A DNA stretch of 64,000 nt, from NCBI GenBank assembly GCA_973895155.1, contig OZ316895.1:15568816-15632815 (forward strand), written 5' to 3'. Each line of letters starts with the position of its first letter. Within the stretch, counting starts at the first letter, position 1. The translations under genes and the position numbers were made by a program. Below are positions 1-64,000 of the stretch, in pieces. Source of the DNA: Marsupella aquatica (lineage: Eukaryota; Plantae; Marchantiophyta). The notes beneath the pieces are model-generated. The model saw nothing but the letters and a program-made list of their open reading frames with translations, was not told where the DNA came from and did not search any database.

Positions 1-2235
1 GTACAGTTTGTCGAGAAAAATCACCCGCACATCTTGGTCTCGTCCAATGGCTGGATGATTTTTTTTCCACAAATGTCGAGAGTCTCCCCAACAAGGATAT
101 CTTTCATTTACCTGACAATTGGACAAAAACATAAGTTTTTGATGCCTTCCAGTCCGAAACCTAATGCGCCAAGAACAAGGCATGACATATTCGTGGTTTG
201 TTCGCATTTGGAACAAGGAGTTTCCTCGCGTGCGCATCCCCAAAAGGAGCCGTTTCTCCACCTGCGCCCCGTGTACTGAATTCAAAGCACTCCGTGACAA
301 GGCAACACTCGAAGCAGAAAAGAGTAAGTTTCTAAACCTGTGTGTTACTCCCGATAATTTTATCGGGTTGAGTATTCATGTGCTTCTTCTTTGGCCATGT
401 GAGTGAATATATCGTTTGAATAGTTTGAATACTGAACCTGATAAATTTATCGCTATCACAGTTTTTCATTACGGTCTTGTGTTTGAATACTGAACCCGAT
501 AAATTTATCGTTGTCAGGGTTTATCATTACGGTCTCGTGTTTGAATACTGAACCCGATAAATTTATCGCTGTCAGGGTTCAACATTGCGGTTATCATGTT
601 TTGTCCTAAACATTTTTATTATTGTAGGAAAATTCTCAACATTGCTAAACGAGCATCGAAAGGCACAAGCAGTCGAGAGGGAGAAGTTAGCAAAGCACCG
701 GAGCAAATGTTACAAGAGTCCGGAGAAATATTTGGGCATCTGTATTGATGGAATGGATCAAAAGAAGACAGAGATACCTCATTTCATTCGGTGTCCGAAG
801 AATATGGATGAAAAATATTTCATCCCCGTACACGTAGTGGGTTGTTTGATCTTCACAAACAATTAAGTTCAAATGTTTTTTTGAACTATCCAAATATTCA
901 CAATGATAGCAACCTGACCATCCACGTTATCCAGCATATTCTGAATACCTGGGAAGGTCTGCTCCCTCCAGTGCTTTACCTCCAGCTTGATAACACAGCT
1001 CGGGAAAACAAGAATAAATATCTTATGGCATATTTGAATATGTTGGTGGAGATAGGTGTTTTCCAGAAAATAAAGGTTGGTTTCCTATTGGTAGGGCACA
1101 CCCATGATCAAATTGATCAAATGTTTAGCAAGTTTTCTTCAAAATTGAACAAGCGAAAAGCTTTCCGGTTGGACACTCTTTCAGCAATCATAGAGGAATC
1201 CTACAATCCTACGGCAAAGATATTTTTCGTCGAGGAGGTTGCCGATTTCAAGAAATTTGTGTCAGACAAAGATCAAGCAAATGACAAGGATATGGATGGT
1301 CAGGTTCTACGTACTCTCCACGGCATAAGTGCTCAAAAACAATTTTGGATTACTAGAGTACTCAAAGATGGAAGTGCTCGGTCCGTATTCCATGCCAAAC
1401 ATCTTTCAACGACAATCGATTGGGGGGAGACGGTGGATTTTGTTCAATACATTCCATCATCTGGAATGTGGGTCGCACCGCAAATGGCATTGAAGTCGGC
1501 CACGGGAGCGACAGGAGACAATGAAGAGCAAGAGAATGATGCTGAGGAACAAGATGAGCGGGCGGCTCAAAGTTATTTGTCAACTCTTCAAAAATATCGA
1601 AGAGCAATTGAAGATGGATTTAATTACTTTGACGACGCAGATCGTCTATGGTGGGGTCATTTTTTTGACAAACAAAAAGAAGTGATTCAGCACCACCTGA
1701 AACCTGCACAATGGAGTTTTGATTGGAGTTGGCCCAAGGTAAACGTACAAAGAGAACTTCCGAGTAATCCTACGGAAGCAGCAATGGAACCTAGCTTGGT
1801 TGATAAAGTAGCGGGTGTGAGGACAGTCATGTATTCCGGAAGTCGAAGAAAAGTCACGGAAATTGGAGACTTCAAGGATCTAGAGGTGAATACTAAATTT
1901 GCAATGATATGTGTAGTAGCCCATCAGGATCCCAAGGGAAGACCATTCTGGATGGCAAAAGTGACTGAGATTCTCACAAGAATTAACGACATCCCGGAGC
2001 GGATTAAAATCACTTGGTATGCAATGGATTCGGAGGAAGAGTCTGCAATTGAAGGCAGATATTATCCGGAGAAAGAGGCTTCATCTAGCAAAGTACTGGA
2101 GGATGAATTGTCCCTATCAGAAACTGCCGTTTATGCGTATAACTTTGCGTTATTGCAAATAGTACTCTCCCTATACAAACAAGACGAATCATTCAAAATG
2201 CAATGGAGACTGTAGTTGTTGATAGTCGAAGCTAG
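1..2235 (+). pseudogene. DUF7869-family (Sola-like, RNase H-fold DDD) transposase, disrupted and 5'-truncated by the window
   Basis: Exon 1-323 (WLDDFF..HLPDNWTK..SWFVRIWNKEFPRVRIPKRSRFSTCAPC), GT-AG intron 324-627, exon 628-2235. Putative catalytic motifs are CIDGMDQ, LYLQLDNTARENKN and FLLVGHTHDQIDQMFS, followed by a C-terminal PFWMAKV..ITWY beta-barrel-like module. Lesions: TAA at 132-134 and frameshifts near 162, ~860 and probably ~2155 (alternative frame ..TLPIQTRRIIQNAM.. ends at TAG 2233-2235). Confidence 0.85.
423..600. repeat. Three ~58-bp tandem repeats in the transposase intron, each containing the palindrome (C/T)GATAAATTTATCG
   Basis: Units beginning GTTTGAATACTGAACC start at 423, 481 and 539. 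Confidence 0.9.
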
Positions 2236-2563
2236 TTTCAGGTTTAAGTTATAATGGTTATCGTTCCCATGAATATGTACAGTGGTTATCGTTCTGGGAC
2301 TATGTACTCCGCAGCTATAATGATATCTTTTTTTTTAAATAATTGCAATGACAAACCAGTTAGAGAATACAATGCTGTCCGATAAGATTATCGACAACTC
2401 CATTCCCCCAGCAGGAACACCGCGACAGTCCGATATATGCAAAGTCCGATAAATTTATCGCATTAATAAATGTGAGAAAGGATCTTCCTCATGGAATACA
2501 GAAGTCGATAAATTTATCGACCACTTCATTGGTGATTGACATTATCCTAACGAGCACACGCAA

Positions 2564-3676
2564 CTAATCTAATAACATGTCGTTGAGATCATCCTCATTT
2601 GGTGTTCTGGGAGGCTCTTCCTCAGTTTCTTCTTGTTCCTTTTCGGTCTCCTTCATGACCTCAACTACGTAAGTCGATGTCCCGAGTACACCCAATTGGC
2701 CTGCAATTGGTGGTTGAATCTCATGACCTTCAACGCCGTGCCCTTCAATCTGGGATTCTCTATATAAATTCCAGTTTGACTCCAGAATCATGATCCGGGA
2801 TTTTACAAAACCAATCTGCGCAGAACTCTTATCAACAGCACAACCCTGGCGAGAATTGAGGAGCGTAGCAGCTAATGTCGATCCGGTTCCACAACAAAGA
2901 TCAATAACCCAATCCTCTTTCTCAGAGAAATGGGAAACAAACCAAGCCCCTAAACCAACAGGCTTCTGATATGGGTTCACAACAAATCCCAACGGATCAA
3001 CGGACTTCTTGGTTACACATGGAACCTTGATGATATTGACGCGATACTCATCCGGTTGGAAATTGCACATGTTCATGTTCCGAATGCCTTCCTCGCTATA
3101 GAAACCTATTGACCAGTTCTCAAAACCCCACGCCAATCGAGCTCCAGCGGGATGCTCATGAATGTTAGTCTTCTCCCAGATTCCAGCCTCAACCCCACAG
3201 TTGCATACACTCTCCAGTGCAGACATCACCATATGTGTTTGTTGTAGTGAATGGATCACAACAAACCTCCACTGCTTAGCGGTCGTCATCTTTGAGAAAC
3301 TTGTCAACATGTCTAAAATGTCCTTTTCTGTGAAGGCCACTTCATCAAACTCCGAACCAGGAGCATTAAAACCATACAGAATATCCGCAACCGCAAGGGT
3401 GTAAGCCCTTGGCTGAACAAAAGAATCCAAAATTCGAACATCACCAACATGGAGATAGTAAGGAAAAGAATCCCTGTCTGCATTTTTCCATGTTTGTTCA
3501 AACGCTTCTGCTGTGCCCTCGCCTAAGGACCTCAGCCGATTGTACTTATCGATTGCAGCAAGCACAAAATTCTTAAACACATAAGGGATTTCAGCTGAGG
3601 GAACAATAACCTCCCCCGCAGAATTATAAGTGACAGCCGGAACCACTTTGCTTTTCCTTTTTGAATTAATCTTCAA
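2564..3676 (-). CDS. Last exon of the cargo gene: N6_N4_Mtase (beta-class amino-methyltransferase) domain with acidic tail
   Basis: Uninterrupted reading frame with beta-class motif order: LHVGDVRIL, then motif IV-like LAVADILYG (3374-3385), then NPYQKPVGLGAWFVSHFSEKEDWVIDLCCGTGSTLAATLLNSRQGCAVDKS (SAM-binding motif I region near 2880-2900). Confidence 0.85.
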   Translation of the reverse strand: MKINSKRKSKVVPAVTYNSAGEVIVPSAEIPYVFKNFVLAAIDKYNRLRSLGEGTAEAFEQTWKNADRDSFPYYLHVGDVRILDSFVQPRAYTLAVADILYGFNAPGSEFDEVAFTEKDILDMLTSFSKMTTAKQWRFVVIHSLQQTHMVMSALESVCNCGVEAGIWEKTNIHEHPAGARLAWGFENWSIGFYSEEGIRNMNMCNFQPDEYRVNIIKVPCVTKKSVDPLGFVVNPYQKPVGLGAWFVSHFSEKEDWVIDLCCGTGSTLAATLLNSRQGCAVDKSSAQIGFVKSRIMILESNWNLYRESQIEGHGVEGHEIQPPIAGQLGVLGTSTYVVEVMKETEKEQEETEEEPPRTPNEDDLNDMLLD

Positions 3677-3720
3677 CTGTAAGAATGTCAGACACATCTA
3701 CAGTTAGAATAGCGTGAGAT

Positions 3721-3907
3721 GAATGCTAAAGCCGATAAAAATCTCACGATGGAGCACGCTAGCCAATAGATGGAATCGCTTAGAAACCAACAAAGGAATG
3801 CTAAAGCCGATAAAAATCTCGCAATGGAGCACGCTAGCCAATAGATGCAATCGCTTAGAAACCAACAAAGGAATGCTAAAGCCGATAAAAATCTCACGAT
3901 AGAGCAT
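3721..3907. repeat. About 2.5 copies of a 75-bp tandem repeat inside intron 3677-3927
   Basis: GAATGCTAAAGCCGATAAAAATCTC starts at 3721, 3796 and 3871. This explains the spurious repeated peptide SIVRFLSALAF in ORF 3688..4659. Confidence 0.9.
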
Positions 3908-5950
3908 AGTGTGAGAGGAATGCTTACCGCGTCACTCAATTTCTCCGCCCATATGCCAAGGACCGCGACATCTATTTCGTTGGGAAATATTTCTCTGCAT
4001 GTTGCCCAATCTGGCTGACCAGATATCTGCAAAAATAGTTTCTTCACCTTGGCAAGCTTTTTCAACTTCTCACCTTCCTTGTGCATTTGATCCAAAGTGA
4101 TCACCTTCCCGATAACCCTATTCAAGAGACGCTTGACATGCTCCTTATTTGACAGTCCTTGGAGACCTCGAAATGAATTTAAGTTGAGGTCACCAGCAAG
4201 TTTATTCATTTTAATCTCCCTTACTGTCAAAGGTTTTACCTTTCCCTTTGCGTTCGTCGTTGCCACAATTTTTTTGGGTTGTCCTAAGACAATACCTTTC
4301 TCCCACATCTGGAAAATCTTCTCCTGAAGATCCCAAATTTCACCTGTTCGGAAAGCAATTTGGAAAGCCGGATCATGTTTGGCCATGGAGTCACGAACTC
4401 CTGGCGTGTACTCCATCATGCATTCTTGACAACATGCTTCGCGGACATCTTTAGTCGAGCCCACACCCATTTCAAGGAAAATATTGTGACAAGCACGAAC
4501 TTGGTCAATTTTAGTCATGTTCTTCCGATACTCCTGGTCATAGTTATGCTGGAAGCCTAACTTTCGGACCTCGGATCTCTGCCTTGATCGCGTCCGTCTC
4601 ATACATCGAAAGAGCCGTCTCCTCCTCCTGATCAGCCTACAAAAGCGTTGCAAATTCAATTAAGGAAAGAAACTACGAGATTTTTATCAGAGTTCGCATT
4701 TGTTCAACATGCATAACTCCACAATCCGCAATTCAGGAAATAAACAGCGAGATTTTTATCGGATTTCATGTTTGTTAAACAGTACAACGACGTAGTACTT
4801 ACCAATGGCGCCGCAGGAACCGCGACTGGAACTGATGGAATTGACGGAGCTCTATCTACTTCTGCAGCCACCGTCTCAGTCCAGCCAGTCCTCTTCCTCT
4901 TTGTGCTAAGTCCAGAACCAGATGGCCCGGATCCCTCGGATCCTTTACTTTTGCTTGGTTTAACGGATGGTCCTCGATGGTTGCCCCGGCCTCTCCCACT
5001 ACCGCCAGTTTCTTGGCTCTTCTTCCCACCGTTAGAGGTTCCCGTGGCATCTCCCCTGCCGCTACCTCTCCCTTTCCCTTTTCCACTTCCTGAAACCCGA
5101 CCAGAAGTTGTAGGTTTGTCCACGTCAATATGTGTAGAGGATTGCAATGGTTCTTTCCGCCCCGATATTTTATCAGCATTAGAACCACCGCTGCCACTTG
5201 AACCTGGTTTCTTGAAAACAATTTTGCGGACAGGTTTGAACTCTTCACCCACAAGTCTCTTGTACTCTGCATTCACCCTTGGAAGCATGATGGCATCACA
5301 ATCTTGCACATACTGGCCGATCAAGCCGAACCCATAACATTCATCTCTCTTGCTGCCCAAACATCGGCAACAAGGGGATCTTCTGGATAACTGTCCATCG
5401 ATTTCTCATCAAAGTTATCGAGAGTAATAATGAGAGATGTGAAACCCTTGCGCCCACACATTGTCAAGAAACTAAGGCCCTCTGTCAACACTTTTCCCTC
5501 CCCGTGGCCAACCATGAACTCGACGACGGCAACAGCAATGACAGGGCCATACGAAACATTAACTTTCACCAATTTTTGCAACTGGACCCAAAGGATTGGG
5601 GTAGCACAGTCTTCAAAACCCGTGGAATGTAATCTGGCGTCACGGAAGTACCATGACTTCTTGATACACTTGACCTCTTCACAAATGTCTTCACTTGTCC
5701 AAATTGCATTGGTGAGGCTTGTCATGAGACTTTCTGCCTCAGCAGATCCACTCTTTCCACTAGCAGCCATGGAAAAGTCTGCAAATAAACAAATTCCAAT
5801 GCAAAGAGCGATAAAATTATCGCCGCCAATCTCACAGACATGTGGACACGACATCTCATCACACAAGGACAAAGAGACCGATAAAATTATCGCAAAAGTG
5901 AGCCTTCTTTAAATTGACGGCCGAGTGTACAGGTCGAAGAATCAGCTACG

Positions 5951-5993
5951 GAACCCTAAATCCAAAACCTTAACCCCTAAACCTAAACCCTAA
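5951..5993. repeat. Degenerate plant telomere-like (telobox AAACCCTA) cluster
   Basis: AACCCTAAA TCCAAAACCT TAACCCCTAA ACCTAAACCC TAA, lying between the orphan ORF stop and the leader of the MTase gene. Confidence 0.6.
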
Positions 5994-6640
5994 TCATAGT
6001 TGAACCTCGCCAGAGCGAAGCGTTTGATCCGCTTCTTGGGCCATTGGGGAATATGAGTGACGCGATGATCATAAGCCCACAGCCAATGGAAATCAACTTC
6101 ACCAGTCTCAGGATTCACTACTGCTATTGAATACCGGTGTGACGGAATGTCACAACAAGCATTTGTGCAGCATGGACAGATCTCACCATTGGCAAGGACG
6201 TTCGTCCACAGGCAACTTACATAGATCAAGTTAAAGAGCCCACAGACTGGCTGGGGGGGGGAGTTGACGAATCTTGTATGAATATAGTTTCCCACCAGTG
6301 TCAATAAAAAACTCGGTGGCAAGAGGATTGTCCAGCTCGTCAATCACATCCTGAATCTCATCGAATGCTCTACGTCTGTTGTCGGCATAGAATTCTGGCT
6401 CATAAGCAGGATTGCCCTTCACAACATGACAGCAGTGGAGTATAAAATGTCTTACTGCACCGGTTTTCAGAAAGTAGGATGGGTGGTACTGATCCGTAGA
6501 GAACTTTGAGTCGCACGAGTCTCTTGTACAACCGGCGTGCACGTTTGACACAATTTTCAAGGAAGACAACCATTTGTCACAATACCTGTTGTCCACGGAG
6601 TGCAATCGACCTTCCGTTGTGCCTCCTAAACCCGGCAACA
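5990..6640 (-). pseudogene. Cys/His-rich orphan protein (~210 aa) split by a frameshift in a G9 run
   Basis: ORFs 6231..6761 and 5990..6343 join at the 9-G run 6253-6261 (..KIRQLPPP / QPVCGLFNLIY..). A splice acceptor CAG lies at 6641-6643. Motifs include HAGCTRDSC, HCCH and CPCCTNACCDIPSH. The start codon is unresolved. Confidence 0.55.
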
Positions 6641-7166
6641 CTGCGACATCAGAGATGAAGATGAGTCTCCAAACAAAACAAAGGAAAATGATTCTCACAG
6701 GAGGATGCGATAAGTTTATCGCACTTCGCATTCGAATTGAAAATATGACTTCCTCAGACACCTAACCCCTGAATTTAATCTTTCACAAAAATGACAACTC
6801 CGATAAATTTATCGGATTCTCAATTACTCCTCTTTCCATGAAAGGAATGAAGACTCCGATAAATTTATCGGAATGAAGGCAACACCTCTCTAAACACTGG
6901 ATCAAATGATTGCAACAGAGGAATGCAAAATGCGATAAATTTATCGTAGTCCGCTCGGATCTGGACATTTTACACTAAATGACTAGTTAGTCTTACATGG
7001 AGAACTTGAACAGGAATGGCTGTTCCGATAAATTTATCGGGTTTTCAGTAGAAAGAGTCGAATCGCTTGGGAGGAATGTAAGACTTGATGGGAGTTTGGT
7101 ATTCGCTCTCAGTCAGGAGATATTTGCTCTGGCGAAAGCAAACGTTTTATGGGCAGCCCGCTCCTC

Positions 7167-7241
7167 TTTATATAGGAGACGCTCTAAACCATGGTTAATT
7201 TCCCCTTAACCATGGTTAAGTTTCCCCTTTACCTGGGTTAG
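7167..7241 (-). promoter_or_regulatory. Putative TATA box for the minus-strand cargo transcript with upstream palindromic AACCATGGTT elements
   Basis: CCTATATAAA on the minus strand at 7167-7176. Two AACCATGGTT palindromes and one variant lie at ~7187-7241. A splice donor GTAAGA lies downstream near 6996. Confidence 0.45.
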
Positions 7242-7493
7242 TGCGTGGTCGTTCCTGGATTACGCGGTTCGGACCAAGTTACTCGCAGTTCGGACTTTTT
7301 CACTGACGGAATGTAAAACCCGATGCACGTATCACTCCCTGCATTCCCGCGGCGATGCAATGGAGGAAAGTGGCGTTTTGGAGAGTTTTTTCCAATTTTA
7401 TCGGTCATTGCATTGCCTTAGAAAAAAAACGGGATCGGGCTAAACGAGAACTCCGACACACTTCTCGGTCGGTCCGAAATCATGTTTACTGTG

Positions 7494-7820
7494 AAATATC
7501 ACACGCCGAGTCAAACTCCAAACATGCGCACAGCGGTTCTCTTTTGTTTTTTGGTTGTTAACATTCCTATCCGACGTATGTGATATCTATAATTTATTGA
7601 GCATTTGCCAATATAGTGAAAACATATGAGACAATTAGTGACAATCATGCAAAATATCACACGTCAAGCTTTAGCTCCAAACATGCGTACATGAATGTCA
7701 ACATTGTCAAAATTTGTTTCACAATACCCACAAATACCACTAAATTGTTAAGGGATAGCGAGAAAATTATTATGCGGATTACCACATGCCGAGTAAAACC
7801 TCCAAGCACGCGCGCACAAA
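7494..7820. repeat. Three diverged ~40-bp subterminal repeats
   Basis: AATATCACACG..CTCCAAACATGCG-like units near 7494, 7651 and 7781. Confidence 0.55.
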
Positions 7821-8024
7821 AGTCTTCTCTATCCCTCCTTACATAGAGTGCTCTACTTTTGGTGAAGTGTGTCTAATGAAAAAAACTCAAGTTTTTTATA
7901 CAATTTAGAATGGAGACACGTTCTATATTTAGCGGGGTCGACATACTAGATAAGTGAGAAATCCAGACCACCCCAAATTAGCAGATATCGCTTACCCCAA
8001 TCGAGTTTATCCACAACTTTAAAA

Positions 8025-8610
8025 CCCGGGCTTATCCTCCCTTAACCCGGGCCGGGCCTCCCTCCTCCGTCCTCCCGGGCCTCCCTTCCCCCGGGCCGGG
8101 CCTCCCTCCTCCCTCCACCCGGGCCTCCCTCCACCCGGGCCGGGCCTCCCACCACCCTCCCCCCGGGCATCCCTTCACCCGGGCCGGGCCTCCCTCCCTC
8201 CACCCGGGCCGGGCCTCCCTCCACCCTCCTCCCGGGCCTCCCTTCAACCGGGCTGGGCCTCCTTCCTCCCACCACCAGGGCCTCCCTCCACCCTCCTCCC
8301 GGGCCTCCCTTCACCCGGGCCGGGCCTCCTTCCTCCCCCCACCCGGGCCTCCCTCCACCCGGGCTGGGCCTCCTTCCTCCCCCCTCCCGGGCCTCGCTTC
8401 ACCCGGGCCAGGCCTCCCTCCCTCCTCCACCCGGGCCTCCCTCCACCCGGGCCGGGCCGCCTCCTCACCCGAGCCGGGCCGGGATGTAAAGTCGGGGCCG
8501 GGGCATAAAGCCGGGTCCGGGTGATGAGAGGTAGGGGAGGGGCCGGGCCGAGTCTGGGAAGAGGCCGGGAAGAGTTCGGGCCGGGCCGGGAGAAGTTCGG
8601 GCCAGGCCGG
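8025..8610. repeat. GC-rich subterminal array of CCCGGG(CCGGG)CCTCCCTCC units
   Basis: Repeated ACCCGGGCCGGGCCTCCCTCC variants, pyrimidine-rich on the + strand up to ~8470 and purine-rich (GGCCGGG..AGAG) afterwards. Confidence 0.9.
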
Positions 8611-8868
8611 GGAATAGCAGCGAATATGCGTCAAATAAGGACAATTCAGGCCGGCAAATGACGAGTTTACGTGCCGGGAAACTCGGCAAGTTGCCCGTCA
8701 CATCAAACCGGGACCTGAAGCCCACCCCTCCGCCTGTTACTCCTAAAAAAAGAATCTGGGCTCTGTCCGCTCCAGCCTGTCCTCTATACGCATACTAGAC
8801 AGGGTGAGCAACTGAGCATAGATAGGTCAGTGAGCCTGAAGACAAATAGGATCTACAAAGAGAAAGTA

Positions 8869-9002
8869 CCACACCTCAAATCGGGTCCAGTAGAGTATGA
8901 TGATCAAACCTCCATAGTGAACCTACAATGGGAGTAACACACCTCAAATTGGGTCCAGTAGAGTATGATGATCAAACCTCCATGGTGAACCTGCAATGGG
9001 AG
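8869..9002. repeat. 68-bp tandem duplication
   Basis: ACACCTCAAAT.GGGTCCAGTAGAGTATGATGATCAAACCTCCAT.GTGAACCT starts at 8871 and 8939. Confidence 0.85.
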
Positions 9003-9232
9003 GTAGCTGTCCATGACCTCCATGAGAAATGACAGAAAAATGATTCCTCCTCAACAAATAATCTATCCAATGTCCTAGTAATGGAATGTGATTGCTCCTG
9101 CTCCTTAACTTGTGGAAGTTCTTAATATGATCTCAATGCACCAAAACCAACTGGAGATATAAGAAGGGTGAGCTTTGGCTGAATCTACTACAATGATAGC
9201 AAAGGAGGGGGACCTAAAAAGAGGCAAAATAA

Positions 9233-9542
9233 CCAATTGGCTTAGGTCAATTGGCTAGAGGATTTGCCTGGACTTGAGAGGTCCCAGGTTCAATCCCCCC
9301 TCCACACACTGGGGTGTGGAGGGTATATGTGTGTGGGTGGGATGGGTTTTGTGGATAGTGGATTGGAGTTCTGATTATCTGCTCGGCCCCTGGTCGTCCA
9401 CTTTGTGGCCCTGATTTAATCCTCTCTCCTTCCTGGTGCGGGTCCCTGTCGGATCCGTTGGGGCTCCAGAAAAACTGTCACATTGGGATGGGGGGAGTCT
9501 AATTGTATTTACTCCCCATTTCCGTTCAAGACACAAAAAAAA
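9233..9542 (+). mobile_element. tRNA-derived SINE
   Basis: A-box-like TGGCTTAGGTCAATTGG, B-box GGTTCAATCCC (9287-9297) and an A-tail at 9535-9542. Flanked by an imperfect TSD, AAAAAGAGGCAAAATAA and AAAAAGGAGGCACATTAA. Confidence 0.7.
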
Positions 9543-11863
9543 GGAGGCACATTAAAGTCTCTCTAATGAAGACATCAAAGGCTCACAAGTATATTCCAAG
9601 CTTCCCCATAGGTGGGTATATCCTGGCCAAGTAAGATGCTCTAGATATGCAGTTGTAAAGGAAGAGACATTTCATATTTACTCGTAGGACTGTGAAGTGG
9701 GCCCATTTTTGTCAGTGAAATGAACAGGTCTATGTCCTGGTAGGTGAAATGTAAGATAATGAGGACCACCCAAAATACTGTTTTTTTCCTTGTCACAAAG
9801 GTGTCCCAGAAATGCCGTTCAAACTAAAGCACTGCAAACGCAATGTCAGATGCATTTCTGAAGGAAACTTACTACAATGTGTGATTACGTGCTTCATTAT
9901 GGCGAGAATTATGCTGTACTCTAAGATGGTTGTAAATGAATCTACTTTGTAAAATATGGCAACGCTGCTTTCATAAGTACTCGTGAACACCTTGACATGT
10001 CATTCTTACGTTTGCGTTGCCATTTCTCTAGCTTTTTGCTGCCAAACAAATGAACAAAATCCTTCGATCAAACCAGTTTAATCAGACTGTGCCACAATAC
10101 TCTGCAAATATTTTATGTATGCTGATGAATTTCTTATGGACCTAACGCTGAATTCATTTTGGCCCATAAAAGTGAGGCTCAAGGAATAATATATGGACAG
10201 AAAGTGAATAAATTTATCATATTTGTAGAAGCAAGAAACTAGTGGAGTGCACACATTTTTCGGGGTTTCCCCTCCTCTTTTATCCCAGGCGTGGGTTGTC
10301 CTTAAAGCAAAGCTTTATTCCTTTGACCTGAAGTGGAAAGAAATCTGACATCTGGCTGGCCCAAGTAGAATTACAATTGTAAACAACATAGTTTCCAAAT
10401 CCTGACCTATATATGCAAGGCAAGACCAGCAACCTTGAGCAAAAGCACCTACTCGTCATAACACCTCTTCGATGTTTGAGAATTCAAGAACAACTGACAG
10501 CTTCAAAACATTGGTTAGGCATTTATCAGGATAGCTAGAGGAGAGACATACCAATCGGTGGGATTGAATTTGTTTCAGCAAAAATTGAGAGATTCTCATG
10601 AGATAGTAGAAACCCGGCTGATCTGGCCAATGGTTCTGAGAAGTCCCAGCTCGGATTACTACATGCTTTCTTTGTGGTGGCGACAACTACAATGAGGAGA
10701 AATAAATTTCGCACAAACATGTGTTTTGCTCTGGAAAACTGAAAAGAGCAGGTGCGGAACAGCAAACTTTCATCAGAAGCCTTGTAAGTAGACTAATAGC
10801 ACCTTACAATCGACCTTACAATACTAAGAACGGCTGAGCAACCGCAGAGGGAAACGGAAACCAAACATCTCGCATTGAATCCAATCTGTTCCTTGCAACC
10901 ACCACAGTGGCCCGTTATGATCATTCATTGAACTCAAATGTAACGTAAAATCTGTCCCGCAAATGCTCTGATTGAATAAATGTCGGAAATGAAGAATTCT
11001 CGTGAGATCATATACAAATGACAGCAGATACAGTTCCAGTGTTCCACCATACCAGCAGGTTCTCATAATTCTGAACGAATGACTGGCATAAAGAGGCCCT
11101 GAATACCGCAAGCCAGAGTAAGTCACGTATCACTCATGCATGGTAGAACATCAGATTCGAATACATTCTGGGCATCTGAGCACTGACCTGGTGACAAAAG
11201 CTTTCAGATAGCACTTTGGTGTTTAGGGTTTACAAAAATGAAAATTTACGAGATCGTAGCTCTTTCCTTCCAGCTAAAGCAAGTGTTAGGAATGTTTTCT
11301 TCGTTGTAGATGACTGACTTGAATCAGAGAAAAAGGCTTTAGACACAAGCATGACATTTGGATGGACGGAGCAACTTCCTATTGACTGGCTTAAATGTGT
11401 GACACAAGGACAACTCATGCCTTTCGGCACTCGTGCCGTCGAATGGATCTGCGAGGATAATTATGGCAAACTATGGATTGAACGACAAGTACGGTACTTA
11501 CAAGATGTTGTCATACCTAGACACAAATCTGAATTTCATTCAAAGAACCAACTCGAGCTCAGAGTACACACTCACTTCACAAGCCTTCCCGTCAAAATGA
11601 AAAACCCAAATACGTATTCATTACTGGCTCCCCACAATTTGTGGCCCAACTCAGGGCAATCAAGGGCCACCGGGTAAACTCTCGAAACTACAGTACGGAA
11701 ACCCTGAAGTACCAGTGTCACCCTCAAAGGAGCCACGGGTGACTATGAAAGTGATGAAAGCCCTCCTTATCCTAGTTGGATTTCTAGCTCAAACCTTTCT
11801 TTGAACACGCTGTGCTTGGTCTCACATTACCCTAGTGTCATCCAATAATTCTTCAATTTTGGA

Positions 11864-13075
11864 CACTACTGACAAAATATTTAGAAGTGTTTGTGTATCC
11901 TGAAACCAACTACCTTCATAGGCTATTTACTCTAGAGCTCTTTATCAGGCTTTTAAGTTTGCTGGCTGGTAGGGGTTTTAGTTTGCTGCTCAGCACAATT
12001 AGGCTCTTGGGCTAGTTTGGCTCCTTCATACTTTTCCTTTGTTTTCTAAAATCAGAAAACTAAATAGATCAAGAGAATTATTGTTGAAGTTGCTTTATTT
12101 AATGGAACAGAAAATAATCACCCTTGTGATCTTAGTTGTGCCAACCAGGATGCCACGTGTACAAGATTTGTAATCCTAATTTCATTCTGATGAGAATGGA
12201 CATAAAAATGTGTCAGGGCCTCCTTATGCCAGTCAATCCAGCCAGAATTGGTCATTTGCTCAGAATTCAATATGCCCAGTGGTGGCCAGGTGCCAGATAT
12301 AAGGGGGAAATGTCCAAGACTTTCCCCTTTCTCCACATTCTATCACTTGTTCCCTCTACCTTGCAAGTTTATTTCACAATTTTTTAAAACCTGCTTTTAG
12401 TGGCTAAGGATAAACCCATAGTTTTCGAAGAGCAGATCTGGTTTAAATATATTCAGATCCTGTTTCCATAGGAATGTAGGCAATGATAGCCCCAAACTCT
12501 CTTTATTATAGCCCAGAGGTGCCTTGCAAACACAAACAAGACATTGCTATATACAAGATAAGAAGGACATTCGACGATCTTCTCCAAGTGTCAATTCAGT
12601 AATGTAAGATAGTGTCAATCGCTTTACAGTACAAGTGTCAATTGACACTTGCACTCGCTCTGTAGAGTACAAGTGTCAATCACAAGCGTCCTTCAATTGT
12701 GATGGAGCCATCAAGGCGAAAAAAGTAAGTAAAGAGTATACAGAACAGGGGTACTTACAAGCCCGGGCTTACAAGTGTCAAGCACAAAAAACAGGTACAG
12801 TCCTGACAGGGATATTTCTGGTGACAGTGGAAGCCGTTGTCCTAGTTCTCCAGTGCGCTGCCACACCCAAGAAGTGGTTGAGGATGTGTATGAAACCCTG
12901 GGCGTACAAGAGGCCTCCACATCAGCAAATGGGTCATAAGTTTGATTTCACTTCTTGCTGACGTGTCAAATGTGAACACCGTCCTAAAAACGTGGGATGT
13001 TGTCAGTGCTTCTTCAATAACTTCCTGCACGGTTTCTGACTTTCTGACAAGTAAGATTTCCCTGTCACAGTAGTG
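11864..13075. mobile_element. Possible non-autonomous CACTA/EnSpm-like remnant
   Basis: Begins CACTACTG at 11864 and ends CAGTAGTG at 13075, with many TGTCA/TGACA subterminal motifs at 12590-13070. The 3-bp flanks (GGA and TAC) do not match. Confidence 0.35.
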
Positions 13076-13430
13076 TACATATAACTAAGTATGGTTCCGC
13101 TATGAATAATTGAATATGGTAGGCGGTGGAATCTACGGTCATATTAATAATTGAGCCCAATTATTATTACCGATTTCCCCTAAAGAATGCCCGCAGGTTG
13201 TACTCACATAGAATGTCCGTGTGGCACACTATGCTATATTTGAGAGTTCCGAATAAAGCCCACGAAGCATTCCGATTTATGTTCTACTACAGTAGCTTGC
13301 TTATCAGTAGATGAAGACAAATAAAAATATTGCAAGAAAAACAAATGTCATCTTTGGGATTCCAGTCTTTTGGGCCCTTTCACATCCTATGGTTCTCATC
13401 TCACCCAATTTCTTGATCAGACAACCCGAG

Positions 13431-13590
13431 TCCCTCAAGGTGACTTTGACCACCCTTGGGTTTAGTTGACCAAGTGGTGGTTGGGCAGTTCAGTCCTCCC
13501 TACTCCCAATCTCTATCCAGGGCCAACCTGTCCTTTTACACAACTTTGTCTCTTTATCCTACTAAGGGTGATCAAAGTCACCTTGAGGGA
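13431..13590. mobile_element. MITE-like element with ~29-bp terminal inverted repeats
   Basis: TCCCTCAAGGTGACTTTGACCACCCTTGG at the left end and CTAAGGGTGATCAAAGTCACCTTGAGGGA at the right end. No clear TSD. Confidence 0.65.
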
Positions 13591-15954
13591 GACTGGAGCC
13601 ACCCGATCACAAAAGTAGGTGCGACAAGAGCCGTTGATGTGAGGGAGCTAACCCAGGTTACTTTTCTTACCACACAAATAAAAACAGTGACATTATGATA
13701 GATAATGCCTGTGGCTTGTCTCAGTCTTTGTTCATGAAATTGGGTATTGCAAACCAAGAGGTAGGTGGGCAGCCATATGTGCTCAAGGATTAAAAATCAG
13801 TCAAAACTACCTGATCCCTCCATAGCTTTGTAAGGGTGTGTTCTCATTTGCCATCTTTTCCACCACCTTCTTGCAAAAGGGGGTGCTGTGTTGGATGTGC
13901 ACTGCCACTGGAGCAGCACAACGACTGACTCACCCTTTTCCAGAAAGGGATAGGGGCCGAAACAGTAATGATTGGAAAAATCAACCAAAAGATACCTCAA
14001 CGGGCTTGCAAGGACACCCTAAATACGGAACATGGAGAAAAGAAGGAAAGCAGCTTTGTTCTCCAAGAGAAAAATTGTGTGTGGCCAACCAAGGGGTAGG
14101 TGGATGGCCATATATGATCAATTGATTTTACCATGAATCAAAGCAAAATGCTGGCTACTTGGGCCTTGGAACATACCCTCATTGGATTGCCTTTCTTTCT
14201 TTTTGTGATCTAAATAGGCTTGTAAAGACACCTTAGGGAAAATGAAGAACTGAAGAAAAAACAGTTCTTCCGTGACTAAATGGAGTAGGTAAGGGCTTGG
14301 GCTTGTAAAGGCAACCTATGGAAAATTGAGAAAATCAGTTCTTCCATGAGAAAAAAAAAAGTAGGTGCCTGGACTTGTTTTTTTTGTTTTTATAGATTTT
14401 CTTTGAAAAAGGACAAGCCTCATCAATGGCATGCAAGGGGGCACAACACACCCATGCCAGAAAGAACACAGCGCAGAGGGGTGCCAAAGTGAGGGCCACG
14501 GCACCCAATGGGCTTATACGTGCAAAAACACATGGCAAATAGTGGGGGAAATGGCCCCAAAATGGCATCTTGGGTTGAGAGAAAAAAGAGTGGGCATCAC
14601 ATTCAGACCAAATGGCAGCTTGAGGAACCCTAATTGAGAGATTTCCCATGACACCCTGAGCATGCATTTATCCACTATATGTAGTATGTTACAAGTAAAA
14701 TCATGGAAGATTCACTTATGCATTTCCCTATATGTGGTGGCAAGTCGCATACATTTGACTCCTCATATCCCAAGCCCTCCTACTGCACTATTTAACTAGA
14801 TAAGTGCATGAAATGAACTCTATGTAATTATTTTCCACTGCACTTATCAATAAATGCTTCTTGCTAATACTTTGCAATAATAGATGAATGCATGCATGCA
14901 CTTATATATTGTCATTCTGTGCTTAGATATAGTGCTCAAATTCACCCAATAGCCTGTACTAATCCATGAAATGCACTGAATGCTGTGCTTTAAGGGGGGC
15001 TCCATGACAGCTTGAACGCTGGGTCTGAGATGCAATCACAACCATTCAAATGTGTGACCAGGACAAACTTCACTTTACATAAACTTGGGGGAAAAATTTT
15101 GCAAATCCATTAGCGATCCTCCTGGTGGGTCCTTGTGGTTTCTTTCTATCTTTGTTGATGTGGTCATGGTTTTTTATTAAAAAATTTGACCATCTCTTGA
15201 GATGATCTATGGGTGGCTTTCCAAGACCTAGGGGGCACTCGCAACTTTTTTCCACCAAAGGTAACCGGAGGCCAATTCTCGTTCCAAATTAGATGGACTC
15301 TAGACCACAAAACATTCTTAAGGTGAAGTTTAATAAATGGAATCCCTTGAATGAACAAGCCAAACTTTTGGAAATGTTTGGACCACCTTTGGAGATGGTC
15401 TCTATTTCTAGAAAAAATAGACACTCCAGCTCAGCATTTCCTCGGTCCCACTCTAGTAGTAGATACCATCCCTGAATGGGCCAAGAGTTCTTGTAAAGCC
15501 AACGTCAGCACTTCCACTCAGACTGAATAAAAAGAAGGAATGGGGCCCTCCCCTCTTGTGTTTCTTTCCCTTTATTGGATTGCTTTGTCTTTGGGACCCT
15601 ATCTCCAAGTTTGGTGTTTGTGCTTTTTGGCACTTTGATATATAATGGGCCCCCACCTCTTTGTAAAGCTACCCTCGATTATTATACTATACATATTTAA
15701 TCCCGTTCCCAAAGGAATAAAAAGAAGGAATGGGCTCCACTTTCCGTAAAGCCACACTGATGTGCTCTATCTACATAGCATGGTCCATTTCTACTCAGGA
15801 TCTTGCATGTGGTTTTTCCAAACCTGACACGTTTTGGCTGACAAATCAGCTTTAATAATATATATACACTACACAAAGAGCAAACAACCCCATGGTGCAT
15901 GCATTGGACCTCACGTTTGCACTCCCAAAGAGCAAAAGGGCAGAAAGCCCTACG

Positions 15955-16236
15955 GCTTTGCAATTTAGCTTTAGCGTATCTAAACTCTGCCAAAGTGCAA
16001 AAGTGCAAAAAAGTGCCGTAGTGTTTATGCGATGGGTGAAGAGTGACACCATATCAATGTGCCCTCCGAGTTCTCGTAAAGCCCTACAACCTCACGTGTT
16101 GCAATGGCTTGCAATTTAGCTCTAGCGTATCTAAACTCTGCCAAAGTGCAAAAAGTGCAAAAAAGTGGCGTAGTGTTTATGCGATGGGTGAAGAGTGACA
16201 CCATATCAATGTGCCCTCCGAGTTCTTGTAAAGCCC
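15955..16236. repeat. Near-identical ~130-bp direct duplication (period 151) upstream of the F-box gene
   Basis: GCAATTTAGCT.TAGCGTATCTAAACTCTGCCAAAGTGC..GTAAAGCCC starts at 15960 and 16111. Confidence 0.9.
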
Positions 16237-16328
16237 CCTCCCCCCCTTCCCACCTCCCTTAGACACGGTGGAGTGTGGTGAGATGTGAGAAGCTTGCCGA
16301 GCAGAAAACACTGCCAGGTCCAGTACTG

Positions 16329-16332
<4 letters not shown>

Positions 16333-16360
<28 letters not shown>
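16333..16360. repeat. (GA)n microsatellite in the F-box 5' region
   Basis: Direct reading of the sequence. Confidence 0.9.
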
Positions 16361-16363
<3 letters not shown>

Positions 16364-16707
16364 GGTACAACGCCTCGTAAATCTCGCAAGATGTCAGGAA
16401 GTTGGTGGTGTGGCATGGATTCGTTGCAGTGAAAACATGTCCTCGATTTCGGTGCGAATGGTGCCGCACCAGAACAACGAGCGCCAGGACCGTTTCGGTG
16501 AGCGAGAGCTCTGCGTGATGATGTTGGTGGTTTAGGGATTGTTCCGATCGGTCCGTTGGAGTTGGGTGTTTTCCATTTTAGGTTTTTGGTCCGACTTGTG
16601 GTTCTCGTATTGTGGTGTGGAGGAAGGATTTACGAAGTTGTTGCATCTCGAGGAGGAAGAGGAGTCGCCATCGACGTCGTTCGGACGAGCGGAGCGGGAA
16701 GGATTGA

Positions 16708-17913
16708 ATGGTGGTGCCAGGTATGGCTGCTGCTGAGCCGGTCTCAGGACGGGATGGTGGTGGTGCTACTGCTACAGAGCGAGACGGAGAGCATGGGGCG
16801 ATCACTCTCAATGATGATCTAGTGTTCGAAGTGCTGAGGCGAGTCGATCCTGTGACCCTCGCAACGGCCAGTTGTGTGAACTCCGATTTTCGGCACATGG
16901 CTGCCAATGAAGTGCTGTGGGAGAAGCTGTGCAACAAGCGGTGGCCTTCAACTAGGGATGCCGATGTGAAATCGATTCTGTCAAACGTAGGAGGATTTAA
17001 GAAGTTGTATGCGGAGTGCTACCCTCTGATCGTGAACAGGGAGCTGCCAGTGCTGAGGGAGGAGGATGAGTTCGTGTCGGAGGATTGTGATCTGTGGTGG
17101 GAGGACGATGATGACCTGGATGAACAGGAAGCGTCCGACCTCTCCCCGTCTAACCTCATCTCCATCGTGGATGTTATCTACAAGGAAAAGTCTGTATTTT
17201 CGAGAACTGTGGAAGGGATTCCAGGGGCGGACGACTTTCTGGGGTGGTTTTCTAATTGCCCGTTTCGCATCGATCTACTTAAATCGCCCGAGGAGGAGGA
17301 CGAGCGGTGGGATTACGAGAATCAAAATGCCGTATTAGTCGAGGATGATTTGCCGTCCATCACGTCTGTGGAAAAGGAGCGAAAGGATGGGAAGTTCTGG
17401 AAGGCGCTCTGGGATAACATGAGGGTCAGCTGGATCTTGATCAACAAGAAAACGAAGCAGATGGCCAATTTAACAAGCTGGAAGCCTTTGGGAGGGTTGC
17501 GGCACTGGCCGTGTGACGAGGACTATCTCATTCGATTCGGATCCATTCTTCCTGCTAATCGGGACTCTCTATGCAGCGCTGTGCAATGTAACATCGTCAT
17601 GAAGTGCAGATTCGCCAATGTAGGCGAGGGGGAAAATGTAAGGACCACTCTCAGACTGACGGAGCTGAGCATGCAACTTGAAGATATGGGGGGCGCTCAT
17701 GTCAATGGCAAGGACAGTCTAGCCATACTTCACAGGGCGTTGAGCTGTCCTAAGAGTAGAAATCATGCTGATGTGCTGGATTCGTATCACCAGTATCTCA
17801 AAGTCCAAAGCGAATTGAAGGAGAAGAAAATTAGACACGAGGGCCGTCTCGACACTGCTGCAGTTGTCAGTGGCATTAGTGTATTTTTGTTCGTGTGTTA
17901 CTTTATCATCTAG
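16708..17913 (+). CDS. Intronless plant F-box protein (At2g27310/At2g36090-like), 401 aa, with C-terminal hydrophobic tail
   Basis: F-box LNDDLVFEVLRRVDPVTLATASCV..EVLWEKLCNKRWPS. Family motifs LISIVDVIYK, WFSNCPFRIDLL, VSWILI, ANLTSWKP and ELSMQLEDMGGAHVNGKDSLAIL. Confidence 0.9.
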   Translation: MVVPGMAAAEPVSGRDGGGATATERDGEHGAITLNDDLVFEVLRRVDPVTLATASCVNSDFRHMAANEVLWEKLCNKRWPSTRDADVKSILSNVGGFKKLYAECYPLIVNRELPVLREEDEFVSEDCDLWWEDDDDLDEQEASDLSPSNLISIVDVIYKEKSVFSRTVEGIPGADDFLGWFSNCPFRIDLLKSPEEEDERWDYENQNAVLVEDDLPSITSVEKERKDGKFWKALWDNMRVSWILINKKTKQMANLTSWKPLGGLRHWPCDEDYLIRFGSILPANRDSLCSAVQCNIVMKCRFANVGEGENVRTTLRLTELSMQLEDMGGAHVNGKDSLAILHRALSCPKSRNHADVLDSYHQYLKVQSELKEKKIRHEGRLDTAAVVSGISVFLFVCYFII

Positions 17914-20854
17914 GATAAAGCTTACTAACAATTCAGGTCGACTCCTAGTTTCGAATGTGCTTGTTGTATATACTGTAGATAGAATCGCATCCAGCGATTT
18001 CGATGAAAACCATTCATAATCAGGCATGGGCCACAGTTTGTAGAGTGTCCCTTATACTCAAATCTAGTGCCTTTCATATGGTATCGTACACATCAATTTC
18101 TGGTTCACTGGTGTGATTCAGCTTTTGTTCAAGTTCCTTGTCTCGCTTGTTTACATTTCAAGTTTTTTTTTCTCTGAGTATTCTTTGGTTCTCACAGAGA
18201 ATGTAATCATTTGCCTTGCTTCGTGGCGACGTCTGCCTGCTTAGTAGGTGCAATTGGGTGTGGCACAGTATGGGAAATACAGTGCAGAACTTTGAGTTAT
18301 AGAACTCTCTGCAAATGGGAAATTAAGTGTAGAATTGAATCGGGCATGTGCAGCCGCTTCTCCATAAATCGTGCTTTATGGACATGCAAGAGTTCTCGAG
18401 GCACATTCAAAACGTATTGTGGCCCCACTTTTGCAGCTCGTGATCGAGTTGAGGTTAATTCAGCAAATAGCGTTCCACTATACTTCAGCTTGTTATCTTC
18501 ACACAAACGATGGAATTGCAACAGTTCATTGGCTGCTCTGGATGCCTGCCGCTGTTTCATCTACAAGTTGTTCATCAAAAAGTGCTGCACTAAAAATGCA
18601 GCTGTCAAAGATTGGGCTGGTTGTCAACTCTTGCTTCTAACGGTTGATGACGTGATATATCTCTTCAAGGTGAATGAACTCTATGCACCGGATCCCTCTA
18701 CTGCTCCCAGAAGAGCTACTTCAATTCTCTCAATGGTTTTCTTGCTCTAGATTTTTGCACATCGTGTCCTCGTCTCGTGAGGATGCGTTTTCCGAATCTT
18801 CAGTACAACCTTGAATGTTCTGTTTCACGCGCAAGTCCGAAGAAGATTTTTCGCACGGCTTCGTTCCGTTAGATTCTTATTTAGCCAATGCTCTCCTCGT
18901 ATGGGTGGTGTTCCTCCCATACGGTAGTTTTTGATGACGGTAGTTGTCAATCATAACCCCATTACTTCGATGGCTTTCTCTTATATTGTTACTTCTGATT
19001 CATGTATCCCTCGTGCTCCTATATCGTGTGGTGTTATTAGCCGAGTCTTCAGGTCCCGTACAATTAAAGTAGCGTGCGATCAAAATGGTCTCTACTTTCC
19101 TCAAACTTGGGTGTCAACAAATGTTCTCCAAATAAAGCACGATACTAGGCGTTATAATCTTGAAGAATTGTTGTTCCCCACTTCATCAACGCAATCAGGG
19201 TAATGGGAACACCTCAGGGTGGGACATCTGAAACGAGAGCAATTAACACATTACAGCTTACTAATGTATCACACTTCTTGAGTCCCCAATGTGCACAGCT
19301 CAAGGTATGTGCATGAACTGCACCAGCTAAAGAAAATTATCTATGTCGGTTGTACATTCTCATCATGACAGGGTAAAATCGTCCCTCTGAAAAGAAAGAC
19401 AATGGTGCATCTGCATTTGATTGCATTGATGCAAGCGGCGTTCACGAAATTGCAAACTAATAATGTCCTCCTCATGGCAAGGATTCAAGTAAGGTGCCGC
19501 ACACAATGGAGCTGACAACAGTCTTCCAGAATAGTCTCGAAGAACCATGCGATGGCGGTAAGAGTTGGACGACAATGGTCCTCTAGACCATGACTTCAAA
19601 ATTTGTCGACCTACGGCATCCGATTATTTGCCCTTCCTCGAGACATATCAAAACGGGCAATTTCAATGGCTCACGGAAAGAAGACTGCAAAAATTAGAGT
19701 TTAGCCCCTTTCTTCCTTTCTTTCAGTTCACTTGGAAGTCAGTCTTCTTCCCTAAGGTTATCATGGAATTCAATCAGCAATTGACAAAACCTCAGGCATC
19801 TTTGAAAAGTCCTGTGACATGACTTCCTGGAGCCTGTTGCCCACTCTTGAGTTTGGTGTCTCTGTACGAATCTGTGGGTAGGAAAGGTTAGTAATCATCA
19901 TTCTAAGCAAGAAAGCCTTCGCATTCCAGAGCACTATGTGACAGTGGTAATTCAAGTTAGTCACACTCGTACACATATCTAAGCTTGTAAAATGACGAAC
20001 GTAATGGTATGTGGTTTAGTGCCCTAGATCAAGTGCGCCGATGAAGCAATCGAATCGAATTTGTTCTTGAATATGGCGTCTAGCATTGGGCAGAATTTCA
20101 CAGACTATTTCCTGTATCAAATCATGTGGGCTAATCTCTAGACCACCCGAGAAACTTTTCCGAATTCAACGACAAATACTTCTGGACCTGAAACACAGGT
20201 GAGCTACTAACCCTGAGCAATAAAATTGGACAGAAAGGTATTCTCGAATGACGGTCGACGGGGAAATGGCAGTGGCGCTTTTCACCTTGACCTCCCAAGT
20301 GTCGGAGCAATTCACCTTCCATCCCTCATTCTGGCAATTTTCATTTTGACTTCCTGGTGCAGTTATTTTGTTCTTCCTTTACTCATTTCTGGCATTTTCT
20401 ATCGCGGTCGTCATGTACCACAACGATGTTCGTCCGCTTTCATTCAGACTGGTGCCTTGGATTCACGAGAACAAGCTTCATCCAAGGAACTCATAAGAGA
20501 GTTTAAATTGAAAGAACGGAACAGCATAAGAGCTATCAATGAATTAGAGACATGACTCCAGCGAAGAAGTCAAACCTGGGGATATGACTAGTCAACATCG
20601 TGACCATGCTCTCTAGGGTGTGACCAGCGAAGGCACCTCTATGCATTAGGATACCATGTGGGCGTCTTAAGTCCTGGTTCACAAACTCACCGGTCCTACA
20701 CCTTACGTCTGATGCGAGATTGTTTAAGCGCGCTGCCCATTTCAAGTTGACAATGAGGTGCGATTGACCTTTGAAGGATTCATTGCAGCTATGGGTCATG
20801 GAGGAGTACTTCGAGGAATCTAAGATTGGAGATCTCTAGACTTTCTCCAAAGAT

Positions 20855-22260
20855 CATCTGTCAAGCGATCACTCTACACGATTGTGCCCTACATTCCTAC
20901 AGCAATGGAACTCGGAAGACCGCAAATAGAAGATTGACGTATCATCAAGAGAATGTGGTCTGATGCCATGGCCGCGGCTGCGGGATCCCTGAGCAACCAG
21001 GGGCTAATCTCAACAAACAAATTCGTCTGGTACAGTAGGTAGAGGTATTTCAATAAAACGGTTGTCAATTCACCTCAGAGGGAGAAGACACACTAGGTGT
21101 CAGCGCGCTTTTCCTCCAAGCGCGGAATCGTCTGTCAAGCGATCACTTCTACAAGATCGTGCCCAAGATTCCTACAAAAATGGAACTCGGAATACGGCAA
21201 ACAGAATGGAGCTGTGTAATCAGGAGACTATGGTATGATGCTATGGCCGCGGCAGGGGGATCCTTGAGCAAAACCCCAACTAATCTCAACAAGCGAATGA
21301 AGGTCATTTTCGACTACCAGCTAGAATTACTCGAACAAACAGTTGTGGCATGACCTCAATACAGGTGACAACGAGCTTTTTATGGAATTAGTTCCTGGAC
21401 CCCTTGAACTCCTGAAAGTCCACCTTCCCATGAAAGTCCACCTTCCCATTCATTGACTCCCTTATCATTTCTTGACAGTTCTTATAACTATGTACTTCTT
21501 TCAACTATGTCCTTCTTTCATGCCCAGGCTCTTCAATACCATCTGCACGTAGATAGGCCCATACTGAACCCTGCTAAGCTTGCTTCTATTTAGTTCTCTC
21601 ATGCCTCATGCATTGGACAATCTAATAGTAGCGAGAGGCATCACCGAGTTAGGAACTGTAATGATAACGCCATGGAAAGGAGTGTTGAGTGATCCAACAT
21701 ACAATCATGTCCACTTCTTCTTTCGTGGCAGCAGAAGGTCGAGAAAATTGTCACGATTACTTTGTCATCGGATCAACTTGCCGAGAAAGATTTTGTTATT
21801 ATTCAATTGAAACACAATTCAGAATGCGGGTGGGCAGAGGTTACTCAGGGTAAAAAACATGGAAAGTGGGCCTCCTACTAATTGAACAGTCTGTTACCTA
21901 GGGTAAATAAAATGGTTAGTTTTCAAACATGTTTACATCAAGGTTTACGGCATGGCGTCCTCAATTTTACCAAAATCCTGCCACAAACACGAACGGTGAA
22001 GTAATTTTATTTTGTAAACCAATTCATACCTGTTTGGAGAGTGTCATGATGATGTGGGATGTTGTGGAGTCTCGAATTTTGGAAGGGACCTCTAGTGGGG
22101 TCCGTAAAGAGCGAAATCAACTGTCAAGCGATCACTTCTACACCATTGTGCCCTAGATTCCTAGAGGATGGAGGTTGGAAGACCGCCAATAGAATAGACC
22201 TACGTGATCAAGAGAATATGGTCCGATGCATAGCCATGCGGGATCCTTGAGCAAAACCTG
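20855..22260 (+). repeat. Three diverged copies of a ~150-170-bp segment of probable coding origin
   Basis: CTGTCAAGCGATCAC..GTGCCC..ATTCCTA..GGGATCC.TGAGCAA near 20858, 21133 and 22121. Confidence 0.75.
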
Positions 22261-22310
22261 AGCTGCTAATCTCCACAAATGCTAAGCGAGAAGATATTTC
22301 AACAGACCAT

Positions 22311-22660
22311 TGTCACTATTAAGCATAGACGACATTCGCAACGGCAAGCCCATGAACCATCCAACGCACAAGAGTCGACACAGAGAGATATGTGGTTCAC
22401 CTCCACATGAGGCTAAGTCCACGGGAACACACAAGAGCTTTACTGCACTCTAGGCCGACCGGCCATACTAAACATCCACAGCACAAGCTCTCCCTATCTC
22501 TCAACTAGCTCCGTAATAATGAGCCTAAGTTCCATTAGGGGCTGGTTTCAGCCCTGGCTATATACACAACTGCACAACCGCTAACATTAGCTAAGTCCTA
22601 ACCCGAGTTAAACTAACTGTGGTTAGCTCATGAGTCACAAGACTAGAGCAATATCTAACA
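22311..22660. mobile_element. LTR-like (copia-type) remnant
   Basis: Starts TGT and ends AACA. Contains GATATGTGGTTCACC..GGCTAAGTCCACGGGAA, resembling plant copia LTR interiors. No matching TSD was seen. Confidence 0.35.
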
Positions 22661-22953
22661 GTCACTACACTTCATGATGAGACAATAGTCAACAGCGCAT
22701 AAATTCGAGAAAGGATGCTCGATCAAAGTCAAGAAGAGAGAGTGGAGCCTGGAGTGGAACAAACAACAATCACCTTGCCTCATCACAGTCAGACACAGAG
22801 GAGTCGACATCACGTAAATTCGACAAAGGATGCTCAACCAAAGTCATGAGCAGAGACTGATGAGCCAACTATAGTAGACTTGGTGGCTAGGCTTTTAGAG
22901 TGAAGACTCTAGAACTCCATGGTACACCATGTGAATAAGAAAACTTATGACTA

Positions 22954-23084
22954 TAATATATGTCAAATGATAATTGTCAATTAGAGCCCTATGCCAGTAA
23001 TATATGTCAAATGATAATTATCAATTAGAGCCCCCTGCCAGTAATATATGTCAAATGATAATTATCAGTTACAGCCCTATGCCC
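22954..23084. repeat. Three 44-bp tandem repeats
   Basis: TAATATATGTCAAATGATAATT starts at 22954, 22998 and 23042. Confidence 0.9.
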
Positions 23085-23784
23085 GTGCTTTGCACTCTGC
23101 AAGGAGGGCCGGGGCATTATGGGGGCAAATCAAGAAGAAATGTGTGCATCGCTGCAGCAGGGCCGAAGTGAAGTGGAGACATAGAGTGGAGGGGCGAGGC
23201 TGGACCTGCTTGGCTGCTCCCTGCCATAATGTCAATGCATCGGGAATCATCGCTGTCGGGACGAAGGCATCGGTGGGAGGCTGGGAGCATTTAAGAATGG
23301 ATAAGGTCGAGGGGGGAGGCATAATGAATGCACGGAGTGGAGGTTACAATGTGAGGCCAGTATTGAAGATTGTACTGTCGGGCGTGGGACATAACCTGGA
23401 CAGAGAGGAAGAGGAGGGGCTGATGCAAGGCGATTTAAGAGGGTATTGTCGGGCATGAGAACCCTGGCAAGTGAATGGGAAGGATACAAAAAATTTGATG
23501 CTTATATCTAACGGTCAGTTTTGATTACCGACATTGAAATTTATAATGGGACGAAGGACTAAATTGGTGACATTAGCTATTATAGTGCTAGATGCTTTTT
23601 GGTTAGGATTTTTATTTACATTCAGAAAGGTACTCTATGTCCCACCATAACATCTGAGCATAGAAACATGAATGTATATATAGAGGAGTCGGGGCTAGTA
23701 CTTATAATCATTAAATTAGGACCCCAATATTCCCCTTGCTGGTAATCACACATCAAAATATGTGGCTGCATTCATTGATTGAAA

Positions 23785-23910
23785 ATTAAAAACTAGGATT
23801 ATCACGGTATGCAAGGGTGTCATACATAGTATATGTCATATTTTGATATTAAAAACTAGTATTATCACGGTATGCAAGGGTGTCATATATAATATATGTC
23901 ATATTTTGAT
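23785..23910. repeat. 63-bp tandem duplication
   Basis: ATTAAAAACTAG.ATTATCACGGTATGCAAGGGTGTCATA occurs twice. Confidence 0.9.
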
Positions 23911-26900
23911 GTGTAGTTAACGAGACCCCAATATTTCCACAAACCACAAAAATATGAAACACGGAATGTCCAACATGGAGGTCCATCCAGGTTTCACTTT
24001 CTTGAAAGGGGGGACCATAGTCAACAATAAATGAATTCCCAGGAACAGAATAGCTCATGCATCGAAACCAAATCACATAAAGCAAAGTCAATGAAGTCAG
24101 CGTTCCAGACAGAAACAATTAATTTTAAAACATGACTTGTGGATAGATAGATAGAATTGCACTTTTTCAGCCCCTGCCATGCTGACGCCGTCGTCCGAAC
24201 GGCCGTCCTTGGTTGCTGTAAACGAGGACACTACAGCCATGGATGACCTTGGCCTCATCCATGAAACCTTAACCCCAATTGTTTCAAAATTCAACCCGAG
24301 CCATCGATTAAATAGAAAATGAAGGAGACTCTTTGGGCCTGGAGCCAAAGTTTTTGTAAGTGCCCAAATTTCGCCTTCCCCACCTCCGACAAACGTTGAC
24401 CAGATTTTTGGGTTTCAATTGGGGGAATATCTTCTTGGCGAATTTGAACCAAAGGAGCACCCTAGAACCTTGGCTGCTAACTGTGCAGATGAGGTTTTGG
24501 TCATTTTAATACTCAACCATTCACGCAAGCATTAGCCATTTCAGCGAGTCCATTCAGAAAAAGTAGCCAAGATCTAATGGTGCAATCATTAGCCGTTCAG
24601 CGAGTCCTTTCAAACAAATTTGCCACACAATTGCACGGTCTAGATTTAATGTCAATATAAGAAAAGTACTCAAATAGCCAGTGGTGCCAAAATGAAAAGT
24701 ACCATACGAAATCCTCCAAAAACACCCTGGTTCCATTAGACTGTTTCCCACCAATTCATAGGTCCTATGAACCACAATCTGATTGATATATTCAAATCTA
24801 GGGATATTTAATGGCAAACAAATCAATAAACTTTAAATAGCAATTGATTGAGGGATATGCTTGATGGACCCCTTGCCAGAACCTTGATCAGCCCCCACAA
24901 ATTTTACTTTACCTAGTTGACCCCCCTCTCGTCATGAGCAGTACAAGATGTTTCTAGGGGCTCTTTTAAAGTGAGATTATGGATACTAGGACCAAACTGG
25001 CTAAATAGTGACTACAGGCATTTGAATTACTAAACTTGCTTAATTCTACAGTGGCTGTGCCAGTTGAACCACAGGGCCTACAAAGTGGTCATCGTTATCA
25101 ATATTGAGGTGGGCCGCTCATTTCCACATTGTCCAAACTATGAGATTCTGGTAATCACCACATTCATGAATGCATTCTATTTCGTAAACTATATGTGACA
25201 TTTTCTCCAATAGGTCTTTTCAAGATTCAAGGTTTTACTACAGTAGTTCCCTGGGGGTTTCAAGAGGCCTGCGTTCCACACAGGCCTGCACGGTGTGTGT
25301 GGGTTCTGCCACATTTACTAGTACTATCGCTACTGATGTGAGAACACAATACTGATGTGCACATTGAGGTGAAGACATAAGCTCAGCTGATTATTCTAGT
25401 CGCCATCTTTGGCATAAAAGGGGATGTCTCTAAGGTGGACATCCCTGATCATGATAGGCAGCCACCAGATACATGAATTGCTATTGTAGCATTGACCATT
25501 TGCCTTATTTAGACCAGATTAAGTGACACAAAGTAGGATCAAAGAGCAAGTAGCAATAGCAAATTTATTGGAATTGCAGATATTGAAGTATGCAATGACA
25601 TTGCACTTCAACAATTTGAAATCATGTGTGCAGTTCTCATTTGCAATGTGCCATTTACCCGCTCCCCCCCCCCCCAAACTGCAGGGCTTTTGTGCCTTTT
25701 AAAAGAACTCAGTGTAAGGTTCATTAAGAAGGAGTCCACTCGGTAAAAGCAGGCTTTGTGGGGGGTCATCAAGTAAGGGGATCCATAAGCATATCCCTCA
25801 AATTGTTCCTAGCATCTCTACCACTTTTTTCTTTGAATAAATATTCATTGTTTTGAGTGTAAAAAGTGTGGTCCATCGCAATCCCAAGGTCATATGTCAT
25901 GATCCATCAAATTAATTTTCGTCTGTCCCCTAAAGTAAAATCCGCCACCCTGGCTAATTTAGAAAAATATTAAGAAAACAGGAACTTCCTTCTCTCACAT
26001 AAGATAACAGTGGCCACCCTGGCGAATTAGAATAACACTGAAAAATTAGTCAAATTAGTCAAAAAGGAAATGTTCCCGAGTATTTTAATAAATCTATGGT
26101 TCAATTCAATCAATTTATTTGGAAAATCACTCCACTGGGTGAAGTTGCGCGCTGCCCTTCCGTTTAAGTGAAGATATTTCCGTTGTGAAAAAACAAACCT
26201 TACAACATCTCAAAAATGTAACTGAGGTCTTGGAAAGGGACCCTAAAAAGACACCATCATATTCGGTAGGTGGTAGGACGAATAGGGAGGAGCCGTCCCA
26301 AGAAGATGGACCAATCAGGGACCAAAGAGGGGCAGAAGCCTGGAAAGACGGAAAGAAAAAGAATAGGTCATGAAGGTCAAAATTATTCTGATACTTTTCA
26401 TCAGGAACCTCCCTCCGAACCTTCGATATATATTCTCCTTGTGTCTTAATAGGAATCTACTGTATACGACTGGGCCAGCTTATGTATTAAGAAAAATTCC
26501 CCCCCCCCGGTTTTCTTTTGGCCTGATCTCCCGACATTAAAAGATAACCATTAGATTTGTCTGATGGAGTCTGTGGCTAAGTGAGAAATGGCTCATGGAA
26601 GACTAAAAATACACCAAAAGTGAAGGAACCAAGAGTAAAAAAACAGGCTGGACTGGGCCCTTCACCACTCAAGATTTCGGCCGAGATTCGATTGGAATGT
26701 AGTTGACTCTGGTGACTCCTTACAGTAAAGTACCACGGTACCATACTTTACCGTGAGCAACGCATGTATTGTCGTCAGTATGGAGTTGAATGACTATTAC
26801 CAGCGTAATCTTTAATTTTTTTCTTCGTCGCCAATGAGGTGAATGTTACTGAAAAAGAAGATGCTAAAAATATTATCCATCTACTTTTCTTTTCTGTAAA

Positions 26901-27404
26901 TCTAGGTTCGCAGAGTAAACACAGAAATTTATCAATTGATAAAAAAAAGGCCAAACAGAGTACAATAGAGAATTACCCACAAGAGACCAAGAGAGGACAA
27001 TCACCAACCTGATAAAAAGAGGAACAAGACCGTTCGGATGGCACCTAGGCAGTTCTGATGGTTCTAAGCTAGCAGGACTATTCTCATTGAGAGATGAGGA
27101 GTAATTGAAAGTAGATTCTTGCTTACGGAAGAGGCTTGTTACAAATTAACAAGTGACTATTGTTAATTTGTGACTATAGTCACTATTGTTGCAAATAAAA
27201 ATAAAAAATTACTAGTCAAGTTCAAACCAATGTTTGGAAATAGTTTATGTGAATGATCCATCCAAATTGTTTGTCAAACAGTATGATTTGTTGAGGCCAT
27301 CTAGGCAATTTTTATTTTTGGGTGCTTTAGGTTCCTGCCACGCAAGCACTTTAGCCTTGATTATATCTCATTAATTTAGATGACATTTTTGCATGGTCTA
27401 GGGA

Positions 27405-27584
27405 CAAGAAAAGATTTAACAGGACCCCCTGCATTTCCTGGACTTAACAGTCCAGCAAGATGCCATGAAGATTTAACAAGACCCATGTGACTTCCCATCT
27501 TGCCCAGGTCTTGATGGCATCTTATTTACAAGGGTCTGGTTAAGAGGAGGAGATGCTAGAGGGGTCCTCTTAAGTCTTTTCTTG
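27405..27584. repeat. ~180-bp imperfect foldback (MITE-like)
   Basis: Outer arms CAAGAAAAGATTTAACAGGACCCC and GGGGTCCTCTTAAGTCTTTTCTTG. Inner arms AAGATGCCATGAAGA and TCTTGATGGCATCTT. Confidence 0.65.
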
Positions 27585-28842
27585 GCATACAATCTGCATT
27601 ACAAGATTAAGTCACAAAGTTACTATCGAATCCTGCAGCCATGTATTGTGGACATAACTCAATAGATAAGTCACTGTGTACATCACCCAAACACCCTAAA
27701 GGTGGAGCCAAGGGTGCCCCTGTTCCTTTGTGCATAAATTTGGTCTCCTATATATGGTCTCCTGACTCCTGGCATACACGAGTGGACCATATATGGTCGT
27801 CAAACTATCTCATAAATATACATCAGTCAATCTTAACTCTATACATCAAGTTTATTTTGCAGGGACACCATAGTTTATGATCAACAAAATATCTCTTTAA
27901 AAAACACCCCTCATCCTAAGTTTTTATCCCCCTCATAAATTTGTATCATATCTGGACACATTATGAGACCCCACCAGAGTAGACCAAGGCTCCTGCTTAC
28001 CCGTGCAATCCCACTTGAGGGTGGGCTCCAGTGTTTTTTTAGTGGCCCAAATTTGTCGAATTCCTCTTCCCCTAAAAGGTTTTGTCACTTTTGGCTAAAA
28101 TTTGCTAGTATTTTTCATCGCATTAGCCAATGTCCCATCTATTCGCAGACCCCATTAGACAGAATCTAACGGTCAGGAGCCAATGTCCCATCTAATCACA
28201 GGCCCCATCAGCCAGAATCTGAGGGTGAGGTAGATTTGAGGATCACAAAAATAATAATAAATATTTTGAACATCTTCTCCTTCACACTCTGGCTAAAATT
28301 TACCACTTCAATTGTCTATTGTCCTTTCTAGCCGCCCAATGAAACAGCTTAGTCACTTTTGGCTAACCCAAAAAAAAACTTAGTTACTTTTGGCTAAAAT
28401 TTGCCACTTCAATTGTCTAGTTTCCCATCTAGCCCCAGACCCCACTAGCTCGAATTTGGTAGTTATCCCTAAATCTTACTAGATCTAAGGGTCAGAAATT
28501 AATCTGAGGAATTTATATAAAGAATAGTCTTATTAGCATCTTCTCCTTGGGTGGCATTCGCCATCGTCCCATAATATTAAAATCTATTCCATCAGCGCAA
28601 TGTGAACGACATCATCAGCACACCAACTCACTAAAAGGGCTCTCAATCTCGGGAAATGTGGATGATCACTCTGGCTTCTGCAGAGCGGACTGGAGTACAG
28701 CTCTGGACAGTACAGATTGTACTGCAAAAGGGTACCGGGGGAAGCGCTGACTCCATTCACCCATTTTATTATTACTGCATCACAATCACAAAATAGTCTA
28801 CTGTACCAGTTCGGTCGGGACACTGCTGTACACTAAAGTTTG

Positions 28843-28872
<30 letters not shown>
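28843..28872. repeat. (CT)n microsatellite upstream of the ABCG gene
   Basis: Direct reading of the sequence. Confidence 0.85.
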
Positions 28873-28873
<1 letters not shown>

Positions 28874-30115
28874 GTGCTCTCTCAGGCTAGAGCATTGTGC
28901 GAATATGGTCGCAGCGCGCATTCAAGGCTCTTCCTCGTGTTTGTGTTTGTCTTCGTCTCACGGGACTCGCTGCTGGTTCGAAGAATGCGGGAGCAAGTAA
29001 TCGTATCAACTGAACACAAAGTCCCAGCGCTACTGTGGGTGAGCTTTCAGTGCTAGCTAGTCAAAGACTGGTTCGGTGGGAAGTCCGATGTCGTTTCTGT
29101 GTTCGGTTGGTCGAGTATGATTCTGATTTTATGGGGAATTAAGAATCAGCGCTGTGTGGATCGATGATCAATGGGGCTGAGACATTGCAATTGGAACATG
29201 AGATTGTAGCTGCTTCTAGTGTCGAGCCTGCTGACCAACAACAGAGAGAAGGGTTACAGAGTTTGCATGGTGTGTGGTTGAGGACTTCGGCGATCGATGT
29301 TTTAAGGTGATCGACATTTGTATCTGGAGGAAGAAGCTGAGCTGCACCGTTGCACGAGGAACAGGGCCCATAGGTGGGTCGTGTGCTTCTAATTGTGTGT
29401 GTTTCTGGTCTCGTCCTCCTCCGTTGATACTCGACTGGTGATCACTGAGAGGGAGGAGGCGGATTCCTCTTTTCTGGGTGATTCGATAAAAGTGTGTTTA
29501 GTTCTGGGTTTGTTGATGAATTTTTAATTTGTTGGTTCGACTCGACGGCCGTGGATATTGATTGCGAACGAGAGAGTCTACAGAAGTTGGAGAGACTCAC
29601 GAATTGACAGAATTTTGAAGTCGAAGGAGAACGAATAAATCAATCAATTTCGGTCAAGTCAAGGGACAAACTTTGAACAAGGGGTGTTCCCAAGTTTATC
29701 AATGAAAGACAAGAGAGAGGGAGAGTGAGATCGAGATGCCTCGGTCACGCTTTCCAGTACTATAGCCACGGCTTCCTTCACTCTCGGGCATTATGCGTAC
29801 ACCGAATCTCCAGCGTCCCCTTTGATTGTCACTCAGTCTTTCTTGAGGCTCAATTCGAACCGCGACGTCAATCTGGTCCCCTCCATTGTTCTTGCTCTCT
29901 TTGGAAAGTCTATCCCTGCATCACATGGGCCTCATGGAATGCATCCAATCCTCTCCGACCGAGTGAAGTTCCAAATGCTGATCGGTCATTAATGTTCTCC
30001 TTTTTATTTGGTTGTCACTGCAGGATAATGGAGATCGACAGATGAGGGGTGTGGAGCTCTCGAGTTGGGGGTCCTCCCCCTGATTGTGGTTCAGGGGCCG
30101 CAATAGAGTATTCAA

Positions 30116-33100
30116 ATGGGGAGCTCAGGGAAGTCGTCAGGCCATAAGAAGACCTTGAGTGATTATGAGGAGCCAGCAAATAGGCAACCGGTCTTCAGCT
30201 CACAGCGATTCGAGCGAGCACCTTCGGTGACGAATCCGGCTTCAAGGACTGGAAGTTTATACACAGCGGACGAGCTCATCTCAAAGTTGCTGAACCATGG
30301 GCATTCAGGGGACCGCACTGGCAGCCAACGCCTTTCTGCTGCATCGGATACAATTCTTAGAGAGTTGGCGTTGGCAGAGGCGTCATTCAATCCCACTGAT
30401 TTGCTCAAGGAGGGGCTGGACGAATGGCACGACAGGTCTATCAGTATGCAACTGTTGAAGAGATCTCAAACTATGTCGGGGTCCAGAAAGATTCGAAGAA
30501 ACTCCAGCAGGACGTCGGCCAGGGTCTCAGACGCATCCGGGGGGCGACGTGCGTCAGATGCATCCGGGGGGAAATTTGATGAGAACGTTCCGATGTCTCA
30601 GCAGCTAATCCCCGAGGGCCACGCAGGAGCGAGACACAGGTATAAGTATGATTACGAGCAGAATGAATTGCGCTCATCAACTGACGCAGACGGAAACTCC
30701 ATCGATCTCCCGCCCGAGTACGCTGCCAGTCTCAACAAGGCGCCAAATTCGTCCCTTATCCACTTAGTGATGCTGTACCACCAGGCTCTCCTTAAGCATG
30801 GGTTCAAAGACGAAGCGGACAAGATTTCCAAACATCTTCACCAGCTCGATGCTGCGGATCTGCAGGAGTTAGCGGCAGACCTTTCTGGTATAGATTTGAT
30901 CCTCAGAGATGGATTGCTGAAGTACTTGATGTCCATTACACCATACATCCCCAGTGTTCCCAGCCAGGTGAGCATTCCCATTCCCTGCACTACAGCGCCC
31001 GACCTTAAGTGACATGGTGTGAAACAAATGTTTGTCATTCGCCAACACGAAACAGGAGAATTGAGTTTCTTATCCGCATTCAAAAGCCAGCTCTTACACA
31101 GCCCAGCTTTTGAACTATTAAGGAACAGGCAGTTATTCGCTGCAAGCATGCTTTCTGAGTTGTGTGAAGCTCTCCAGGACAAGAATGTGATATAGAGATT
31201 CTCTGTCCCTCAAAAAGCTTCTATTGTTAGATTGGAAGGATTTTCCTTCAAGTATTGTTGCGCCCTATACTTTTGGTCTTAATTTTAATCTTTCGCATGA
31301 CATATTTGTGCACAGGTAGTCAAATTCAAGGATGTAACATTCACTGGAACTGTGCAACTTGATCCTGGGTATGAGTCAATGTACACAAAGGTATGGTAAT
31401 GATTCTTGTGGCTGGGGAATTCAACTAGCGGGTTCTCGTCCTGTAAAGAAAATCTTCCTCAATCATCAAACTGTGGCAATCGATTGTGTCGCAAACATAA
31501 TCCAGGGATTCCATTCTATGTGTGGAAAATTGCATAATCTTAGTGGGTTAAATGTCAGGGAGATGACAAGGCTATCACGCTGACTTTCACAATTGTTCTG
31601 TTCCATCAGGCGGTAGAAACCGCTAAGGGGCCGTTCAAGAAAGCTTCTGTAGAAAGAGTCTCTTTGCTTAAAGACCTGACAGGGTATCTTATGCCCGGAA
31701 GTCTAACGCTTGTCATGGGTATGTCTGCTTGCAAACTCTTAAGACTCTTTGGAATTCTGCACTGTCTTCAATGATTCAGTTTAACATCCGACTAATTCAC
31801 TTGTAGCTAGCTTATCTCCTTCCGAGGTCTGGACACGAGCAATCCGTTGAGAATGCATGTGGTGCAGAAATCTGACCTGGTGCTTCTTGTCTCTACAGGG
31901 ACACTGGGTTCTGGTACTTCGGTAATACATAATGTTCTTTCGGGTCGGTCAGGTGGACCTGGCAGAACCACCACAGGGAGCATCACCTACAATGGTCGGG
32001 GTCTAAATGAGATCAAGTCTCGACGTTTTATATCGGTGGTTGGCTCAAACGACACGCATTATGGCGGCCTCACAGTCCGGGAAACGCTGGAATATGCTCG
32101 GGAGTTCAGTCAGTACTATAGAAGCCACCACTACGGGGAAGAATTGAAAGAAATCTTAGGAGAAGCTCTGAACGCTGGACAGGACCCAAAGCTGGAGACA
32201 AATCTAAGCATGATGGGGCTCAAACGTGTCGCTGAACGTGCAGTGGCGAATCCAATGGCCCCGAGTCTCACAGAAGCTGAAAGGCACAGATTAAGTGTTG
32301 CAGAAATGATTGCAGGCACATATGCTGTGTATATGTTTGATCAGCTCAACAAAGGAATGGATGACAGTGTAACCTACGACTTGATGACTAGCATCCGGAT
32401 CTTCACACGAGTCCGATGTGTTACTGTGCTCGCTACTCTTATTCAAGCTTCCCAGGATGTTTTTGATCTTTTTGACCGTATAATCTTGCTGGACAGAGGG
32501 CACGTGGTTTACCAGGGGCCCCGTCAGGATGTTCTGCCTTACTTTGAAAGTATCGGGTAAGTTCATCAGAACTGCTCACATTTGGATTACAAATCATTCA
32601 TTTAAGTTGTTCTACGTTGTATATTCAGGAAGAGTTGTTTGACATATGTACCGGAAGGAAACAATGGAACGATCAACCAGGCCAGCAGAGTTGCCAGGGT
32701 TCTATCATAGGATGGTACAGAATTGTGTTCTGATTTTTTATCTTTATGTTACCTCCCGAGTGTTGACTTTTGCTTCGCGGCATCGTTAACTGCAGATACG
32801 TCAAGCCAAGACAACTGACAGTCCCTGAATTTTTGGAAGAAGTTACAACGTCGGATGGTGCCATGTACCTTCAGCCAGGATTTTCGACCCTCAGTATTGA
32901 AGGTTTTGTCGAGGCGTACAAGAATTCGAATCAGTATAAAGATGTTTGCAGAGTTGTAAACAACCCTGAAGTTGTGGAGGATTTTTGGATGGAGGTGAAT
33001 TGTAGTTTTTCAAAGCATTTCCGCAAAACTCTCCCTTAAATTGGTGCAGGTGCTGTGGAATACTCTAGTACGAGAATAGGAACTTGGTTGACCTGAAATT

Positions 33101-36100
33101 TGCTGGTTGATAAACTGACTGGTCTTGTTTGTTCCTTGTTTTTACAGGGTTCACCGCCGCTAGGTGTCACCTTCGTCCAGAGTCACCCAAACAATGGGGA
33201 GGGTATTGTTGAACCCCTGACAACTATGGTCGCCTCGATAAGTGAGAAAGGTGGCAGTTTGACAGATGTGTCTATGAACCACACTAATACACTTCGCGCA
33301 GGAGATGAGGTTGTTGCTGTCGGAGGGGCAATAGGAATGCTCAATTATGTGAAGGCTGGGGGCACGAACAAGGACGATGTGAACCTTGATCAACCTTCCG
33401 AATCCATCCGTTTGCAGCTGGAGCGGCCCCTTCCAGATGTACGACATCCTACTGTTAATGCAATTTAGACAGGGAAATGTAGAAATGATGCTATTCATGG
33501 ATATCTAACTAATGAAGTGCAAAGCGCCCACGACTCGAATGTGTCATTTCAATTTTATATGTTTCAAGAGACTGAGCGCTGCCTCTTTCTGCATTCTGAA
33601 TCACGTACAGGAAGGAGCCTACGACCTTCAGTTTTCCCGTGATTTTGTCCAAGATCCTTGGCCAGAGTTTTTGCTATTACTTGATCGTGAGTTGAAAACG
33701 ACATGGCGGAATAAACTCAGTCTGATGATCCGTGCCGTTCAGGTACTTCCTTGGAGCCTAGGAAAGTGTTTTCCCTTTTGTTTGGGAGCAGTAGGTGATA
33801 TAGTACACTTGCAACGTCACAACTGCATTTGGGTAGTTCGCCAACAGGCATGCAACTCACTTCTTATCTAGATTTTTTACTTTTCTGGGATCTCGAAGGC
33901 CGTCCTTAGAATTACAATAAGCGTGCCACTTTCAGATGCTCTGTATCATCTTCAACTGCGCAACTAATCCCAACTTGCCTCTGACAGATTTTGGTTCTGG
34001 GCTTCTTCGTGGGTTTTATTTTCTTCCAAGTTCATCCAAATGAGAACCAACTGAACTTCAACCTTCTACGGGGTACCTTTTTTGTCTCTCTACTGGATAT
34101 GACGCTCTTCAACGTGGGGCAGTTGCCAGCTCTTATGGAAGAGCGGAAAGTCTACTACAAGCAAAATGGAGCAAACTTTTTCCGCCCTTCATCATACGTG
34201 TTTGCGAAATTCGTCGGTAGTCTCCCCTTTGGGATGGCCGAGGTATGATTCACAGCCAATTTCTACTCATTGATGTAACTTGTGAAAACATGTAAAAAGC
34301 AAGATACTTGCTGTTGGAGAAGTCACTTTCTGGAGCTCATTGTAATTGGTTCCAATGAAATCCTTCATTGCCCTTTTCAATTCTGAACTTTATATCGAAT
34401 GGTTCAAAGCCTGACATGACCGTGGATCATTTTCTTAATGCGTTTTCCCTTCTGCTGTTTTGACAATGCTGTTATTTCCGTCTGCCAATGTAGGCAACAG
34501 CTTGGAGTGTTATAGTCTACTTCCTCTCGAACTTATCGAAAGACCAGGGAGGCTGGCATTTCTGGGTCTTCTACTTAATCATCTCATTAACAGTCATTAA
34601 TGGAGCTGCCATGGTGCGATTTTTGGCTTCGTTTGCTCCTGACCTGGTCGCTGCAAATGGAATGATTGGTGAGTATACCTCCTGCACTCCAAAGTCTATG
34701 ACAAGAAAACATCTGCAGTTTCTGAGGACAGAAGTTCATGTTATCACTGGCGTGGACAATTTCGCATGCAGTTCATCTGCTGTCGTTTATGACCTCCTCA
34801 GCGAGTATGTTAATTGTACTTCATTGCTGTCAGTGTGGTTTGAAAAAATTAATTTTCGCTGAATGTGTAGATACACTCCTTATACAATACTACATGAAGA
34901 AACTAATTTCAATGTTTCGTTAACCAATGTGTTGCAGGTATTCTGGTTGCCATCTTTATCGTATTTGCAGGATTTTTGATGCCACGTTTTCAGGTTCCAC
35001 ATTATTGGATCTGGGCTTATTATCTGGATCCCTTGCAATGGGGCATAACAGCTCTCATGGTCAACGAGTTCAATTCGAAAAGATACAGTACCCTCTGCAG
35101 TGAGCTGAGCCCCACTCAAATAGCACAGAACTTCCCTCAGTGTAATAATCGTCCAAATCAATCCATTGGCCATGCATATTTGGCAAGAGGGCAATTCTAT
35201 ACTGGCAATCACTGGATCGGAATTTCTGTGGCTGTCCTCGTCGGGTGGTTTACCGTTTGGACTTTGCTCACATTGTTTGCCCTCTCGAAAATCAAACATG
35301 TGCCCAAAGTGATCATCACTCCGAGCGCCGAGGTAAAGTCCCCCAAAGGGTATTCTGTCCACTTCCTCATTCAGTTTACGTTCTCGCTCTGTTACTGTTC
35401 ATGCATTCCTCAGAGACCTGACACTCCTGCTTGTCATCATCTCTCTTTGACTTTCAGGCCAAGTTTTTAAGGAAATCAGAATCCGTTATAGCGCGAGATG
35501 TGGAAGACCAAGGACCCAAGTTGTCCCTCCTCGCAACACCGCTGACTCTTTCTTGGCATGAGCTCAGTTATGACATTTTGATTCCAGACGTTGGCAAGAC
35601 CTTGCATTTACTAACGTATGTCTCTGGATGGGCGGAACCGGGAGAAATGGTTGGCCTGGTGGGAGCCACAGGGGCGGGAAAGACTATTCTACTCAACTGC
35701 CTAGCAGGTCGACCTCAACCCACAATTTTCCTTCGCTCAGCTCCAAGAGTCATGGTATCCTAGTCGTTGTAGAGAGTTGGGCAACTGTCGCAATGCAAGA
35801 GGACTTGAACTTTGTTTATTGGCTGACAGGAAGGGGGATTCAGGCTGCACGGATCGGGGGCCAAATTCTTGTGAATGGCTACCCCAAAAACCAACTTGCC
35901 TTTGCCCGAGTTAGTGGCTATGTCGACAAATTGGAATCGTACTCACCGTACATGACTGTGAAGGAAGCCATAATTTTCAGTAGCGATGTAATGCTCGGGA
36001 GGACAACGACTGTTGAGGAAAGAAAACTGTTTGTGGAAGAGGTAAACTTCCCAAAGCCAAGCTAATCGATCAAGTAATATTACCTTAGAGCCTCTTCACC

Positions 36101-39100
36101 AATTTTCGCTTGCAGCGTCAATGATCGTAGCTTTAGTCTTGGTGGATCAAAGCTAGTATAGTACGGTACTCTCTAAGCTACTACATCAAAGAGGTCCTAT
36201 TGCAGCGGGCGCTGTCAGTTCTACTAAGGTATTGGTTGTCAGATCTGTTAAATTGTAGATTTGAAGCGACATCATCCAGCTCACAAGGAGCCAGCGTAAT
36301 GCAATATGGTTTTCTTGACTGCACAAAGGCAGAGTTTGATCATTACTATCGAATTGATTATCGTCTGTCCTTGTTCACCGTACAGGTAGCAGAGCTCATG
36401 GAGCTAAGGAGCGTCGAAAACCATCTGGTGAAGTCTCTCGGACAAAGTTACTTGACAGCAGCTGAATCCACGAGGCTCAGGATTGCAACTGAACTAGCCC
36501 GCAATGCAAGTATAATGTTTGTCGACTCGCCCACCAAAGACCTTGACGCCAGATCCTCACTTCACATGGTCAAGATCCTGAAGGTATACTTCTGCTTTAA
36601 TGTAATTATGCTCTATTCCTCACTGATCCACGCATCCTCCTTTCAACTGCTCACCAACGTCTCAATAGGGTAGTTGCAAAGTTCAGCCCAGAAGCTATCG
36701 ATAGTTAGTTAAATGCATATGCAGGAATGTGCGGCTTTAGAGGAGCGTTAACAGACATTTGTTAAGATTGAATATGTGTAAGTGAGAGTCTGCACCCAGA
36801 AGGGCCAACTGTAATGGACTTCTGCTCCTGTGGATGGCGTATCTCAATTGCTGCCAGAAAATAGCGGATTCTGGAAGAGTCGTGATAGTGGCGATGCCAA
36901 TGCAAAGCCAGAGAGTGTTGAATTGTTTCTCAGCTGTGCAAATACTTAAGCGTGGCGGAGAGACGGTGTACTGGGGACCCGTCGGCAAAGACGGAGAACT
37001 AATCAAGGTGGGTCTCGTCTTCCACTATCGTCTTAATGCTCCTTGCGGCCTCACCAATAGTCTCTGTTCTGTAAGAATGCGTTTAAAATTATTCGTATCG
37101 AGATGAGGAGATATCTTCGTTGGATAATTGAATTGAATTGAATTGAATTGAGGGTGTGATTGCGGACGATGTCAGTTTTGTTCACTTGGCAAACGTTGTT
37201 CATTGCGGATTCCATGTGCATGGTAGGCCTAGACTTTACATTCTTGTCATAGTGGCTCGTTTATTTTCACCCCTCGTCGTATTCAGTTTATGCATTCCGC
37301 ATTCCAGATTGTACTTCTGTCGTCTGCTTCTGCTCTTGTTGAGCCTCTGTGAAGCTTAGGTCCCTAAAACAGAATGTTCTTTCATCTTGTATTGCAGGGT
37401 TTCTTTGAGTCCATAGCTGGGACGCCCTCCTGTCCTCCCAATATGTGCATCACGACATTCGCCATCGATGTGATTGGAGACGGTGTGCAGGATCGTAAGG
37501 CGATCAAGGACTACGCCTTCGAATACCGAGTGAACGAGCTCGCCCTCCACAACCACATCCAGCTCCAAAGCTTGCGCCGAGGAAAGGAAAAACTCGGCCC
37601 CGAGATCAACAACAGCAGCTTCGGATCGTCCTATTGGACCCGATGCCGACACATTTTCACGAAGCTCCAACTCTTTTACTGGAGAAACGTGGCGTACAGC
37701 TGGGGAAGACTCTTCTCCAGCGTCGTCACGGCCATTCTTTTGGGTTCCATCTTTTGGCAGCAAGATTGGGACACCACGCCGGGGCTGAACACTAAAGCGG
37801 GCGCCATCTTCTTATCCTCCTTGCTGCAATGTATTTCCAATGCGCAGGCTGTGATTCCCCAGGTGAACCTGAACCGCCCCACGTATGCCCGAGAAAAATC
37901 AGCCCGTCAGCTCAATGTCTTCCTCTACTCGATGTCTTGGACGTTCGGAGAAGTACGTACCGGACCACAACCTTAATCTCGTATCTGGACATGTATTTGT
38001 TTTATGGCAGCACGCACTATATAGTTATGTGACTCCCCAACAAAGAAACACCATACGAAATTTGTATAATAAACGGCCAAGCAGAGTATGAACCAAAAAG
38101 GAACACAGTCCAGAGGGGACAGAAGAAAAAACACCTAAGAATCGCCTTTCGTTCTTCAACTAAAGTAATAATTCGATTCAGTTCCTCATGAGTTAGCAAA
38201 GACAAGGAACACGAGGTGCATTCTCTCTGGACCTTTCAACACAAGATGGGACACAAAATGCGCGAACACATTCCGGTGCAGGTGCTCCCTTCATACTACG
38301 CCATACATGCCCGTGGCACAAACTACTGAGCCCAGTCTTTGGTGCTTTTGGACGAGGAGCATTGGTTGTATTTTGGCCATGGAAGCAGGGATCTCTTCGG
38401 AATACTAAAGGGTGATCACAGACCCCAGAAACTGACGTTTACATCTAACAGTATGCTATTTCTGCTTTCGAGAAGCCTTGTGGCCTGTTAAAATGGCGTT
38501 CCAATCGTTCATCTGTCGATTCACTCAACTGAAGTTCTACCAATGGGCTACTCCCTAACTTACCCGTGTCCTGAGTGTGTTCACTCAAAGCGGAGTCTGA
38601 CCTGTGGTGCCAAAGAGCCAGGGAAAAATCTCGAATTTGCACCTGGGGTACACCATTCTAGATCAGCAGTGCCTTCGGCCCTAACGCTTAATTATATTTG
38701 CATTGGATGACACCCTATGCACACTGTCCCTGTGTGATTTCCACTTTTACATTTGTGAAGGCTTCTAGAGAGCCCAAGTACTGATGAATTTTTCTTCTCT
38801 TCCTGCAGATTCCCTACTTGGCCCTATCAACGCTGATGTACGCGGGTATTTTCTGCGGAATGTCGGGCATTGCCACTGGTAACGCCTCTGCTTTCTTCCG
38901 CTACTGGTTCATCCTGTTTGAGTTAACACTGGCTATCACCTTCTTCGGCATGTTCCTCGCCTCAGCAAGTTTTCTGCCCCAGGTACATCTTCCCTTTCTC
39001 CAGCTGATCTATCCGCAACCAGACATTGCAGTAAGCACTTGAGGAGATGCTTTCCTTGCAGTAGTTGTATTTTGAACATCCAGAAGCGGGTTCAGGCAAT

Positions 39101-39604
39101 CAGCACATGACATGCATCACCTGAATCAGGTTGCTCTGATGATTTCTTATTAGTGATCTAGTTTGACTCAAGACTTCAATCTTTTGGTATTGTTTGCAGA
39201 TTGCTGGTACCCTCGTGACCCTCTTTGTTGGGTTCTGGGTGGCAACCAGTGGTGTGGTTGTACCGAAGAGAAAGATTCTCCCTTACTTTATTTGGATCTT
39301 CTGGACCAATCCTCTTCAGTATGCTCTCACTGCTATGACCTCCCTCACTTTCTTCTGCGATACGAGCACACCCGACTGCCTCAATAATGGTCTTAATCCA
39401 GCGTGCTTAACGAGCGCAGCAGCATGCCCGCAATGTCATTGTCAACGGTTGAAGGATACTGGAAGGTTTGCCTGGATCACAATCAAAGGCACCCGGAGTC
39501 TAGACTACAGCAATATCAAATACGATATTCTCATACTCTTGGGCTTCATAGTTCTCTTTCGACTGGCCACCTTCGCGGTCTGGAGATATCATAGCAGAAA
39601 GTAA
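30116..39604 (+). CDS. Full-size ABCG/PDR-like protein (NBD1-PDZ-like-TMD1-NBD2-TMD2), about 1694 aa, 17 coding exons
   Basis: Exons: 30116-30967, 31316-31390, 31610-31718, 31899-32556, 32796-32994, 33148-33438, 33611-33742, 33988-34242, 34494-34668, 34938-35332, 35458-35707, 35830-36041, 36386-36583, 36858-37007, 37398-37952, 38809-38982, 39200-39604. All introns are GT-AG and the total of 5085 nt is in frame. PDR hallmarks include LTVRETLEYA, VFDLFDRIILL..VYQGPR, ERKVYYKQ, WIWAYYLDPLQW, LVGATGAGKT, ILVNGYPK..FARVSGYV and ILKRGGETVYWGP. Confidence 0.9.
33148..33438 (+). other. PDZ-like domain encoded by exon 6 of the ABCG gene
   Basis: 97 aa: PPLGVTF (GLGF-loop-like), MVASISEKGG, TLRAGDEVVAVGG and IRLQLERP, in PDZ strand order. 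The exon is phase 0-0. Confidence 0.65.
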
Positions 39605-41056
39605 AAGGCATCGTAAATATGATATATGTACGACTCTCAAATTATATATATCTGAAGTTAAGCTCGTTCAGCTGTCATCAATTGAAATTCTCACCATTTC
39701 CATTCTGTCTGATTGTAATCATTTTTAGTAAATTCAAACCCGCATCTGGAAAAGAGTATGGGAAAACGAGTCTTCTATGCCTCATTTAGAGTGAATTCGA
39801 TTTTTGGTGATGATTAAGTACGCTCATATTTTCGAGCACCTCGTATGTCATGCACATGGCATCACTCCCCTCTTGGGCTACTCAGTTTAGCGAAGTGTGG
39901 ATCTGCAAGTGTCGTTCTGAGGACACTTGCAGATGCCTTTGCAGAATATCTAGGTATTGAAGCTTATTGGCTGTTTGACCGGTTACTAAAAAAAATTTGA
40001 AGCATGTTGTTTTCATTTCCTTGAATCATCTATCTCATACTGTTGTTTTTAACTGCTTGTTGGCCCAAATTAGTTCAGAACTCGGTCACTCAGCGTTGTT
40101 ATCAGTCTCTGGCAAGCTCTGGTGAGTTGAGGTTTAAGGCTACAGATATATATTGGTTACTCGGATTGTTGTCCAATCGAGCTCTGGCAAACAAGCCCCT
40201 GAATCCCACAGAAAAAGGCAATCTGAATCACAGCCTCGATCAAGTTAAATTTCATTTCTAGGGTCGTAGCTCAGAAGAAGCAAAGTGGCAGAGGCATCTG
40301 CCCGAGAACTATGCTGACTGAGCAAGACCAAATGGCGCTATACAGTTCCAAATAAGGTAATTCTCGATTTCTCACCACGCATTCCAAACAGAAAATTCGT
40401 AGTAGGCAACTTCTTAAAAAGTGTAAGCTTTACAGACAGGGCTATACCCTGGATTTTTTTGCTACAAGAATTAGGACAGCCGCAGGAAGAGTCGAGATAA
40501 TGGTTACGCGTGGAGAGTCCACAGACGAGAAACAAGGTCACAGTAATGCAAGCCAATTCATAACCCCTTGGCGCTTGGAGGACATATCCGGCACCGTGAT
40601 GAGTCATGAGGGCGATAATTATAAACTGTTGAACACATCGCAACAAATCACAAACTTATAAGTTACCGAAATTCAGATATTTTCCTGCGTTGATTGAGAA
40701 AAAGGTGAAGGTTGTAACTTGTTCGTCTTACTACTCTTATGAATAGAGGTAAAATTTCTGCAAGCCACTTAGCAGGTGTGGACTTGTCTCGCGTTTACGT
40801 CAGCATTTCAAGTCCGATTCCATGGCGCGATTGTCATTGACAATTGCAATGGTATTTTCATGATTTTCTTCGTGCTTCAATTAACAAATACTGACCGAAA
40901 AGGAAGAAATACTCACTGGAAATCAAATTGACAACGAACAGAATCCACTGCAATTGTTGGTTGACTAGAGGACATCGTCAAGAAAAGAGGATCCGATTTC
41001 ATGTCTACTAACTGCGCGTTTAGGAGGGACACTAAAAGGAACTTATTTTGTGCAGT

Positions 41057-42688
41057 TCACACGACCAGAATGTTGTAGTTTTTGGATATCTTACACGGTG
41101 TAGGTGGTGGTCTGGGGCAATGCTTTCCAAAAACTTTGTTCAGCACGTTACCAGAGCAGAGTGACACTTTCATCAACTGCAACACCTGCGCATCCACGCC
41201 ACTTTGCAATTACAAGGGAGACAAAATTATCGGTTGCGAAAGGAACTGCGTGGTAATAAGGTAACTAAACATAAGGGGTACGACTAGGAAGAAACTCTGC
41301 TTCCTAAACCCTAACTCTTTGGGAATGGTTAGGGGAAAAATTCGCGTCAGTGACCGGGAAATAAGCCAGTCTGATCACACCAGTTTCATTGATTAACTGT
41401 GATTTACTGTCAAGCTTCGGTCTACAGCACGCTAGGGCATATATTTCTGGCAACACGACTCGTCAGGATCGGGTTTCTCTATCCGAGAGGCAAAGGGGAG
41501 GAGATCCCCACTAAGATGCTGACCAACTGGCATCAGCAGCCAGGAGAAGAAGACCTGTTAAAACAAAGGATCGTCGGTAAGCACAGGGGAGATAACTCTC
41601 TACAGCCAACCTTGATCCTAAGTAATACGGTAAGATCCATGGCGATTGCATACACCAATTTGTTCTTCCTTACTGCCTGATTCTGCATTCGATATTGAGG
41701 TGAAGGTGTCACAGTGAAGAGAGACGCTACCGTCCATTGTTTTCTCAGAATGAAAAATTTCGCAAGATCTCACCTAAATCAGTCCCATCGATAGGATGGC
41801 CAGGTGGACTTCCATGGTGCAAACCTAATATCTTGTAACTGGGGATGAAGATGAGTTTTAAAGTGTGACAAACTGACATACCTCTTCGGCACCAACAAGT
41901 ATCTCCATGTTATCCAAGTCGCTAACTCGCTCGGATTTCAGCATGCTGAGGTGCATCAAGCTTTTGATAGCAGAGCTCGGATAGATCTCTAACGTGTTAG
42001 TGATTATAAACTGGCCTTCCTTTGCATAGCCTGTGTAGGCATTCGGGTCTCCTTCTAGCTCCTCTTCGTCCACGGTCTTGCATGGAGTGTCCATCTTTCG
42101 TTTGTGTCGAGGACATTTGGCACCTTGCATGGGACAAAGGAAGTTACAAGCAATTCCACAGCAGAAGTAGTCGGTCGGCTTGTCCTTCTTGACCGTCTGT
42201 GGAAACACTGGCAAAACTTTACCACCGAATGCAGCAATGGGTCTTGGATCCAACACCAGCGTCTTGTCTACACAGAAATATGTGTCTTCCATCTTTGCCA
42301 CGCTCTCGCAAAGGTTGGCAATGCTAGTCAAAGGGGGAGCCTCTTCCCTTTTATCTCTAAGATGGTACAGCCTGCCATCCTTAGAATGGCTGGAGCTAAC
42401 ACTCTGAGCTTTGATAAGTCCAAGCTTTTCCTCTACGCTCGATACAGCTTGGGGCTCGAGGAGAGATCCCTCCATTAAGAGCTTGACGATACAGCCCAAT
42501 GGCAGAGTGAGAAAACCCAACAACAAGTCGACAAAGTCTTTACCTGTTTCGATGCACAGCACTTGCCCAGTGACTTTGCTGTACAGAAGTGTCACCCTGA
42601 GGCCTTCTGCCTCCAAACCGTTCAAGGATCCTGAAGTGTGGCTTGGACATGGACATTGGGATGCTAGGTCGTTGCTATCTGTCACCAT
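41057..42688 (-). CDS. DUF674 family protein, 311 aa, 2 exons
   Basis: Exon 42688-41882 (VLCIETGKDFVDLLLGFLTLPLGCIVKLL; GYAKEGQFIITNTLEIYPSS), GT-AG intron 41881-41186, exon 41185-41057 (VLQLMKVSLCSGNVLNKVFG, typical family C-terminus, TGA). Confidence 0.85.
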
Positions 42689-45285
42689 TATGCGTCGTTT
42701 GCCCGACCGCTAGGAGAATTCCCCAATTTTGCGCGAAGACTTGAAGCAAGATTAGTGAGCGAAATTCTAAATCCAGCGAATTGCAGAAACAAGGATCCTT
42801 GTCATCACAGAGAGCTTGCAATTGAAAGAAATTCACGAACCCTAAGGCTTCTATTCCTCTACTCTTGCGCCCAGCCCTGCAACAATCGTCCACCCAAGGT
42901 ATTGTAAAATCGGCAATTTTATTTCGTAATGTAAACTTACGTGTCGTGAAGGTGTTGAACCCTGCGAGTTGTTATGGAGATCAATGAGCTCATTACATTG
43001 TTTAAGGGACAAAGCGTACAGAGATTGGATCCATCCCATGATAGTTTAAAGACACTCTTCCAATGTCCCTCCCAGGACAGCCAGAGACGTCCGCTGCCCC
43101 TTTGCCATGTCGTCATGATCCATCAGAATTTCTAACGGTCAAGTTGAACGCAGGAAATTGGCTGAACAGCTATGCATAAATTGATGACGTTCCTTCGATA
43201 ATCCAAGAACTATTCGCTAAATAACGAGCACGGCAGCTCCGTTAGGATGGAATTGGGTTTTCAGCTAAATATGTTGAGGAACCAATGGCATAATGCCACT
43301 GTCATGCTAACGCCCGTCCATAGGCTAGGGCAAAGAAATAAGGCTGGGATAGGAGGACCAGAACGAGTGCGGATTTGCCAAACGTCGACAGTGACCGAGA
43401 ACTGCGGAGAGGTGCAGCTTCTCTAATGGCCGTGCATTAGCAGCAAAGCAGAAGCACAGCCCAAGCGGCAAGCCCAGCCGACGTTGTTGAGCACTGTTAG
43501 TACACGAACTAATGAATAGTGCGCTTAATTAGGTTCGCTAGCAATGCTACGTACAAAGAAAGAACTTCCTGGCTCTCTCCCAAACCTTTATTTCCTTGGC
43601 TCCACAATTTCTCGATTTCAATTGCATCTCTGTACTATGCAGAACGAATTGGAGGAGATGACCTCATAAAAATTACGGCCCATTTCCAAATCCCCACCAG
43701 AAGGAGACGAGCTCCGAATGGATTCCATCGACTCGCAAACAAAAGACATTCAGACCTACAAAATGGAATTCCTCCGACCGCAAGAGACCCATCAATGCCG
43801 CCATAGTCAATGAGTTCGGCATCGACTTGCTTCAGAGCCAGAGGAATGCGACACAGAGCACAACATTCGAGTCAAGAGGAGGTGAAGACGAAGGGATCTG
43901 TGTCCGTTAGCATGCGGCATGCACGTACACAGCCCACGACACGAGAGGAGTCGAGAAGCAAAGAGCGGACAAGATAATGAATTTACCGGACCAAAATCCT
44001 ACAAGAGAAAGCATCACATGTGGAACGACCGCTTAGCCAGTCTTCCAGAAGTGGCGCCCAGGGACAGCGCTGACAGATCCATATCATCAATGGAATCTTT
44101 CCAAGGAGAACCAGGTAGCTCGATAACAACGAATATTTTGAAATTCACTTATTAACAGCTCATTATGAAGGCACAGTACCTCTACAACCAGCATGGTAGA
44201 GTAGATCGTCTTGTTGCGGCCCCGAATCAATGAATACTTGTAGGACAGGGCACAGAGAGGCAAGGTGCCAATGTGGTCAAATAATCCTAAGAAATCAGTC
44301 CACTTTGATTAACTGATCTGTGGAATCAGATTCTCAGCGGCATGATCATGTCAGCACCTGTGGTGAGAGTCCCTAGTAGTGTATTTACGTCGGGCGACTG
44401 CTGAATCGAGTAATTGGATCCTCTTGCCCTGAAGTGAATTGAATAGAGGTTGCTTAATTAGATAAACGATGAAAAGGGTGCACTCACGAAAACCAAACAA
44501 TATTGCTGCATCTATTCGAAAAGGCATGACTAAGTAGCGTCTTGAGAGACAGAGAAACAGCGAATCGAATTTAGTCATACCCATTAATTTACTTCGGTTC
44601 GCATGCGACTGTGGGTATACTAGGTTGGTAAGCTCTACTGTGATGAGATGATTTCAAACTTTTTTACGGTAGTTATGAAGTCAACTTGATCTGCCAAACT
44701 CCAGTAACGAGTGAACAAGCTTGCACTTCAACCAGTGTTTGGTTTGGACACCCCATTTCTCCAAGCTAGATCTCCTTCTCGACAGAATTATGCCCCTAAA
44801 ATTTATACTGGCCTTGAGGCCGCAGATCCCGGTACTTGCTACGAACTTTACATTCTTTCCGTTAAGAGTGCACTTGAGCAGCCACCTCTGACCCGCACTG
44901 TCAATTCTGGGCTTGACATGAGACATATAATCCCTGCCGACAGATTCTTTGTTCCTGTCCTTTGCCACCTATAACAGACATTCACTTGAAACATTTACCC
45001 GGAATTTCCAACCTTCTGTTCATTTTCTTCACTCGATTTGGAACTCAGCCATAGGTACCTTCTTTCCATGCAATAAGCCGTTTTCCTTCACCAGGGTATT
45101 TACTGACGCATTCATTGATCCGCACAGGATTGAAAGCAAAGGCGCGGGAGATCAAGTACGTGACCAAATTTGAACGAAAAGGAGGGTGTTGCTAAACGAA
45201 GCTTGACCGTAGAAACCTTTCATAATTGCTTGAATCCCTCCCCTAGCTTGTAGTTCTTCGGCCCGGAACCGCTGCACCAAAAAGA

Positions 45286-46128
45286 ATGGATCGTGACCGG
45301 GACCAACAATCAGCCAGCTCAGTCGGTGCAGCCGATGGCTTTTGCTTCTTCAGCAGTAGAGCAAACAGCATGCGAGGCAGCACTCCGAGCAGTGAAAGCG
45401 ATGCCAAGATGTCGTCGACGGGAGTCGGAGAAAAATGCTTAGCAGTGACACTGATGTTCAGCACTCACAGGAACGGCAACAACGTGCTCTTTCTCGAAGC
45501 AGGCAAGGACTTCGTCGACATTCTCTTGAGTTTCCTCACTCTCCCCATGGGCGGCATCATCAAGCTCCTTTCCTCATACGGCGGTGGAAGCCATCGCACC
45601 ACCGGGCTACTCGAAGAGGAGGCCATCTTCAAGATCTACAACAGCGTGGACAGAATGGAGGACGAGAGGTTTTGCGCCAGCAAGAAATCGCTTCTGGACC
45701 CACAGGAGGCCTCCGGATTCGGAAGCAAGCTGCTGCAGAGCGATGATCAGGAGCAGCAATTGCCCTCCTCTTCCGCATCACACAGCAATTGCGGTGACAA
45801 TTCTTACTATTCGTGTGGGATGGTGCCGCACTGCGTTTGCATCACGAAGAAGGTGGGACGGAGGTGCCCGAGGCATGGACGCAAGATGCAGACTCTTTGC
45901 AAATTTGTGGAGGTGAAGGGGAGCAAACCCAACAACAATAACAACAATAATCTTAGGCCTGATCCGGACACGATGGGAATGGGGTACGTCAAGGATGTTG
46001 GAAGATTTTATGTGACGGACAACATGACGATCTACCCGGCCTCCAAGTCTTTGGCACTTCTACAGAAGCTGAAGGTGGAGAGAATGAGCCTGCTCAGTAG
46101 CCTTGACCTCTTCATTGGCATGGATGAG
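45286..46128 (+). CDS. DUF674 family protein, exon 1; exon 2 not located
   Basis: VLFLEAGKDFVDILLSFLTLPMGGIIKLL and GYVKDVGRFYVTDNMTIYP. A GT donor follows GMDE at 46129, the same position as the intron in the paralog. Unspliced read-through stops at 46245. Confidence 0.8.
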
Positions 46129-46136
46129 GTTACAAG

Positions 46137-46140
<4 letters not shown>

Positions 46141-46186
<46 letters not shown>
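46141..46186. repeat. (CT)n microsatellite in the DUF674 intron
   Basis: Direct reading; it produces the SLSLSL and ERERER ORF artefacts. Confidence 0.9.
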
Positions 46187-46189
<3 letters not shown>

Positions 46190-49100
46190 ATCCCTTTGAA
46201 AATTGGTTTTTCTTGTCTCCTGGGATTGGTTTTTCCTTTATATAGTCTGATTACCTGTTCCTTGAACTTAAATAGATATGGAGAAAAACAAACTTGCATA
46301 ATAAAATTTCTATGATATTCAGTGAATCTTTGTCCCATCCTTGTTTTTTGTTCACTCTCATTTCAATTTTGTCTATCCTTATTTAAAGTTTTTTTATTGA
46401 TACTCATAATCATTTTTGTCTATATTAAGGGTTAAGGTCTAGAGGTTTCACCCTAGGCCCTCAAGAGTATACTTTGTTCGCACTTTTATAGTAAAAGCTT
46501 CACTCTAGACCCTAGGCCCTTAAGACTTAGTAGACTTCTTTTGCGCTTTTATAGTAAGATAAGTTCATGGTGAATACCCCACAGAGAGAACAAGGAGCCT
46601 ACAAAGACAGGCCCAAAAAGAATTGGATTGTCTTTTTTTCTTTCTATGGAAAAATTAGCCTAGAACCTAGAACGTTAAATCTTTTTAGGAAATTGATCCA
46701 TGAATGTAGAGACCATTTGTTGTGGCACAAGTGGAAAGTTAAATCTTTGGGGAATGGTCAAATATGTATACCCCACTCATTTGTAGCAAGTGGCATGATG
46801 TTTGATTTTGTTGTTTGGGTTTGGAAGCTTTGTGAACTCTTACATCCTTGGATGTGCTGGAAAGGATATATGTTAGAATCACAACATTTATCAACAATTG
46901 ATGGCACTACTACTACCTGAGCTCTCTAGAGTTTGGCACAGGCACATGAGAGCAGCTGTAAAAGTGAGAGATTACCCAAGTTTACTTGGTTCCCACTGTT
47001 ACTTGGTTCAGTTACAGAGTTAGGAGCGCGGTTGCAAGTGCACTAAAGTTTCCAACACACAAATGAAGGTCGAGATGTGGACATTTGGGCTAGGGTGTAC
47101 TACTATCCATTCCAAGGATGCAAAGTTAATAGTTCTCAATCTTTCCTTGGAAATAGTTCCCAATCTTTATATTCCAAAGTTTCAAAGGCATCCGTTACTA
47201 ACAAGTAAATGCATTACATGGCGCAAGTTGGGACCCAAAACAGGGAAAAATGCCAAAAAGCGAATAAGCATAAGATGCATCCACTATGTTTCCAGTGGTA
47301 GAGCATGCAGCAAAGTTGCTCAGAAAGTTAAAGCTAGTCACCCAGCTGAGCATGAAAGTGAATCGGCATTGCAAGGCAATCCTCCTAGCAACATCCCACC
47401 TCATTTGAGCTGACTGACTTTAATTGAGAGTAGAACAATCCTTTTCATACTAAACACAACCATGCAGAACCGTTCAAACTGGTACCCCTCTCGGTACCCC
47501 TTGCCTTTTAAGACAAATGACCAATCAAAATAGATACTATATACAATAAAAATTAAGAATTGTATTCCATAACAATATGTCATTATTTATGGTTATTGTA
47601 GATGCCAGTATTTGGGAACAGCATGAAGAAGCTCTTATTTGGTGACAGTGCACCATGCATTGATCTGATGTCTTACTATATGATTGGTACAGATTTTGAA
47701 GTTGTTGAAAGCATCACTTGTGTCCACTACTGTCTTGCAAGATGTTTTTGGACGACTAGTTCGAGAAAGGTATGTCATGCTCGCTTGCCAAACCTAACCA
47801 GGTCAAAAGTTAACATTATGCATCCCTGTATAACCAATTGAAACAGTATGCTTCACACTCAACAGATTCCAACCTCTTGTATTTAGCATTATTAATTAAT
47901 GGCACAACGATCTTAATGTGGTGATGCAAATCTGCAGTACGTCACATCTCCAAAAGTAGGTGTGGTAGTATTACGAAATGATTTTGAACAAGCCCTGTTA
48001 ACAATATGAAACAACTCATAATTAATGATGAATTTGCAAAACTTTGCAGGTTGCCACCCCCTCTTCCACCTCCTCCTAGTAATCCTTCTTCACTTGTTTC
48101 AACCCCGGTTTCAACCTTGATTACAACCCCGGTGTCAACATCTACCAATAGTTTTGATGATGTAGCTGCATTTGCACATGACAGAACCAGACCTAAATAT
48201 GATGATTATTTCCCAAGACCTAAGAGTTTGCTGTTTTTGTAGTCTATTAGAGTCTATACATAAACTCTTCTACATGTCTGAAAAAGCTTACATTCTTGGT
48301 TGAGCTCTTATATGTTCAAGCATAGAGCCATTCCAAGTGAATAACTCTGATTTTGGCATTCCATGCCAGAATCTCCTAAAAATGTTCAGGATTTTGGCTT
48401 TCCTGTATGGATTAAAAAATCCAAGTGGAAGTCAACAATCATTGTTCACCTAGCCTAAATAACTTCCTAACTGTTGCACACTTTGGACCATGTCTTCGTC
48501 CATTTTAGTCTGGTCAACTTAAGTTAGGTTCATGTCTTCCTAGTAGCACGTGTATAAGGAGAACTGATAAGGACACAACTTAAAATTGTTTGTTAAAAAA
48601 CGGGGAACCCTGCTGACTTGGACAACCACGCACCTGGCTGAGATGCTTAAGGAGGGGGAAGGGGGGAAGCCAACTTGAATTGGTGCAATATATTATGCTA
48701 TGGATATAGCTCTATCTTTCCAAACACTAAAATCCCTAGCTTAGCTATCAATATAGTGAATCCCTGGTAGTAAAATATTTAAATCTTAATTGATTTTGAG
48801 ATGAACTAAAACAGCTCAATTCTAGTCCGTGTCTATTTTGACCAGATTTATTGGTTTATTGCAGAATATTGCAAGATGAAGAGCGTTTACAATATAGGCC
48901 TAAGAAACTTAATTCAGACTCAATGCGTAGGCTCAATCCAGCTTTGTATGATTGTCCAGTACAATGTCGTCATGATACATTACAAGGTATGCCATCAAAC
49001 TGCAGTTGTATAAAACAGAGTGTGGACAAGCAATGGTCTCATCAAGATAGACCTATTTCTGCCCCAACTTCACAAAGGGCTCAGCCTTTATCCATGCCTT

Positions 49101-49861
49101 TTGTGTCAACAAAGTTCAATTCAAAAAATGCCTTTGATTTTTCAACCAGTACTCAAAGGAGTCTTATGAGGCCAGGTTCGTTGCAAAATAGAACTAAACA
49201 GAGTTATTCTTACAAACAAATCCATTATGGAAATGGTAATGAGGAACAAAGGTTAGAGGCACGGATGAGTGAGATGACCTAAATTGGACAAACCTGAAAG
49301 GCAACCTTAGTTCTTAATGACATGAGTTTTTTGGATATAGACAGTCATTGTTTGTGATTGAAGATTGACCCTGTCACGTAAAGACATAAAACATTTTGCA
49401 AATTTGGACTTTTTTTTGGTTTTTTTGTCGTTTAAGTAAGTACAAATAAAAAATGTATAATTTTCTTAGCCAAACAACCTGGTACTCTTAGAATTAAACT
49501 GTAAATATTAGTTAAAAGTCCACAATTCAAAAGTTTCCTAAAACTTCCCTTATACTACTTGAAAATTAAAAGTTCAGTGGTGCAATGATATAATAAATTG
49601 CTAAACAAGACTGGTGGTAATTGCGCAAAGCCTCATATGAAGGCTCCATCCTAGTAACTTAAGTAACTACAATCCTCGTAATTATATACTAGGTGGCATT
49701 CTCAAAATTCCCGTTCAAGATAAGACGTTTGGCATCAACTCATTCTTGTTTGGACTTTGCTTGCCATTCGTCTATCTTGGCCTCACTCCTGCCCGGATCC
49801 CCCCTCAGCATTAGCATCTTTCTTGATGACACAACTTTTGTATCCACAACCCATTTGCAAG

Positions 49862-50030
49862 AATAACACTCTCAGCAACAACAACGCTTCCCTTAACAGT
49901 AAAGCTTCTTCAATAATATCACTTTTTGCAATGACAACACATTCAATAATAACACTCTCAGCAACAACAACATTTCCCTTAACAATAATTAAACCTTCTT
50001 CAATAATATCACTTTTTGCAATGACACACT
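49862..50030. repeat. ~87-90-bp tandem duplication (CAA/ACA-rich)
   Basis: AATAACACTCTCAGCAACAACAAC..CTTCTTCAATAATATCACTTTTTGCAATGACA occurs twice. Confidence 0.8.
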
Positions 50031-53000
50031 TTGGCAACAACCCATTCGTAGACAACATTTTTGTCACAACAATATGTCATTTGGGCCAGCTCTCTTTTCA
50101 CCCATAATCACAATACAACACAACATTTGCAACAACCTCACTTGTGTTATGTGTACAATTTTAATTGGACAACACTGTGCAATGAGCAGGCACAGGGCTA
50201 TTGAATATAATACTAAAGATTGCATATTGTTTACTCTGTTCAACTGATGATCATGGTCACATTCCTTTTATTGGGTTTATATCTGCTTTGAATGGGGTTC
50301 CCCTAGCAAACACTTTTCCTATGAATCCCTCCAAGCAATATTTCTTACAACTCTAGATCTCCTTTTCTCACAACTACAATATGACTACACTTTCCACAAC
50401 AAAACCTGACTTCAATGAGAGCCAGGCCACAACAGCCCGCGCAACAGTGACAGTTTGGCAATAACAACACAATCGCAATGACAAATTTTGCCACAACAAC
50501 CCAGCGGCAATGACAATTGTGCAAGGCACGGGCACCAGATCGACTGAGAAGATTCCTGAGTACGCACCTAAACCATTATTGTCTCGTGTCTATAATAAAT
50601 AATATGTCTTTTGTCCTAAACCAAAGCCTGAATAGGTAAAGACTTGGTCCTTGCCCATCCCCATGGACCGAGAAAAGTCATCAGCTAGGATGATTGAAAG
50701 TCATCATGAGGATGATTCACACTAGAAAGAAAAAGGGAATGGTTGCTTTGTGGAAGGAAGTTCCACTTTCATGAACAACACCCCAAATAGTTTTTGCAGG
50801 CAAGTGTCCTTTTATTACGGACCCCCATCGGAAGCTCCTGTCCCAAATCCCTGGAAACACGTGAAAACCACATCAACCCTATTTTTCATAAATAAGAACT
50901 GTTAGTTATGCAAGAAGAAACAAACATGAACTATTCATTTTTTAGGCAAGGCAAAGTAACACAATCAAATCCCATAATTGTAAAAACATAAAAGAAAACT
51001 AAAAAACAACATTTCAAATATACAAGAAAGGGGTAAGGAAAATAAACTTGGATGAATTGTGATTGATATATCAGTGTTTTTGTAAATTGTTACCATTTTC
51101 TATTTAATTGGTAAATTTTTGAAATAGCCATGGGTAGAAGGGTTTTTATATTAAGGAAGTAAATGTTACAGTAGCCAAAAAGTGAAGTCTCCTGAGGAAA
51201 GTAGTTCACAATATTTGACCATTTTTGAAATTGTAAAAAAACAATGCAAATGATCTCAAAGATAACTCAAACTTTCGGAGGTAATATATAGGACATAAGA
51301 GAGCATGCTGGAAAAAAATTGTGTTTAATAAACAGAGATATAAACAATGTCCAATTAAACTCACATAGACAAGCCAGCTGCAAAGTCTACCAAAACCTAG
51401 CAGCTTATTGTTGATTGGGGCGCCCGGAAAAACTACTCGAGGAATCATTATTTCTCAAAAGTGAAGTATGTTTCCTTTTTCCCTTTCACATGGGAGGGGG
51501 CCTTTCCCCCTGTTTCTGTCTTCACCGTCTTCTTTCGGCAGTGGGTGTCTGTGGTTCTTCAACGGGCTCAGATTTCACCCTCCTTCGTAGGGCTTAGGCA
51601 ATTGCTTTTAGGGCCTCCCGATAGGTTTCATTTCGTGACCCTCCTATGCGGTTTACTCCAGAGCTCTAAGAGATTTTTTCAGTTCTCCGCTCAGTAGGGT
51701 GTTAGCCTTCACATACGGCTCCTTTGTTAGTTACTTTTTGGTCTTTGTTTTTTAGTTGGCTTTTGGTTTGAGAACCCTTCACCTTGGTTTTCTTGGGGCC
51801 CTTTCCCCTCTTTTCCACCCTTTCATTGGGTTGCTTTGACATTGAGATCATGTCTCCCCGTTTGGCGTTTTTGGCCCTTGGGCACTCTGATATATATATG
51901 AAGACTAGAAATTAATGTTTTTAGAAAGCAATGTTGCGTTGGTCTATCAGAGCATCTTGTCAAACCTGGTGGTCCATGTTGGTCCATGGGAGTTTCAGTT
52001 GCTTCGTTCCTCACCTTTCTTTTCAGCACTGCCGACGAGGTGTGTGATTTCGTGAAATTTAGACGAGGTTTAGGTTTCAGTCGCACTGATCGTCCTCTCT
52101 ACATTCTCCGAGCTTTCTGCAAGATTGTAGCGCCTGCCAGATTGTTCAGCTTCTCCCTCGACTTTGGGCCTCGACGAGCTGGGAGCAAGTTGCAGCCGAG
52201 AGGAAGCAACAAGATTCGGCAAGCTCGTCTGACCTCCCTCACAACAGTAAGTTCCAGATACGAGTCTGCTGCCTTCTCGTCCCCCTCAATTCTGGCAAAG
52301 TTTCATTGCACTTAGAGTGATTGCTGTTTCTTGGGCGGTGTTAGATTGAGAGGCTGCTTTGTATGTTGATTTCCCTGGTGCTCCTGTGAAAATCCGTCTC
52401 CTCGAATGAACTTTTCTTTGTTTTTCAACCTTCTGTTTTCATTTCCTCCCGTGATACCTCTGGATGAATGGGTATTTAATATGGTGGCTCATCAGCAAGG
52501 ATTTTAGCAAGGAGTCCAGGTCTCGAGTACCACGAGGCACAATGCAAGGAACTGGACCACCAAGGAGATGGAAGGGGAAGATAATGAGAGCTTAGTGGTA
52601 GGACGAGTTTAGCCAATGGGATTATGAGAGAGGGAAGTGAAGAGGTTCTTTTGTTACAGCTAAGCTTTGCTCCATCTATCGTCGGAAACATCTCTGGTTG
52701 TGCTCTTGGTGCGAACATCTGTGGTCTGTTTTGGTTTGGTGAGAGTGTCCCCCTCTGCTGTTCTTTCAGAGGAGGATTGTCCCGTCGATGTTGCCTAAGA
52801 AACTGTTTCCTGCATTTTCCTCTTAACGATTGGAGTCTGCAGTGTAGTACTGATTGCTTGGCTTCCTTGGTTTGGTTAAAATTTGTTTTTTGTTGGTTCT
52901 CGCCGTGGGCATTAAGGGCGAAAGAAAGCTAATAACATTTGCTCTGGTTATTCCCGAGCGTAGCGCGGGCTGTGCCTTCAATAAATCCGCTGTCTCACCT

Positions 53001-54609
53001 TATTACGTCATGTATTAGTCCTGGTGGTATTGGTCCTCTGAACCCTGATAATTGGCAAATGAGTTCAGGTGAATTCGACTTGCGAGAGAACTCAGGCGTT
53101 ACGGTTCGGATCACTGTCGTTTGTATCGTCCACGCAGTAGTCGCATCTTCGGGAAATCTCTCGTACCCCTACCGTGGTCGTTGTCGGGGAGTTTTTCTAT
53201 TCCACTTCGTCTCCGAATCGTGTTTTGCGCTTCGCCGCGGTACTACTCATCCGGCAAGATGATCTATGATGTGAACTCCGGCCTGTTCCGTTCCTTCTTG
53301 AGCCAGAAGGGCGGCGCTGCAGACAAGAGGTGAGTGAAGTCTCCTTTTCGTCTGTTGTTCCTTTCATTCTTCTCGCACTGCTTCCAACTTATTATCCCTT
53401 CTTTCGGTTGTTTGTTTTTCCTCTCTTTTGTCCGTTCTTGCGTTTGGGGTTGTGCATGTTCCGATGTTCATAGTTTTGGGGGTTTTGGTAGACTACTGTT
53501 GAAATCTTACTTACCAAACGACTTCTTTGTCGAATGGCTTTCAGGAAGCAAGAGGAGCACAAGCCCAATATGCAAAAACCTAAATCAAACGAGAACAAGC
53601 CTGTTATGAATGAGTGACCCGAAGATGATTGATGATCACAATTTGGTCACTTCTGAGTGCACTTTACGGAATATGGGATGATATCCGGGTAGAGCAGATT
53701 TGGTAGCGGAATTATGATTCGTCCTAGTCATGTGGTTGTTTTCAAGCAATGAATAAGACCTTAATTTTTGGGCTCACATGCTGGAAAAACCTGCGGAGGT
53801 TACCCAGACTTCTTCTGGATTTTGACGCTTGAGACTCGAAAACCTCGATGGTCATATTTGTATCTACACTGACCTGTTGGAATATACAGCCTCTCAGTTC
53901 ATAATACACTGGATTTGCCTCGTGCCAGAATTCTTTATCGACGACCTTGGTCTCACTGGTAATGCTCGTCTCTCCTAATTCAGGGCTTATCTTTTTCACA
54001 GGTTTAGGGTTTAGCGTACGGTGGTCGGCACAAACCGCTCTTTGGAGGTTGAGTGCCTATGTTCAATTGCCTTAATTAATGTACTTAGAGCATCCGGATA
54101 GTTGGAATGATTTTAGGACCTTCCGCTTGAATCACCATCCACCACTGTCAAGCAGAGGAAAAATTTCAGTTCTTTTGGCTTCAATTGTTTTACTGCAATG
54201 CCATACTTCACTTCAGCCGTCAGTTCTGTGCAAATTGAGGACGAACACAGCTTTACTAGTAGCAGGAAACCATATACACCAGGCAGACATGACACAGAAG
54301 GGTGTCACTCGTCATAGGAGATGCACACAGGTTCACATTGGTTACTTCTAAAGTTTACTAACAAGATGTTTGGTCTTGATTTGTGTGCAAACCTACTACG
54401 AGTACTTAACTACTGGCAGCAGACCATATACAGTAGTGTTAATTTGACAAGCACGGAACCATTCTTAGCATGAACTAGACGGATTACTCGCTCAAGGTTA
54501 ACTAGCCTGATTACTTGTTCCCTGGACGAAAATAGAGATAAACCTTGCAAAAGAATCTAAGTATGTTTCTCCTTCATGTTTGCCCCATTCGTCCTTTTGG
54601 TATGCTTCT

Positions 54610-55215
54610 TACCGTTCTATCCTTATTAGTTTTAATAGTCTAGAGGCTTCACTATAGAAGTTTAGACCCCAACCAGTTCTATCCTTATTAGTTTTGTCTT
54701 ATTTAGAAGTCTAGACCCCAACCAGTTATATCCTTATCTAGAAGTCTAGACCCCAACCAGTTATATCCTTAATAGTTTTGTTTTACTTAGAGGTATAGTA
54801 TAGAGGCTTCATTCTAGAAGTCTTATCTAGAAGTCTAGACCCCAACCAGTTATATCCTTGTTAGTTTTGTTTTACTTAGAATTATAGTCTAGAGGGCCAC
54901 AACCCTAGCTGCTGTTTGTGATTAGTTATATGGATATGAACATGGCAGGAACTGTTATCTAGGCATATAGTCTAGAGGCTTCACTCCAGAAAGCTAGATC
55001 TTAACTCTAGTTTCTGGCTTCATTCTAGAAGTCTAGACTTCAACTCTAATTTTTCTATTCGTGATTAGTAATGTATTCACTCTAGAAGTCTAGATCTCAA
55101 CTCTAGTTTGTGTTCCTGATTAGTTATGTAGATGTGAACATTGTGTGGTATAGTCTAGAGGTCTCACTCTCGAAGTCTAGACTCCAACTCTAGTTTCTGT
55201 TCGTGATTAATTATA
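54610..55215. repeat. Degenerate tandem array rich in TCTAGA (TCTAGAGGCTTCACTCTAGAAGTCTAGACCCCAAC)
   Basis: Repeated units are visible directly, and related motifs occur at 46435-46540. Confidence 0.8.
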
Positions 55216-56337
55216 TAGATATGAACATTGCAGGAGCCGCAGGTGAATAGAAAAAAATTGAAAATCTTCTTAGTGCTAGTATGAACAGTGCAAGAAGGGA
55301 GAGTGGGATGCACTGAAAAATGAAAACCTTTGAAAACACACGTAAGAGGTTCCTTTATTTGACATTTACTCATTGTCTAATCTTTGGGCAACTGGAGAAT
55401 GCAAACCTTTGAAATGCACGTTAAAGCAACCACTGTATTTAGTTCACTTGTTGACAAGGTTGTACTTATGGCCATGTGGTTGTTGGTGGGGCAATATCTG
55501 TGCATGGCACAGAAATATTGAGGTGAGGATTGTTGTTGTGACCATGTGATTGTTAGTTAACAATACTCAGACCTGTGTTGCACAGAAATTTCAAGGTGAG
55601 ACAAAGAATTGCAAGTGAGACAAGTGTTATTGTTCCTATTGTGTAATCATCTTATTGTGAAATCATGTTTGTCGATCCAAAAGTAGTTCCTATTGTGTAC
55701 TCATGTTTGTGGGTCCAAAAGTCTTGTCATCTTGGTTGGTGGCTTTTACAAAAATGTTATCATTATGTTCAATATTGTTGTTATGGAAATGTTCTTGTTG
55801 TGAGGACCAGGCACATGGACATGAGATAGGTGACCAAGACTGCAGAGTCCAAGCATGAATGCCCAACTGGAGGGATATTTTTATATTATCTCGTTCATTT
55901 TGTTTTGTTTATTTCCCTTTCTATCATGGGCAGGAGTGGGCAGGCACATGGCATCTCTGGGCAGGCAGGTGAGGTAGGAGGGGTGTTTGGGTGGGTTGGC
56001 TATGCAAAAAACTCATTTTTATGAATGGTTGGGATTTGATCCTTTTTCCCCTATTTTGTAAGCAGTTGGTCCCCCATTTTGGCATTGTTTCTTATAGTGT
56101 TTGATATACAGAATTGAGTGTCATTAATAAGGCACATCTAATTAATAAGTGCACACATTGTAGCACCTTTGTGTCATAGCACTTGAGTGTACTTTTCATT
56201 GGATTGTGTCATAGAACTTGATTGTACTTTTCATTAGTCATTCACTTTTCTTTGCATGTGCTCTACTTATATTACTTTATCCACTCACACTTAATATGTA
56301 TTCTATTTCTATACTCTTATTTTATCTACTTATATAT

Positions 56338-56450
56338 CACTACAAGACAAATTAGTTTGTGGACCCCTTGGCTTGTGGACCCCTTGGCTAATTGACAGCA
56401 TGGTTATCACAAATAGTTGTCAAAATCAGGTCTTTTCGCTACATGCTACC
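56338..56450 (+). mobile_element. Isolated CACTA-like terminus
   Basis: CACTACAAGACAAA followed by a duplicated TTGTGGACCCCTTGGC. No matched opposite end with TSD was found. Confidence 0.3.
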
Positions 56451-59400
56451 AAATTCTCAAACTACGAGAGTCAGAATTCAATCCGTGGCAAGTCCATTTG
56501 CAATTAGATAAATGTCTGATAAAATGAATTGTATCAGTTCGTTGAGTTCAAGTTCGAACCATGGCTAGCAATGTACCTTAATTGCAAAGGGCCGGAATTC
56601 TTACACCAAGTGCCAATTACCCTTCAACAAGGAAGTTATCAAGTTAGTTATTATTTGTTATATGAAAAATATTTTTTAAATCTTTGAATTTAAGTTTTAA
56701 TATTGGAAATGTAACTAAAACGGTTACATAGTGACAGTTTTAATCGTCTTGTTCTTTGCATTTCTAATTTTTTATTTTTCTTTTTACGGTATGGTGTCCC
56801 AAAATTTATACCCAAATTGACACAAATATGAATGAAAACTATAAATTTGATTCACAAAACTGATGAGTCTTGTTTGTTGCGGTTGTTGTTGATGTGACAC
56901 ACTCTGGTGCCCGGGATTTTGGAAGGGACCTCTCATGGGGTCTGTAAATATGAAGCATGTTCCAAGATGAGCATGCTATAATTCAAACTTGGAAAGTTCA
57001 ATTTTCTTGCCTTTCACTCAATCCCAAATTGTTTTGATTTGCTGAGCTGATTAAAATAGAGAATACTTTTAACCCAGGTTTCTGCTGGGTATTAAGACAA
57101 AGAAAAAGTGTGACATCTTGGGACAAAATTTGCCACTAACCTTCCTTCTTGCGAGATCTGATGGTCATCCTGAAATTACGATAGATCTAACATGTGCATT
57201 ATTACTCAAAGGTGACCGTCTACTATTAACAGACCCTAAGGACTAGACTGTACCCTACATAGCCCAACACTGAAATAAAAACTGACTAGAGCAAGAGACT
57301 GGTGGCCTTACCTTATATCGAAAAACCCTGACTAGTGCCATATTTCTTTCATGTGGGTCCTGTGGGAGAACCTGCTCTGGTGGAGGAGAGGCTGGCTGGC
57401 ACACTGACATTGACACATTGTGGAGGCTGAAATCATGGTACTGGCTCAGTTTTCCATGTGTTTGCACGTATCAATGGCGGCCCCCACAAACTTGTCCTAG
57501 GTCCCGTGCATGCAAGCGGAATTAGGGCCCATAAAATCAGCGTTTAGTAGTGATTTCTTAGTTGTGGGAAATTCCTGCCAACATCTAGATTACAGAGAAA
57601 AAATAGGTGAAAATGTAAGTGACATTTGCCAAAAATCTGCCTTTAGCCGCAGTTGCATTGCCAGATCTTTGAAGATCTGGCAGCTTTCCTTAAGATCAGG
57701 AAAGAACCAACGGTTTCCATAGATTTATAAATATTTTTAAAGAATATTAGATGGGTCCGATATATTTTCCTTCCTAAACCCTTGAGGCATTTGCCAGTCA
57801 AACTCCATTACAAAACACAGAAAAAAACAAGGGAACTTGAGGGCCCGCTTTTGCAATGCGTCCTCGGTCAGCGGAATGTACTCAAATCGAGGTCGAATGC
57901 ATTATTTCACTGTATATCAGAGAGGACAAAATATGAATGTCACCATGATCTGACTTACAGTATACACAGTAATATGCAATTTGTTTTTCTTCGATACTGT
58001 ATATACCCTCATTACTGAGTCAGAAGCGTGGATGGGATCCCAAAATGTTCTTTGCGTAAATGTAAATAGTGTTTAATCTAGGTTTCAATAAGTTTCATGG
58101 AAGTGTGAGCTGAAGTTTGGATCCATCTTGATCAAGGGAAGTGGAGGGAAGAGCAATATTGCGTGTCCACACACAAGAAGCATGTCCATTCGAGTTGTTT
58201 GTCAAATGTTGAGGTCCATCCCACCTTCTCTTACCTCCAAAAAGAATTAGAACTGAGAAAGCCCGTGAAAAAGGTATCATAGTCACACATGCTATGCTAT
58301 GGAGTAACTTTCATATCCACATGTGTTTTGTATTCAGACTTAACTTTTTGGGTCCTTGGGGAGTCCCACATCCAAAAATTATGCCTTACACAGGCTACAT
58401 TAGTCTCAACACAACAACAATAAGACACTCTATATCCGGATCACTGGGTCTGTCCACAAGGATAAATACCCTTTTGAACAAAGTGGACAAATCACTGAAA
58501 TTTGGTACATTGATGAAAGGGGCAGGAGCCATGGATGGGCAGGGACAGGCCCAAACCACTATGCTTGGAGCACAGTGGATGGAAGTATGTGCAAGGGGAA
58601 GGGGGCACCAGGAGGGATTTTACTCTCTCCTTTTTGTCTTGCAATGTTTTTGCCCCTTTTCAGCAATTTTGATGTTTTGCTTTCAGAAAAATGTCATTCT
58701 GTAGGGAGTCTCGAACATTAGAAGACACGGGCTTTTAGTCAGGCCGGCGAGAGTGTGCGGTGTACCATGTTGTCAGCCACTCCTTTCCATCTGGGATTTT
58801 GGCTAATGGCAGGCCGACCAGCTACAAACCCTCTCAAAGTTTACCACGCCATCCCACCCCCCCATGGTTACCCATGCCCAAAAGCCACGTCCCGGCCATG
58901 GTCTTGGTCATGATTTTTTGAGGTGAGTATCCCATTCTGCAACAAGGACTACAAAAGTTGAGACACCCTACTGGTAGTGAATATTAGAATTCAACACAGA
59001 GACCTTCATTCCCGGTTTCCCTGTTTCACACCAGGCTGTACCTATACGGGCAAATTACACAGAACGTCGGGCGACGAGGCCGCATAATCCAACGGCGCCA
59101 ACCACCCCTGACGGAAGATCCTTCCGTTGGAGACGGAGTGCCTCTTCCGTTAGGGACGGCCTCTGACGTCGCGCAGGTAAAAACATTTTCCAACCACCGG
59201 GAATCAATTTAATTGAAAAAAGGCGGGTACAGTAACTGGCCCACCGTAACAACAGTGACATTGAAGACTGGGCTGTTCCCCACCACAGTTCGCTCCGGAT
59301 AGAACCCGGTAACAGAACCCGGTAATTAATTTATTCCGCACTGATCACCTTCACTCCCATACCGTACGGAGGAAACGTTGTGGCGTACCGGATGAATCCG

Positions 59401-62400
59401 AGGTATCTTGTAATCTGAACCGTTACTTTATAAAATGCATGGCTGGGAGTTCTTCTAATTTCTGGATAATTTCTAGATATTTCAAACATTCTTGCGGCCA
59501 TGTACAATACTGAACGTCTGAATTTACCTTGATTACCGAGGGCTTTCACTATTCACGGTCACACACTTGGAATCCGGCGCGATGCCGTAAATGAGTAAAG
59601 CAATCGGCAGTTTTCGAGTTTGCGTCCGGGAAAATGCCGGCCGTAAAATTGGATTCGAACACAATCATGTGAATGTGAGCTCGAGCTTGAAATGAGAGAA
59701 ACAGAGAGCGAGAGAGAGGAAGTGGCAAGAATCGAAAGAATGATCGTCGATGTCAGTCATCATGGTTCGAGGTGCTCGTTAATGATGAAGGGACTGGACT
59801 GGACTGGACTTCGAGATAAATTACTGATCAGTACTACAGTAGGCAGGAACAGCGTTGCCAATGGCGGTGATGCCGTTGCTCGACCCGTTCCTGAAATGGA
59901 GATGGAGAGCTGTGTGAGTGTATGAGATCAGTGATGCGGGTGGTTTATGAGCCGCTGAGGCACCACCGCCTTAGCGCAAGAGAGATTGGAGATTGATAAG
60001 GGAGGTTGTGAATCTGTGATGAAGCGCATTACATTACGGTGGTTTACAATTATTGAGGTGGAGCTTGAAGGGCAGGAGGAGGTGATTATCTCATTGCATG
60101 ACCTGCCTGCCTGGGTTGTGGCGCCCGGGGGTTGGCAACCGTAGGAGAGAGGCAGAAGAGAGGCAAACAATGCACGTGCTCAGTGAAGCAGAAGAGCTTA
60201 ATGCTGCAGGCTTTTCGTTACACTCCACTATCATTCATGAGGTCCCGGGACCTCTATCTTTTCGTTGACTACATTTGCAGCATTCACCTAGCTCCATCAT
60301 TCATCTAGCTCCATCATTTTTCTGGCACGTGGGGGGCGATGATGATGCGGACTGGTCTTGCTGGAATCCGGTCTAGTCCCGTCACAAAGAAACGCAAGAG
60401 GGGAGGCACAGAGACGAATGCACAGGCAGAGAGACCAAATCTCTGAGTTTGAATGTCCGCTGGTACCTGGAGGGAGAGTGCGATATAAATTTTATCCGTC
60501 GATTGAAGAGGAGATTGAGTCGAGAAGTTGGCATGTGGAAGGAGCGACCTTATTCTGTCGTCGTTGGAAGGTGGAGCTTCAAGTCAAATATAATGTAGGC
60601 CAATGGAGGAGCATAGAAGGTCGGATTTTGATTGTAGACGAGCCTCTGCATCGTACTGAATCAACAAAAGAAAGCGGATGGCCAGAGAATTACGGATGTT
60701 CGTTTTTATTGTGCCAATATAAGGTGGCTTACTTCTTGCGCTCCTATCCAAAGGCTATGGCCTTTCTAGAAACAGAATGTGAGGTAAGGGCGAAGGAATC
60801 TTGCACGCGACAGGAGATGAATTCTCTCGGGTTTATCAATCTGTATGCTGTGGGAGGAAATGAGAGATTGCTGTGCCAATCTTAAGGCATGATTATGCTT
60901 GCGGATTGCCCTTGCTGCCATTGTTGTGGCTTGCATTACTTCTTCAGGGGCAGGCGATTGAAGTACAGAACAGGTCCTGCAGGGAACCGTATTTCACATG
61001 CTGTACATCTGGAGACGACGAATATGGATGGACTTTTTGTAGATGACGTTAAATAGATCAGTAGAGGAACGTGACGGAGAGGCATGCAGGCGAGCAGAAC
61101 CAGCGAAGTGGAGCATGGATGTCCAGGGAAATTTTCAAAAGCCACTGAAGCGGAGTTGAGTTCATCTTTCAAAACGAAATACAGTACAATGTGGGGGACG
61201 TTTAATAAAGCCCGGCGAAGCATGATCTGCTTACCTCATCCTACTGCAGTTTGTTCCAATGTTCGCACAAGCATTGTTAACCCTGTTGCGCAGGTGTGCA
61301 ATCTTCCTTGCCCCTCTGCCCCCTCCACGATCTGTCTGGTGACTACCCAATTCTTCGTCCCAAATTGTGTGGTGTGCTCGAATATAATAAGCAAATGCTG
61401 ACACACTTTGTTAGCTTCACCATAGCTTTGTGATTGCTCTTGCTATTAAAATCAATTTGGGTAAGTTTGTTCCGTGCACCTCCTTGATCTGCTCAACCTC
61501 ATTCCTGTGGTCCTAGAAACAATGCAAACTAGCCCCTTGCAATACCTTGGATCTTCGTTTTAGATACCACCATCTGGGCATTAATCGGGATGCGTCCGGA
61601 TGTTGTTGGGATCTGAAGTGCTGATGCCAGGCTCAGTCCGTGCAAGCACACCAATGCACATTTCACAGTCCAGCAGTAGACACATACTACTTGGAGCTAG
61701 TCATATGAACGAAGTCGTCTTCCATCAGAATGAATGGACGTCCTTAAACTAGCTTTGTCATCCCAACTAGCTTTGTCATCCCTGAACGTGGGTGAGCAAT
61801 ACCCCTCTCTCTCTCTCAACCTCAGCATTACGGCCGAAGATGTCTATAAGTCACCACCATTGGAATGATGGCCTGGTGTTAGAAGCACGTGTCATTTGGG
61901 TCCATCTGAGAAGGGTTAAATCCAAACCTCGGGGTGGCGGTCTCTCTCCTTCGATGATTAATTCTCGTTGTAGGCAACGAAGCTCCATTACGGAGGCAAG
62001 ATTCTGGCCTACTGAAGCTAGAAGTATTAATGAACTCTCTGAAATTAAGAGAGCTCATCGAAACTAGATTATGATGTGCCTTTCTAATTTATGACTACGG
62101 TGCAGCTACAAGAGTTGCCTTGAATCGTAGATTTCATGATGCCAATATAACTTGGCTCCGGAATCAGGATGTCAGATGGTAAGCTGAGGGATATAGGTGC
62201 TAACCTGTTTTTCCATTCTGGACCAGGTGCAACCAGTTTCTTTCAGGGAGCAGGTTGAATTCCTTGACTGGTTGAAGGACCGGGGTCAGGAAGATGCTTA
62301 TCAGTCAACAACGGTGGGCATATCCGCGCATGGCAGGTGACAAACTCGAGTTGATTGCCACAGCATGCACTGCCAGCTTGACGTTTTCTTTGGTGTGGAG

Positions 62401-62417
62401 ACTTTTCAAACGTGATG

Positions 62418-62580
62418 AAACGTATTCGTCTTCGTCAATCAATCCACACCGAGTATCTGTCTCTCTAAACAAACGTATTCGCCTTCTTCAACCAGTCCAC
62501 ACCGAGTATCTGTCTCTTAACACACATATTCGTCTGCTTCAATCAATCCACACCGAGTATCTGACTCTTAACAAACATAA
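62418..62580. repeat. Three ~52-bp tandem repeats
   Basis: TATTCG.CT.C.TCAA.CA.TCCACACCGAGTATCTG.CTCT units near 62418, 62471 and 62523. Confidence 0.85.
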
Positions 62581-64000
62581 ATCAATTCTACGCGAACGAA
62601 GTCTCACGCTATTGCTGCATTATTTCAGGGCGTTGTTTGCAACAAGGCCAATCCAAAGTGGAGAGCGAGTTCTCCGAGTTTCACATGATTTGGTATGCAC
62701 TTTTGAGTAATCATTCCAGGAAAGTACTTTATAATTGTTTACTCACAAAATGCATTTGCGATCTCGCATTACATCCGCGGGAGAGATGTATGTGTGCATG
62801 CAAAGAGGAGCTAACAGTTTAAGGTTTGTCATATCTCGACTGTGAGGAAACGTCAAAAAATGGATATTAATGTGGTATTGTTCCAGAATTTCGAACCCTT
62901 GTAGGGCGAAGAGCAAGTACCCATGGAGTCTTGCCTACTACAAGCCTAAGTGATCTGACTTCCATCTACTTGGTCCTTGAATTGCAATTCAGTTAATTAC
63001 ACCAGACAAGCTGCCGAAGGAAGTAATCGATTTTCTGCCCAAAGATGTCAGTGAATGGGCTCGTTTGGCGCTCTTTCTGATTGCAGAGCAGCACAAGGGT
63101 CAGGTAGGACACTCTGTCGTGTAATTGTATTGTCTTACATTCTTTTGGAAATATTTCGAAGCGTTTTCTTCATGGACAGGATGTGGAACTTCTGATAGAG
63201 GTAGTAGCGCCTATAGTTATCCAGGCCAGGTAGTTGCACGTTGATTCAATAGCTGCTGACAATGAGCATGTCAAATGAGTCTCTCGGATCTCCACCTCAC
63301 CAGCACTACGCGCGGACGAGGGGGATATTTATGAACGTTTGCAGGGAGGATGTTTACGTATATTAAATTTCAAACATTTAGTGGAAGCAATTCGAAAGTT
63401 TCAGAAAACGCTGGTGAAATCTCACGAATTTATTGAGACTTCGGTGTTATGAAATTGTTTTGGTGCAGAGGTCAACTTGGGCTCCGTACATCAGCTGTCT
63501 GCCATCACCAGGAGCAATCCATAGTACGGTGTGTAGAAAACATTTATGGCCTTAGTTTCTGAATGTTTTAACTTCAGACCTAAGATTAACGAAACTAAAT
63601 TGCTTCGAGTGAAGTGTCCAAGTCAATCGTTTAGAGCTGAATTAAGCAACCTAGTTTAGAGTTGTTTTGTGCGGAGCGAAGTCAAGATAGGACGCCACGA
63701 TGTTATTGAAGTCTCCTTATCAGAACAAGTGGCACTATTCTGCAGTCATTTGGATCAAACTTCGTAATGCTGTTGCCTTGAATGAGAACACCTTCGAATT
63801 CATAAAATGTCAAACCTAGAAAAAGTGACCATGATCCAACTATTTGTACATATGGGATTTTTTGGGGGCTCGATGGAAGCTGTACTAAGAGATTTGCCTT
63901 TCATAATCTATAGGTGTTCTGGAAGAAAGAAGAGCTAGAATTGGTACGACATAGTTCATTACACAGAGAGACTGCACAACGGAGAGCTATTATTACAGCA

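Follow-up and report, generated by a model that had tools for sequence, protein, structure and literature searches.

INTRODUCTION

Reports of transposon-borne genes joining a ParB-like protein to a DNA methylase have so far been passing ones, from algae, and included no test of function. The closest described case is Sola1-1_Ec32 of Ectocarpus, a Sola transposon with a ParB-like plus N4C/N6A methylase gene on the opposite strand; its authors propose that the accessory protein binds and modifies its own element, and name a Physcomitrella Sola1 as the best transposase match (PMC12477816, Genome Biol 2025). The Sola superfamily is described as having a DDD transposase, a 4-bp TSD and variable TIRs (PMC10741241). 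In the red alga Bostrychia, Plavaka elements carry PF01555 and ParB accessory genes (PAG2/PAG3) beside inverted-repeat arrays (bioRxiv 10.1101/2025.02.11.637652), and in Arabidopsis, family-specific motifs in non-coding parts of VANDAL transposons are bound by their own accessory protein, VANC (PMC5735166). Two host genes, Marchantia DN4MT1 (bioRxiv 10.1101/2021.02.12.428880) and rotifer N4CMT (PMC8885841), are reported to have a (T)SPPY motif and to write 4mC.

Here we describe a locus of similar design in a 64,000-nucleotide stretch of the liverwort Marsupella aquatica (the window). The initial annotation had suggested an undescribed family; the same design and a self-marking proposal are, as described for Ectocarpus, already in print, and a transposon with ParB-like plus methylase cargo is not a new kind. 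Our literature search found no report of a land-plant case or of a conserved palindrome frame.

RESULTS

A decayed multicopy transposon

Bases 1 to 8712 of the window, 8.7 kb in all, form the right-hand part of a decayed, multicopy, cut-and-paste DNA transposon with a DUF7869 transposase, likely of the Sola type. The element begins before base 1, and its left end and roughly the opening 190 codons of the transposase gene lie outside the window. The features are as follows.

1..323, forward strand: coding exon of the transposase, truncated at the start of the window, with a frameshift near 160 (tblastn, P0045 residues 189-288, two frames)
324..627, forward strand: predicted transposase intron with four palindromes (GT..AG context)
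628..2235, forward strand: transposase main exon with DUF7869 and the D-D-D triad, frameshifts near 854 and 2154 (Pfam, alignment, indels in other copies)
2236..2563: spacer between convergent stop codons, with three palindromes
2564..3676, reverse strand: last accessory-gene exon, open, with a complete predicted beta-class amino-methyltransferase domain and an acidic tail
3677..3927, reverse strand: predicted intron, in which degenerate palindromes form a 75-bp tandem array at 3721-3906
3928..4636, reverse strand: middle exon, with a putative ParB/Srx-like domain and a helical part
4637..4802, reverse strand: predicted intron with two degenerate palindromes
4803..5770, reverse strand: first accessory-gene coding exon, with an N-terminal domain and low-complexity linker, frameshift near 5321
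5809..5892: a pair of palindromes lying upstream of the accessory gene
5990..6470, reverse strand: ORF3, Cys/His-rich, frameshift near 6253 (homologues P0225 and P0226)
6708..7039: a group of five palindromes, upstream of ORF3
8036..8611: subterminal, GC-rich tandem arrays, with a unit of 44 bp repeated 9.7 times
8651..8712: right terminal 62 bp, ending ...CATCAAACC(G/T)GG (depth drop and loose ends)

The DUF7869 domain that had been expected at 842-2215 was recovered at 812-2212 (Pfam, E 2.6e-46), and its D-D-D signature, IDGMDQ / QLDN / GHTHDQID, aligns with 13 full-length relatives, P0045 having Asn in place of the first Asp. We take DUF7869 to be Sola-like; a literature search found no paper naming it, the transposase sequence had no match in the PDB, and comparison with viral contigs yielded no close relative. 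Other copies have one extra base at 160, and a GT donor lies at 324, at the start of the intron. A GTDB contig, L008, carries a DUF7869 gene matching at 49%, with less than 1 kb behind the gene, too short to inform on linkage to a methylase.

The transposase gene converges with an intron-containing gene ending in the methyltransferase, as the initial annotation had it, and the pair recurs in three of five metagenome loci (L001 to L005, all from one metagenome assembly) at about 55% protein identity; the contigs of the other two stop too early. Behind the methylase, the transposase matches at 57% over 380 amino acids in L002, at 55% in L004 and at 62% over 32 amino acids (E 1.5e-10) in L001. 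The spacer between the stop codons measures about 327 bp in the window copy, 320 bp in L002 and 345 bp in L004. Because the two genes are linked in L001, L002 and L004, have a common multicopy depth and share one sharp end, they belong to one mobile element, as first suggested.

Public DNA runs contain about 25 to 40 near-identical copies. In run X2, interior contigs reach depths of 520-664 while the flank stands at 19.5; in run X3 the corresponding figures are 829-1323 and 33-35. Differences amount to 3-7 per 260-360 bp, and copies without the lesions of the window copy are present. The window copy itself, with five frameshifts, a DILY catalytic motif and about 122 ParB-like codons lost, is dead; any activity would have to reach it in trans. 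Frameshifts in both genes, with indels relative to other copies, agree with the similar decay noted at the outset.

The element had been drawn from 1 to 8784. A right end at 8784, with the pattern GAGG../TATA that is presumably Sola-like, is ruled out, since copies stop at 8709-8712. The boundary there is abrupt: depth is at flank level after 8712-8720, and loose ends with unlike flanks lie behind 8709, 8712 and 8713. The terminal 62 bp are common to many more genomic copies than the interior, and sequences with a common, different interior before 8651 join these same 62 bp, which suggests a TIR; we consider 8651-8712 likely to be a terminal inverted repeat. Eighteen CCCGGG sites cluster in 8001-8712, next to this end. 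A candidate second terminus at 46006-46040 (80% match), inside a DUF674 exon and without a partner repeat, was attributed to chance. Missing coverage of 8721-8860 in runs X3 and X5 was rejected as an insertion polymorphism, a coverage hole proving nothing. The observed/expected CpG ratio is 0.83 in the element versus 0.38 and 0.64 outside it, a difference that coding content and youth can explain.

The methyltransferase domain

Pfam N6_N4_Mtase (PF01555), the profile anticipated for 2564-3676, matched the exon with an E value of 8.7e-5; the window copy's 23 bits fall below the curated cutoff of 26.7, which intact relatives exceed (33.6 and 36.8 bits). Motif I reads DLCCGTG. A single-sequence search of the PDB with the methylase gave no matches. 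The AlphaFold model matched CcrM (Z 20.2), MboIIA (19.6), BceJIV (18.8), N4CMT (17.7) and PvuII (17.2), with about 200-225 residues aligned at an rmsd of 3.0-3.7 for these and RsrI, and Foldseek gave E 3e-13. Motif IV, at residue 98, precedes motif I, near 258, in a permuted Rossmann fold. By its modelled fold, the domain is a predicted beta-class (permuted) N6A/N4C DNA methyltransferase. The completeness initially claimed for it stands, but its catalytic motif in the window copy reads DILY.

DILY is private to the window copy. Other copies in the same genome have DIPY, and at position 3378 all depth in four of four runs, run X1 with its share of 0.05 being set aside, gives the DIPY allele. 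Among 116 alignable family members, motif IV is D-x-P-Y in 85 and begins with Asp in 109; most read D-[IVALF]-P-Y, eight read DPPY and none SPPY. The canonical motif is given as [DNSH]PP[YFW] in PMC4738411, whose available text describes no matching clade. Because I, V, A, L or F usually takes the place of the canonical first proline, the enzyme may be weak or dead. Since the motifs are Asp-led and SPPY is absent, 6mA appears likelier than 4mC as the product, and the earlier framing around 4mC is weak. The family profile matched 6mA enzymes (M1.HpyAVI, 7e-16; BceJIV, 2e-14; CcrM, 2e-13) better than the 4mC enzymes N4CMT (8e-5) and PvuII (0.0075).

dN is far below dS in the methylase (L004/L005, dN 0.087 and dS 0.786; L002/L004, dN 0.176), in the transposase (L002/L004, dN 0.184) and in the middle exon; such values support the methylase as conserved cargo under purifying selection. 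In a tree with long branches that kept 33 of 44 rows (11 were dropped because a motif-I pattern failed, and DN4MT1 and N4CMT were left out), the eukaryotic family forms one side of a 100/99 branch against six prokaryote-type rows, and no donor of the methylase is named. Viral contigs and GTDB genomes yielded no close relative of the methylase.

The ParB-like part and the third gene

ParB N-terminal domains carry a G-x-[HR]-x-x-R-like motif and a downstream (E/H)N motif; the corresponding domain of the relatives has GG[NGQS]H. Profile-profile comparison with ParB, using windows cut around the motif, scored 31.3, whereas 60 column shuffles reached no more than 14.6 (HHalign, probability 54%), and L001 has an HTH_ParB match (E 8.6e-4). 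Pfam ParBc did not match the accessory proteins, no ParB chain was among the best 60 PDB matches listed, the ParB core had no match in phage genomes at E 10, and single-sequence fold prediction of the middle exon gave a pLDDT of 36. We regard the accessory gene as a probable ParB-like plus methylase fusion, with moderate confidence in the ParB assignment. The window copy has lost about 122 codons at 4574-4578, comprising the ParB core with its GGNHG motif, and its reading frame changes there; relatives keep these codons, and loose ends of other copies lie at 4577. The first exon is 33% identical to L001 and L003, and its N-terminal domain matched no Pfam entry or known family. As a lead only, the position of the middle exon in a protein atlas is close to DUF3723 (score 0.96), a Starship cargo family whose source text, as far as available, leaves ParB unmentioned (bioRxiv 10.1101/2021.12.13.472469).

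The ORF3 homologues P0225 and P0226 have 257 and 235 amino acids and are 78-79% identical over the matched part; their first 70-80 codons were not found in the window copy. ORF3 had no significant Pfam match and no PHROG or NCBIfam family, and its atlas matches scored below 0.9.

Palindrome arrays

The palindrome said to mark the introns of both genes, CGATAAATTTATCG, has 14 matches (two mismatches at most) in 1-8712, all of them non-coding, and none in the other 55 kb of the window, which upholds that observation. Three of the four in the transposase intron form a 58-bp tandem array (423-591), and the hairpin at 6796-6875 gave two subthreshold Rfam matches. All six elements (the window element and L001 to L005) carry non-coding arrays of the frame CGA-N8-TCG with family-specific spacers, which fall into three families without cross-matches. 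The window element has 17 copies, and L001 to L005 have 22, 6, 12, 8 and 5, against Markov means of 0.6-1.4 and maxima of 3-6 in 200, figures to be read with the frame having been recognised after inspection of the data and tandem copies not being independent. Only a spacer of 8 is enriched in all six. L008 has a single copy.

DISCUSSION

We put at about even chances the proposal that the ParB-methylase protein binds the CGA-N8-TCG palindromes and methylates its own element's DNA, most likely at adenine. The accessory protein would recognise the 14-bp palindrome as a dimer, with conserved contacts to the outer CGA/TCG, and the 8 bp between them would set the family specificity; the bound protein, perhaps spreading like a ParB clamp, would write 6mA on element DNA. 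ParB proteins bind palindromic parS-like sites and spread in a CTP-dependent manner, and CGA-N8-TCG is the candidate counterpart of such a site. The mark might shield the element's promoters or its ends against 5mC silencing by the host, or control transposase access, for its own family only. Against this, the palindrome binder could instead be the transposase or ORF3. More tentatively, land-plant Sola-like transposons may carry a phage-derived load-and-mark system of ParB-like clamp, CGA-N8-TCG operators and 6mA writing, in which the clamp would load in every intron and intergenic gap and spread, 6mA would shield only its own family from 5mC, and the spacers of the operators would evolve together with the protein, as with VANC and its motifs. 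If so, plants would have a mobile, sequence-programmed adenine-methylation writer.

It is rather unlikely, in our judgment, that the accessory protein is mainly a DNA-binding or pairing factor on the palindromes, serving gene regulation or end bridging, with the methylase fold as a weak or dead scaffold. Such a role fits motif IV, whose second position departs from the canon in most members, and the description of DIRS transposon methylase domains as inactive; however, lineages at about 55% identity, and homologues as far out as Chara and Ginkgo, retain Asp, Pro and Tyr in motif IV together with the glycine-rich motif I, and dN is far below dS. Somewhat less probable still is an active enzyme that writes 4mC, or that targets a short generic site or the CCCGGG arrays, leaving the palindromes to the transposase or ORF3. 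The fold match does not tell 6mA enzymes from 4mC ones (Z 20.2 to 17.2), the domain is reported to have changed specificity repeatedly (PMC8885841), and the CCCGGG cluster adjoins the right end. The lack of SPPY and the profile's greater proximity to 6mA enzymes speak for adenine, and L008, with no visible methylase, has its single palindrome, a weak point from one short contig. We give very little credence to the methylase being a host gene or neutral passenger that a transposase relic has captured or happens to adjoin. Spliceosomal introns would suit that reading, as would named homologues in Chara, Ginkgo, Adiantum and Riccia that carry ordinary gene annotations, but it is largely refuted by methylase depth equal to the transposase's multicopy depth, the common end, the conserved convergent layout with its 320-345 bp spacer, and the similar divergence of the two genes.

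Self-methylation of the element lends itself to a direct test in this family: young copies whose catalytic motif is intact number in the tens in one plant genome, the candidate binding site is precise (a kept frame with a spacer that changes between families), and relatives occur in Chara, a liverwort, a fern and Ginkgo. If a plant transposon does write 6mA or 4mC on itself, sequence-specific anti-silencing would have a second solution, unrelated to VANC; amino-methylation signals seen locally in plant methylomes would be accounted for, and a writer that can be targeted would become available.

Compared by description only, Sola1-1_Ec32 and the window element are alike in being DDD transposons with an opposite-strand gene for a methyltransferase and a ParB-like part, a probable assignment in the window element. 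The former, from a brown alga, is 21.5 kb long, with termini AACCG..CGGTT and a 282-bp TIR; the latter has a land-plant host, a terminus ...CAAACC(G/T)GG with a shared end of about 62 bp, a third gene and palindrome arrays, and the main text of PMC12477816 does not contain the word "palindrome." The Plavaka elements are likewise described as DNA transposons with a PF01555 methylase, a ParB-like protein and tandem inverted repeats proposed as ParB sites, but they have an EnSpm/Plavaka transposase and separate methylase-SET and ParB-2OG oxygenase genes, whereas the window element's family probably joins ParB-like part and methylase in one protein. Phage ParB-methyltransferase fusions (e.g., PV036459.1 and AY657002.1) have the same order, ParB-like then beta-class methylase, with a methylase only about 25% identical to the transposon family's. 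DN4MT1 and N4CMT are also prokaryotic-type beta-class amino-methyltransferases in eukaryotes; going by their published descriptions, the transposon family differs in its D-x-P-Y motif, ParB-like partner domain and transposon location, and the predicted motif IV argues against a vehicle role for DN4MT1-like genes. VANC/VANDAL, as described, shares a transposon-encoded accessory protein and short family-specific motifs, tandemly multiplied in introns and intergenic parts, but is Mutator-type, with an unrelated protein and non-palindromic motifs, and removes 5mC rather than writing a mark; VANC anti-silencing has been shown by experiment, whereas we infer the role of the window element from sequence.

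A transposase and a methylase gene in one mobile element

The plus-strand gene had been predicted to encode a DUF7869 transposase, and a Pfam profile search identified this domain at window positions 812-2212 (+) with an E value of 2.6e-46. At 33-36% identity, the transposase pieces align with DUF7869 proteins of 870-1076 aa found in Ceratopteris, Riccia, and metagenomes, and the triad is present in the alignment (IDGMDQ, QLDN, GHTHDQID). Window base 1 corresponds to about residue 190 of P0045, a full-length relative, so the left end of the element lies outside the window. The right end had been placed at 8784; it lies instead at 8709-8712, since in a 300-bp close-up of the public-run contigs depth drops after 8712-8720, and contigs diverge from the window past 8709, 8712, and 8713, continuing into dissimilar flanks (agreement, 0.41-0.73). 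It reads ...CATCAAACC(G/T)GG, the final three bases being either element or target site. The terminal stretch 8651-8712 recurs in far more contigs than the interior does, and ahead of 8651 these contigs have a different interior in common; a TIR would give such wide sharing, the extra contigs representing left ends or a large non-autonomous (MITE) family. The subterminal arrays (8036-8611) are GC-rich, and 18 CCCGGG and 39 CCGG sites fall in 8001-8712, against no CCCGGG in 1-8000.

A metagenome scan gave five loci (L001 to L005; 54-58% identity), all from a single assembly. A convergent transposase follows the methylase in L002 (57%) and L004 (55%), and the final 32 transposase residues are visible in L001 (62% identity); contigs L003 and L005 end 367 and 310 bp past the methylase stop, close to the point at which a transposase stop would be expected. 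The two stop codons are separated by ∼327 bp in the window element, 320 bp in L002, and 345 bp in L004. The stretch is present in five public DNA sequencing runs, of which four were examined, covering two organisms and two studies, one of them possibly the source of the window. Contigs from the interior, at 97-99% identity, reached depths of 520-664 in run X2 (flank contig, 19.5) and 829-1323 in run X3 (flank, 33-35), which corresponds to roughly 25-40 young copies, contig depth not being an exact copy number. The convergent pair, the multicopy interior, and the sharp common end thus uphold the initial annotation's view that both genes behave as one element. A separate 4.7-kb contig without a visible methylase (L008), filed in a Bacteroidia MAG, holds an intact 880-aa DUF7869 transposase at 1310-3952; it is probably eukaryotic contamination, or else a rare prokaryotic member.

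The other features of the stretch are as follows.

Annotated features
5770-4803, 4636-3928, 3676-2564 (-): accessory gene, three predicted exons in GT/AG contexts
5990-6470 (-): ORF3, conserved and Cys/His-rich, with four unnamed homologues, intact ones among them
16708-46245: host genes (F-box, plant PDR-type ABC transporter, two DUF674 genes)

Beyond the element, the host genes, like the named homologues of the methylase, suggest that the DNA is from a land plant, probably a non-flowering one. A 68-bp tandem duplication (8865-9002) lies within single-copy flank. A separate, very high-copy 300-bp repeat at 9245-9545 (summed depth of 6761 versus 19.5 in X2) has tRNA-like A and B boxes, identified by eye, and an A-rich tail, and is likely a SINE; ARAGORN found no tRNA in it.

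The window copy is decayed

Other copies differ by one base from the window copy at 160, 854, 2154, 5321, and 6253 in all four runs, and it is at these positions that the window reading frames break, in line with the decay noted earlier for both the transposase and the accessory gene. At position 3378, all run depth carries the base giving DIPY in catalytic motif IV, where the window copy has DILY. Contigs of other copies hold extra sequence at 4577, where comparison with L001 and L004 indicates that ∼122 codons, the GGNHG motif among them, are absent from the window copy. Judged by these frame breaks, the DILY variant, and the lost codons, the window copy is dead. The family has intact-looking members, and the contigs cannot place all intact features in one copy.

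The accessory gene encodes a predicted methyltransferase with a ParB-like part

The predicted junctions of the accessory gene are GT/AG and, by eye, all phase 0. A match of the last exon to Pfam N6_N4_Mtase (PF01555) had been anticipated; the window copy scores only 23 bits, under the curated cutoff of 26.7, whereas its relatives' methylases exceed it. A structure model (pLDDT of 67.6, built from 27 sequences) matches the beta-class amino-methyltransferase fold, also by Foldseek, with Z scores of 20.2 for CcrM, 19.6 for MboIIA, 18.8 for BceJIV, 17.7 for N4CMT, and 17.2 for PvuII, against 10-12 for METTL3-type enzymes and at most 6 for unrelated folds.

A family search returned 1081 clusters at an E value of 0.001, the weak end of which takes in ordinary methylases such as P0202. 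Named members among the 20 looked up come from Chara braunii (P0079, P0096, P0099, P0104), Ginkgo (P0085, Gb_37443), Adiantum (P0117, P0121), Riccia (P0108), and Cymbomonas (P0210). Motif IV is covered by 116 of 174 aligned proteins; Asp comes first in 109 of these, D-x-P-Y occurs in 85, DPPY in 8, and SPPY in none. By the family profile, 6mA enzymes score higher than 4mC enzymes. Prokaryotic relatives are distant (∼25% identity), and a tree built on 33 of the 44 rows has a branch with 100/99 support that parts the eukaryotic family from six prokaryote-type rows; the tree names no donor. dN is far below dS in the methylase, the middle exon, and the transposase, and the two genes have evolved at comparable rates (dN between L002 and L004, 0.176 for methylase and 0.184 for transposase).

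The segment deleted from the window copy resembles a ParB/Srx domain. Alignment of 14 family members with six phage ParB-like domains, selected by motif out of 11, scored 31.3, against at most 14.6 in 60 column shuffles, with a probability of 54%, and L001 has a weak HTH_ParB match downstream (E value, 8.6e-4). The assignment has moderate support, since Pfam ParBc and phage genomes yielded no match to this part and no ParB chain stood among the 60 PDB hits listed. ORF3 matched no known family in Pfam, PHROG, or NCBIfam and may act on the element as a DNA-binding or regulatory protein.

Palindromes share a frame across families

The palindrome reported in the introns of both genes, CGATAAATTTATCG, was recovered 14 times with up to two mismatches, always inside the non-coding 38% of the element, and not once in the remaining 55 kb of the window. 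Relatives carry other words, one in 20 copies (L001) and another in 5-10 (L002 to L005), and the three words show no cross-matches. All share the frame CGA-N8-TCG, which occurs 17 times in the window element and 22, 6, 12, 8, and 5 times in L001 to L005, against Markov means of 0.6-1.4, a frame spotted after the fact and counted over tandem copies that are not independent. A spacer of 8 is the only one enriched in all six elements; elsewhere in the window counts run from 3 to 13 whatever the spacer, and a single CGA-N8-TCG occurs in L008. Each intron contains palindromes, and so does the region upstream of each gene seen. One frame across three spacer families would be hard to get by chance, and a constant symmetric frame enclosing a variable core would suit recognition by a dimeric DNA-binding protein.

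Proposed role and relation to known systems

The element is presumably moved by its transposase. In the reading we favor, to which we give about an even chance, the ParB-methylase binds the palindromes and marks its own element, probably at adenine; methylation would keep the element active or gate transposition, and spacer turnover would give family specificity. A role confined to binding has a smaller but appreciable probability. Slightly less probable again is another product or target for the enzyme, the palindromes serving a different protein. That the accessory gene is a passenger or host gene we regard as very improbable.

The value of the element is that it allows a direct test, in a plant and at a defined candidate site, of whether such transposons methylate themselves. 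The element is real and better supported than from sequence alone. A full-text literature search, to which Repbase was external, found neither an example from land plants nor a paper that mentions DUF7869; a moss Sola1 entry in Repbase may carry a ParB-methylase gene. The family is not undescribed in kind, as had been suggested, and belongs to one recently noted: a ParB-methylase transposon is already described in Ectocarpus (PMC12477816), and Plavaka elements of Bostrychia have PF01555-SET and ParB-oxygenase genes next to arrays of inverted repeats (bioRxiv 10.1101/2025.02.11.637652). Retrotransposons bearing DNMT or Dam are also known (PMC5890265). In its specificity the system would resemble VANC proteins, which pair with their motifs in a family-specific manner (PMC5735166); here such motif recognition is proposed to arise through spacer turnover.
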